Source of the DNA: a virus
Length of the DNA stretch: 18,673 bases
Direction: 5' to 3' (one strand)
IMG/VR virus record: IMGVR_UViG_3300045988_025756
Span: 1-18,673 of that record
Shown here: positions 1 through 18,673 of the stretch, one piece after another
How positions within the stretch are numbered: the first letter of the stretch is position 1
Layout: every line of letters begins with the position of its first letter
Position numbers and translations under genes: made by a program
The notes under the pieces: model-generated
What the model saw: only the letters and a program-made list of their open reading frames with translations
Told to the model about the DNA's origin: nothing
The model's database searches: none

Positions 1-219
1 CTTTGGTTATTGAGCTTAAAGATAATTTTTACGATGTTTGTATAGATAGGGGAGGGCCCCCAGCAGCTATCCTTTTTCCACAACCGTTCTGTTCTGTGTC
101 TTGCTCTTGCGTTTTGTCTTGTGTTTTTTATTGCCGTTCTTGTTCTGCCATCTGTTATCGTTTCTGTTGTCTTCTGTTTTGCCTGCCTCTTTTCTGTTGT
201 TGATTCTGCGTGTTGTTTT
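1..219. repeat. Left inverted terminal repeat (perfect part)
   Basis: Bases 1-219 are the exact reverse complement of 18455-18673. I checked this block by block. The first mismatch is at 220 versus 18454. Confidence 0.97.
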
Positions 220-336
220 ATCTCGTAATTTAAGCGCGTAGATTTCTCGCTGTTTTTCTGTTGTTCGGCGTGTTGTGTTTGTGGTGTGGTATTATGTAAC
301 TATCAGCTAAGGAAAGGAAGGATGGTAATTGAGATG
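220..336. repeat. Imperfect inward extension of the left ITR (promoter, leader and first 5 codons)
   Basis: Conserved blocks are shared with the reverse complement of 18307-18454: TTAAGCGCGTAG, TGTTGTTCGGCGTGTTGTGTTT..GTGGTGTGGTATTAT, GGAAAGGATGGT(A/G)(A/G)TTGAGATG. Indels and mismatches lie between the blocks. Confidence 0.85.
258..300 (+). promoter_or_regulatory. Candidate left-end early promoter (extended -10 type)
   Basis: TGgTATTAT at 287-295 fits the extended -10 pattern TGnTATAAT with one deviation. No good -35 is present. The block is conserved in mirror image at the right end and lies ~27 nt upstream of the ATG at 322. Confidence 0.5.
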
Positions 337-573
337 CTTAGAACTAAGGCTTTGGTTATTGAGCTTAAAGATAATTTTTACGATGTTTGTATAGATAGGG
401 GAGGTGACCCAATTTTATATATGGTTCATGGCGCTATTGATGCTGAGATGGCTCTTCGCTCGGCTTTTGAATATAAGTATGGTGATTGTGATTATACGTA
501 TACGTGTTGCAGTAAAGATGGTGTTTACTGCCTATATGATGTTGAGGTAATTGATGAACCTTTTTATGAGTGA
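322..573 (+). CDS. Hypothetical small protein (left-end, inward-reading)
   Basis: This is the only plausible plus-strand gene. GGAAAGGAAGG lies directly upstream. The first codons (MVIEM) are shared with the right-end gene, and an alternative ATG lies at 334. Residues LVIELKDNFYDVCIDRGG are encoded by the internal copy of the terminal 55 bp. I recognise no family. Confidence 0.55.
   Translation: MVIEMLRTKALVIELKDNFYDVCIDRGGDPILYMVHGAIDAEMALRSAFEYKYGDCDYTYTCCSKDGVYCLYDVEVIDEPFYE
350..404 (+). repeat. Internal direct copy of the terminal 55 bp
   Basis: Bases 350-404 are identical to 1-55 (offset 349), and so are the reverse complement of 18619-18673. Identity breaks at 405 versus 56. Confidence 0.95.
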
Positions 574-611
574 GGCTGATGTCTGGTTAGGAGTTTTGAG
601 TTAAGATATAG

Positions 612-646
612 AAAGCCCCCCTAGGTTATATTCCTAGGGGGGCTTT
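612..646. terminator. Bidirectional intrinsic terminator between convergent genes
   Basis: A 14-bp perfect stem (AAAGCCCCCCTAGG / CCTAGGGGGGCTTT) with a 7-nt loop. The A-run and T-run arms give a U-tract in both orientations. It sits between the plus-strand gene ending at 573 and the minus-strand gene ending at 671. Confidence 0.8.
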
Positions 647-670
647 TGAGTCTCAAGTCTCAAGTGGTAA

Positions 671-1117
671 TCAGTTTTGGCGTAGTGGGTTGTATGCGAC
701 TCCGAACCCGCCGGCGATGATGCCGGCAGCAGTGCTGATGAATCCGCCGATGTCGGCATGTCCGAAGCTCATGAGGCCCAAGCCAATCACGGATGCGGTC
801 AAAGCGATGATGTAGATGATGGTGCGCACGGTATTGTTGAAGACTGGCGTGTAGCCGTCTGCATGCTTGGCTTTGTCTACGTCCGCGCTCCAAGCGTTGA
901 GCACTTTGTCGATGTCGGTGTCGGATAGTGCTGTGACATTCGGCGTAGTGTTTGTCGTTGGGTCGATTACCGTGTTGGTGGCGATGGAACCGCCGACGCT
1001 GGCCACGTCGGCGATGGAACCGTCGACGCTGGTCACGGTGGCGATGTTAGATAGTCTGGTCACGTCGGCGGTGGCCACGGTGGTGGTGTTCTGGTCTGTC
1101 ATAATTCCTTCTTTCAT
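671..1117 (-). CDS. Membrane protein downstream of the endolysin (possible lysis accessory)
   Basis: Two C-terminal hydrophobic segments (IIYIIALTASVIGLGLMSF and IGGFISTAAGIIAGGFGVAY) follow a T/S/N-rich N-terminal part. The start overlaps the amidase stop (TAATG). An alternative ATG lies at 1102. Confidence 0.6.
   Translation of the reverse strand: MKEGIMTDQNTTTVATADVTRLSNIATVTSVDGSIADVASVGGSIATNTVIDPTTNTTPNVTALSDTDIDKVLNAWSADVDKAKHADGYTPVFNNTVRTIIYIIALTASVIGLGLMSFGHADIGGFISTAAGIIAGGFGVAYNPLRQN
980..1048. repeat. 30-bp tandem repeat (2.3 copies) inside the membrane-protein gene
   Basis: Unit 980-1009 matches unit 1010-1039 at 26 of 30 positions, and a partial third unit spans 1040-1048. 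The repeat encodes the reiterated (S)V(D/G)GSIA peptide. Confidence 0.85.
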
Positions 1118-1842
1118 TACTTCAAGGCTTCTTCAAGTCGGGTGCCCCATGGCGCGGTCTTGCTTCCCAGAGCGAAGCACGGCAAGGTGCGCCCGCACTG
1201 GTTGGCAACCATTTGTAGGGCCTTGACTTGGTCTGGGTGGGTCAGCGTGTGGAGCTTCTGCCCGTCGAAATAGACCAAATGGTTTTCGCCGTTGGGCTGG
1301 ATGATACACTGCATTGCATTCTCCTCATCGTTGTTGGTTGTGTCGGCGGTTCCGCCGAGTATTTGGTTTGCTTTGCTGATTACATAGTTGACGTCGAGCC
1401 CGTTGACGACCTTATCGGGACACCCGTAGTGGTCGGTGCCGGGTATTTCCCGGTGTAGCCATACGTTGCCGTGGAGTCCGTCATACCACAGGCGGCCCCA
1501 GCCTTGACGGCGCGCGATATCGGCGCACAGGCGGGCCGAAGCGTCCATGCACGCGCGTGTGCAGGGCACGCCGGCTATGCCGCCCTCATGTTCGATGCTC
1601 ACCGTGCTGTTGTTGCTCGTATAGTTCGCATCGCTCCCGCTGCCGTCGCTCTCGCTCACGTACTGGTGGATTTCGCCGTTGCCTCCGATGCCGTAGTGTG
1701 CTGATGCTCCGCCGGGGCGTTGGAAAACACTGTCGGTGCCTGCGAGGGTGCCGACCATGATGTGCAGGGTGATGTGGCTTATGGCGTAGCCGTTGCGCCC
1801 GTTGTAGTGATTGGGGGACCCTATCCATGTAATACCGTTCAT
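1117..1842 (-). CDS. N-acetylmuramoyl-L-alanine amidase endolysin (Amidase_2/PGRP type) with an uncharacterised C-terminal domain
   Basis: Motifs seen: HITLHIMVG, SAHYGIG..GEIHQYV, NSTVSIEHEG, LHREIPGTDHYGCP. The SD GGGAG lies 5 nt before the ATG. The gene follows the holin directly. Confidence 0.88.
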   Translation of the reverse strand: MNGITWIGSPNHYNGRNGYAISHITLHIMVGTLAGTDSVFQRPGGASAHYGIGGNGEIHQYVSESDGSGSDANYTSNNSTVSIEHEGGIAGVPCTRACMDASARLCADIARRQGWGRLWYDGLHGNVWLHREIPGTDHYGCPDKVVNGLDVNYVISKANQILGGTADTTNNDEENAMQCIIQPNGENHLVYFDGQKLHTLTHPDQVKALQMVANQCGRTLPCFALGSKTAPWGTRLEEALK

Positions 1843-1851
1843 GGTTACTCC

Positions 1852-2217
1852 CTAATCTTCTTTATCATTGCTTTCCTTCTTGTCGACTTTGAAAATATTG
1901 AGAATATTCGAGTTGTTTAACTCGGGGTTGATTTTCGCGCAGTTTTCCATGATTGACGTGACTTCAATCAGACAAATACCTGCACATACTGGCATGAATA
2001 CGGGTAATTCGATTCCCAGATTGATGTATCCCGCACCGTATTCCACGATTAACGCCACGCAAATTATCGCAAGGTAGGCGAATTTGTGTCCGAGCCCCTG
2101 CCGCATTTTTTCGCTGGATAATTCGCCGTGCATAATCGCATTGACCACTCCGGTTGCGTAATCGATGAGCACCAATAGAAACACAATGCCGATGACGATT
2201 AGCTCATGGGTTGGCAT
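1852..2217 (-). CDS. Holin (Phage_holin_4_1 / toxin-secretion holin family)
   Basis: Family-like pattern LIDYATGVV..A......SS......G..HK plus IEVTSIMENCAKI, with several TM segments. The SD GAGGAA lies 5 nt before the ATG. The gene is immediately upstream of the endolysin. Confidence 0.8.
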   Translation of the reverse strand: MPTHELIVIGIVFLLVLIDYATGVVNAIMHGELSSEKMRQGLGHKFAYLAIICVALIVEYGAGYINLGIELPVFMPVCAGICLIEVTSIMENCAKINPELNNSNILNIFKVDKKESNDKED

Positions 2218-2226
2218 GAATGTTCC

Positions 2227-3333
2227 TCACTTTCTTATACCTGATTGTTGTAGCAAGCCGCCAAGTATCATGCTGAATTCCGCCTTGATTTGCGGTGTTT
2301 CAAAACGTAACCGTCCAACGCGATAAGCGTTCAGTACTTTCTGCGTCATGTCATCGGAACGTTTGAGCATGATGCAATCATTATCGACCAGTCGGTAATC
2401 AAACGTAAAATCCCTAGTGATTTTCGGCTGTTTTTTTGAGATGATATACAATACTTCATCGGTATTACTCAATTGTTGATATACGTTGAAAATACCGTAT
2501 TCGGCGGTCCTTAGCGTGAAAGCATAACCGGCGTTGTTAAAATCACTAATGAGAGTATTAGCGTTATCCCTAAAATCATTATTGATTGCATAATTCGCAT
2601 AATTTTCATCGTACTTGCGTAGGAACGTGCCGAATTTGGATGTGGCTACCTTGGCACTAAACCCGCCATAATCGGCTAATTCCACCATAACGAAGCCATC
2701 GCAATATCGTTGGTATTGCGTGTGATTATCCAACTGCGGCTTAAGGTTAATGCTGAATGCGCTGAAATACGGGTTAGCAAGGGTTACGGCATTACTGCAC
2801 ATGATGACACGAACGCGGTCGTTCCAGCGGTCAACAGTATTATAAAATTCCTCAAGCGCCGTAACCTCGCCCGCAAGGTAACGCATGTTGTCGGGAAAGA
2901 TTTCATCAAAAACAATGGTTCGCACTTTGGGGTATGCAACTGATTTGACTTGTCCGGCCTGACTGAGGGCGATGAAGTACCCCATGATATGCCATGTTGG
3001 GCGTGTCTTGCCGTGCTTGTCCGTGATGGCGTCCCTATCATCCAGCCAGTGACATTCGGCTTGATTCCCCGACACTCGAAACTCTAATTCCGGGTATTGT
3101 TCCGCGATGTCTGCAAACCACGTTCCTTTGTTTTTTTGTTCCTCCGCCGTCCGGCGTAGATAGATGAATTGCCAGCGTTTTTTAATCCAGTCGCCGATGA
3201 CAAGTTTTTTGGCACCGTAGGTTTTGCCGAGGCCGCGAGCGCCGATAATGAACATCCAAGGCGCGTGATAAGATAATACGCGCCCATAATCGTAATAATC
3301 GCCCTCACCTAGTAGCCTTTCCATAATATTCAT
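2227..3333 (-). CDS. DNA encapsidation (packaging) ATPase, phi29 gp16-like
   Basis: VLSYHAPWMFIIGARGLGKTYGAKK...QFIYLRR matches phi29 gp16 MLSYDRILNFVIGARGIGKSYAMK...QFIYVRR (Walker A). TIVFDEIF is the Walker B motif. RVRVIMCSNAVTLANPYF matches RVRCICLSNAVSVVNPYF. No SD is present, and an alternative ATG lies at 3324. Confidence 0.93.
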   Translation of the reverse strand: MNIMERLLGEGDYYDYGRVLSYHAPWMFIIGARGLGKTYGAKKLVIGDWIKKRWQFIYLRRTAEEQKNKGTWFADIAEQYPELEFRVSGNQAECHWLDDRDAITDKHGKTRPTWHIMGYFIALSQAGQVKSVAYPKVRTIVFDEIFPDNMRYLAGEVTALEEFYNTVDRWNDRVRVIMCSNAVTLANPYFSAFSINLKPQLDNHTQYQRYCDGFVMVELADYGGFSAKVATSKFGTFLRKYDENYANYAINNDFRDNANTLISDFNNAGYAFTLRTAEYGIFNVYQQLSNTDEVLYIISKKQPKITRDFTFDYRLVDNDCIMLKRSDDMTQKVLNAYRVGRLRFETPQIKAEFSMILGGLLQQSGIRK

Positions 3334-3340
3334 TATATCA
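3332..3340 (-). promoter_or_regulatory. Candidate extended -10 box (TGATATAAT) abutting the ATPase start
   Basis: The minus strand reads TGATATAAT-GAATATT-ATG. A start site ~7 nt downstream would coincide with the ATG at 3324, giving a possibly leaderless mRNA. Confidence 0.35.
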
Positions 3341-3349
3341 TACGATAGT

Positions 3350-3381
3350 GACAGACCGGTAGAGATATCTACCGGTCTGTC
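3350..3381 (-). terminator. Strong hairpin after the tail-lysin gene (candidate terminator without a U-tract)
   Basis: A 14-bp perfect stem (GACAGACCGGTAGA / TCTACCGGTCTGTC) with a 4-nt loop, 7 nt downstream of the stop at 3388. Confidence 0.5.
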
Positions 3382-3387
3382 GTTGTG

Positions 3388-4602
3388 TCAGAAGTTCGGT
3401 GGTGCGCTGGTGCCGTCCCATACATTCAGGAGCGAGTAGGCGGTGTTGTAGCGTGTCCCGTATGGTCCGAACGGGGATGTATTGAGGATATTATTATACA
3501 GTTGGGTGAGTGATGAAGAATGGGGCACGTTCAACGCGCCTGCCGGGCTTTGGTGATAAGCGCAAGTCCACAGTATCTGCATTTTCGCATCATCATACGT
3601 CTGCGGGTAGCTCTTGTAATCCTGTGCGAACTGATTACGCTGGCCTTGCCGTGATTCCGTGCGTCGCGCCCACGTCCGGAATGCCGCAACTTCGCTGCCG
3701 GTCATTGCTCTATCGAATGTGCCGCCCGATTCCATGAGCGCGGCGATACTCGGCGCGGCGGCGGCAAACGCCTCATATCCTACAGCGTCCACCGCCCTCA
3801 TCGCGTTCAAGACCTGCAAACGGCGTCCGAAACTCCACTGTGCGATGCCGATACCCTGATTATTTGATTCGACCGCATCCCAGCGCAATGATGACTCAAC
3901 GGTGCCGATTACATAGAGCGCGTATGAACTTTTCCCGTCGCCCACACTTGGCGTGCCCTGACCCCGGTCGGCGTCCGGCTGACCCGTGCCGCCGCGATAC
4001 ACCCAAGTCTGGGCGCTTGCCTTATAGAAAATGGCCTGCGATGATGTCGTGCCCGAGCCGCTATGATATACGAGATTGTCGCCCTGCAATTGAACCCACG
4101 CGGAGATATCGCCGTCCACACTCACGCCCGGGTTATTGCCGCCCGCCGGATTATCACCGGATTCCGGCGGTTCCGGCAATGCCGTTGGATGCAGATAGCC
4201 GAGTAGCTGCGAGCCTTTCATAAGCGGTAAGGTTCGGTGTACGGCGGGCGTCGGGTTTTGTGTCAGTACATCGATGTCGTCGCCTTGGATACCACCCCAC
4301 ACGATGGCTACGTGACTGCCGGGGTAGTTTTGACTGCCGAACTTCCAAAACACGACATCGCCCATGCCGGGCGTATAATTTGCGTCTTTTTTTTCAAAAA
4401 CGCGCCCCACGGCGGATGTGGTGGGGAACATGGTGTAATTGCCGTCCGCGTAGCCTGTCGGGGTGATGCAATCACCTAACGACAGATTGTAATTGTCCAT
4501 GCAGTATTTTGCCCATAGGTCCCAGCATTGGGCACCGTAAGCCCCGTCCATATCCCAATATTGGTTTTGGGTACGTTCCAACCATGCCTGTACGTCTACC
4601 AT
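3388..4602 (-). CDS. Tail-associated peptidoglycan hydrolase (N-terminal CHAP peptidase plus C-terminal phage tail lysozyme-like domain), functional analogue of phi29 gp13
   Basis: CHAP catalytic context: GAQCWDL (Cys) and PGSHVAIV (His). The C-terminal GIGIAQWSFGRR resembles the G-x-G-I-x-Q-W motif of the phage tail lysozyme family. The gene lies between the fibre genes and the ATPase. Confidence 0.82.
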   Translation of the reverse strand: MVDVQAWLERTQNQYWDMDGAYGAQCWDLWAKYCMDNYNLSLGDCITPTGYADGNYTMFPTTSAVGRVFEKKDANYTPGMGDVVFWKFGSQNYPGSHVAIVWGGIQGDDIDVLTQNPTPAVHRTLPLMKGSQLLGYLHPTALPEPPESGDNPAGGNNPGVSVDGDISAWVQLQGDNLVYHSGSGTTSSQAIFYKASAQTWVYRGGTGQPDADRGQGTPSVGDGKSSYALYVIGTVESSLRWDAVESNNQGIGIAQWSFGRRLQVLNAMRAVDAVGYEAFAAAAPSIAALMESGGTFDRAMTGSEVAAFRTWARRTESRQGQRNQFAQDYKSYPQTYDDAKMQILWTCAYHQSPAGALNVPHSSSLTQLYNNILNTSPFGPYGTRYNTAYSLLNVWDGTSAPPNF

Positions 4603-4611
4603 GATATTAGT

Positions 4612-4641
4612 ATACCCCGTCCGGCGTACCGGACGGGGTAT
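4612..4641. other. Perfect 13-bp-stem hairpin immediately upstream of the tail-lysin ATG
   Basis: ATACCCCGTCCGG-CGTA-CCGGACGGGGTAT. Its last base is the first base of the parS site. It overlaps a TATACT -10-like box at 4609-4614. Confidence 0.8.
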
Positions 4642-4656
4642 GTTTCACGTGGAACA
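4641..4656. promoter_or_regulatory. parS: parS site (ParB/Spo0J binding centromere), B. subtilis-type
   Basis: TGTTTCACGTGGAACA is the reverse complement of TGTTCCACGTGAAACA, the canonical B. subtilis parS 16-mer. The site is intergenic. Confidence 0.8.
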
Positions 4657-4680
4657 TGAGGATTCCCGATATTATCCATA

Positions 4681-4715
4681 AATAATAATATACCCCACGA
4701 CGGTAAGTCGTGGGG
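4681..4715 (-). terminator. Rho-independent terminator after the fibre gene
   Basis: A 9-bp GC-rich stem (CCCCACGAC / GTCGTGGGG) with a 5-nt loop. On the minus strand it is followed by TATATTATTATTTAT. It lies ~20 nt downstream of the stop at 4736. Confidence 0.7.
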
Positions 4716-4735
4716 TGTGGGGTCGGTGGGTATTG

Positions 4736-5638
4736 TCAGGCAGTGACAAAATATGACAAAGTTGCCGAAAGATTCAGATTTGATTGCGTTGTGGAGTTCG
4801 GGCCCGTTTGGTCTACGTACGGGTATCCTTCGGAGTTGATGCCAAAAAGAAGATGTGCCGGCACGGTATTCTCCGCCCCGATGAAAACATCAAGCAGTTG
4901 CCTTAACGCTCCGGCTGGCCTGTATTGTGATGGCATGGCCATCTCTGCCGGATTTAGGCCGCCACTCCAATTTGTCGCCGTGCCGGTTATGGTAACACGC
5001 AGTATGACAAGCTTTGCGATGGGGGAGTAGTAGGCATGGTAGTCAATTTTTGCTCCGTAGACGTTATCGGTAGTATGATATACCTCGATAGGGTTGACCC
5101 CACTTTTACGCAATGCTTCCAAGGCCGAGTTCGTTGTCGATATTTGGGAGGCATTGGAGCTAATACGGTTGTCAAGCGTTTCCGCGGTCCCGGCATATCC
5201 GCCCTGTTTGACAAACGTCGTGTCGGCCTGCGTCTTGGTATACACACTCGTGGTGTCGGCCTTGCCGGCAACCGTGCCGGATAGTGAGCTGACAGTCCCC
5301 TGCAATGCCGTCAACGCAGTGTTTTCCGCCTTGCCGTCGATGCTGGACTTCAGCGCCTGCGCGGTCTGAGTGGACGTGACGCCGAGCGCGTTGAAATACG
5401 ATTCCTGTTTGGCGATGTCGGTCTTATTGGTCTGCGCAAGTTGCTTCGCCGCGTCCGCCGCCGCCGTCGCGTTGTTCGCCGCCGCCGTCGCCGTGGTGAT
5501 GTTGGTGGCGTTGGTGTACATCTGATTGTCGATTTTCGTCATGGCGTCGGTGAAGTCACCGCGCCATGACGGGCGGTCGTTCGGGTTGTCGCCAAACGTC
5601 GGCAGATTATAATGCCCGGTATGCTGTGTGGTTGACAT
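4736..5638 (-). CDS. Tail fibre / receptor-binding protein
   Basis: The N-terminus (HTGHYNLPTFGDNPNDRPSWRGDFTDAMTKIDNQ) is of the kind conserved at phage fibre N-termini. An Ala/Thr/Gln-rich, coiled-coil-like shaft and a distinct C-terminal domain follow. The SD AAAGGAG lies 7 nt before the ATG. Confidence 0.65.
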   Translation of the reverse strand: MSTTQHTGHYNLPTFGDNPNDRPSWRGDFTDAMTKIDNQMYTNATNITTATAAANNATAAADAAKQLAQTNKTDIAKQESYFNALGVTSTQTAQALKSSIDGKAENTALTALQGTVSSLSGTVAGKADTTSVYTKTQADTTFVKQGGYAGTAETLDNRISSNASQISTTNSALEALRKSGVNPIEVYHTTDNVYGAKIDYHAYYSPIAKLVILRVTITGTATNWSGGLNPAEMAMPSQYRPAGALRQLLDVFIGAENTVPAHLLFGINSEGYPYVDQTGPNSTTQSNLNLSATLSYFVTA

Positions 5639-5658
5639 TGGTCTACTCCTTTTTACTG

Positions 5659-6075
5659 TTATTTAGCGGAACCGACGCGGACGATGCCGTTCGCGTCCTT
5701 GTACATGGAATCAAGCTCGGTCGCCGTCAATCCGAGCTGTGTCGGATGCGAGACGGTTTTATCGGCCTTGCCTGCAAGCCCCGAGGTGAGGGCAGAGGTG
5801 GTGGCGAAACCGCTCACGTCCGGGATGTCGGTTTTCCTGGCGATGGTGGTCGCCACGCCAAGAGGGGAACCTTCGGTACCGTTACCGGTGAGGTCTGCGG
5901 TGTGCGCCACGGTCTTAAGCCCGCCCGCTGTGGCTGATGCGATGTCGTCCGCGTTCCGCTTAAGCTGGGCGTCAATCTTCGTCATGTCGCCGTTATAGTC
6001 ACCGAGCCATGTGGGGTGGTCGGTGCCTGCGAACTGTGAGAGATTATAGTTTCCGGTATGGTTGGTTGCGGTCAT
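5659..6075 (-). CDS. Short fibre-like protein, N-terminal paralogue of 4736..5638
   Basis: The N-terminus (HTGNYNLSQFAGTDHPTWLGDYNGDMTKIDAQ) is clearly paralogous to the downstream fibre. The SD GGAAAGGA lies 8 nt before the ATG. Confidence 0.55.
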   Translation of the reverse strand: MTATNHTGNYNLSQFAGTDHPTWLGDYNGDMTKIDAQLKRNADDIASATAGGLKTVAHTADLTGNGTEGSPLGVATTIARKTDIPDVSGFATTSALTSGLAGKADKTVSHPTQLGLTATELDSMYKDANGIVRVGSAK

Positions 6076-6080
6076 AACTG

Positions 6081-6716
6081 TTATCCTTTCCTATCGAAAT
6101 TGTCGGCGGTCGGATTGCGTTCGACATAGCGCGCATCGGCCTCGGATTGCGTGATGTACGCCATGTCGGCGGGCGGATTCTCGGGCATGGATTTCCCGTA
6201 GGGGAATTGGGTTCGGCCCGGAAAGTCGCCGGGCACGCAATTGTCCACTGCGGTTGCCCTCAGGTCATATTCACGTGCCTTCAGCGACAGCCCGTCGTAC
6301 TCCTGCGCGGTCAACCGCATGTTGTCATAGTCGCCCCAGAACAATCCGTGATTGCGCGCATTGTCATACATGCCGCCAAGCACGTCCCCGAGCGGCTGCG
6401 TGGTACCGTACACCGGAGAGGTTGCCACGCCCTGCTGTTCCATCTCATGAATCAGAGCCAGCAGTTCCGCGCGTAAATCGGCCATAGCCTTGTTGATTTG
6501 CGCCACGGTATCCGCAAGCGCCTTGTCCACGGATGCCGCGAGGTCGGTGGTGGTCTCCTCCAGTCTGCTCAAATCGCATTGGAGGGTATCGAGATTATGG
6601 CGTAGACATTCAATCAACTGCAACGTGGTCAATCCGTCCCGATACGTGAAAGGAACCGACGTGGGCACCCCGTCAAACAAGCATTGCCGTGGAATCATCG
6701 CGTGAATGGCAACCAT
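6081..6716 (-). CDS. Tail-associated structural protein with a central coiled-coil (function unknown)
   Basis: The ORF lies between the lower-collar and fibre genes. GGGAG lies 5 nt before the ATG at 6716, although the ORF track start at 6728 is also possible. The segment LDTLQCDLSRLEETTTDLAASVDKALADTVAQINKAMADLRAELLALI looks helical. Confidence 0.55.
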   Translation of the reverse strand: MVAIHAMIPRQCLFDGVPTSVPFTYRDGLTTLQLIECLRHNLDTLQCDLSRLEETTTDLAASVDKALADTVAQINKAMADLRAELLALIHEMEQQGVATSPVYGTTQPLGDVLGGMYDNARNHGLFWGDYDNMRLTAQEYDGLSLKAREYDLRATAVDNCVPGDFPGRTQFPYGKSMPENPPADMAYITQSEADARYVERNPTADNFDRKG

Positions 6717-6718
6717 GA

Positions 6719-7513
6719 TTACTCCCATTCTCCATAATTATGGCAGTTACTGAAAATAGTATCATACGAGCCCCACACCTGCATGAAACACGGTTCGAGG
6801 CTTCGCACGATTTCCATGTCCACGTTGATGATGGCGTTACGGTATTCTTGTATGAGGCTCATGGCGCTCTGGGAGCGGCCCGACGTGTGGGATTTGGTGC
6901 TCCCATCTGTAGCGTCGGGTTGCCATTCCGTGCTGGATGTACTATGGGACTGGGAAGAGGTATCTTGCGTGCTATGGCTACTGCCGTCCGTATCCGCTTG
7001 CGCCTGATTGGCATGAGTCGCGTATCGAGCAAAATCACCTTGCACGCCGGTTGCGGGCACTTCCGAGTCGTAAGACTGGGACTTGGTGCTACTTGAGCTG
7101 GTGCCGTCCGAAGAGCTTCGGGTCGCACTATCCTGAGAGGCGCTGGTTTTGCCGCTGGACTGGGCTACAGTATTGGACAGGCTTTCACTGACCATTTCTA
7201 TAGTGTTCAATGGGTCATATTTCAAAGCTAGCGTCCTGTAGCGCTCATTAAAATATGGCATGATTTCCGACATCGTCATCCCCAGATAAAAGATGAACTG
7301 TTGCGCGGTTTCCTGTCCTATCTCCCGAAGCGCGTAATGGCGAATGATTTTCTCGTTCAATTCCGCGCGATGACCTTCATCGTAAATCGGGTAATAGTCG
7401 GCGCTGAGATGCAGTTCGGCGTCCGTGTCGTATCCGAACGCAATGAGATTGCCCAATGTTTCCGTGTATTCGCCGGGCGTTGCCATCGCATAGGCGCTGA
7501 AATCCTGTGTCAT
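6719..7513 (-). CDS. Lower collar protein (phi29 gp11 position) with a Ser/Thr-rich insertion
   Basis: The gene lies immediately after the portal (TAATG overlap), as gp11 follows gp10 in phi29. The N-terminal YPIYDEGHRAELNEKIIRHYALREIGQET...EIMPYFNERY resembles lower-collar proteins of small podophages, from memory only. Confidence 0.6.
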   Translation of the reverse strand: MTQDFSAYAMATPGEYTETLGNLIAFGYDTDAELHLSADYYPIYDEGHRAELNEKIIRHYALREIGQETAQQFIFYLGMTMSEIMPYFNERYRTLALKYDPLNTIEMVSESLSNTVAQSSGKTSASQDSATRSSSDGTSSSSTKSQSYDSEVPATGVQGDFARYATHANQAQADTDGSSHSTQDTSSQSHSTSSTEWQPDATDGSTKSHTSGRSQSAMSLIQEYRNAIINVDMEIVRSLEPCFMQVWGSYDTIFSNCHNYGEWE

Positions 7514-8469
7514 TACAATACACCTCCGATACCCGCGTCGTATGACGCGGGCATGTCGATATCAGTTGTACCATTGGCGCTGGAATCCAGCGCGTTGGGC
7601 ACTCCGGAGCTTTGCGCGTCCGCATACTCCACCCACACGTTCAGTTGCGGCCACAATCGGTTGATTTCGGTCGCCGCCGCCTGCCGCGCCTTGAGAAAAC
7701 TCAAACGAAACACGTCTACCTTTTCATTGGCTTGCGCCACCTCATCGGAAATGAGCCGTTCTTTTTTCTCGGTGCCGCTGGACTGGATGCCCAAATACCC
7801 CAGCACCTCGTTGGTTACCTGCGCTTTCTGCTGTACAAACTTGTCCAGCAGATACGGGGTCGTGTTGGGCCACGGCTGGAACATGCTACCGGGGTCCAGC
7901 GAATCGTATCCGATAATATAGTCCTGACCATCCTGCCGCTGTTGCAACATGTTTTGCACGGTGAGCTTGGTACGCGGGTCGGCGGTGATGATAGTGGGAA
8001 GTTTCAGGCTCTCCAAATTGACGTCATACGCCTTGTCAATGTCCGCCAATCGTCGCGCGTACTGCCATAGGATGTCCTTGAATGACATGCGCATACGATT
8101 ATCCCAAATGGGGATGCATTCCCGGCCCGCCTTGAGCTGCTTATAATGGTAGTTGACGCCCACCGGCTCGAAGCACGTCGGATTATTGTAGACGTTCAAT
8201 CGGCCTTGATATCCGGCCTGTGTCACGAGGAACCGGCCTATACGTTTGTCCTCGAAAAACAACGCGCAACCGTATTCGCACAGACACATTTCCAGCCATC
8301 GCTCATCCACGGTCGGCGGCAGCCCCCGCCAACTGAACCGGTTCAAAGCCAGTTCCGCCAGCAAATGATAGTACATTGCGTCAAGGTCGGCGGCGCGCGC
8401 CTTGGCGTAATTGCCACGCGGATGCAACGCGCCGCCCCTACGATTCTGATTTTTCCTCGACCTAGACAT
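7513..8469 (-). CDS. Portal / upper collar connector protein, phi29 gp10-like
   Basis: [31 protein letters not shown] matches phi29 gp10 [51 protein letters not shown] matches [20 protein letters not shown]. The N-terminus is basic. Confidence 0.92.
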   Translation of the reverse strand: [318 protein letters not shown]

Positions 8470-8484
8470 GCCTCTAGTATAGCA

Positions 8485-10734
8485 CTAGAATGAGATGCCC
8501 GGCAATGGGTCGTTATCCGCCCAATCGGTCACGCCGATATCATCCGGGTTAGTCCATATAGTAGCCCCAGACTCGAACACGCCTTTAATGGTCTGCCGAT
8601 ACTGCTCGGGCAAATCACCTCGCACGTAACACTCTTGCATCTGCCAGTAGGTGAATTTTGTCATACATTCCAGCGATTGCGGCGGCGTGATGAAACGCTG
8701 GATAAAATACCCGTAACGCAACATGTACTCTCCGACGCTCCGCAGAGCTGAGGGTGCGCACGTCTTAAATCGAACCAACACCCCGACAATACCGTTCGCG
8801 AGGTTAAAACCGTCTCCGCCGATGGCACCGGATGTGGTCGGGGGTGTTAATTGCATCTGCTGTACCTGTGCATTGATACCCGCAATGGTGTTTTGATAGT
8901 CTCCGAACGCGGAACGTTGCGCGTAATCCGCGTTCATATCCGCCATATTTTGGGCCAACTGGTTTGAAAGCGCTGTAGTCTGAGAGCCGTATGTGTTGGC
9001 CTGACTTGTTGTGGCCGCGTTGGTACTCAGCGAGTTCGCCGTGGAAAGTTGGGCGGCGGTATTGTTGATACTGCGGTTTGCTTCAGTGTTGACACCATTC
9101 ATGACCGCACCGCCTAATGCCGATACCGCGCCCCCGACATTGCCCGAAGCGGCGTTACCCGCCACCCCGACCACGCCGTTAACCACGTTATTCAGCTGTG
9201 CGAGGTCAGCTCGCTGATTGTTGATATACGTCGTGTTGTCCAGACTGGTGTTAAGCGAGGTTGCTTGTATCGCGTTATTGGCGTTGCGGTTGCCGATAGC
9301 GAGTTTGTTGGCTTGGGTATTGTACTGGTTTTGCATGGCCGTGGCCGCGAGAGACTGACTGATGCCCATCTGCGCTTTTTGGTACGCCCAGTCAGCGGAC
9401 TGTTGGCTGTAGGAACGAGTGTAGGCACTGTTTGCCATTGCCAACTGTGCGCCATTGTTGACTATCACAAATTGAGGGAAATTGCTGATGCCAAACGCGG
9501 CGTCCAACATTTCCCCGCTATCAATGGGCAACCCATTGTTTTTATCAAGAGGAGCAATCTCGCTTGCACCCGCCTTATTGTACCCAACCGGGTAAAAGTT
9601 CAAGCGCGCGCCATTGGGCGCGTAATTATGCACCTCTCTAATAACCAGATTATCGCTTTGGATATTTTCGGGCTTATAGGTGATATTAGTGCCATTCAAG
9701 CAAGTGCATTCAACAGTAGAATAGGGGTAGCATTTGAGTTTTTTAAGGTTTTTATAACGTTTAGGGATATTAAAATTATCACGAAAATCATTAATGGTAA
9801 TAATGTCTTCATATCTGCTGGGCGCATTTGTGGCCGACTGGGGGAAACGGTAGATACGATTATTTAATTCCGAAGGGAGTGTTTTCCCAAACAGCTTATC
9901 TACGACATAGCCGGATTGCTTAAGAAAGTCATCATCTAAAGAGGGTATCATGTACATGTTTACAATACCCTGTGTTATCCATGAAAAAGTAGAGCCCACT
10001 CCCATAAACACTTGGATAGACTGGATGTCCTTAAAGTACAGTATTTCAGCACCGTTAGCCATGTTCTCAAACAGAGAGCCGCCCGCAGTAGTGAGAGACG
10101 GTTTTTCCTGACTGCCCGCGTCCGCTGACAAATCTACCGTGCTCACGACTATTACGCCGTAATTCAGATTTTTCCCGTCCATGCTGATAAGAGACTTGTA
10201 CTGTTGGATTACCGTCACCATTTCGCTACCGGTGTCCAGCCCTTCGGGTAGTGCGAGATAACTGCGACCATAATCGGTCATCTGGTTTTCGTTGGCAATG
10301 CCGATATGGCCCCGCACCACATAGCATGAACCAAACCTAAGTACATGCTGGAACGACTGCCAAACGTCCAACTGTACAGTGAGCTGAGTAGTGTACGCAT
10401 TGATGTAATCCACGTGGTTGATGAAATAATACCAATACCGTGGCGCTTCCAAGTCGGGGTAGTCGTTATACACCACGACATAGTTGTAGTTGGACGCCTC
10501 GTTAAATGGCAGTTCGACGCGCACGGGTTGGCCGAACATGTGCATGACTCCATGCACCCTGTCAATGCCGGGCCGTCGGTCGAACCATTCCTGTTGTTTC
10601 TGCGGTGATTCGAACCGGGCTAGGTCACGGTAACTACTATCCCACGGCACGTTACAGAGTTTCAGCGACGTGTTGGGCGTCCATTGAGCCCAGTTAAACG
10701 TCGCCTCGACGTTAGGGTTGATATCTCTCAGCAT
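8485..10734 (-). CDS. Tail knob / distal tube protein, phi29 gp9-like
   Basis: N-terminal similarity: CNVPWDSSYRDLARF...WF versus ADVPFSNDYKNTRWF...WF, and WYYFINHVDYINAYTTQLTVQLDVWQSF versus [31 protein letters not shown]. C-terminal similarity: RYGYFIQRF...IKGVFESGATIWTNPDDIG versus KYGYKINRV...IRTIFDNGITLWHTDNIG. A Gly/Ala-rich loop (VVGVAGNAASGNVGGAVSALGGAV) resembles the gp9 membrane-active loop. I moved the start to ATG 10734 (SD AAAGGGA), because the upstream 14 codons are only the parS palindrome. Confidence 0.88.
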   Translation of the reverse strand: MLRDINPNVEATFNWAQWTPNTSLKLCNVPWDSSYRDLARFESPQKQQEWFDRRPGIDRVHGVMHMFGQPVRVELPFNEASNYNYVVVYNDYPDLEAPRYWYYFINHVDYINAYTTQLTVQLDVWQSFQHVLRFGSCYVVRGHIGIANENQMTDYGRSYLALPEGLDTGSEMVTVIQQYKSLISMDGKNLNYGVIVVSTVDLSADAGSQEKPSLTTAGGSLFENMANGAEILYFKDIQSIQVFMGVGSTFSWITQGIVNMYMIPSLDDDFLKQSGYVVDKLFGKTLPSELNNRIYRFPQSATNAPSRYEDIITINDFRDNFNIPKRYKNLKKLKCYPYSTVECTCLNGTNITYKPENIQSDNLVIREVHNYAPNGARLNFYPVGYNKAGASEIAPLDKNNGLPIDSGEMLDAAFGISNFPQFVIVNNGAQLAMANSAYTRSYSQQSADWAYQKAQMGISQSLAATAMQNQYNTQANKLAIGNRNANNAIQATSLNTSLDNTTYINNQRADLAQLNNVVNGVVGVAGNAASGNVGGAVSALGGAVMNGVNTEANRSINNTAAQLSTANSLSTNAATTSQANTYGSQTTALSNQLAQNMADMNADYAQRSAFGDYQNTIAGINAQVQQMQLTPPTTSGAIGGDGFNLANGIVGVLVRFKTCAPSALRSVGEYMLRYGYFIQRFITPPQSLECMTKFTYWQMQECYVRGDLPEQYRQTIKGVFESGATIWTNPDDIGVTDWADNDPLPGISF

Positions 10735-10759
10735 ACTATCCCTTTCATAAAGAAGGGAG

Positions 10760-10775
10760 TGTTTCACGTGAAACA
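10760..10775. promoter_or_regulatory. parS: parS site, perfect consensus palindrome
   Basis: TGTTTCACGTGAAACA. Flanking GGGAG/CTCCC extend it to a 26-bp perfect palindrome (10755-10780). It lies in the capsid / tail-knob intergenic gap. Confidence 0.85.
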
Positions 10776-10797
10776 CTCCCTTTTATTATATCGCAGA

Positions 10798-10908
10798 TTA
10801 GGCGACTGTCAGTGCCTGACCGCTGACACCGAACAGCGCTGCCGTCAGCTTGGTGGAACCGGCGGCCACTCCAGTGACTAGGCCGGTATTGTCCACTAGG
10901 GGTTCGCG
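10798..10908 (-). pseudogene. Relic 3' fragment of a Big_2 (Ig-like) domain coding sequence
   Basis: The minus-strand frame reads REPLVDNTGLVTGVAAGSTKLTAALFGVSGQALTVA-stop. This parallels the capsid C-terminus VSESGVITGVKAGTSDISATLFGVSGKKQVTVS-stop. The frame opens just after a TGA and has no ATG or SD. Confidence 0.65.
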
Positions 10909-10941
10909 TCATCAATCATCATCCAACCTCCGGTATGACAA

Positions 10942-10974
10942 AGCCCGGAGCGCTCACGTGGCTTGCGCTCCGGG
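10942..10974 (-). terminator. Second hairpin downstream of the capsid gene (terminator candidate)
   Basis: An 11-bp stem (GCCCGGAGCGC / GCGCTCCGGGC) with an 11-nt loop. On the minus strand it is followed by TTTGTCAT. Confidence 0.6.
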
Positions 10975-10996
10975 CCTTGTCCTGCATCACACCGTG

Positions 10997-11024
10997 AGAG
11001 AGGGTAGCCAGTCAGCTACCCTCT
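10997..11024 (-). terminator. First hairpin downstream of the capsid gene (terminator candidate, no U-tract)
   Basis: An 11-bp stem (GAGAGGGTAGC / GCTACCCTCTC) with a 6-nt loop. It starts 10 nt after the capsid stop codon (11035-11037). Confidence 0.55.
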
Positions 11025-11034
11025 CATTGTATCA

Positions 11035-12762
11035 CTAGGATACTGTCACCTGCTTCTTACCGGACACGCCGAACAGCGTGGCGGAGATATCAGAGGTGCC
11101 CGCCTTGACGCCCGTGATAACACCCGACTCGGACACGGTGGCGTTGGCCGGGGTGCCGGATGTCCACGCGGCCTGCGCGGTCACGTCGGCGGTTCGACCG
11201 TCAATCATGGTCGCCGTAGCGGTCGCCTGTGCCGTATGACCCACAGTCACACCCGAGGCATTGACGGCAATCGACGCGATGATAGACGGATTGAATCCGA
11301 TGACGCCATCGCCGACCACCGGCACACTCAGAGCGGCGGACACGGTGTCCGGCACTTCCGGCGTCGCCGGATTCGTATACAGGGCGGTAGCCGTGACCGG
11401 AATAGCGGTGTTCGGTTCGTCAAGACCGACCACCAGCACGCCGGTGGGCGAAATGTACGTGTAATCGCTCTTCGGCTTGGCGGTGTCGCCAATACGATAC
11501 TCAACCGCATTCGAGCGGAACGTGGCCGTGCCATCGTTGGTAATGGTCGTATCGGCAGTGACCTGCACCGCTCCGCCACGCGCCACGTTCTCCGGCGTGG
11601 TCGAACCGCCGCCGTACATAGCGAGCTTAAGTTGGAAGGTCGGCGTCTTGGCCGTCGTACCGGTAGGTGCCACCACGTTCGTGGTGGCGCCCTTTCCCGT
11701 CCAGAACATGATGGCGGGGGCGAAGCCGGACACGCTAATGATGTGCTGGATATGCAGGTAATGGTTGACCGAATTGATGTTGACCGGGTTAACCTGCTGG
11801 GTCATCCCGCTGATAACGGGAATGTCAATGAGGAGCTTGTCCGTGGTGAGGATGGCCTGCACGCCGTCCATGTCGAACTTGTCTTGCGGGATGACGATAA
11901 TCCGGTCGATGGTCGGCTCGGCGTCCGTGCGCTGGAACACTGTGGCAAGGCCCTGCACGTCAAGCGCGGACTTGACTTCGGGCGAACAGAACAACACGAG
12001 TTCGTCCGGGCGGGCGAACGTCGGCATGTGACGCGCATTATACCGGGTGCTGACAAACTTCAGAGTGTCCGCCCATGCGCGAATCTGACGCAACATGTCG
12101 CGGGCGTCCGTTTCCGTCGAACCCATGTTATTGAGGTCATGCTCCATGTGGACACGCCAATAGCCGCCGAGCTTCGCATACTCGACGAACTGGTGGCACA
12201 TGGCCTCAAAAAGGTCAACCTCGGCGGCATTGTAACAGGAGGTGAGAATCTGGGAAGTGAGCGAGGCCAGACCGTTTTCGGACGTAAAGGCACGCTGGAG
12301 CGTCTTATCAGCCGTGGTCGCCGGATAGAAATGGGCAAAGTCCAGACGGTGATAGAGCGAATCCACGTCGATTTTCCACTTGCGGAAATTATCCGCGCCG
12401 AGATATTCCGCGTCCGGGTCATAGACCTGAGCGAGCGGCATGCCCACGGCGATTTCCTGCCACGTGTCGCCATACGCCTGAGATGCACGCTGGAACACGC
12501 TCAGCGGGTTGTTCCAACGCCACGTGTTCACGTAGGTGCCGCCGATACGGTTCACCAGCGCCGAATAAAACTCGTTCTTCAGTTGGGTGGATGACATGAG
12601 GGTGGCCATCTGCCTATCCATGTTCATCTGGGTGGCCGAGGGCATACGCCGCTGATATTCGGGTGATGCCTCGTTACGAATCATATTGAGAATCTGTGCG
12701 TTATTGAATTCGGTGAGCGGGCGAAGCTGCTGCTTCGGCGTCACCACTGGAGTGGTTGACAT
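11035..12762 (-). CDS. Major capsid protein (phi29 gp8 position) with C-terminal Ig-like Big_2 domains
   Basis: A large ORF directly after an acidic scaffold gene. The C-terminal ~180 aa look like Big_2 repeats (..ATVSESGVITGVKAGTSDISATLFGVSGKKQVTVS). The SD AGGAAGGA is present, and ATG 12762 is preferred over 12771 on spacing. The long antisense ORF is a shadow ORF. Confidence 0.85.
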   Translation of the reverse strand: MSTTPVVTPKQQLRPLTEFNNAQILNMIRNEASPEYQRRMPSATQMNMDRQMATLMSSTQLKNEFYSALVNRIGGTYVNTWRWNNPLSVFQRASQAYGDTWQEIAVGMPLAQVYDPDAEYLGADNFRKWKIDVDSLYHRLDFAHFYPATTADKTLQRAFTSENGLASLTSQILTSCYNAAEVDLFEAMCHQFVEYAKLGGYWRVHMEHDLNNMGSTETDARDMLRQIRAWADTLKFVSTRYNARHMPTFARPDELVLFCSPEVKSALDVQGLATVFQRTDAEPTIDRIIVIPQDKFDMDGVQAILTTDKLLIDIPVISGMTQQVNPVNINSVNHYLHIQHIISVSGFAPAIMFWTGKGATTNVVAPTGTTAKTPTFQLKLAMYGGGSTTPENVARGGAVQVTADTTITNDGTATFRSNAVEYRIGDTAKPKSDYTYISPTGVLVVGLDEPNTAIPVTATALYTNPATPEVPDTVSAALSVPVVGDGVIGFNPSIIASIAVNASGVTVGHTAQATATATMIDGRTADVTAQAAWTSGTPANATVSESGVITGVKAGTSDISATLFGVSGKKQVTVS

Positions 12763-12784
12763 GATAATCATTCCTTCCTAATCA

Positions 12785-13126
12785 CTAGTCTTCAAATAGG
12801 TCATCGAATGTACTGTAGGTGCCGTTGTAGTCATCGTCGGTCATTTCAGCCGATTCCGGCGTCGCGTTATCATCCGGGCCGTCGTTGAGCACATGGTCGG
12901 CTGCCGCGTCGCGCATCGCCTCAATGGTTTTGGACAATTCCGCCACGGTCGCTTCCAAAGCGCTGAGACGGTCGGCCATGTCGGCGGTCTTGTCGTCGCC
13001 TGCGTCCTCGGGTTCGCCGTCGTCCTGCGTTTCGGGCTCCGGGTTCGGCGTATTGTCATCGGCGGTCGCGTCCGGTTCGGCGTCGGGCGTGGTGTCCGGC
13101 TTGTCATCGTTTTCGGTATCGTCCAT
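12785..13126 (-). CDS. Scaffolding protein (acidic, helical core)
   Basis: About 113 aa, extremely rich in D/E with a central helical segment (ADRLSALEATVAELSKTIEAMRDAAA). It lies immediately upstream of the capsid gene, as phi29 gp7 does. The SD AAGAGG lies 5 nt before ATG 13126. Confidence 0.65.
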   Translation of the reverse strand: MDDTENDDKPDTTPDAEPDATADDNTPNPEPETQDDGEPEDAGDDKTADMADRLSALEATVAELSKTIEAMRDAAADHVLNDGPDDNATPESAEMTDDDYNGTYSTFDDLFED

Positions 13127-13146
13127 AATCACCTCTTAAAGTAGGG

Positions 13147-13174
13147 GGCATGGCAGCAATCACGCTGCCATGCC
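13147..13174 (-). terminator. Hairpin at the early/late junction (attenuator or terminator candidate)
   Basis: An 11-bp stem (GGCATGGCAGC / GCTGCCATGCC) with a 6-nt loop, ending ~15 nt upstream of the scaffold SD. No U-tract follows. Confidence 0.4.
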
Positions 13175-13313
13175 GAATTGCTAGGCTGTGCGGGCTCCTT
13201 CGCCGTCGCTGGGCGCTGGCTGCGCACGTCTACTTCCGACCGAATCGCCTTACCGACTTGCCTCACGGTCGGGCCATCGAATCGACTTGGGACGCACACC
13301 CCGCTACCAACTA

Positions 13314-14774
13314 TCATAGCACAAAAACATGGCCGTCATCATTGAGATGACGGGACCCCGGCAGAAACTCATCATAGGGGATGGGGGCGGCACGATGCAC
13401 GCCACTCAAACGCATTACCGTGTCACCATTCGTTTCCACGCCGCAATATTTACGATTGCCGAGAATGCGGAGCCTCTCATAGGTATGGTCGTTTTTCCAC
13501 GCCCCAAGCTTCCGGTTATCCGTTTCCACACCTTCGGGCGCGTCCAACCCTTCCAATATCATGCCGTCGGTGTCGGCGTAGAGTACGCGGTCGGCGTTTG
13601 CGTTCATCGCGCGGGATAGTGTTTGACGCCCGTAGGCGTTGACATAGGCGGCGGTCGGAAGCCACGCCAGACTGTTGGCCGACTCGGGCTTGTCCACGGT
13701 AAAATCCACACCCCCGTCCGCCGATGGTTTCGGGTGCAGCATTGGCCGGTACAGCGAGGCCCCGAATTTTCCTACCAACGAGTTCAGTAACAGTTTCGCT
13801 ATTTGCCGACGCTCTCCGGTTGCGGTTTGTTTTACGCAAAACCATTTATCGACATAGTTGTAATAAAGTCCGTGCGATTTACGGAATTTCCAACCGCCGA
13901 CATGCTCCCACACATGGATGTCATAGTTTTCGGTCAGCGTTTCCCAATCCACATCCGTGACTGGCATAGTTACGACGCCTAACGTACTGTCCAAGCGTTC
14001 GCCCTCATACCCCCATACGGGTAGGATGTTGGTGAGCGTCGCTGTTTTCCCCTTTTTCAATCTTGCATCAAACGCAATGATATCGATATGCAGTGGATAA
14101 TCATTGTCATGTCGATATTCGCCGTCATACCATATGGGTGAGTCTACCGGCATGGGTGTATCGCGCATGATACTCGGGTAGAGGCTATTTACGTCCCAGC
14201 TCCGGCAATCCCGGTATTCGCCCGGCTTGCTGTGTACTATCGCCCCATAGTAGGCGGGGCGCATCCGATGATAATCGTTCTTGTCCAATGGTGGGAAATG
14301 GCGTTTGAATCCGGCGTAATCCCCGTCGATATAGTCGGTCATCGCCATGGATGCTATCGTAGTGCCCTTGAAATTCAGGGCGGCGCATTCCTGTGCGATG
14401 TTCCACGTGGTTTCCAAATCGTCCGCACCGCCGAATGTTTCACGTGAAACATTCAGCCCATCGTCACGCGTGACATTGCGCACGTCCATAAAATCCACGG
14501 TGATGCCGCCCATGCGCACGCGGAAACTGTAAAAATGGCCACGAATATTAAAAGTGCCCCATATGCCATTCTTGGCCGGATTGGATTGTAATGGGAGTCG
14601 TTTCAATAGTTCGGCGGCTATAGGCTTGATGTCCTGCCATCCGTGGGCGCACCATACGCGCGTATGATAATCGAGCATGGTGAGGCGGATGATGGCGGTT
14701 GCCGTCAATGGTTCCATACCGTCATCCGTCAATAGTGTTGCGCCGTCTGTTGCCGCCGTTCGACGCTCTCTCAT
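13314..14774 (-). CDS. Protein-primed family B DNA polymerase (phi29 gp2-like), compact 486 aa
   Basis: Motif A: WDVNSLYPSIM. YPLHIDIIAFDARLKKG matches phi29 YPLHIQHIRCEFELKEG (TPR1 region). Motif B: QIAKLLLNSLVGKFG. A TPR2-length insertion is present. Motif C: VLYADTDGM. A KxY-like motif (NRKY) and a YxG(G/A) motif (YYGA) are also present. Confidence 0.95.
   Translation of the reverse strand: MRERRTAATDGATLLTDDGMEPLTATAIIRLTMLDYHTRVWCAHGWQDIKPIAAELLKRLPLQSNPAKNGIWGTFNIRGHFYSFRVRMGGITVDFMDVRNVTRDDGLNVSRETFGGADDLETTWNIAQECAALNFKGTTIASMAMTDYIDGDYAGFKRHFPPLDKNDYHRMRPAYYGAIVHSKPGEYRDCRSWDVNSLYPSIMRDTPMPVDSPIWYDGEYRHDNDYPLHIDIIAFDARLKKGKTATLTNILPVWGYEGERLDSTLGVVTMPVTDVDWETLTENYDIHVWEHVGGWKFRKSHGLYYNYVDKWFCVKQTATGERRQIAKLLLNSLVGKFGASLYRPMLHPKPSADGGVDFTVDKPESANSLAWLPTAAYVNAYGRQTLSRAMNANADRVLYADTDGMILEGLDAPEGVETDNRKLGAWKNDHTYERLRILGNRKYCGVETNGDTVMRLSGVHRAAPIPYDEFLPGSRHLNDDGHVFVL
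14436..14451. promoter_or_regulatory. parS: parS site, perfect consensus, embedded in the DNA polymerase ORF
   Basis: TGTTTCACGTGAAACA. It extends to the 22-bp palindrome GAATGTTTCACGTGAAACATTC (14433-14454) and encodes NVSRETF of the polymerase. Confidence 0.8.
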
Positions 14775-14786
14775 GATTCCATCCTT

Positions 14787-15731
14787 TTAGTGTCGTGTCG
14801 CGCTGGTCATCCATTCATCAAGTCGCGTCTCCACGTCGCCCGCATCCGCTTTTACCTCCCATTTATGTGTCTTATCATTATACCATGCGGCTTCTCGTAC
14901 CACGATGCTGAAATTCGTGTTGTTTATCAGCCATCGTTTTTGACGGTTCGACAAGGAGGCGAATTTTTGGGCTATGCTAGAATCGAATGCCTCAAGCTGC
15001 TGTGAGACCCTATCAAAATCCGCAACCCCCTCGTTCTCGGAAATTTTTCTAGTACCTGCATGCAATGGCGCTCGGCCTATAAGCCCAGCGTATTCGAGTA
15101 TCTCTCGTTCAAGTCTCCGCCGGCTCCCTTCTCGTATCATCACACGCGCGTGGCTTATTCCACGCTCCGAACCGAACACGTTCGCACGGTTGCGTGTGAG
15201 TTCGTCTCGCGCCGAACCGCCGACCGTGTGAGTGCCCAACACGTCAAACGGCGACTCTCCCGCACGTTCCATCTCACGCATTTCAGCCACGGTGTAGCGG
15301 GCCATACTCAACGCCTCGAATTGTTGGGCGCGTTTGATTTTCTGCCGTGCTTCGATACGGCGGCGTTGTTGCTGTCGTAATGTTTTCCGACGTTTTGACG
15401 GGGCGGCGGCGATTTCCGCATCGGTAATCGGCGGGCGCGCCGCCAGCACCCTATCAAGTTTCGTGATATGCACGTCGGGAACGACTTGATACGGTTCATT
15501 GTCACGCGCCCTTAAGGCTTGCTGCTGCTCCCCGAATTCATGCCCAATGCGGCGTGCGACCTGTTCGAGCTGCTGGGCGCTGAGTTTGCCTAGGAATGTT
15601 TCGGTGATTTGTTTTGGGAGGCGTCCGTTACTGTAATCCCTTACCGCTCGTTCTTGACGTACCTGTGCAGACCTGATGGCGGCGTTACGTTTCAGATTGT
15701 TGGCGCGTCGGTTGTTTTTACGTTTAGCCAC
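14787..15731 (-). CDS. Candidate terminal protein (replication primer)
   Basis: The gene lies immediately upstream of the protein-primed polymerase, as phi29 gene 3 precedes gene 2. The protein is 314 aa with a strongly basic N-terminus (MAKRKNNRRANNLKRN). It uses a GTG start with a strong SD (AGAGGAGGGG). I recognise no sequence family, so the call rests on position only. Confidence 0.55.
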   Translation of the reverse strand: MAKRKNNRRANNLKRNAAIRSAQVRQERAVRDYSNGRLPKQITETFLGKLSAQQLEQVARRIGHEFGEQQQALRARDNEPYQVVPDVHITKLDRVLAARPPITDAEIAAAPSKRRKTLRQQQRRRIEARQKIKRAQQFEALSMARYTVAEMREMERAGESPFDVLGTHTVGGSARDELTRNRANVFGSERGISHARVMIREGSRRRLEREILEYAGLIGRAPLHAGTRKISENEGVADFDRVSQQLEAFDSSIAQKFASLSNRQKRWLINNTNFSIVVREAAWYNDKTHKWEVKADAGDVETRLDEWMTSATRH

Positions 15732-15756
15732 GGCCCCTCCTCTTATAAGTGTAAAA

Positions 15757-15795
15757 CACCCCCCCCGCCGTAAGGATGGAAACGACGGGGGGGTG
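15757..15795 (-). terminator. Intrinsic terminator after the SSB-like gene
   Basis: An imperfect GC stem of ~12 bp formed by a C8 run pairing with a G7 run. On the minus strand it is followed by TGTTTTACA. Confidence 0.6.
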
Positions 15796-15857
15796 AGTCT
15801 GGCGGCAACATCCCTATAGGGACATTACCACGCTATCATATGATGTGGACAAAGAGG

Positions 15858-16295
15858 CTACCCACGGTCTTTTTCCGACACTAGTTCGAGGTCAAAGAAT
15901 TTAAATCCACGGCGACTCCTCTTTTCCACAACCTTGAGAACAATCGGATGGCTCCACTTGTCCGGCGTGCCGAAAATGGCGAACAGATTGCCAAAAGCGT
16001 GCGCCAACGTGGGGGAGGCGGCGGCAAAGTCGCCCTCCTCCGCATGAATAACGACGCGGGTAGAAGGGTTGATTTCGCCCGTTTCCTGATTGGTAACCTC
16101 TATGGCCTGCGCCAGCACGTTGGTCACGTGCAATGGCTCATTGAGACGCTCGTCCACCTTGTCGGCGGTCTGCATGGCGTTGTACAGCGCCATTTTACCG
16201 TCCATAGTGGTGGTGTCGAAGAAGTGTGACACGGCGTTGGTACCGTTCGCCGCAAAATTATTGCCGTTTGTTACGGTCAGTTCGTTGTCAGCCAT
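15858..16295 (-). CDS. Putative single-stranded DNA-binding protein (lactococcal-phage SSB-like family)
   Basis: The pattern MALYNAMQ...RLNE...V.NV......V.N.ETGE......RVVIH.EEG.....S......FGNLFAIFGTPDKW resembles the phage SSB family, from memory. The gene lies in the replication module. Confidence 0.5.
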   Translation of the reverse strand: MADNELTVTNGNNFAANGTNAVSHFFDTTTMDGKMALYNAMQTADKVDERLNEPLHVTNVLAQAIEVTNQETGEINPSTRVVIHAEEGDFAAASPTLAHAFGNLFAIFGTPDKWSHPIVLKVVEKRSRRGFKFFDLELVSEKDRG

Positions 16296-16325
16296 GATTA
16301 TTGTTGCCTTCCTTATAATGGTTTA

Positions 16326-16640
16326 TTAATTATTTTCCTCGGAGATGATATCATCTTCAACCACGTTGCCGTTCATCGACCCCGGATACTCGATGATGGT
16401 ATCATCTCCAAATTCACAATTAGCCCAATAGATTGCCTCATCCATGCGCGTTACCTGCGCATGATATTCAGCGGACATGGGCAACATGTCCTTGTTGATC
16501 TTGCGGGCTTTTTTCATTGCCATGTCAGCCGTGCGACACGCGCCGTCCACGACCACCTCGGCGTCCACGAGTTCCCCGTTTTCGCCGCGCGTAACACCGC
16601 TCACAATACTATAGTGCTTGGCTCGCTTAATATATGCCAT
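16326..16640 (-). CDS. Hypothetical early protein with an acidic C-terminal tail
   Basis: The ORF lies in the early operon. The SD AGAGG lies 7 nt before ATG 16640 (the track start at 16646 is also possible). The C-terminus is VVEDDIISEENN. I recognise no family. Confidence 0.6.
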   Translation of the reverse strand: MAYIKRAKHYSIVSGVTRGENGELVDAEVVVDGACRTADMAMKKARKINKDMLPMSAEYHAQVTRMDEAIYWANCEFGDDTIIEYPGSMNGNVVEDDIISEENN

Positions 16641-16658
16641 AATCATACCTCTTTCTTC

Positions 16659-17174
16659 TTAGTGTTGCTGCTGCTGTGACATTCTTGCGATGTCTTCATC
16701 AGTATATCGAACCTCGGTCAGGTTGTCAAAACAGAGAGACGCAATTTTGATGATGGTCTGAGCAAACTCATCACCCTCCCAAGTCTTGCACATCTCGTAG
16801 CAAGTCGCGCCCTTGACATGACAGACCGCGCACCACGCCACCATCGCCGGACAATAAACAAGCCCGGACAACATTTCAATGTCCTGCGTTCGTGATAATG
16901 CGGCGTACATTGATGAATGAGGCGAGATGCTTAGACAAATGTTCGCCGCGTGTTCGATACTGTCGGCAAACGCCACTTGACCGCCTTGGGGTTTATAAAA
17001 GTCCTTGAGTAGTGCTATACTACGACACAATGCCTCCCAATCGCCATCACCTTTATTATATTCCCGCAAGTGCAGGTTACGCCGACGGCCACGAATGACA
17101 CGGCGCACACGGTCATCATCCAAAATACCGTCATCAAACCAATTCGTGCGGTCATCATTACTCTTCATTTTCAA
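16659..17174 (-). CDS. Hypothetical early protein (Cys-rich segment)
   Basis: GGAGGTGAAGG lies ~10 nt before the ATG. A cluster CPAMVAWCAVCHVKGATCYEMC is present. I recognise no family. Confidence 0.6.
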   Translation of the reverse strand: MKMKSNDDRTNWFDDGILDDDRVRRVIRGRRRNLHLREYNKGDGDWEALCRSIALLKDFYKPQGGQVAFADSIEHAANICLSISPHSSMYAALSRTQDIEMLSGLVYCPAMVAWCAVCHVKGATCYEMCKTWEGDEFAQTIIKIASLCFDNLTEVRYTDEDIARMSQQQQH

Positions 17175-17237
17175 TATCCTTCACCTCCATAGTCACAGTA
17201 GGACAACCTTTTAACAAACACTTCGCATTACATATCA

Positions 17238-17489
17238 CTAACGCCTTTCAATCAACAAAGTATTAGCCAACGCCATCGCGTCAACCAGCATATGAGCCAC
17301 CTGCGCATAATCGCACGCATCAAACGCCACAGCCGACCAAATCAAACTACGCCTGCCACCAGACTGAGACCGCCTCGATACCGCATACCGCAGTTCATAC
17401 ATCCGATTATGAGGACAATACACCAAACACACATCACCGTCCTTAAACCCGGACGGAAACACGGACACAACCTCATCACTCACCATCAT
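17238..17489 (-). CDS. Hypothetical small early protein
   Basis: The start MMVSDEVV is preceded by GGGGGGTG and overlaps the stop of the upstream gene. I judge the track N-terminal extension to be non-coding. Confidence 0.55.
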   Translation of the reverse strand: MMVSDEVVSVFPSGFKDGDVCLVYCPHNRMYELRYAVSRRSQSGGRRSLIWSAVAFDACDYAQVAHMLVDAMALANTLLIERR

Positions 17490-17736
17490 CAAACACCCCC
17501 CCAAACGACAAACGCACCTTGACAATACCATTCAAAAAACCCGTTCTTGGGTCAAACGAGGAATGCTTAAAACCAGCATACACATCAAACCCGGTAAACA
17601 CATCGCGAACAACGTCAAGCACGCCATCCAACGCCTTATTAAACGTATCCGCCGGATACGGGCCATACACACCCACATACTCAGACGTGAGCTCATATAC
17701 CGTAAAATCATCAGGCGTAACAGTAAAACACCACAT
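17476..17736 (-). CDS. Hypothetical small early protein
   Basis: ATG 17736 (MWCFTV...) lies downstream of GGAAGGTGG. The N-terminus resembles that of the upstream gene (MWHYFTV...). Confidence 0.55.
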   Translation of the reverse strand: MWCFTVTPDDFTVYELTSEYVGVYGPYPADTFNKALDGVLDVVRDVFTGFDVYAGFKHSSFDPRTGFLNGIVKVRLSFGGVFDDGE

Positions 17737-17741
17737 ATTAA

Positions 17742-17987
17742 TCACACCCACCTTCCCCCATAAGTCCTATAAAATTCCTTAAAATCAAAATTACGATAAT
17801 ACTCAAAACCATCATCCAAGTCAACAAAAGACCTCATCGGAATCCAACGGCCACACATCCCATCATACATTTGAAACTGATAATCAACCCCACAGTAACC
17901 GCAAGTCGCCTCACGCCACCGAAAACGACGGTCTAAACCCGTGTACGTGTCAACAACAGTAAAATAATGCCACATATCAACCGTCAT
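17742..17987 (-). CDS. Hypothetical small early protein
   Basis: GGAAGG abuts ATG 17987. An alternative ATG at 17975 gives MWHYFTV. The protein is rich in aromatic and Cys residues. Confidence 0.55.
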   Translation of the reverse strand: MTVDMWHYFTVVDTYTGLDRRFRWREATCGYCGVDYQFQMYDGMCGRWIPMRSFVDLDDGFEYYRNFDFKEFYRTYGGRWV

Positions 17988-18063
17988 CCTTCCATGTTCC
18001 TCGGCTGATACTCACATTTGCCATCACAGTAATAACGCGGTACAGCGAACACCTGAACAAGTT

Positions 18064-18321
18064 TCATGCCCATCTCATCATCACCGTTTCCTCACCATAA
18101 AAACGCTCAGGATTCTCAGAAACAAACCTCACGAGGCGATAAATAAAGCCCACCATATTATCCATAGCCGAACAAACCTCACCAGAACAAGAATCATACG
18201 TTTCAGTGAAGAATTTTACAACCACAAACCTCTTTAGACGATAGCGCAAGATAAGAACCTCTTTCCCGTCCAAATCACCAGTCTCAAAACAAACAGAAAT
18301 ACCAGTCATCTCAACCACCAT
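18064..18321 (-). CDS. Hypothetical small protein (right-end, first early gene)
   Basis: The start ATGGTGGTTGAGATG mirrors the left-end gene start. GGAAAGG lies upstream, and an alternative ATG lies at 18309. The rest of the protein is unrelated to the left-end protein. Confidence 0.55.
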   Translation of the reverse strand: MVVEMTGISVCFETGDLDGKEVLILRYRLKRFVVVKFFTETYDSCSGEVCSAMDNMVGFIYRLVRFVSENPERFYGEETVMMRWA

Positions 18322-18454
18322 CCTTTCCGCATTCCTTGGTTGATACTTATATAATACCACACCACAAAAACACAACACGCCGAACAACACAAAAAACTAT
18401 AAAAAAACTACGCGCTTAAAATATAGACAAAACCACACGCTTAAAACCTGAAAC
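18307..18454. repeat. Imperfect inward extension of the right ITR (promoter, leader and first 5 codons)
   Basis: Mirror image of 220-336 with indels (see left copy). Confidence 0.85.
18346..18395 (-). promoter_or_regulatory. Candidate right-end early promoter (extended -10 type)
   Basis: On the minus strand, TGgTATTAT occupies plus-strand coordinates 18351-18359, within the conserved mirror block shared with 258-300. Confidence 0.5.
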
Positions 18455-18673
18455 AAAACAACACGCAGAATCAACAACAGAAAAGAGGCAGGCAAAACAG
18501 AAGACAACAGAAACGATAACAGATGGCAGAACAAGAACGGCAATAAAAAACACAAGACAAAACGCAAGAGCAAGACACAGAACAGAACGGTTGTGGAAAA
18601 AGGATAGCTGCTGGGGGCCCTCCCCTATCTATACAAACATCGTAAAAATTATCTTTAAGCTCAATAACCAAAG
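18455..18673. repeat. Right inverted terminal repeat (perfect part)
   Basis: Exact reverse complement of 1-219. Confidence 0.97.

Follow-up and report, generated by a model that had tools for sequence, protein, structure and literature searches.

Dispersed host-type parS sites in a clade of phi29-like phages with Bifidobacterium as the probable host, and a separable RNA hairpin at the tail-lysin gene

The tail-associated lysin gene lies on the minus strand at 3388-4602 of the window, which is the whole 18,673-bp stretch of viral DNA that we analysed, and its product has a CHAP domain (Pfam, 8e-6), a weak tail-lysozyme match (Phage_lysozyme2, 5e-4) and matches to the PHROG endolysin and tail-associated hydrolase families. 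Read on the minus strand, the DNA leading into this gene holds a canonical intrinsic terminator after a 300-aa putative fibre gene (4716-4692, 10 pairs, T-rich tail ATATTATTAT), then TGGATAATAT, the 12 nt CGGGAATCCTCA, a parS site (4656-4641) and a hairpin (4641-4612), and base 4641 is common to the parS and the hairpin. The hairpin has a perfect 13-bp stem and a 4-nt loop (ATACCCCGTCCGG-TACG-CCGGACGGGGTAT, -25.5 kcal/mol), the -10-like hexamer TATACT lies at 4614-4609, 6 nt upstream of the lysin ATG (4602-4600), and the gene is without a Shine-Dalgarno sequence, which nearly all other genes of the genome possess. An earlier note on this DNA had described the exact parS, the perfect hairpin with its shared base, the hexamer, the 6-nt spacing, the ATG and the missing Shine-Dalgarno sequence, and each of these was read on the minus strand as described; the upstream terminator was likewise confirmed by a terminator scan, and the 12 nt CGGGAATCCTCA had been omitted from the description. 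The parS site, TGTTCCACGTGAAACA, which is intergenic and is referred to here as slot C, has 0 mismatches to the chromosomal-type parS consensus TGTTNCACGTGAAACA.

The window is one complete linear genome of a phi29-like podovirus, because its ends carry a 219-bp exact inverted terminal repeat (left copy 1-219, partner 18455-18673). Pfam and PHROG matches identified replication genes (SSB, putative terminal protein, and protein-primed family-B polymerase), structural genes (major head protein, tail knob, upper and lower collar, and putative fibre genes) and late genes (CHAP/lysozyme tail lysin, gp16-type packaging ATPase, holin, and amidase endolysin). Many of the small early phage proteins are without a recognisable family. 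The host genus is almost certainly Bifidobacterium, judging by homology: the endolysin has its closest cellular homologues, both full-length proteins, in Bifidobacterium bombi (71% identity) and B. aemilianum (69%), and in the GTDB species-representative scan 12 of the 18 loci were in Bifidobacterium (11 isolates and one MAG), all the best ones included. By tail protein, BD811P1-3 of B. dentium (49%) come nearest among the cultured phages, followed by BP1 of B. pseudocatenulatum (48%) and the honeybee B. asteroides phages (35-38%). Bifidobacterium is an actinobacterium and does not sporulate. For human-gut bifidobacteria only four cultured podophages are on record, and they are lytic (PMC12694917).

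The earlier note had not linked the exact parS at the lysin leader to two further full sites; the window carries three (4641-4656, 10760-10775, and 14436-14451). Slot B (10760-10775, TGTTTCACGTGAAACA) is intergenic and stands in the leader of a tail gene, and slot A (14436-14451, the same TGTTTCACGTGAAACA, which is the perfectly palindromic form of parS) lies in the protein-primed polymerase gene, where it encodes the codons N-V-S-R-E-T. A decayed fourth slot, A' (13828-13843, GGTTTTGCGTAAAACA), lies in the same gene, 608 bp from slot A and in a different reading frame, and has 4 mismatches in the window. Counted over both strands, parS matches with at most 3 mismatches numbered 7 in the window, against 0.10 expected from 200 shuffles.

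Slots were then compared among 80 related IMG/VR contigs, of which 46 are near-complete genomes of the close clade, and a slot was scored as occupied at one mismatch or less from the parS consensus. All 46 near-complete genomes have parS sites, from one to four each (mean 2.8, against about 2e-4 expected), and 45 of them have two or more. These sites are confined to four syntenic slots: A (39/46), A' (35/46), B (41/46) and C (15/46), which is the least conserved. The occupied A' slots mostly read GGTTTCACGTGAAACA, and several relatives have alleles with 2-4 mismatches. Slots A and A' reach only about the 91st percentile of conservation among sliding windows of the polymerase gene, and this figure together with the decay of slots points to a purifying selection that is weak, or that acts on the number of sites and not on their position. 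The comparison indicates that individual sites turn over and that the set is retained; we looked for compensation between slots, in the form of C being present when A, A' or B is lost, and found no such pattern in the 46 genomes. The trait is patchy in the sister clade (57% tail-protein identity), where three of the four near-complete genomes are without any site and the 'B' site is found within the tail gene, about 122 nt in. How many sites a genome has appears to matter more than where exactly they lie, and the 16-bp palindromes appear to settle where they are tolerated, namely in coding DNA (in two frames), inside the hairpin of slot B and beside the hairpin of slot C. Since slots lie in coding sequence, in the polymerase gene and in the tail gene of the sister clade, position relative to promoters is not the conserved trait. 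The earlier proposal that a ParB site sits in or next to a promoter or leader is right as to a genuine host-type site at the lysin leader, and its promoter position is not what the clade has kept.

At slot B a perfect palindrome of 26 bp (10755-10780, GGGAGTGTTTCACGTGAAACACTCCC, -20.9 kcal/mol) has the parS at its core and is followed by TTCTTT, and the slot stands 25 nt upstream of the tail-knob ATG (10734). A sigma-70-like match on the minus strand, CTGACA-16-TATAAT (10785-10812, 11/12 to consensus), ends 4 nt upstream of this palindrome and is a putative promoter; alternatively, its A-rich TATAATAAAA may form the upstream arm of a terminator that works in both directions. The layout of slot B is kept in relatives whose upstream sequence differs. 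At the same position BD811P3 and BP1 have an unrelated hairpin with a T-run, which suggests that the parS palindrome took over an existing hairpin slot.

At slot C the relatives present a different picture from that of a composite element. The parS there is intact in only 15 of the 46 genomes, and in the other relatives it is decayed (e.g. CGTTTCACATGAACCA), has lost its central 10 bp (giving CCCCATGAACATACCCC, in five loci) or is absent. Intact copies were seen in at least four different sequence contexts, with differing upstream genes and hairpin alleles. In the window, the parS and the second hairpin are flanked by two copies of the motif GGGGTATA, the first of which belongs to the canonical terminator at 4692-4716, and the lysin gene is evidently preceded by a recombination junction beside swappable receptor-binding genes. 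The neighbouring module, which consists of ATACCCC...GGGGTAT, TATACT, 6-7 nt and ATG, was found at 67 of 82 loci whatever the upstream gene (the remaining loci are mostly truncated contigs), and its hairpin is present with or without parS. Because the module is kept whether parS is intact, decayed, deleted or absent, parS and hairpin do not form one composite, and the 'fusion' described at this place would be no functional unit; we rejected the single composite element on this comparison of relatives, which indicates that the two elements are separable and that the hairpin is independent of parS.

The alleles of the hairpin show how it is constrained. Among 34 unique alleles the outer 7 bp (ATACCCC/GGGGTAT) are invariant, and the inner pairs 8-12 vary by compensatory substitution (G-C to A-T, C-G to G-C, and others), being paired in 162 of 167 cases, compared with 55-78 of about 170 in shifted registers; stem pairs were counted by script from the outside in, the MAFFT alignment having placed the inner stems out of register. 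In the same 34 alleles, 25 stem pairs are T·G or G·T, which pair solely as G·U in the sense-strand RNA and would be C·A mismatches on the complement strand or in a DNA cruciform. These wobbles and the compensatory changes argue that the hairpin is an RNA element and not a cruciform, and a cruciform or a symmetric double-stranded DNA operator was rejected as the main constraint because the 25 pairs are tolerated; the suggestion that cruciform extrusion acts at this site falls on the same evidence.

The RNA hairpin could mark the end of the fibre transcription unit as a U-poor terminator, a processing site or a 3' stabiliser. Directly 3' of the hairpin at 4612-4641 there is no proper U-tract (the tail is UAUACUAAUAUC) and the terminator scan made no call, which lowers the terminator reading, although U-poor intrinsic terminators occur in Actinobacteria and share with this hairpin a GC-rich stem directly after the upstream gene and a weak U-tract. 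Unlike a generic terminator, it has invariant outer 7 bp, which a terminator would not require. The canonical terminator at 4692-4716 is paralogous in sequence to the hairpin module (ACCCCACGAC..GTCGTGGGGTATA), and in other relatives an allele resembling that terminator stands directly before TATACT-ATG. A search of Rfam returned nothing relevant, the sole match that overlaps the hairpin being to the Pseudomonas sRNA P15, whose 24 bits fall below the gathering threshold of 70 and which we attribute to chance.

The start of the lysin gene has the sequence of a leaderless start, as it is without a Shine-Dalgarno sequence and has a TANNNT hexamer ending 6-8 nt before the start codon. TATACT-N6/N7-ATG is conserved among about 45 unique alleles of the relatives, the lysin gene of BP1 has TATAAT-N6-ATG, and the upper-collar gene of the window has TGcTATACT-N6-ATG. 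We infer that the lysin mRNA starts at its own ATG and that TATACT is the -10 box of a leaderless transcript, which would account for the missing Shine-Dalgarno sequence. The likeness to actinobacterial leaderless genes lies in the TANNNT 6-7 nt from the start codon and in the absence of a Shine-Dalgarno sequence; in B. pseudolongum 15% of transcription start sites were leaderless by Cappable-seq (PMC4782308). The ATPase gene, which directly follows the lysin gene, likewise has no Shine-Dalgarno sequence and has a hairpin (3350-3381) that is similar and covaries. A leaderless start was considered for this gene as well and was rejected because relatives do not keep its -10-like hexamer at a fitting distance. 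For annotation, the hairpin-TATACT-ATG junction is best treated as a separate conserved expression signal that is not to be merged with parS.

No ParA, ParB or HTH protein was found in any ORF of the window by Pfam and PHROGs at E up to 0.1, and no integrase, repressor or other DNA-binding family was detectable in any ORF. We therefore rejected a phage-encoded parABS cassette of the P1/N15/RedRock type, there being no ParA or ParB match, and it follows that the sites can work only by recruiting host ParB. Quite probably the phage parS sites do bind host ParB. Further, we predict with moderate confidence that they are dispersed loading sites for host ParB which position or segregate the phage genome, and that they are not a gate on the lysis genes. 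Host ParB would load at the phage parS sites and, as a CTP-dependent sliding clamp, would spread over the 18.7-kb linear DNA with covalent terminal protein at its ends, and the phage genome would thereby be coupled to the ParA/SMC origin-segregation machinery of the host. The likely benefit would be that the phage genome is positioned and inherited where lytic growth is delayed, as in a carrier state, and the scheme would be a non-sporulating counterpart of the use that phi29 makes of Spo0J. Weighing against it, we know of no demonstrated dormant state that such sites could serve in a strictly lytic phage of a non-sporulating host, and slots B and C adjoin promoter-like elements, where ParB might affect transcription. 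A two-clade tail-protein profile, with which we sought the carrier state in isolates, gave no match for a phage of the clade in GTDB genomes.

A bolder version of the segregation scheme can be formulated, which we consider speculative and on balance doubtful. The clade would have independently acquired 2-4 copies of the host centromere, would maintain and segregate its linear genome, capped by terminal protein, by means of ParB as a silent passenger in slow-growing cells, and would in addition have its tail and lysis operons damped by ParB at slots B and C, which would amount to a pseudolysogeny switch without a phage repressor, integrase or partition genes.

ParB could also be recruited during lytic growth, for compaction of the genome by SMC/condensin, for polar replication factories (ParB/DivIVA), or for the titration of ParB off the host origin. 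The evidence of the site sequences is the same for this use as for positioning and segregation, and genes for an integrase, a repressor or partition, which would point to dormancy, are absent from the genome. ParB-parS loads SMC in Firmicutes and Corynebacterium, and phi29 exploits the cytoskeletal and nucleoid organisation of its host. However, the close cultured relatives replicate lytically without parS, so that replication and packaging can do without the sites, and the one studied case, phi29, ties Spo0J to prespore segregation (PMC2731898). We therefore regard a purely lytic use as improbable.

The earlier note had gone further at the lysin leader and proposed that ParB at parS, or extrusion of a cruciform, could switch the block of lysin, packaging ATPase, holin and endolysin genes and so hold the late genes while the phage is partitioned. 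Several features would fit such a gate: slot C lies about 40-55 nt upstream of the putative leaderless start, slot B lies 4 nt downstream of the 11/12 sigma-70-like match in a repressor-like position, the host has no Spo0A for the repressor role seen in phi29 and the window shows no enrichment of 0A boxes, and silencing of promoters close by is known for members of the ParB family such as KorB and P1 ParB. The comparative data do not support it, and we consider it quite improbable: hairpin, TATACT and ATG are kept in nearly all relatives, whereas only 15 of 46 have an intact parS C, both A and A' fall within the polymerase gene and the sister-clade B within the tail gene (about 122 nt in), the G·U wobbles reveal a sense-strand RNA hairpin where a cruciform was invoked, and the same architecture of the junction is seen in cultured relatives that have no parS at all. 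Nothing points to control of the late genes by ParB at slots B and C. The broader idea of partition in a non-lytic state has a precedent in phi29 (PMC2731898) and is retained in the loading-site reading; the mechanism by which the phage was to be held there, a gate on the lysis genes, is unsupported.

The sites might instead be leftovers or neutral hitch-hikers without a present function, for example from an ancestor in a spore-former. Decay is consistent with this, as A' has 4 mismatches here and several alleles of relatives have 2-4, conservation is only modestly above the gene background, and most of the sister clade has lost its sites. Yet at least one site is present in every one of the 46 close-clade genomes and at least two in 45 of them, slot B is placed differently in the two clades and slot C occurs in at least four contexts, which indicates repeated gain or spread by recombination, and the more basal cultured picoviruses of Bifidobacterium, Arthrobacter, Curtobacterium and Actinomyces are without sites, which indicates that the trait arose in the Bifidobacterium-phage lineage. 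A mere residue is accordingly very unlikely. That the palindromes are primarily RNA hairpins or terminators, or operators for an unrecognised phage protein, with an incidental identity to parS, is least probable of all and barely credible, for although slot B is in a 26-bp palindrome with a T-run where relatives have an ordinary hairpin, and many small early proteins are without a recognisable family, the centromere is matched at 16 of 16 positions at 3-4 places, two of them in coding sequence without terminator context, the other hairpins of the genome are unrelated in sequence, and the same 16-mer is found in phi29, B103 and at least 20 unrelated picovirus contigs.

Strictly lytic-looking phages dominate infant and adult gut viromes and yet coexist stably with their hosts, and dispersed loading of host ParB, as the preferred reading, bears on how they may do so. 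The work on phi29 showed that a 'virulent' phage can hide by means of a host segregation protein, a case so far tied to sporulation. Hijacking of the host centromere in the style of phi29 is thus known; what is new here is the non-sporulating gut commensal host, the independent gain, and the presence of the sites in all 46 genomes of the close clade, and they are seen in many further gut picoviruses that are uncultured. This suggests that ParB hijacking is a broader strategy of persistence or genome organisation than spore entrapment. If the pseudolysogeny reading were true, the existence of at least 20 other parS-bearing picovirus contigs means that it could be a general strategy of gut picoviruses.

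Among cultured phages we found parS in only two of those checked. As a control, the phi29 genome (B. subtilis) contained the identical 16-mer four times and one degenerate copy, which fits the five published sites (PMC2731898), and B103 (B. subtilis) contained two. No site was present in GA-1 (Bacillus sp.), P68 (Staphylococcus), Cp-1 (Streptococcus), Av-1 (Actinomyces), Anjali (Arthrobacter), Ayka (Curtobacterium), or the Bifidobacterium phages BD811P2, BD811P3, BP1, BadAargau2 and BadAztec1. Since the cultured picoviruses of Bifidobacterium and of other actinobacteria are without parS, the sites of this clade were presumably gained independently; and since the cultured Bifidobacterium picoviruses checked and most of the sister-clade genomes lack them, the trait is dispensable for lytic growth. 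An exact-match parS scan of IMG/VR gave at least 120 stretches, and 21 of the matches listed were phi29-like; 20 of these 21 listed contigs lie outside the clade, and their GC content ranges from 32 to 49% with up to 6 sites per contig, so that host-type parS recurs in picoviruses.

The closest known system is that of phi29, for which there is evidence that host Spo0J helps to segregate the phage genome into the prespore and in which Spo0A boxes repress phage promoters (PMC2731898). Both phages are small protein-primed podoviruses with the phi29 gene order and the same 16-bp sequence, the phi29 sites being the exact reverse complement of slot C of the window; each genome has several copies, scattered and for the most part in late genes or at operon junctions, and lacks ParA and ParB of its own. 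Indeed, the phi29 site at 17243-17258 lies 3 nt from the terminator hairpin TD1 (17262-17301), which parallels the adjacency of parS and hairpin seen here. In being virulent and phi29-like, in carrying several parS sites of the host type and in lacking par genes, the phage has a defining feature of the phi29 strategy. The differences are that the host here is Bifidobacterium, which does not sporulate, that the sites were probably acquired independently, one of them having apparently taken over an existing hairpin slot, and that there is no enrichment of Spo0A boxes, which make up the other half of what phi29 does: strict boxes (TGTCGAA) numbered 4 in the window against 2.8 +/- 1.6 expected and loose ones 15 against 12.9 +/- 3.5, with none at the genome ends. 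Spore entrapment of the phi29 type was therefore rejected, as the inferred host is non-sporulating and 0A boxes are not enriched.

With the chromosomal ParABS centromeres the phage shares the identical palindromic consensus and several copies per replicon. Clusters of chromosomal parS sit near oriC in Bacillus, Streptomyces, Corynebacterium and Mycobacterium, whereas the replicon here is an 18.7-kb virulent phage whose sites are not beside parAB or oriC, and at about one per 5-6 kb they are far denser than on a chromosome arm. A machinery of the required type, with ParABS homologues and parS of this consensus, is reported for all 12 OMM12 genomes, one of which is a Bifidobacterium (PMC10197239). 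The parABS systems of phages resemble the present case in having centromere-like sites on the phage genome that would allow extrachromosomal segregation. P1, N15 and mycobacteriophages of the RedRock type, however, are temperate phages with ParA and ParB genes of their own and private centromere repeats beside these genes, whereas the phage described here has no par genes and borrows the centromere sequence of its host.

Between positions 4603 and 4720 of the window, the parS at slot C (4641-4656, in the lysin leader) and the second hairpin are flanked by two copies of GGGGTATA. Each copy is the end of one hairpin module, namely that of the lysin leader or the terminator that is its sequence paralogue. 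Some relatives, L012 and L014 among them, have one hairpin only, joined straight to TATACT and the ATG. This layout resembles a joint left by insertion or recombination beside the variable receptor-binding gene cassette. Moreover, the lysin leader of five relatives (L022, L054, L058, L063, and L067) carries CCCCATGAACATACCCC in place of the CCCCATGTTTCACGTGAAACATACCCC of the others, a clean 10-bp deletion by which the centre of the parS palindrome is lost.

We also found a perfect 14-bp hairpin, GACAGACCGGTAGA-TATC-TCTACCGGTCTGTC, at 3350-3381 (minus strand) upstream of the packaging-ATPase gene, and its stem covaries among the relatives (variants GACAAACCGG.. and GATAGGCCGG..). The start of the ATPase gene likewise has no Shine-Dalgarno sequence (SD); therefore, a hairpin followed by a short leader without SD is common to two consecutive late genes. 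Further, the start of the upper-collar gene on the minus strand (8476-8505) reads TTGCCG-18-TGcTATACT, followed by 6 nt and the ATG, and is a second candidate promoter, leaderless or with a short leader, with an extended -10.

The region between the major head gene and the parS at slot B, in the leader of the tail-knob gene, comprises 258 non-coding nt (10777-11034, minus strand) whose predicted RNA folding is very strong (MFE -119 kcal/mol; z = -6.05 relative to shuffled sequences) and includes two long hairpins, both perfect. The region may be the packaging RNA (pRNA) of the phage or another structured RNA; a search of the region against Rfam returned no match, and most of it is deleted in some relatives (L022, L027, and L032). 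The second hairpin, GGCCCGGAGCGC..GCGCTCCGGGCC (10944-10975, minus strand), holds in its loop CCACGTGA, the parS core, and in the relatives without slot B it lies immediately 5' of the tail-gene SD.

Among the matches listed, at least 20 distantly related phi29-like IMG/VR contigs from gut and other metagenomes, with a GC content of 32-49%, bear parS at 1-6 exact or near-exact sites each; they include L104, L120, L138 (6 sites in 12 kb), L156, L161, L185, L191, and L197. The parS-rich contigs L112 and L152, where 5 sites each are clustered in about 1 kb, resemble the centromere arrays of plasmids or prophages. A related phage whose endolysin is 85% identical, in the 34.9-kb contig CYGL01000165.1 of NCBI assembly GCA_001292545.1, had no parS within the 20.7 kb of the contig examined. 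It is joined, on the same contig, to an opposite-strand block of unrelated genes including one for a 1022-aa protein, and the contig may be an assembly chimera or may consist of two phage genomes linked together.

A 314-aa ORF (14787-15731, minus strand) between the SSB and polymerase genes matched nothing in Pfam or PHROG and, judged by its position, is probably the terminal protein. Just upstream lies a 126-nt intergenic gap (15732-15857, minus strand) containing a hairpin of C7 and G8 runs (CACCCCCCCGTCG...CGGCGGGGGGGGTG). Inside the polymerase gene, a parS half-site, TGTTCCACGTGGTTTC, is present at 14399-14414, 22 nt from the parS at slot A. At 486 aa, the polymerase ORF itself is shorter than the genes annotated for the polymerase in phi29, GA-1, and B103, each of which is about 1.7 kb long.

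Follow-up and report, generated by a model that had tools for sequence, protein, structure and literature searches.

We describe here a complete linear genome of 18,673 nucleotides from a phi29-like phage, the whole of which was analyzed and is called the window below, which carries three exact copies of the bacterial chromosomal centromere parS and a decayed fourth copy. Our main reading, to which we assign a probability of about one in two, is that these are genuine loading sites for the ParB protein of the host chromosome, that they are maintained by selection, and that they couple the phage genome to host partition. The parts of this reading differ in strength. Host ParB very probably binds the sites of the window, while partition or positioning as the selected function falls somewhat short of even odds. 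The clade to which the phage belongs likely consists of virulent-looking protein-primed podophages of Bifidobacterium. What is new here is that the parS strategy known from phi29 appears, with a putative function, in a phage whose host is likely to be non-sporulating.

parS sites in a phi29-like genome

The window is bounded by inverted terminal repeats that are perfect over 219 nt and 95% identical over 256 nt, and it has a GC content of ~53%. All of its recognizable genes lie on the minus strand and follow the usual order of actinobacterial phi29-like phages (Table 1). Pfam matches were Phi29_MCP, Podovirus_Gp16, phi29_gp9_C, DNA_pol_B_2, and the Phi29 SSB family, and PHROGs identified the upper and lower collar proteins. 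An Rfam scan of the window found nothing above threshold and no pRNA. The original prediction held that the phage encodes neither ParA nor ParB, and our searches agree: no open reading frame of the window matched a ParA, ParB, or HTH family in Pfam or PHROGs, with thresholds relaxed to E<=1 (Pfam) and E<=0.1 (PHROG) for the ten unassigned reading frames and set at E<=0.01 or 0.001 for the others. A self-encoded ParABS cassette can thus be ruled out.

All three sites are exact matches to the canonical consensus TGTTNCACGTGAAACA, one of them on the opposite strand, as expected from the earlier proposal that the 16-mer is the consensus chromosomal parS. The chromosomal parS/ParABS system, which segregates origins, was reportedly described by Lin and Grossman in 1998 and surveyed by Livny and colleagues in 2007. 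Sites 2 and 3 had both been predicted to be exact and are indeed TGTTTCACGTGAAACA. Site 1 had been called a one-mismatch variant; its position was correct but its mismatch status was not, because its reverse complement TGTTCCACGTGAAACA is exact to the consensus. There were no further matches in the window at <=3 mismatches. In dinucleotide-preserving shuffles of the window we obtained a mean of 0.13 parS matches, and none of the 200 shuffles reached three, so the claim that three sites exceed chance stands.

Table 1. Coordinates of genes, parS sites, and associated elements in the window.
Feature	Position	Strand	Remarks
Left inverted terminal repeat	1-256		Presumed terminal-protein-capped end
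Amidase endolysin	1117-1842	minus	
Holin	1852-2217	minus	
gp16 packaging ATPase	2227-3333	minus	
CHAP/lysozyme hydrolase	3388-4602	minus	
GC-rich hairpin	4612-4640	minus	TACCCCGTCCGG-TACG-CCGGACGGGGTA; abuts site 1 on its downstream side (coding strand)
parS site 1	4641-4656		Plus strand TGTTTCACGTGGAACA; minus strand TGTTCCACGTGAAACA, exact to TGTTNCACGTGAAACA; intergenic, upstream of the hydrolase gene
Terminator-like hairpin and T-run	4692-4716	minus	End of the upstream 300-aa gene
Lower collar	6719-7513	minus	
Upper collar	7513-8469	minus	
gp9-like tail knob	8485-10734	minus	
26-bp perfect palindrome	10755-10780		GGGAGTGTTTCACGTGAAACACTCCC (GGGAG + parS + CTCCC), then TTCTTTAT on the minus (coding) strand
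parS site 2	10760-10775		Exact TGTTTCACGTGAAACA; capsid/tail-knob intergenic region; tail ATG 41 nt downstream
Sigma-70-like promoter match	10785-10812	minus	CTGACA-16 nt-TATAAT; 11/12 consensus positions; consensus match only
Phi29-type major capsid protein	11035-12771	minus	
Protein-primed family-B polymerase	13314-14774	minus	
Decayed fourth parS	13828-13843	minus	GGTTTTGCGTAAAACA; in the polymerase gene; clade consensus there GGTTTCACGTGAAACA, codons W-F-H-V-K-Q
parS site 3	14436-14451		Exact TGTTTCACGTGAAACA; within the polymerase gene (minus), codons N-V-S-R-E-T
314-aa gene in terminal-protein position	14787-15731	minus	
SSB	15858-16295	minus	
Right inverted terminal repeat	18418-18673		

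Site 2 sits in the center of a 26-bp perfect palindrome between the capsid and tail-knob genes, as had been claimed. Folded as RNA, the palindrome forms a hairpin with a 13-bp stem (-24.7 kcal/mol, z = -5.6), and among relatives the stem is maintained as GGGGAG/CTCCCC or AGGAG/CTCCT. Where the spacer of a relative is short, the hairpin comes directly 3' of the capsid stop codon, with TTATTTTTT behind it; the tail of the hairpin is weak in the window (UUCUUUAU) and canonical in these relatives (UUAUUUUUU). A terminator pattern scan of the window did not list this hairpin, and our guess is that this is probably because a perfect palindrome leaves no loop. The sigma-70-like promoter match ends 4 nt before the palindrome, and parS would span about +1 to +26 of the tail-gene transcript. 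Relatives keep its TATAAT, but those with the short spacer do not keep its -35 element. A transcriptional role for site 2 is therefore also probable, given the strong hairpin and, in relatives, its place next to the capsid stop codon and ahead of a T-run; the hairpin probably acts as a terminator or attenuator, or as a 5' stem-loop of the tail transcript. We read the terminator stem as a cheap housing for a palindromic parS, where the hairpin explains the flanks of site 2 and not its core.

At site 1, the order on the minus strand is terminator, TGGATAATAT, parS, second hairpin, and hydrolase ATG. The second hairpin is kept, with compensatory changes in its arms, in nearly all relatives, and it is followed by TATACT-AATATC-ATG, so that TATACT lies six nt before the hydrolase ATG with no Shine-Dalgarno sequence. 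Leaderless mRNAs are common in actinobacteria, and it is possible that TATACT is the -10 element for a leaderless hydrolase mRNA. When site 1 is present in relatives it always adjoins this same conserved hairpin, behind at least four different upstream gene modules. It was found at <=1 mismatch in 16 of 52 genomes and has been lost repeatedly via decay and a 10-bp deletion.

Conservation and turnover of sites among relatives

A capsid-based search of IMG/VR gave 80 related loci with capsid identities of 90-95% and polymerase nucleotide identities of 82-96% to the window. In these 1.25 Mb we found 234 parS-like sites, of which 100 are exact, 104 have one mismatch, and 30 have two. As a control we used 80 genomes (1.29 Mb) of the clade around Bifidobacterium phage BP1, which come from the same environment, share the gene order, and have a similar GC content (52% vs 54%), and there we found no parS at <=2 mismatches. 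The original prediction depended on such sites being conserved in position among close relatives, and it survives this check; at least one site is present in 78 of the 80, and the clade has sites at five non-homologous positions: two in the polymerase gene (at VSRET and FHVK), one in the tail coding sequence, one in the tail 5' UTR, and one upstream of the hydrolase gene.

Sites in coding regions can be compared with other windows of the same gene. Of 75 distinct relatives, 49% have the 18-nt block that holds site 3 without any change, which ranks it 21st among 481 six-codon windows; at the FHVK position, where the window itself has decayed, 43% of relatives have the clade-consensus block unchanged (25th of 481). 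Being in the top 4-5% of windows, this exact conservation is real but moderate evidence of selection on the polymerase sites. The peptides encoded at these sites differ in other Bifidobacterium phages, where NVSRET of the clade corresponds to TELFET or a gap, WFHVKQ to WYGRKS or WGDLKQ, and RFVSRETQ of the tail coding sequence to RFEDEAAR, so the sites appear to have been built by substitution in stretches that tolerate it.

The two tail positions are used alternatively. In 35 of 81 genomes (the window and 34 relatives) there is a UTR site at -39 to -47 of the tail ATG, exact in 32 of the 35, and in these genomes the position in the coding sequence has decayed and reads RFESPQKQ. Another 39 have the intact site in the tail coding sequence (RFVSRETQ) and no UTR palindrome, seven have neither, and none has both. 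This exclusivity may have come from a single recombination between two linked modules and not from repeated compensation. Even given a single module exchange, the pattern shows that a site was kept near the tail gene while its exact location shifted.

Loss of individual sites is frequent among the relatives, whether through decay, a 10-bp deletion, or removal of the hairpin. Since single sites are lost repeatedly while the set persists, any one of them is dispensable. Taken together, the enrichment in the clade, the contrast with the sister clade, and the exclusivity of the tail sites argue for selection and not chance. A chance or composition artefact is ruled out by the shuffles and by the parS-free sister clade of similar GC. 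An assembly chimera with host DNA was also considered and is ruled out, given that the sites lie within phage genes and recur in ~80 independent contigs.

The likely host and parallels in other phages

Over 99% of its length, the window endolysin shows 71% identity to a lysin encoded by a siphovirus prophage that resides in the chromosome of Bifidobacterium bombi; lysins from two further Bifidobacterium species match it at 69% and 58% identity. The lysin of B. dentium phage BD811P1 matches the catalytic part of the window enzyme at 75% identity, and between the CHAP hydrolases of the window and BP1 the identity is 55%. The closest cultured capsids all belong to Bifidobacterium phages, followed by phages of other actinobacteria. 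The host, which the original prediction had left to be identified from CRISPR spacers or prophage matches, is therefore most likely Bifidobacterium, an assignment made from the similarity of the lysin (including the B. bombi prophage match) and of the proteome. A scan of bacterial genome assemblies with the window capsid protein returned only Ig-like-domain matches in unrelated bacteria. We also noted that contig CYGL01000165 of assembly GCA_001292545 is a relative joined to unrelated phage genes, and it carries no host information.

Bifidobacterium does not form spores and is not known to have Spo0A. In the window there is no enrichment of Spo0A boxes (TGTCGAA; 4 vs 2.8 expected, with at least 4 in 54 of 200 shuffles). 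In such a host, and with no excess of Spo0A boxes, the spore-trapping role known from phi29 cannot apply, and the part of the original prediction that proposed segregation into forespores has to be dropped. As to the other part, ParABS and consensus-type parS have been reported in B. longum, and host chromosomes carry 1-10 parS sites (PMC10197239). In actinobacteria generally, ParABS is coupled to the cell pole, with ParB/ParA linked to DivIVA/Wag31 and ParB linked to FtsZ and DivIVA (PMC4255298).

The earlier reading rightly took phi29 as the precedent. The parS sites of phi29 are bound by host Spo0J/ParB and serve spore entrapment, as Meijer et al. are said to have reported in EMBO J in 2005. 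In our scan of phi29 (EU771092) we found four exact TGTTCCACGTGAAACA sites at 10445, 15903, 17243, and 18760 and one weaker site, in agreement with the five parS sites published for this phage, in which Spo0J takes part in segregating the genome into the prespore (PMC2731898). We also found two exact sites in Nf, and the mere presence of exact consensus parS in a phi29-like phage is therefore already known. The earlier statement that exact sites are undescribed, made for a GC-rich phi29-like phage, needs amending in this respect. For phi29-like phages of the gut or of actinobacteria we found no literature on parS. A review of phi29-like phages (PMC11476376) makes no mention of parS, ParB, or Spo0J, and our search for literature on host ParB/parS in phage genomes found only the phi29/Nf work and self-encoded mycobacteriophage cassettes.

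Like phi29, the window is a protein-primed podophage of ~19 kb bounded by inverted terminal repeats and without its own ParAB, and it has several exact copies of the consensus scattered through coding and intergenic DNA, with site 1 being the same 16-mer as that of phi29. The phi29 site at 17243 comes right after a stop codon, beside the TD1 terminator hairpin, much like sites 1 and 2 of the window. Unlike phi29, the window has a host that is likely a non-sporulating actinobacterium, its genes are all on one strand, and one of its sites is fused into a 26-bp hairpin. The window proteins are only 27-32% identical to those of phi29, so we infer that parS was acquired independently.

Another parallel is Glutamicibacter phage Voltaire (NC_073479), a cultured phage in which the 60-nt spacer just upstream of the tail gene is filled by a tandem pair of exact TGTTTCACGTGAAACA sites separated by 3 nt, with a T-run behind them. 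Both Voltaire and the window are actinobacterial phi29-like phages with the exact 16-mer upstream of the tail gene and with non-sporulating hosts (the window's likely so), while their capsids are just 29% identical and the sites are in tandem in Voltaire and dispersed in the window. The published description of Voltaire (PMC9331655) does not mention parS, ParB, or Spo0J. In genome scans, parS was absent from GA-1, Cp-1, 44AHJD, Av-1, Mendel, Reje, and PineapplePizza, and from the genomes of four cultured phi29-like phages of Bifidobacterium (BadAztec1, BadAargau2, BP1, and BD811P1). Given its absence from these cultured Bifidobacterium phages, from the BP1-like clade, and from the others, the trait is dispensable for this type of phage.

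The exact 16-mer occurs in at least 120 loci of IMG/VR, and about 20 of the matches listed are distant phi29-like contigs, with protein identities of 25-35% and GC contents of 32-49%. In several of these the site is within longer palindromes or in both inverted terminal repeats. Because one 16-mer recurs in lineages that share no small regulatory proteins, a common host reader, ParB, is favored over lineage-specific phage proteins. The palindrome is identical to that of the chromosomal ParABS system, and the reader is presumed to be shared as well, namely the CTP-dependent clamp formed by host ParB. Unlike chromosomal parS, the sites of the window are viral, are not near oriC, have no adjacent parAB operon, and lie on a linear protein-capped replicon. 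The ParAB/SopAB systems of P1 and N15 and the parABS of mycobacteriophages (PMC7157519) likewise use a centromere-like site for the inheritance of a non-integrated phage genome, but those cassettes come with ParA and ParB genes and with centromeres specific to the element, whereas the window phage has neither and uses the host sequence instead.

Possible functions of the sites

Soh in 2019, Osorio-Valeriano in 2019, and Jalal in 2020 reportedly established that ParB is a CTP-dependent clamp and that clamps run off free DNA ends. If host ParB reads the sites of the window, then after injection and during replication its dimers would assemble first at the 16-bp palindromes, then shut as CTP-dependent clamps and move outward across the 18.7-kb genome. 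By analogy to phi29 biology, the genome ends may be capped by terminal protein, and the caps may act as roadblocks to sliding clamps, so that these end-blocks would hinder run-off. Host ParA, possibly along with SMC and the polar DivIVA scaffold, would treat the resulting partition complex as it does a chromosome origin. The non-integrating genome could then be positioned and inherited by daughter cells while lytic growth is slow or stalled, giving a carrier state without spores. In short, the scheme would be the logic of phi29 minus the spore.

Several other explanations were weighed. Host ParB might bind the sites and yet the selected effect might be titration, in which ParB, SMC loading, and ParA control would be stripped from the chromosomal origins, and hundreds of phage genomes with three to four high-affinity sites each would derail host segregation and division during lytic infection. 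Multiple sites of predicted high affinity on a small, high-copy genome would suit such a role, as would host chromosomes with only 1-10 sites (PMC10197239) and the link of actinobacterial ParB to FtsZ and DivIVA (PMC4255298). With titration the total number of sites would outweigh their position, which fits their frequent loss and their gain at different places. Against this, the documented role in phi29 is segregation and not titration, the sister clade in the same host genus manages without sites, and it is doubtful what would be gained by blocking division in a cell that will soon lyse. We consider this explanation unlikely.

It is decidedly unlikely, in our view, that the sites are primarily a transcriptional switch, with ParB at promoter-proximal sites repressing the late and lysis genes, or setting their timing, in response to the status of ParB in the host. 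The setting of some sites points in this direction: site 2 begins 4 nt past a CTGACA-16-TATAAT match, site 1 is between a terminator and the hydrolase start behind the -10-like element TGGATAATAT, both Voltaire sites are in the spacer directly upstream of the tail gene, and a tail-proximal position is retained in both alternative configurations of the clade. But two conserved sites lie far inside the polymerase gene, 39 genomes have the tail site within the coding sequence at +122, and the promoter calls are consensus matches only, with a -35 element that is not conserved. Silencing by chromosomal ParB is also generally weak, which counts against a switch.

We give little credence to the idea that a DNA-binding protein of the phage uses the 16-mer as its operator, with the identity to parS being incidental or a case of mimicry. 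The clade does have several small early proteins of its own that belong to no detectable family, but no HTH or RHH domain can be detected, no specified position of the parS consensus is mismatched, and phi29, Nf, Voltaire, and many distant phi29-like contigs have the same sequence without having these small proteins. Finally, it is very improbable that the sites are purely structural hairpins of RNA or DNA (terminators, attenuators, or mRNA stabilizers) with parS as an accident of a convenient palindrome: the strength of the site 2 hairpin, the maintenance of its stem extension, and the T-run after the capsid stop codon in relatives are what one would expect, but structure cannot account for the sites in coding regions or for an exact 16-mer at five positions, and both the sister clade and the window hold several other hairpins of unrelated sequence.

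Returning to coupling with host partition, its most far-reaching form is that an integrase-less clade of virulent-type gut phages is inherited as a terminal-protein-capped linear episome in dividing Bifidobacterium by way of host ParABS, independently of phi29 and also in Voltaire. We regard this extended version as speculative and, as it stands, rather doubtful.

Phi29 is the only studied phage that borrows the host centromere without having partition proteins of its own, and its purpose there is spore entrapment. If the same device was independently evolved and selected in phages of non-sporulating actinobacteria (Bifidobacterium and Glutamicibacter), then it would have a more general payoff, with the candidates being inheritance of a non-integrated genome, intracellular positioning, and sabotage of host segregation. 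The parS-free sister clade and the culturable Voltaire make this question directly testable, and the phages also offer a natural test of how ParB clamps behave on short, linear, protein-capped DNA. Interest in the system would rise considerably if a partition-based carrier state were demonstrated in a non-sporulating gut commensal. Should the carrier-state reading be true, protein-primed phages would be hijacking host parS as a general means of persistence and not as a sporulation trick, which bears on how 'virulent' phages persist in the gut for years alongside their hosts.

The short polymerase, the last gene and a public contig

The protein-primed DNA polymerase is about 470-486 aa long in the window and in all of the cultured Bifidobacterium phi29-like phages (L224, L225, L226 and L232 were compared), while phi29, Av-1, Mendel and Reje have longer polymerases (~566-590 aa). 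Because the PHROG match begins at profile position 200, the length absent from the short polymerases seems to fall within the N-terminal, exonuclease portion. The last gene, which is specific to the clade, encodes a protein of 148 aa with a weak match to a membrane protein, and within this gene we noted degenerate repeats with a 15/30-nt period.

A relative of the window phage is also found in a 34.9 kb public contig, L219 (GCA_001292545, CYGL01000165). Directly after the last gene of the relative, this contig continues for ~9 kb with unrelated genes that lie on the other strand, and it is probably an assembly chimera.

parS-like sequences and genome ends

In the window, a candidate perfect parS half-site plus core is located inside the polymerase gene, 37 nt from the third parS site. 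Just inside the left ITR there is an internal repeat of the terminal 62 nt (95% identity), which brings the copies of the presumed replication-origin end to three. Two distant phi29-like IMG/VR contigs, L181 and L128, contain exact parS sites. Those of L181 are ~130-146 nt from each contig end, so they probably fall within ITRs, and one site in L128 is centred in a 32-bp perfect palindrome.

Coordinates of the features described in the window and in two distant contigs
Sequence	Feature	Coordinates	Strand	Motif
Window	Internal repeat of the terminal 62 nt	350-411 (compare 1-62, 18612-18673)
Window	Last gene	671-1117	minus
Window	Degenerate repeats	971-1088		GGCCACGTCGGCGATGGAACCG…
Window	Hairpins	4612-4640, 4692-4716		ATACCCC…GGGGTAT
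Window	ORF remnant, 32 aa	10798-10896	minus	MDNTGLVTGVAAGSTKLTAALFGVSGQALTVA
Window	DNA polymerase gene	13314-14774	minus
Window	Candidate parS half-site plus core	14399-14410		TGTTCCACGTGG
L181	Exact parS	132-147, 11579-11594
L128	Exact parS in palindrome	9796-9827		TCACCCCA-parS-TGGGGTGA

The capsid/tail spacer and the hydrolase-proximal hairpin

The spacer between the capsid and tail genes contains an ORF remnant that is similar to the capsid protein's Ig-like (Big_2) C-terminus (…GVITGVKAGTSDISATLFGVSGKKQVTVS). Given this resemblance, the spacer in its long form, where both the parS hairpin and the promoter-like element are located, appears to be a relic of recombination.

Each hairpin of a family found in the window and its relatives is followed by TATA(C/T)T. 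The hydrolase-proximal copy is kept across relatives, with compensatory changes in its arms. Downstream of it are TATACT, 6 nt and then ATG, without a Shine-Dalgarno sequence, and this arrangement suggests that the hydrolase mRNA may be leaderless.

What the first reader, a model, noticed from the sequence alone, without database searches (positions are those of the whole stretch)
14398..14454. Consensus parS maintained inside the DNA polymerase coding sequence, next to a half-site
Seen: the 22-bp perfect palindrome GAATGTTTCACGTGAAACATTC (14433-14454) contains the perfect parS at 14436-14451 and encodes residues NVSRETF of the polymerase N-terminal domain. About 23 bp upstream, TGTTCCACGTG (14398-14408) reproduces one parS half-site (11 of 16 positions) but then diverges. 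Inference: keeping an exact 16-bp palindrome inside an ORF means selection acts on the DNA site as well as on the protein. A ParB roadblock or spreading zone here would sit on the TP-DNAP operon and could throttle replication-gene expression. The site lies in the part of the polymerase that appears to have lost exonuclease function (see the separate finding), which may have relaxed the protein-level constraint.
Basis: partly seen in the sequence, partly recalled or inferred. Interest (0 to 1): 0.7.

Follow-up and report, generated by a model that had tools for sequence, protein, structure and literature searches.

The report
Host centromere sites on gut phage
A small phi29-like phage from the human gut, probably infecting Bifidobacterium, keeps exact copies of the bacterial chromosome's centromere sequence (parS) on its own DNA, one of them inside its polymerase gene. 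It most likely borrows the host's chromosome-sorting protein, a trick so far shown only for phage phi29 in a spore-forming host.

Summary
Window 14436-14451 is an exact 16-bp parS inside a 22-bp palindrome, encoding NVSRETF of the polymerase. It is not chance. The window is a complete 18.7-kb phi29-like linear genome with two perfect parS and one 1-mismatch site (0.13 expected at up to 3 mismatches).

Across 80 relatives the site is kept at the DNA level:
- Synonymous changes are about 3-fold rarer than expected inside the site and above average in its flanks.
- The peptide would spell parS with probability 1.6e-4 under the phage's codon usage.
- One sublineage keeps the peptide but has lost this and every other parS.

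Relatives carry up to four sites, two in the polymerase gene, and site positions turn over. The phage encodes no detectable ParA or ParB.

The closest precedent is phi29, whose five parS-like sites (four of them inside genes in the annotated record) are reported to be bound by host Spo0J for spore entrapment. Here the host is probably Bifidobacterium, which does not sporulate, so that purpose cannot apply.

My best reading is that host ParB loads at these sites and the phage genome rides the host segregation machinery. The nearby half-site is not conserved as a parS. I class this as a new variant of a known kind.

The parts
14436..14451 (.). parS site A: exact 16-bp consensus TGTTTCACGTGAAACA inside the polymerase gene (codons 108-113, N-V-S-R-E-T). 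This is the site in the finding.
   Evidence: It is conserved in relatives: 45 perfect and 22 with one mismatch among the 76 copies found with up to 3 mismatches. Synonymous changes are depleted.
14433..14454 (.). 22-bp perfect palindrome GAATGTTTCACGTGAAACATTC that contains site A.
   Evidence: The three extra bases on each side are codon-constrained, and the outer pair is not conserved as a palindrome (C in 50 and T in 26 at +19). The functional unit is therefore the 16-mer.
14399..14409 (.). Half-site-like 11-mer TGTTCCACGTG (codons T-W-N); probably not functional.
   Evidence: It matches parS at 10 of 16 positions. 32 of 77 relatives carry an extra mismatch, and a single such 11-mer is not unexpected by chance.
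13828..13843 (.). Decayed parS site B in the polymerase gene. On the coding strand it reads GGTTTTGCGTAAAACA (W-F-C-V-K-Q), 4 mismatches to parS.
   Evidence: Most relatives have GGTTTCACGTGAAACA here (47 of 75), where the single mismatch is forced by the Trp codon TGG.
10760..10775 (.). parS site C (type C1): exact consensus, intergenic, 41 nt upstream of the tail-knob ATG at 10734.
   Evidence: The same position is perfect in nearly all relatives that have the window-type knob start.
10755..10780 (.). 26-bp perfect palindrome GGGAG-parS-CTCCC around site C.
10785..10812 (-). Best promoter-like site in the region scanned (-35 CTGACA, 16-nt spacer, -10 TATAAT). It places site C at about +1 to +20 of the predicted transcript.
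   Evidence: 11 of 12 consensus positions; the TATAAT is conserved in relatives. This is a consensus match only.
4641..4656 (.). parS site D: TGTTTCACGTGGAACA (1 mismatch, the same variant as four phi29 sites). It is intergenic, between the tail-fibre gene and the CHAP tail-lysin gene.
   Evidence: It lies in a segment 84% identical to gut phage record MT836241, which has a perfect parS there.
13314..14774 (-). [quoted passage not shown]
   Evidence: PF03175, E = 7.8e-35; phi29 polymerase 1xhx, E = 2.7e-44 over residues 155-443; hhalign alignment starts at residue 132.
14787..15731 (-). Putative terminal protein, assigned by position only.
   Evidence: No family hit. It occupies the same position as phi29 gene 3 and BP1 gp15.
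1..256 (.). Left inverted terminal repeat; its partner is at 18418-18673. This shows the window is a complete linear genome.
   Evidence: 256 nt, 95% complementary.
18418..18673 (.). Right inverted terminal repeat.

Best explanation
The 16-mer at 14436-14451 is a genuine chromosomal-type parS, the loading site for the bacterial centromere protein ParB. It is one of three such sites on this complete 18.7-kb phi29-like linear phage genome; close relatives carry up to four. Purifying selection on the DNA sequence keeps it, on top of the polymerase's coding constraint.

The phage has no recognisable ParA or ParB, so the reader of the site is inferred to be the host's chromosomal ParB. The host is probably a Bifidobacterium.

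Inferred mechanism: ParB-CTP clamps load at the sites and spread over the small genome. The phage DNA is then handled like host origin-proximal DNA by the ParA, SMC and pole-anchoring machinery, so it is positioned and passed to daughter cells when lysis is delayed. This is centromere mimicry. It is the same principle reported for phi29, which uses Spo0J and parS to be carried into the forespore, but here it operates in a host that does not sporulate.

Shown: the sites, their excess over chance, their DNA-level conservation, their turnover and coordinated loss, and the absence of any detectable phage par gene. Inferred: ParB binding, the host assignment and the benefit to the phage.
For: 1. 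Excess over chance: 3 sites against 0.13 expected.
2. Conservation: sites A, B and C recur at fixed positions in 80 relatives whose polymerase genes are only 82-96% identical at the nucleotide level.
3. DNA-level selection at site A: 17 synonymous changes against 50 expected (p about 0.005), with fast-evolving flanks. Rare codons GTT, TCA and ACA (13-14% usage each) are used, giving a joint probability of 1.6e-4.
4. Protein bent to fit the site: site B uses F-H-V between a conserved W and K where other phages have variable residues, and its only mismatch is forced by the Trp codon.
5. Turnover: the third site is either intergenic (C1) or inside the knob gene (C2, R-F-V-S-R-E-T-Q), never both.
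6. Coordinated loss: L056, L061 and L065 keep the peptides but have lost A, B, C and D.
7. No phage partner: no ParA, ParB or HTH hit in any ORF, and no early gene co-varies with parS presence.
8. Precedent: phi29 has 5 parS-like sites, four inside annotated genes, described as Spo0J sites used for prespore segregation (PMC2731898).
9. Generality: of the first 80 IMG/VR contigs with a perfect parS, 18 are phi29-like. They come from many lineages and often carry 2-4 perfect sites, some inside polymerase ORFs. A same-composition control palindrome hits only 8 contigs, none of them phi29-like.
10. Host: gene order matches Bifidobacterium phages BP1, BD811P2 and BadAztec1. The endolysin is 75% identical to the BD811P2 lysin over residues 1-178 and 69-71% identical over its full length to chromosomal amidases of Bifidobacterium bombi and B. 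aemilianum. A Bifidobacterium genome is among 12 gut genomes reported to have ParABS homologues and consensus parS sites (PMC10197239).
Against: - ParB binding has not been shown, and the host is inferred from homology, not demonstrated.
- The three isolated Bifidobacterium phi29-like phages examined have no parS, so the sites are not needed to infect the genus.
- No relative of this phage was found in the 185,579 species-representative bacterial genomes, so there is no positive sign of stable carriage.
- Site C sits right after a strong promoter-like element, which fits a regulatory role at least for that site.
- The window itself has let site B decay, so individual sites are dispensable.
Confidence: 0.55

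Rival explanations
1. Transcriptional throttle. ParB bound at the sites, or spreading from them, blocks RNA polymerase and damps expression of the TP-polymerase operon and the late genes, delaying the lytic programme.
For: Site C lies at about +1 to +20 of the best promoter-like element in the region scanned, inside a 26-bp palindrome, and this arrangement is conserved in about 40 relatives. Site D lies between a terminator-like hairpin and the start of the lysin gene. From general knowledge, some ParB-family proteins such as KorB and P1 ParB can silence genes.
Against: - Site A has no promoter-like element next to it.
- 33 relatives have the third site inside the knob coding sequence instead of at the promoter.
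- Sites change position while their number is kept, which is not how operators behave.
- From general knowledge, chromosomal ParB spreading in Bacillus subtilis has little effect on transcription.
- This role is not exclusive of the centromere-like role.
Confidence: 0.15
2. ParB sponge. Replicating phage genomes present hundreds of parS copies that draw ParB away from the host origin, disturbing host chromosome segregation or division to the phage's benefit.
For: There are several high-affinity sites per genome on a replicon that multiplies. The trait recurs in many phi29-like lineages. No phage partner protein is detectable.
Against: There is no direct evidence. The benefit to a lytic phage is unclear. 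The only experimental precedent (phi29, PMC2731898) points to segregation of the phage genome, not to damage to the host.
Confidence: 0.12
3. Spore entrapment exactly as in phi29. The real host is a spore-forming Firmicute, and the sites carry the phage genome into the forespore.
For: This is the documented function of parS in phi29. Many other parS-bearing phi29-like contigs have 35-48% G+C, which fits Firmicute hosts.
Against: - For this clade, the gene order, the nearest polymerases and the endolysin all point to Bifidobacterium, which does not sporulate (general knowledge).
- Genome G+C is about 54%.
- Spo0A boxes (TGTCGAA) are not enriched: 4 found against 2.8 expected.
Confidence: 0.05
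4. The palindrome is read by some protein other than ParB (a phage regulator or a host CACGTG-binding factor), or it is a by-product of coding and chance.
For: Nothing beyond the fact that ParB binding has not been shown. Several small early ORFs have no known function.
Against: - All 16 positions match the ParB consensus at several sites.
- Unrelated phi29-like lineages with different early genes converge on the same 16-mer.
- No early gene tracks presence or loss of the sites.
- Chance is excluded.
Confidence: 0.05

Closest known systems
parS sites of Bacillus phage phi29, bound by host Spo0J (ParB) and used for entrapment of the phage genome in the spore (Meijer et al. 2005, as summarised in PMC2731898)
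   Same: - Same phage type: small protein-primed podovirus with a phi29-like capsid protein, connector, gp16 ATPase, SSB and polymerase.
- Same motif: phi29 has four copies of TGTTTCACGTGGAACA, which is identical to window site D, plus one 3-mismatch site.
- Several sites are scattered over the genome, mostly inside genes.
- Neither phage encodes a ParB.
   Different: - The host is probably Bifidobacterium, a non-sporulating actinobacterium.
- Spo0A boxes are not enriched.
- Two sites here are perfect consensus, whereas none of the phi29 sites is.
- The positions are not homologous (polymerase, pre-knob and pre-lysin here; genes 3, 10, 15, 17 and after gene 16 in phi29), so the sites were acquired independently.
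Chromosomal ParABS centromeres (parS clusters near oriC, bound by ParB-CTP clamps that recruit SMC and interact with ParA)
   Same: Identical 16-bp consensus sequence, present in several copies.
   Different: The sites are on a virus, not near an origin of chromosome replication. There are no adjacent parA or parB genes. Some sites are embedded in coding sequence.
Self-encoded partition cassettes of plasmid-prophages (P1, N15, and mycobacteriophages with parABS)
   Same: A phage genome carries centromere sites that could secure inheritance of an unintegrated genome.
   Different: Those phages encode their own ParA and ParB and have their own parS sequences clustered next to those genes. Here there are only cis sites of the host type and no par genes.

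Membership tests
Chromosomal-type parS (ParB loading site) | 16-bp palindrome matching TGTTNCACGTGAAACA | tested here: met
   16 of 16 positions at 14436-14451 and 10760-10775; 15 of 16 at 4641-4656.
Chromosomal-type parS (ParB loading site) | More copies than chance gives, and conserved at the DNA level | tested here: met
   3 sites against 0.13 expected. Conserved in 80 relatives with depleted synonymous change. A control palindrome is rare in viral contigs.
Chromosomal-type parS (ParB loading site) | Specific binding and CTP-dependent loading of ParB | not testable with these tools
   Needs EMSA, BLI or ChIP-seq with the host's ParB.
Chromosomal-type parS (ParB loading site) | The host has ParB and uses this consensus | tested here: inconclusive
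   The host is inferred to be Bifidobacterium. A Bifidobacterium genome is among 12 gut genomes reported to have ParABS homologues and 1-10 consensus parS sites (PMC10197239). The actual host genome was not examined.
phi29-type phage parS used for Spo0J-dependent spore entrapment | phi29-like protein-primed podovirus carrying several host-type parS sites and no ParB of its own | tested here: met
   phi29 for comparison.
phi29-type phage parS used for Spo0J-dependent spore entrapment | The host forms endospores | tested here: not met
   The host is inferred to be Bifidobacterium from gene order, nearest polymerases and endolysin. The genus does not sporulate (general knowledge). This rests on inference, not on isolation.
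phi29-type phage parS used for Spo0J-dependent spore entrapment | Accompanying Spo0A boxes at early and late promoters | tested here: not met
   TGTCGAA occurs 4 times against 2.8 expected, and none is at the promoter-like sites.
Self-encoded phage or plasmid ParABS partition cassette (P1, N15 type) | parA and parB genes encoded next to the centromere | tested here: not met
   No ParA, ParB or HTH family hit in any ORF with Pfam, NCBIfam or PHROGs.

The most novel reading that the evidence does not exclude
Borrowing the host's ParB through cis-only parS sites is a general, repeatedly evolved trait of phi29-like protein-primed phages, and it is not tied to sporulation. In this very abundant human-gut Bifidobacterium phage clade the sites would act as a protein-free centromere. 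A nominally virulent, unintegrated linear genome could then be tethered, and inherited by both daughter cells, during delayed or suspended infection (a carrier state). That would help explain the long-term coexistence of virulent phages with their gut hosts.
Probability: 0.3. Interest if true: 0.8.

Novelty: new variant of a known kind. Interest (0 to 1): 0.6.

Why it matters
Host-type parS sites on a phage have one experimental precedent, phi29, where they are explained by capture into the spore. Finding better sites, under clear DNA-level selection, in a phage clade of a non-sporulating gut actinobacterium means that explanation cannot be the whole story.

The clade is abundant: its polymerase cluster at 90% identity has 2,144 members. 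Together with the many unrelated phi29-like metagenomic phages that carry several perfect parS sites, this suggests a general strategy in which small linear phages use the host segregation machinery.

The question is directly testable by ParB ChIP and by synonymous recoding; nature has already supplied a recoded version in L056, L061 and L065. It bears on how virulent gut phages persist with their hosts. It is also a clean example of a DNA-binding site written into coding sequence and shaping the choice of amino acids.

Tried and rejected
1. Specificity switch. The sublineage L056, L061 and L065 has a still-palindromic variant, CGTCTCACGTGAGACG, at site A and a similar change at site C. A scan of 185,579 species genomes gave 70 single scattered hits, with no Bifidobacterium and no clusters. 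The shared changed positions (1, 13, 16) are third codon positions in both sites, which lie in the same reading frame. This is decay, not a new parS.
2. Functional half-site at 14399-14409. It is not conserved as parS-like, and one such 11-mer is not unexpected by chance.
3. Extended 22-bp or 26-bp palindrome as the recognised unit. The flanks are not conserved as palindromes across relatives.
4. Spo0A boxes as in phi29. They are not enriched.
5. A phage-encoded ParA, ParB or other partner. No family hits were found, and no early gene co-varies with the sites.
6. The phage as a resident element in bacterial genome assemblies. No relative of the polymerase was found in the species-representative genomes.
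7. A pRNA or other known RNA. No Rfam hit at gathering score.
8. parS in isolated Bifidobacterium phi29-like phages BP1, BD811P2 and BadAztec1. None was found, apart from one 3-mismatch hit in BadAztec1 that is consistent with chance.
9. Primary literature. The phi29 paper (Meijer 2005) and Livny 2007 are not held in the library. I relied on the summaries in PMC2731898 and PMC10197239.
10. Special link between parS and polymerase genes. In other phi29-like lineages about 4 of roughly 26 perfect sites fall in polymerase ORFs, close to the share of the genome that gene occupies.
Full report
**What the window is.** The 18,673-bp window is a complete linear genome with 256-bp inverted terminal repeats. 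All recognisable genes lie on the minus strand:
- early genes: a phi29-type SSB, a putative terminal protein, and a protein-primed family B polymerase (13314..14774);
- structural genes: scaffold, phi29-type major capsid protein, tail knob, connector, lower collar and tail fibres;
- lysis and packaging genes: a CHAP tail lysin, the gp16 packaging ATPase, holin and amidase.

It is a phi29-like podovirus.

**The observation.** One search shows GAATGTTTCACGTGAAACATTC at 14433-14454, with TGTTTCACGTGAAACA at 14436-14451. On the coding strand this is CDS nt 324-339, reading AAT GTT TCA CGT GAA ACA (TTC) = N-V-S-R-E-T-(F), codons 108-114.

**Is it chance?** No. The window has three parS matches with up to 3 mismatches: 14436-14451 and 10760-10775 are perfect, and 4641-4656 has one mismatch. 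The expectation is 0.13, and none of 200 shuffles reached three. In all IMG/VR viral contigs, a control palindrome with the same core and composition (TTGTTCACGTGAACAA) occurs in only 8 contigs.

**Relatives.** Eighty IMG/VR relatives, mostly human gut, have polymerases 87-97% identical in protein and 82-96% identical in DNA. The clade is very abundant: the 90%-identity clusters hold 2,144 polymerase and 3,733 capsid sequences. parS sites recur at fixed places:

| Site | Position | State in relatives | State in the window |
|---|---|---|---|
| A | polymerase CDS nt 324-339 | 45 perfect, 22 with one mismatch, of 76 copies found with up to 3 mismatches | perfect (this finding) |
| B | polymerase CDS nt 932-947 | GGTTTCACGTGAAACA in 47 of 75 | decayed, 4 mismatches (13828-13843) |
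| C | in front of, or just inside, the tail-knob gene | 60 of 71 perfect | perfect (10760-10775) |
| D | between tail fibre and tail lysin | variable | 1 mismatch (4641-4656) |

At site B the single mismatch in relatives is the G of the Trp codon TGG, so the protein forbids a perfect site.

**DNA-level selection at site A.**
- On a neighbour-joining tree built with the sites masked, third-position changes in codons 108-112 number 17 against 50 expected for matched degeneracy (p about 0.005). For codons 107-112 they number 19 against 61 (p about 0.001). The flanking codons change faster than average, 110 against 59.
- Nucleotide diversity tells the same story. Among six-codon windows, 107-112 ranks 6th lowest of 367, and only the first codons of the gene rank lower.
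- Under the phage's own codon usage, NVSRET would spell parS with probability 1.6e-4. GTT, TCA and ACA are each used for only 13-14% of their amino acid. Yet 41 of 68 relatives with NVSRETF have the exact 16-mer.

**A natural control.** One sublineage (L056, L061, L065) keeps NVSRETF but encodes it as CGTCTCACGTGAGACG, four synonymous transitions away from parS. The same genomes have also lost sites B, C and D. So the peptide does not need the site. Where the system is abandoned, all sites drift together; elsewhere they are held.

I tested whether this variant is a new parS specificity. It gives only 70 single scattered hits in 185,579 species genomes, none in Bifidobacterium and none clustered. 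The shared changed positions are simply third codon positions in two sites that share a reading frame. It is decay.

**Turnover.** 'Site C' is really two alternative positions.
- About 40 genomes, the window included, have it in the intergenic region 41 nt before the knob ATG. It follows a conserved TATAAT and sits inside GGGAG-parS-CTCCC.
- 33 genomes have it about 150 nt further on, inside the knob gene, where it encodes R-F-V-S-R-E-T-Q.
- No genome has both.

The window still carries the remnant of the older knob start (GGAGGTTGG ATG ATG ATT GAT GAC GCG AAC CCC TAG, about 10930-10893). A 5' replacement therefore swapped one parS position for another. Keeping the number of sites while positions change is what a position-tolerant loading site should do. 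It is not what an operator should do.

**The sites shape the protein.**
- Site A lies in a segment that differs between Bifidobacterium-phage polymerases: BadAztec1 has TELFETFGG, and BP1 and BD811P2 have a deletion.
- Site B occupies the variable residues between a conserved W and K; phi29 has W-T-Y-I-K there.
- The N-terminal 131 residues do not align to the phi29 exonuclease domain by Pfam, phmmer or hhalign.

Loss of exonuclease activity itself was not tested.

**The half-site.** 32 of 77 relatives carry a further mismatch. Its conservation follows the T-W-N codons, and one such 11-mer is not unexpected by chance. I regard it as not functional.

**Who reads the sites?** No ORF hits ParA, ParB or any DNA-binding family in Pfam, NCBIfam or PHROGs. 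The conserved early genes are present both in the lineage that lost parS and in parS-free Bifidobacterium phages. The variable small ORFs at the right end do not track the sites. Unrelated phi29-like lineages converge on the same 16-mer.

**Host.**
- Gene order is the same as in Bifidobacterium phages BP1, BD811P2 and BadAztec1, which are also the nearest polymerase relatives at about 34-37% identity.
- The endolysin is 75% identical to the BD811P2 lysin over residues 1-178. Over its full length it is 69-71% identical to chromosomal amidases of Bifidobacterium bombi and B. aemilianum.
- From general knowledge, Bifidobacterium does not sporulate.
- A Bifidobacterium is among 12 gut genomes reported to have ParABS homologues and consensus parS sites (PMC10197239).

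**Comparison with what is known.** phi29 is reported to carry five parS sites bound by Spo0J, the B. subtilis ParB, and these are implicated in moving the infecting genome into the prespore (PMC2731898). In the phi29 record I find exactly five matches:
- four copies of TGTTTCACGTGGAACA, in gene 10, in gene 15, just after gene 16 and in gene 17;
- one 3-mismatch site in gene 3.

Intragenic host-type parS on a phi29-like phage is therefore a known kind of thing. The differences here are several. The host is probably not a spore-former, and Spo0A boxes are not enriched. Two of the sites are perfect, and their positions are not homologous to those of phi29. The three isolated Bifidobacterium phi29-like phages examined have none, so the trait is specific to this clade.

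**A wider pattern.** Of the first 80 IMG/VR contigs returned for a perfect parS, 18 are phi29-like by tblastn, and only one belongs to the window's clade. Their G+C is 35-48%. Many carry 2-4 perfect sites, some inside polymerase ORFs and some as tandem pairs 24-34 bp apart. None of the 8 control-palindrome contigs is phi29-like. A 2024 review of phi29-like phages does not mention parS.

**Mechanism.** The best-supported account is this. Host ParB loads at the sites and spreads over the small genome, and the phage DNA is then treated like origin-proximal host DNA. In phi29 this delivers the genome into the forespore. In a non-sporulating, polar-growing actinobacterium the equivalent benefit would be positioning, and inheritance by daughter cells, when lysis is delayed. 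Binding and benefit are both inferred.

Two alternatives remain open, and neither excludes the main account. One is a regulatory role, most plausible for site C at its promoter. The other is titration of ParB by replicating phage DNA.

**Verdict.** The half-site and the roadblock emphasis are not supported. It is best filed as a new variant of the phi29 parS phenomenon in a host where the known purpose cannot apply.

Noticed in passing
window 13828-13843: A second parS position in the polymerase gene is near-perfect in most relatives (GGTTTCACGTGAAACA, W-F-H-V-K-Q). In this genome it has decayed to 4 mismatches, with a His-to-Cys change (W-F-C-V-K-Q).
   Followed up: yes
window about 10893-10930 (minus strand): Remnant of an older tail-knob gene start (GGAGGTTGG ATG ATG ATT GAT GAC GCG AAC CCC TAG). 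It matches the intact start MMIDDANPYVE of relatives such as L046 and L011. The knob 5' end was replaced by a module carrying a promoter-like element and a parS.
   Followed up: partly
window 350-411 compared with 1-62 and 18612-18673: The terminal 62 bp of the genome occur a third time, inside the left end at 350-411 (95% match to the right terminus). This may be a duplicated end or origin sequence.
   Followed up: no
window 16500-18500: Strong strand asymmetry at the right end: GC skew down to -0.42 and AT skew up to +0.35. This region of small ORFs is variable, and the ORFs are present in only some relatives.
   Followed up: partly
window 4446-5437; L084 (MT836241) 10083-11074: An 84% identical DNA segment is shared with a gut phage whose polymerase is only about 35% identical. 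It covers the tail-fibre 3' end, the intergenic parS and the lysin 5' end. This looks like a horizontally exchanged module that carries a parS.
   Followed up: partly
L093 6545/6579; L100 5525/5551 and 12130/12154; L107 5614/5648; L136 10302/10344: Other phi29-like metagenomic phages, with 38-43% G+C in these four contigs, carry tandem pairs of parS sites 24-42 bp apart in intergenic DNA. L093 and L107 also have two perfect sites inside a roughly 694-aa polymerase ORF.
   Followed up: partly
polymerase CDS codons 3-13, 119-128 and 424-427 (window about 14736-14768, 14391-14420, 13494-13505): Other stretches of the polymerase gene show unusually low synonymous diversity across relatives and are not parS. 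The cause is unknown; possibilities include translation initiation, RNA structure or another DNA signal.
   Followed up: no
L085 (GCA_001292545.1, contig CYGL01000165.1, 34.9 kb): An NCBI assembly contig joins a relative of this phage to about 10 kb of unrelated genes on the other strand, including a 1022-aa protein. It may be a chimeric assembly or two phages; the nature of the assembly was not established.
   Followed up: no
window, whole: No Rfam family, including the phi29 packaging RNA, reaches gathering score. If a pRNA exists, it is too divergent for the current model.
   Followed up: partly

Follow-up and report, generated by a model that had tools for sequence, protein, structure and literature searches.

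The DNA polymerases of phi29-type phages are the textbook single-protein replicases, uniting processivity, strand displacement, and proofreading, and loss of the exonuclease is unusual for this kind of enzyme. In phi29, the exonuclease domain and the TPR2 insertion together form the strand-displacement tunnel, and residues Y101 and T189 bind the downstream template and line this template tunnel (PMC6351526). The roles of D12, E14, D66, D169, Y165, and K143 have been described (PMC4974454), those of the thumb and C-terminal residues are taken here from PMC1475753, and the motif B substitution Y390S drops insertion discrimination to ~3e2 (PMC1976434). An engineered enzyme bearing D12A/D66A is exonuclease-deficient and is impaired in strand displacement (PMC6351526).

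Here, we describe a computational analysis of a natural phi29-type polymerase encoded by IMG/VR virus record IMGVR_UViG_3300045988_025756, the whole 18,673-nucleotide stretch of which is referred to as the window. We place at roughly 0.7 the probability that this enzyme is a replicative, protein-primed, strand-displacing family B polymerase (PolB) whose N-terminal domain derives, in trimmed form, from the exonuclease domain, with proofreading very probably lost. The window is a complete phi29-like linear genome of 18.7 kb with inverted terminal repeats, from a phage whose probable host is Bifidobacterium. The features that frame the polymerase gene are as follows.

1..256, no strand: left inverted terminal repeat, 256 nt, 95% complementary to 18418-18673
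18418..18673, no strand: right inverted terminal repeat, pairing with 1..256
13314..14774, minus strand: DNA polymerase ORF, 486 aa, phi29-type by profile and structure matches
14787..15731, minus strand: candidate gene for the terminal protein, 314 aa, identified from its position alone
15858..16295, minus strand: phi29-type single-stranded DNA-binding protein (SSB) gene (PF17427, E 3.1e-14; phrog_6243)

The outermost 120 nt of the terminal repeats are identical at both genome ends. A major capsid protein (PF25622, E 3.5e-86), a tail knob gp9, and connector, lower collar, terminase, and holin/endolysin genes identify a phi29-like podophage, the genome of which is syntenic with that of BP1. 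The 314-aa ORF lies between the SSB and polymerase genes, like the terminal protein gene of Av-1, and is 29% identical to BP1 gp15; no similarity to the Av-1 terminal protein, or to entries of the PDB, Pfam, or PHROGs, was detected. The 256-nt repeats and this candidate terminal protein point indirectly to protein priming.

The polymerase ORF cannot extend further upstream because the preceding ORF ends at 14787. Its product matches the PF03175 profile with 121.1 bits (cut-off 25.8; E 7.8e-35) over residues 130-341 only (profile positions 168-390), and phi29 DNA polymerase 1xhx matches residues 155-443 (E 2.7e-44), so that both searches leave the N-terminal ~130-154 residues unaligned. The AF2 model of the protein has a pLDDT of 91.2 and is matched by Foldseek to phi29 DNA polymerase 2pyj with a TMq of 0.84. 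The same residues recur in 77 relatives from IMG/VR and in about 25 clusters at greater distance, which rules out a sequencing artefact. Polymerases of this short architecture form a monophyletic clade, to which those of the isolated Bifidobacterium phages BP1 and BadAargau2 also belong; monophyly on the polymerase domain was recovered in 200/200 NJ bootstraps when the borderline member P0145 was left out. The polymerase branch of the short clade is almost twice the length of that between canonical phi29-like enzymes, and mean synonymous divergence is 0.6-0.8 among contigs with ~90% protein identity. The BP1 and BadAargau2 records annotate this gene as 'DNA polymerase' only, with no remark on the exonuclease site, and a literature search for exonuclease loss in these Bifidobacterium phages found no description.

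Residues were mapped onto phi29 with three MAFFT modes, with hhalign consistent for ExoII and the thumb. The three MAFFT modes agree that phi29 E14 corresponds to A12, S122/L123 to V98/R99, Y390 to V334, T434 to N379, and K498 to R441, that K143 and Y165 are deleted, and that thumb residues K555, K557, and Q560 are absent. The polymerisation part contains the following features.

14175..14195, minus strand: motif A, D194-V-N-S-L-Y199-P, intact by alignment
13767..13796, minus strand: motif B, K327-LLL-N331-S-L-V334-G-K, with phi29 Y390 replaced by Val, by alignment
13683..13751, minus strand: TPR2-equivalent beta-hairpin, aa 342-364, by hhalign to phi29 TPR2
13563..13580, minus strand: motif C, Y399-A-D401-T-D403-G, intact by alignment
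13317..13454, minus strand: R441-K442-Y443 (KxY with Lys replaced by Arg) and shortened thumb, aa 441-486, by alignments

An earlier reading of the sequence by eye, here called the original prediction, held the polymerisation motifs to be intact, and this is borne out for motifs A and C and for TPR1 and TPR2. The Dx2SLYP and YxDTD signatures are both present, with D194, Y199, D401, and D403 invariant in the short-clade alignment and in the 77 relatives; both TPR insertions align with phi29 without large gaps (hhalign), the TPR2 hairpin comprising strands 345-350 and 356-361 in the AF2 model. The statement does not extend to KxY, which reads R441-K442-Y443, or to the Tx2GR motif, in which Thr is replaced by Asn (N379). 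The anchors FKRHFPPL, YYGA, and DVNSLYP of the original prediction were correctly placed (1xhx match, MAFFT), and the same comparisons uphold its replacement of Tyr by Val in motif B (NSLVGKF), where K327 and N331 of Kx3NSxYG are present. This Tyr has been described as an invariant residue of family B; among 25 short-clade representatives, 24 have V, I, A, or T in its place, and among 77 close relatives, 75 have V. Only 43 residues follow the KxY Tyr, compared with 75 in phi29, and the ~32 aa missing are accounted for by the hairpin that follows KxY and by the thumb: nothing corresponds to phi29 K555, K557, Q560, and K575, and T571 and T573 have either given way to Val or disappeared. The 89-aa shortfall relative to phi29 is thus spread between this region (~32) and the N-terminal domain (~50).

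The shortened N-terminal domain of this 486-aa protein was correctly recognised, and its extent and two conserved residues are given below.

14358..14774, minus strand: reduced exonuclease-fold N-terminal domain, aa 1-139 (phi29 1-189), by hhalign, AF2, and dN/dS
14529..14531, minus strand: Y82, equivalent of phi29 Y101 (downstream-template tunnel), by alignment
14358..14360, minus strand: T139, equivalent of phi29 T189 (tunnel and inter-domain loop), by alignment

Up to the invariant Thr the domain has 139 residues, versus 189 in phi29. Both profile and fold show it to be homologous to the phi29 exonuclease domain, a 3'-5' exonuclease of the DEDDy type with a DnaQ-like fold. Alignment of its profile with canonical exonuclease domains by hhalign gave a probability of 93.7% (E 2e-7), and a domain-only AF2 model (pLDDT 86.5) had phi29 DNA polymerase as its sole significant PDB match (E 1.7e-3, TMq 0.65); in BFVD, the BadAztec1 polymerase ranked first, followed by other protein-primed PolBs. 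Only profile methods pick up this homology, given that tblastn with the N-terminal 155 aa alone returned no match at E<=1 among 50,697 phage records. A search of 1.84 billion representatives with the N-terminal profile gave 29 matches, the credible ones all being short polymerases or fragments of them and none a canonical ~570-aa enzyme; the best match, to the unrelated tandem-repeat protein P0121 (5975 aa, 48 stretches), was rejected as spurious.

Two N-terminal positions are kept across both clades: that of T139 is invariant in 39/39 aligned sequences, and that of Y82 nearly so, with Tyr in 21 of 26 short-clade sequences and in all canonical ones and Phe or Ile otherwise. Over the 77 relatives, dN/dS is 0.085 for the N-terminal domain and 0.075 for the polymerase part. 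Purifying selection on the N-terminal domain is as strong as that on the polymerase domain. These values bear on a further reading, that of an assembly artefact or of a polymerase gene copy that is decaying or non-replicative, which we regard as extremely improbable: apart from the missing motifs nothing speaks for it, whereas no other polymerase is encoded in this genome, which is complete and ends in inverted terminal repeats, the polymerisation ligands of the protein are all invariant, dN/dS is ~0.08, and about 80 independent contigs of 17-19 kb encode the same 486-aa protein, the architecture being shared with the cultured phages BP1 and BadAargau2.

The remnants of the exonuclease motifs map to the following positions.

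14736..14750, minus strand: ExoI remnant, T9-D10-G11-A12-T13, Asp retained and Glu replaced by Ala, by three MAFFT modes
14628..14648, minus strand: ExoII remnant, A43-H44-G45-W46-Q47-D48-I49, by alignment A1, hhalign, and joint MAFFT
14472..14489, minus strand: (S/T)Lx2h remnant, M96-D97-V98-R99-N100-V101, Asp retained and Ser-Leu lost, by MAFFT
14409..14435, minus strand: deletion junction and ExoIII remnant, F114-G115-G116-A117-D118-D119-L120-E121-T122, by MAFFT and model

This register differs from that of the original prediction, which had anchored TRVW on phi29 CRVW and had placed ExoI at AIIRLT and ExoII at FNIRGHF; that assignment is contradicted by four MAFFT runs, by hhalign, and by the succession of secondary-structure elements along the model. 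According to the alignments and the model, TDGAT is the end of strand 1 and TRVWC the strand preceding ExoII, TRVWCAHGWQD as a whole corresponding to the ExoII strand and helix start (phi29 DLYFHNLKFD). In ExoI, phi29 D12 and T15 map to D10 and T13, and D10 directly follows strand 1 (residues 4-9) in the AF2 model. Of the two acidic residues of Asp-x-Glu that were held to be gone, only the Glu is absent, its position 12 being A, V, or T in 77/77 relatives. ExoII aligns with AHGWQDI, and its Asp, thought to have been replaced, is found at D48, which equals phi29 D66 in alignment A1 and in hhalign, is offset by one residue in the joint MAFFT alignment, and sits in the first turn of helix 46-59 of the model; the ExoII Asn (phi29 N62) is replaced by His or Gly, depending on the register.

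The (S/T)Lx2h region had been located correctly, as FMDVRNV, albeit one residue out of register. Phi29 D121 corresponds to D97, this Asp being kept in at least 90% of sequences in alignments A1 and A2, and the (S/T)L motif itself is absent, with V98 and R99 in place of S122 and L123. Of the ~50 aa lost from the N-terminal domain, 16 precede ExoII and 32 lie between ExoII and ExoIII, rather than the whole of the loss falling there as originally proposed. The latter stretch includes a 27-residue gap that removes both the Kx2h Lys (K143) and the ExoIII Tyr (Y165), and phi29 T140-N168 is without a counterpart. The claim that ExoIII had lost its Tyr and its Asp therefore stands for the Tyr. Counting back without gaps from T139 (phi29 T189) in the MAFFT alignment equates D119 with D169, and helix 119-132 with the 7-residue loop in the model corresponds to the phi29 Q183-T189 loop; the equivalence of D119 and D169 is probable, with MAFFT and hhalign 3 residues apart in this register. 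The string YIDGD, raised in the original prediction as an alternative ExoIII, is rejected: it aligns with phi29 from F198 onward, past T189 and outside the exonuclease domain, and its Tyr is a conserved aromatic residue shared with canonical enzymes at the same place.

Profile alignment, named in the original prediction as a means of its own refutation, thus places Asp at ExoI, ExoII, and ExoIII, and the proposal that every acidic ligand has been replaced must be abandoned. D10, D48, and D119 are each invariant in 77/77 close relatives; since ~44% of all positions of the polymerase are invariant across these relatives, this is weak evidence either way. Two further acidic residues, D118 and E121, lie near D119, the E121 position being acidic in most short-clade members, and judging from sequence either could in principle stand in for the lost ExoI Glu. 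The domain might accordingly be a working, minimised exonuclease in which D10, D48, and D119, together with D118 or E121, bind two metals, and proofreading would persist, perhaps more slowly. The presence of the three Asp at or next to ligand positions and their invariance in the sub-clade of the window would fit such an enzyme, as would the acidic character of position 121 and the strong purifying selection on the domain. We nevertheless consider it unlikely: D48 and D119 are not conserved in the wider short clade whereas the domain is kept, a pattern unlike that of an active site. The ExoI, ExoII, and ExoIII positions vary freely over 26 short-clade representatives and are invariant in 13 canonical polymerases. 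'DGE' or 'DGD' strings in P0131, P0132, P0133, P0136, P0125, and P0128 were considered as surviving ExoI DxE motifs and mostly rejected, as the wider alignment assigns most of them to a second DG turn (D18-G19 in the window protein); an acidic residue two positions past the first Asp is confined to the sub-group P0125, P0127, P0128, and P0131.

The loss of the metal-binding Glu, the water-orienting Tyr, the auxiliary Lys, and the ssDNA-binding (S/T)L motif and the drift of the ligand positions mark the exonuclease site as degenerate, and, combined with strong purifying selection, they make a role other than catalysis the probable reason for retention of the domain. In its core, a degenerate exonuclease site in a domain perhaps retained for other reasons, the original prediction thus survives, though not in the loss of all ligands. 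In such an enzyme the primer end would no longer be bound and hydrolysed efficiently, misincorporations would stay unedited, and replication of the phage genome probably proceeds without error correction. The domain may be retained as one wall of the downstream-template tunnel, via Y82 and T139, and may support TPR2 in strand displacement and possibly also contacts with the terminal protein. The same structural role may fall to the three retained Asp, as strand displacement in phi29 is reported to suffer when the metal ligands are mutated.

Error correction could instead come in trans from outside the polymerase, through a host exonuclease (for example a DnaQ-type epsilon subunit) or an unannotated small phage protein, with fidelity kept. 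Candidates for the latter are early ORFs without a family (16326-16646, 16659-17174, 17238-17531, 17742-17987, and 18064-18390). Pfam and PHROGs, however, revealed an exonuclease fold in no ORF and neither a second exonuclease nor a helicase in the genome, the sole convincing Walker A motif of which is in the terminase. Additionally, the enclosed phi29-type tunnel gives little access to the primer end (general knowledge and PMC6351526), and these points make proofreading in trans improbable. No phi29-like system is known in which it occurs.

Taking proofreading to be lost from the polymerase itself, a degenerate exonuclease combined with the replacement of the motif B Tyr by Val predicts a fidelity below that of phi29, which an 18.7-kb genome could tolerate; a high mutation rate of the phage may be inferred. 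A wider proposal, which is possible but which we hold only tentatively, is that a lineage of tailed Bifidobacterium phages replicates with a helicase-independent, non-proofreading, protein-primed polymerase with a widened base-selection pocket, in which the retained Asp would form a metal or structural site sustaining displacement without exonucleolysis. Were this so, mutation rates would lie one to several orders of magnitude above those of other dsDNA phages and could account for the very marked sequence diversity of these phages, evident in their synonymous divergence of 0.6-0.8 and long polymerase branch. A connection between the fidelity of the polymerase and the microdiversity of abundant Bifidobacterium phages in the gut would be testable. 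A natural clade that lacks exonuclease chemistry and yet displaces strands would separate the structural from the catalytic needs of the domain, would offer a natural starting point for the exonuclease-free, strand-displacing enzymes wanted in sequencing-by-synthesis, and would add a tailed-phage case to the few protein-primed PolBs known without proofreading.

Compared with phi29 DNA polymerase (gp2; 1XHX, 2PYJ), the window enzyme has the same fold, motifs A and C, most of motif B, YxG(G/A), TPR1, and TPR2, and its gene likewise lies beside those of a (putative) terminal protein and a phi29-type SSB in a small linear genome with terminal repeats. It differs in an N-terminal domain that is 50 aa shorter and lacks equivalents of E14, K143, Y165, and S122/L123, in having Val, Asn, and Arg for Y390, T434, and K498, and in a thumb and preceding hairpin that are ~32 aa shorter, without K555, K557, Q560, or the C-terminal TFTIK; the terminal repeats are 256 nt here and 6 nt in phi29. 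The polymerases of the badaztecviruses BadAargau2 and BadAztec1 and of BP1 share the short architecture (470-471 aa), the clade, syntenic genomes, and the loss of the motif B Tyr. They are only 33-37% identical to the window protein, have also lost D48 and D119, and may be without strand 1.

An inactivated exonuclease fold retained as a structural domain is familiar from the family B enzymes Pol alpha and Pol zeta of eukaryotes and PolB2 of archaea, but these are RNA- or DNA-primed and work with accessory factors, unlike a lone protein-primed phage replicase. In protein-primed PolBs of the Mavirus type and of polinton-like viruses, which are eukaryotic viruses of another realm, the exonuclease is a remnant or missing and the palm is active, from which lower fidelity has been inferred; most of the domain is gone and a helicase was gained alongside (PMC11161782). 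Here, in contrast, the fold is kept, no helicase gene was detected by Pfam and PHROGs, and the host is bacterial. Engineered D12A/D66A phi29 polymerase is, like the enzyme proposed here, a phi29-type polymerase without proofreading, but it removes exactly the Asp residues that the natural enzyme keeps, the latter having lost the Glu, Tyr, and Lys instead. Unlike the laboratory variant with its impaired displacement, the natural enzyme must still displace strands to replicate.

Positions 14330-14774 make up the 5' third of an open reading frame on the minus strand (13314-14774), whose 486-residue product is, on sequence grounds, a protein-primed family B polymerase. A profile search with PF03175 matched this protein with an E value of 7.8e-35 over residues 130-341 only, and phi29 DNA polymerase aligned to residues 155-443 (E 2.7e-44); the N-terminal ~130-154 residues were left unaligned in both searches. 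An N-terminal extension is impossible because the preceding open reading frame ends at 14787. The shortened N-terminus of the original prediction is real and no artefact, as an orthologue of 486 residues and 87-97% identity is present on ~80 IMG/VR contigs of 17-19 kb. The polymerases of more distant relatives have 454-511 residues and those of BP1 and BadAargau2 have 471 and 470, whereas the polymerases of the actinobacterial phages Av-1, LE1-1, Momos and Anjali, and of other phi29-like phages, comprise 562-598 residues with a canonical ADFETT ExoI motif. The shortfall had been placed between ExoII and ExoIII; the N-terminal domain is indeed ~50 residues short, but a further ~32 residues are missing, relative to phi29, from the post-KxY hairpin and the thumb.

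Profile and model comparisons indicate that the short N-terminal domain descends from an exonuclease domain and has its fold. Comparison of the N-terminal profile of the short clade, the phage polymerases that share this shortened domain, with that of canonical exonuclease domains using hhalign gave a probability of 93.7% (E 2e-7). When the domain was modelled on its own (pLDDT 86.5), phi29 DNA polymerase was its only significant PDB match (E 1.7e-3, TMq 0.65), and the matching predicted viral structures were the BadAztec1 polymerase followed by protein-primed PolBs of phages, archaeal viruses and adenoviruses. When 1.84 billion representatives were searched with the short-clade profile, 29 clusters were matched, none of them a canonical ~570-residue enzyme. 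All credible matches were short polymerases or fragments, and the domain is nevertheless a family of its own, distinct and narrow. The top match was rejected as spurious, being an unrelated repeat protein.

The anchors originally chosen in the polymerase half (FKRHFPPL, YYGA, DVNSLYP and NSLVGKF) are correct in the alignment with phi29 polymerase. The N-terminal anchors are wrong: another register is favoured alike by four MAFFT runs, by hhalign and by the succession of secondary-structure elements in an AlphaFold model (pLDDT 91.2 overall, 87-95 within the N-terminal domain).

Register of the N-terminal domain (phi29 polymerase; window protein)
Strand 1, D12-F-E14-T15; D10-G11-A12-T13
Strand 4 and helix start, DLYFHNLKFD66; TRVWCAHGWQD48, with D48 on D66 or one residue off
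Y101; Y82
D121-S-L; D97-V-R
T140-N168, including K143 and Y165; no counterpart
D169; D119
T189; T139

The probable pairing of D119 with D169 is backed by the absence of gaps between D119 and the invariant T139 and by the model, in which a helix (119-132) is followed by a 7-residue loop matching the phi29 Q183-T189 loop (described in PMC6351526); hhalign favours an alignment 3 residues away from this MAFFT placement. The string YIDGD, proposed as an alternative ExoIII, lies past the domain boundary and is not ExoIII.

In phi29 polymerase, two metals are held by the carboxylates D12, E14, D66 and D169, of which D169 is stabilised by K143, and Y165 positions the water for attack (PMC4974454). The exonuclease site had been read as degenerate, and the Glu, the Tyr, the auxiliary Lys (phi29 E14, Y165 and K143) and the (S/T)L single-stranded DNA ligands are absent from the window protein, but three Asp ligands (D10, D48 and D119) appear to be retained. 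The phi29 catalytic positions are all invariant in 13 of 13 canonical sequences; the 26 short-clade representatives show free variation at the ExoI +2, ExoII and ExoIII positions, with D48 and D119 kept in the window's sub-clade only. The domain is probably no longer an exonuclease by chemistry, and the window polymerase is predicted, with a probability of about 0.7, not to edit its errors, a confidence held to that level because the three Asp remain. No second exonuclease or helicase was detectable in the window genome. On the polymerase domain the short clade was monophyletic in 200 of 200 neighbor-joining bootstraps, a figure that excludes the borderline member P0145, so that one ancestral loss of the exonuclease followed by drift would be the simplest history. 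P0145 (511 residues), in which a degenerate N-terminal domain is combined with a motif B that still has its Tyr (NNIYGKF), joined the short clade in only 121 of 200 bootstraps and may represent a transitional form between canonical and short enzymes.

Changes in the polymerase domain point the same way. Motif B of the window protein has Val in place of a Tyr described as invariant in family B; of 25 short-clade representatives, 24 have V, I, A or T at this position, and 75 of 77 close relatives have V. The phi29 substitution Y390S lowers insertion discrimination to ~3e2 (PMC1976434), the wild-type range being 1e4-1e6 (PMC6351526). Asn is found at phi29 T434 (Tx2GR) and Arg at K498 (KxY), and the thumb has no equivalents of K555, K557, Q560 or the C-terminal residues. 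The short-clade polymerase domain lies on a long branch, ~1.6 substitutions per site from canonical enzymes, which are themselves ~0.9 apart across Bacillus, Clostridium and actinobacterial phages. The window protein retains motif C D401. Several distant short-clade members, namely BP1 and the representatives P0094, P0098, P0099, P0127, P0128, P0131, P0133 and P0139, have Asn (YANTDG) for the first Asp of motif C (YxDTD), and in many the KxY Lys is replaced by Gly, Asn, Ser or Gln.

Among 77 close relatives of the gene (mean identity 85% nucleotide, 90% protein; synonymous divergence 0.6-0.8), most of the sampled relatives deriving from the single IMG dataset 3300045988, dN/dS was 0.085 for residues 1-154 and 0.075 for the remaining protein; therefore, the N-terminal domain is as constrained as the polymerase itself. 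The phage population is very diverse. Across the short and canonical clades T139 is invariant, Y82 is mostly Tyr with few Phe or Ile, and D97 is nearly conserved. The phi29 counterparts of the first two, T189 and Y101, touch the downstream template in a tunnel walled by the exonuclease domain, TPR2, palm and fingers, the source of strand-displacement capacity, which is lost in exonuclease metal-ligand mutants (PMC6351526). A scaffold role for the domain would fit these observations, and we infer that a need for strand displacement might explain the survival of the three Asp in the window's sub-clade.

The window is a complete phi29-like linear genome, encoding a phi29-type capsid protein, tail knob, connector, collar, packaging ATPase, lysis genes and a phi29-type SSB.

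Features of the window
1-256, left inverted terminal repeat, 95% complementary to 18418-18673
1117-1842, 241-residue endolysin, adjoining the holin
3388-4602, 404-residue cell-wall hydrolase, endolysin-like domain N-terminal
10757-10778, 22-nt perfect palindrome GA(G/A)TGTTTCACGTGAAACA(C/T)TC, copy 1, over the tail-knob gene start
14433-14454, the same palindrome, copy 2, within polymerase codons 107-114 (NVSRETF)
18418-18673, right inverted terminal repeat, 95% complementary to 1-256

The repeats match exactly for 120 nt or more from the ends and are far longer than in phi29 (256 versus 6 nt); weaker repeats reach ~410 and 18332. The polymerase would prime on a terminal protein, probably the product of the reading frame at 14787-15731, assigned by its position between the SSB and polymerase genes, like the Av-1 terminal protein gene. 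Synthesis would begin at the repeat-bearing ends and advance by strand displacement, leaving misincorporations unedited. At 17001-18000, GC skew (-0.42) and AT skew (+0.27) have the opposite sign to that seen elsewhere in the genome, suggesting that the coding strand changes or that a separate early region lies close to the right end; reading frames there had no family match. The palindrome may be an operator or hairpin: in 77 relatives its third codon positions within the polymerase gene are conserved at 0.88 versus a gene average of 0.78, and in three of them two symmetric changes (GTCTCACGTGAGAC) leave the palindrome intact.

The nearest cultured phages are the Bifidobacterium phages BP1 and BadAargau2 (polymerases 33-37% identical to the window protein); BP1 has two separate cell-wall hydrolase genes arranged as in the window, and one close homologue comes, according to its label, from an assembly of Bifidobacterium breve. 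Within the part of the literature that our search covered, no account of exonuclease loss in phi29-like tailed phages or Bifidobacterium phages came to light; in a 2024 review of phi29-like phages, the polymerase is presented solely as having both activities. The prediction is directly testable with one purified protein and is relevant to efforts to find polymerases that displace strands but naturally lack an exonuclease. Other family B polymerases are known in which the exonuclease domain has been lost or inactivated. Exonuclease loss has been reported for the protein-primed PolBs of mavirus and polinton-like viruses, which, unlike the window enzyme, have lost most of that domain, with a helicase gained in these viruses (PMC11161782).
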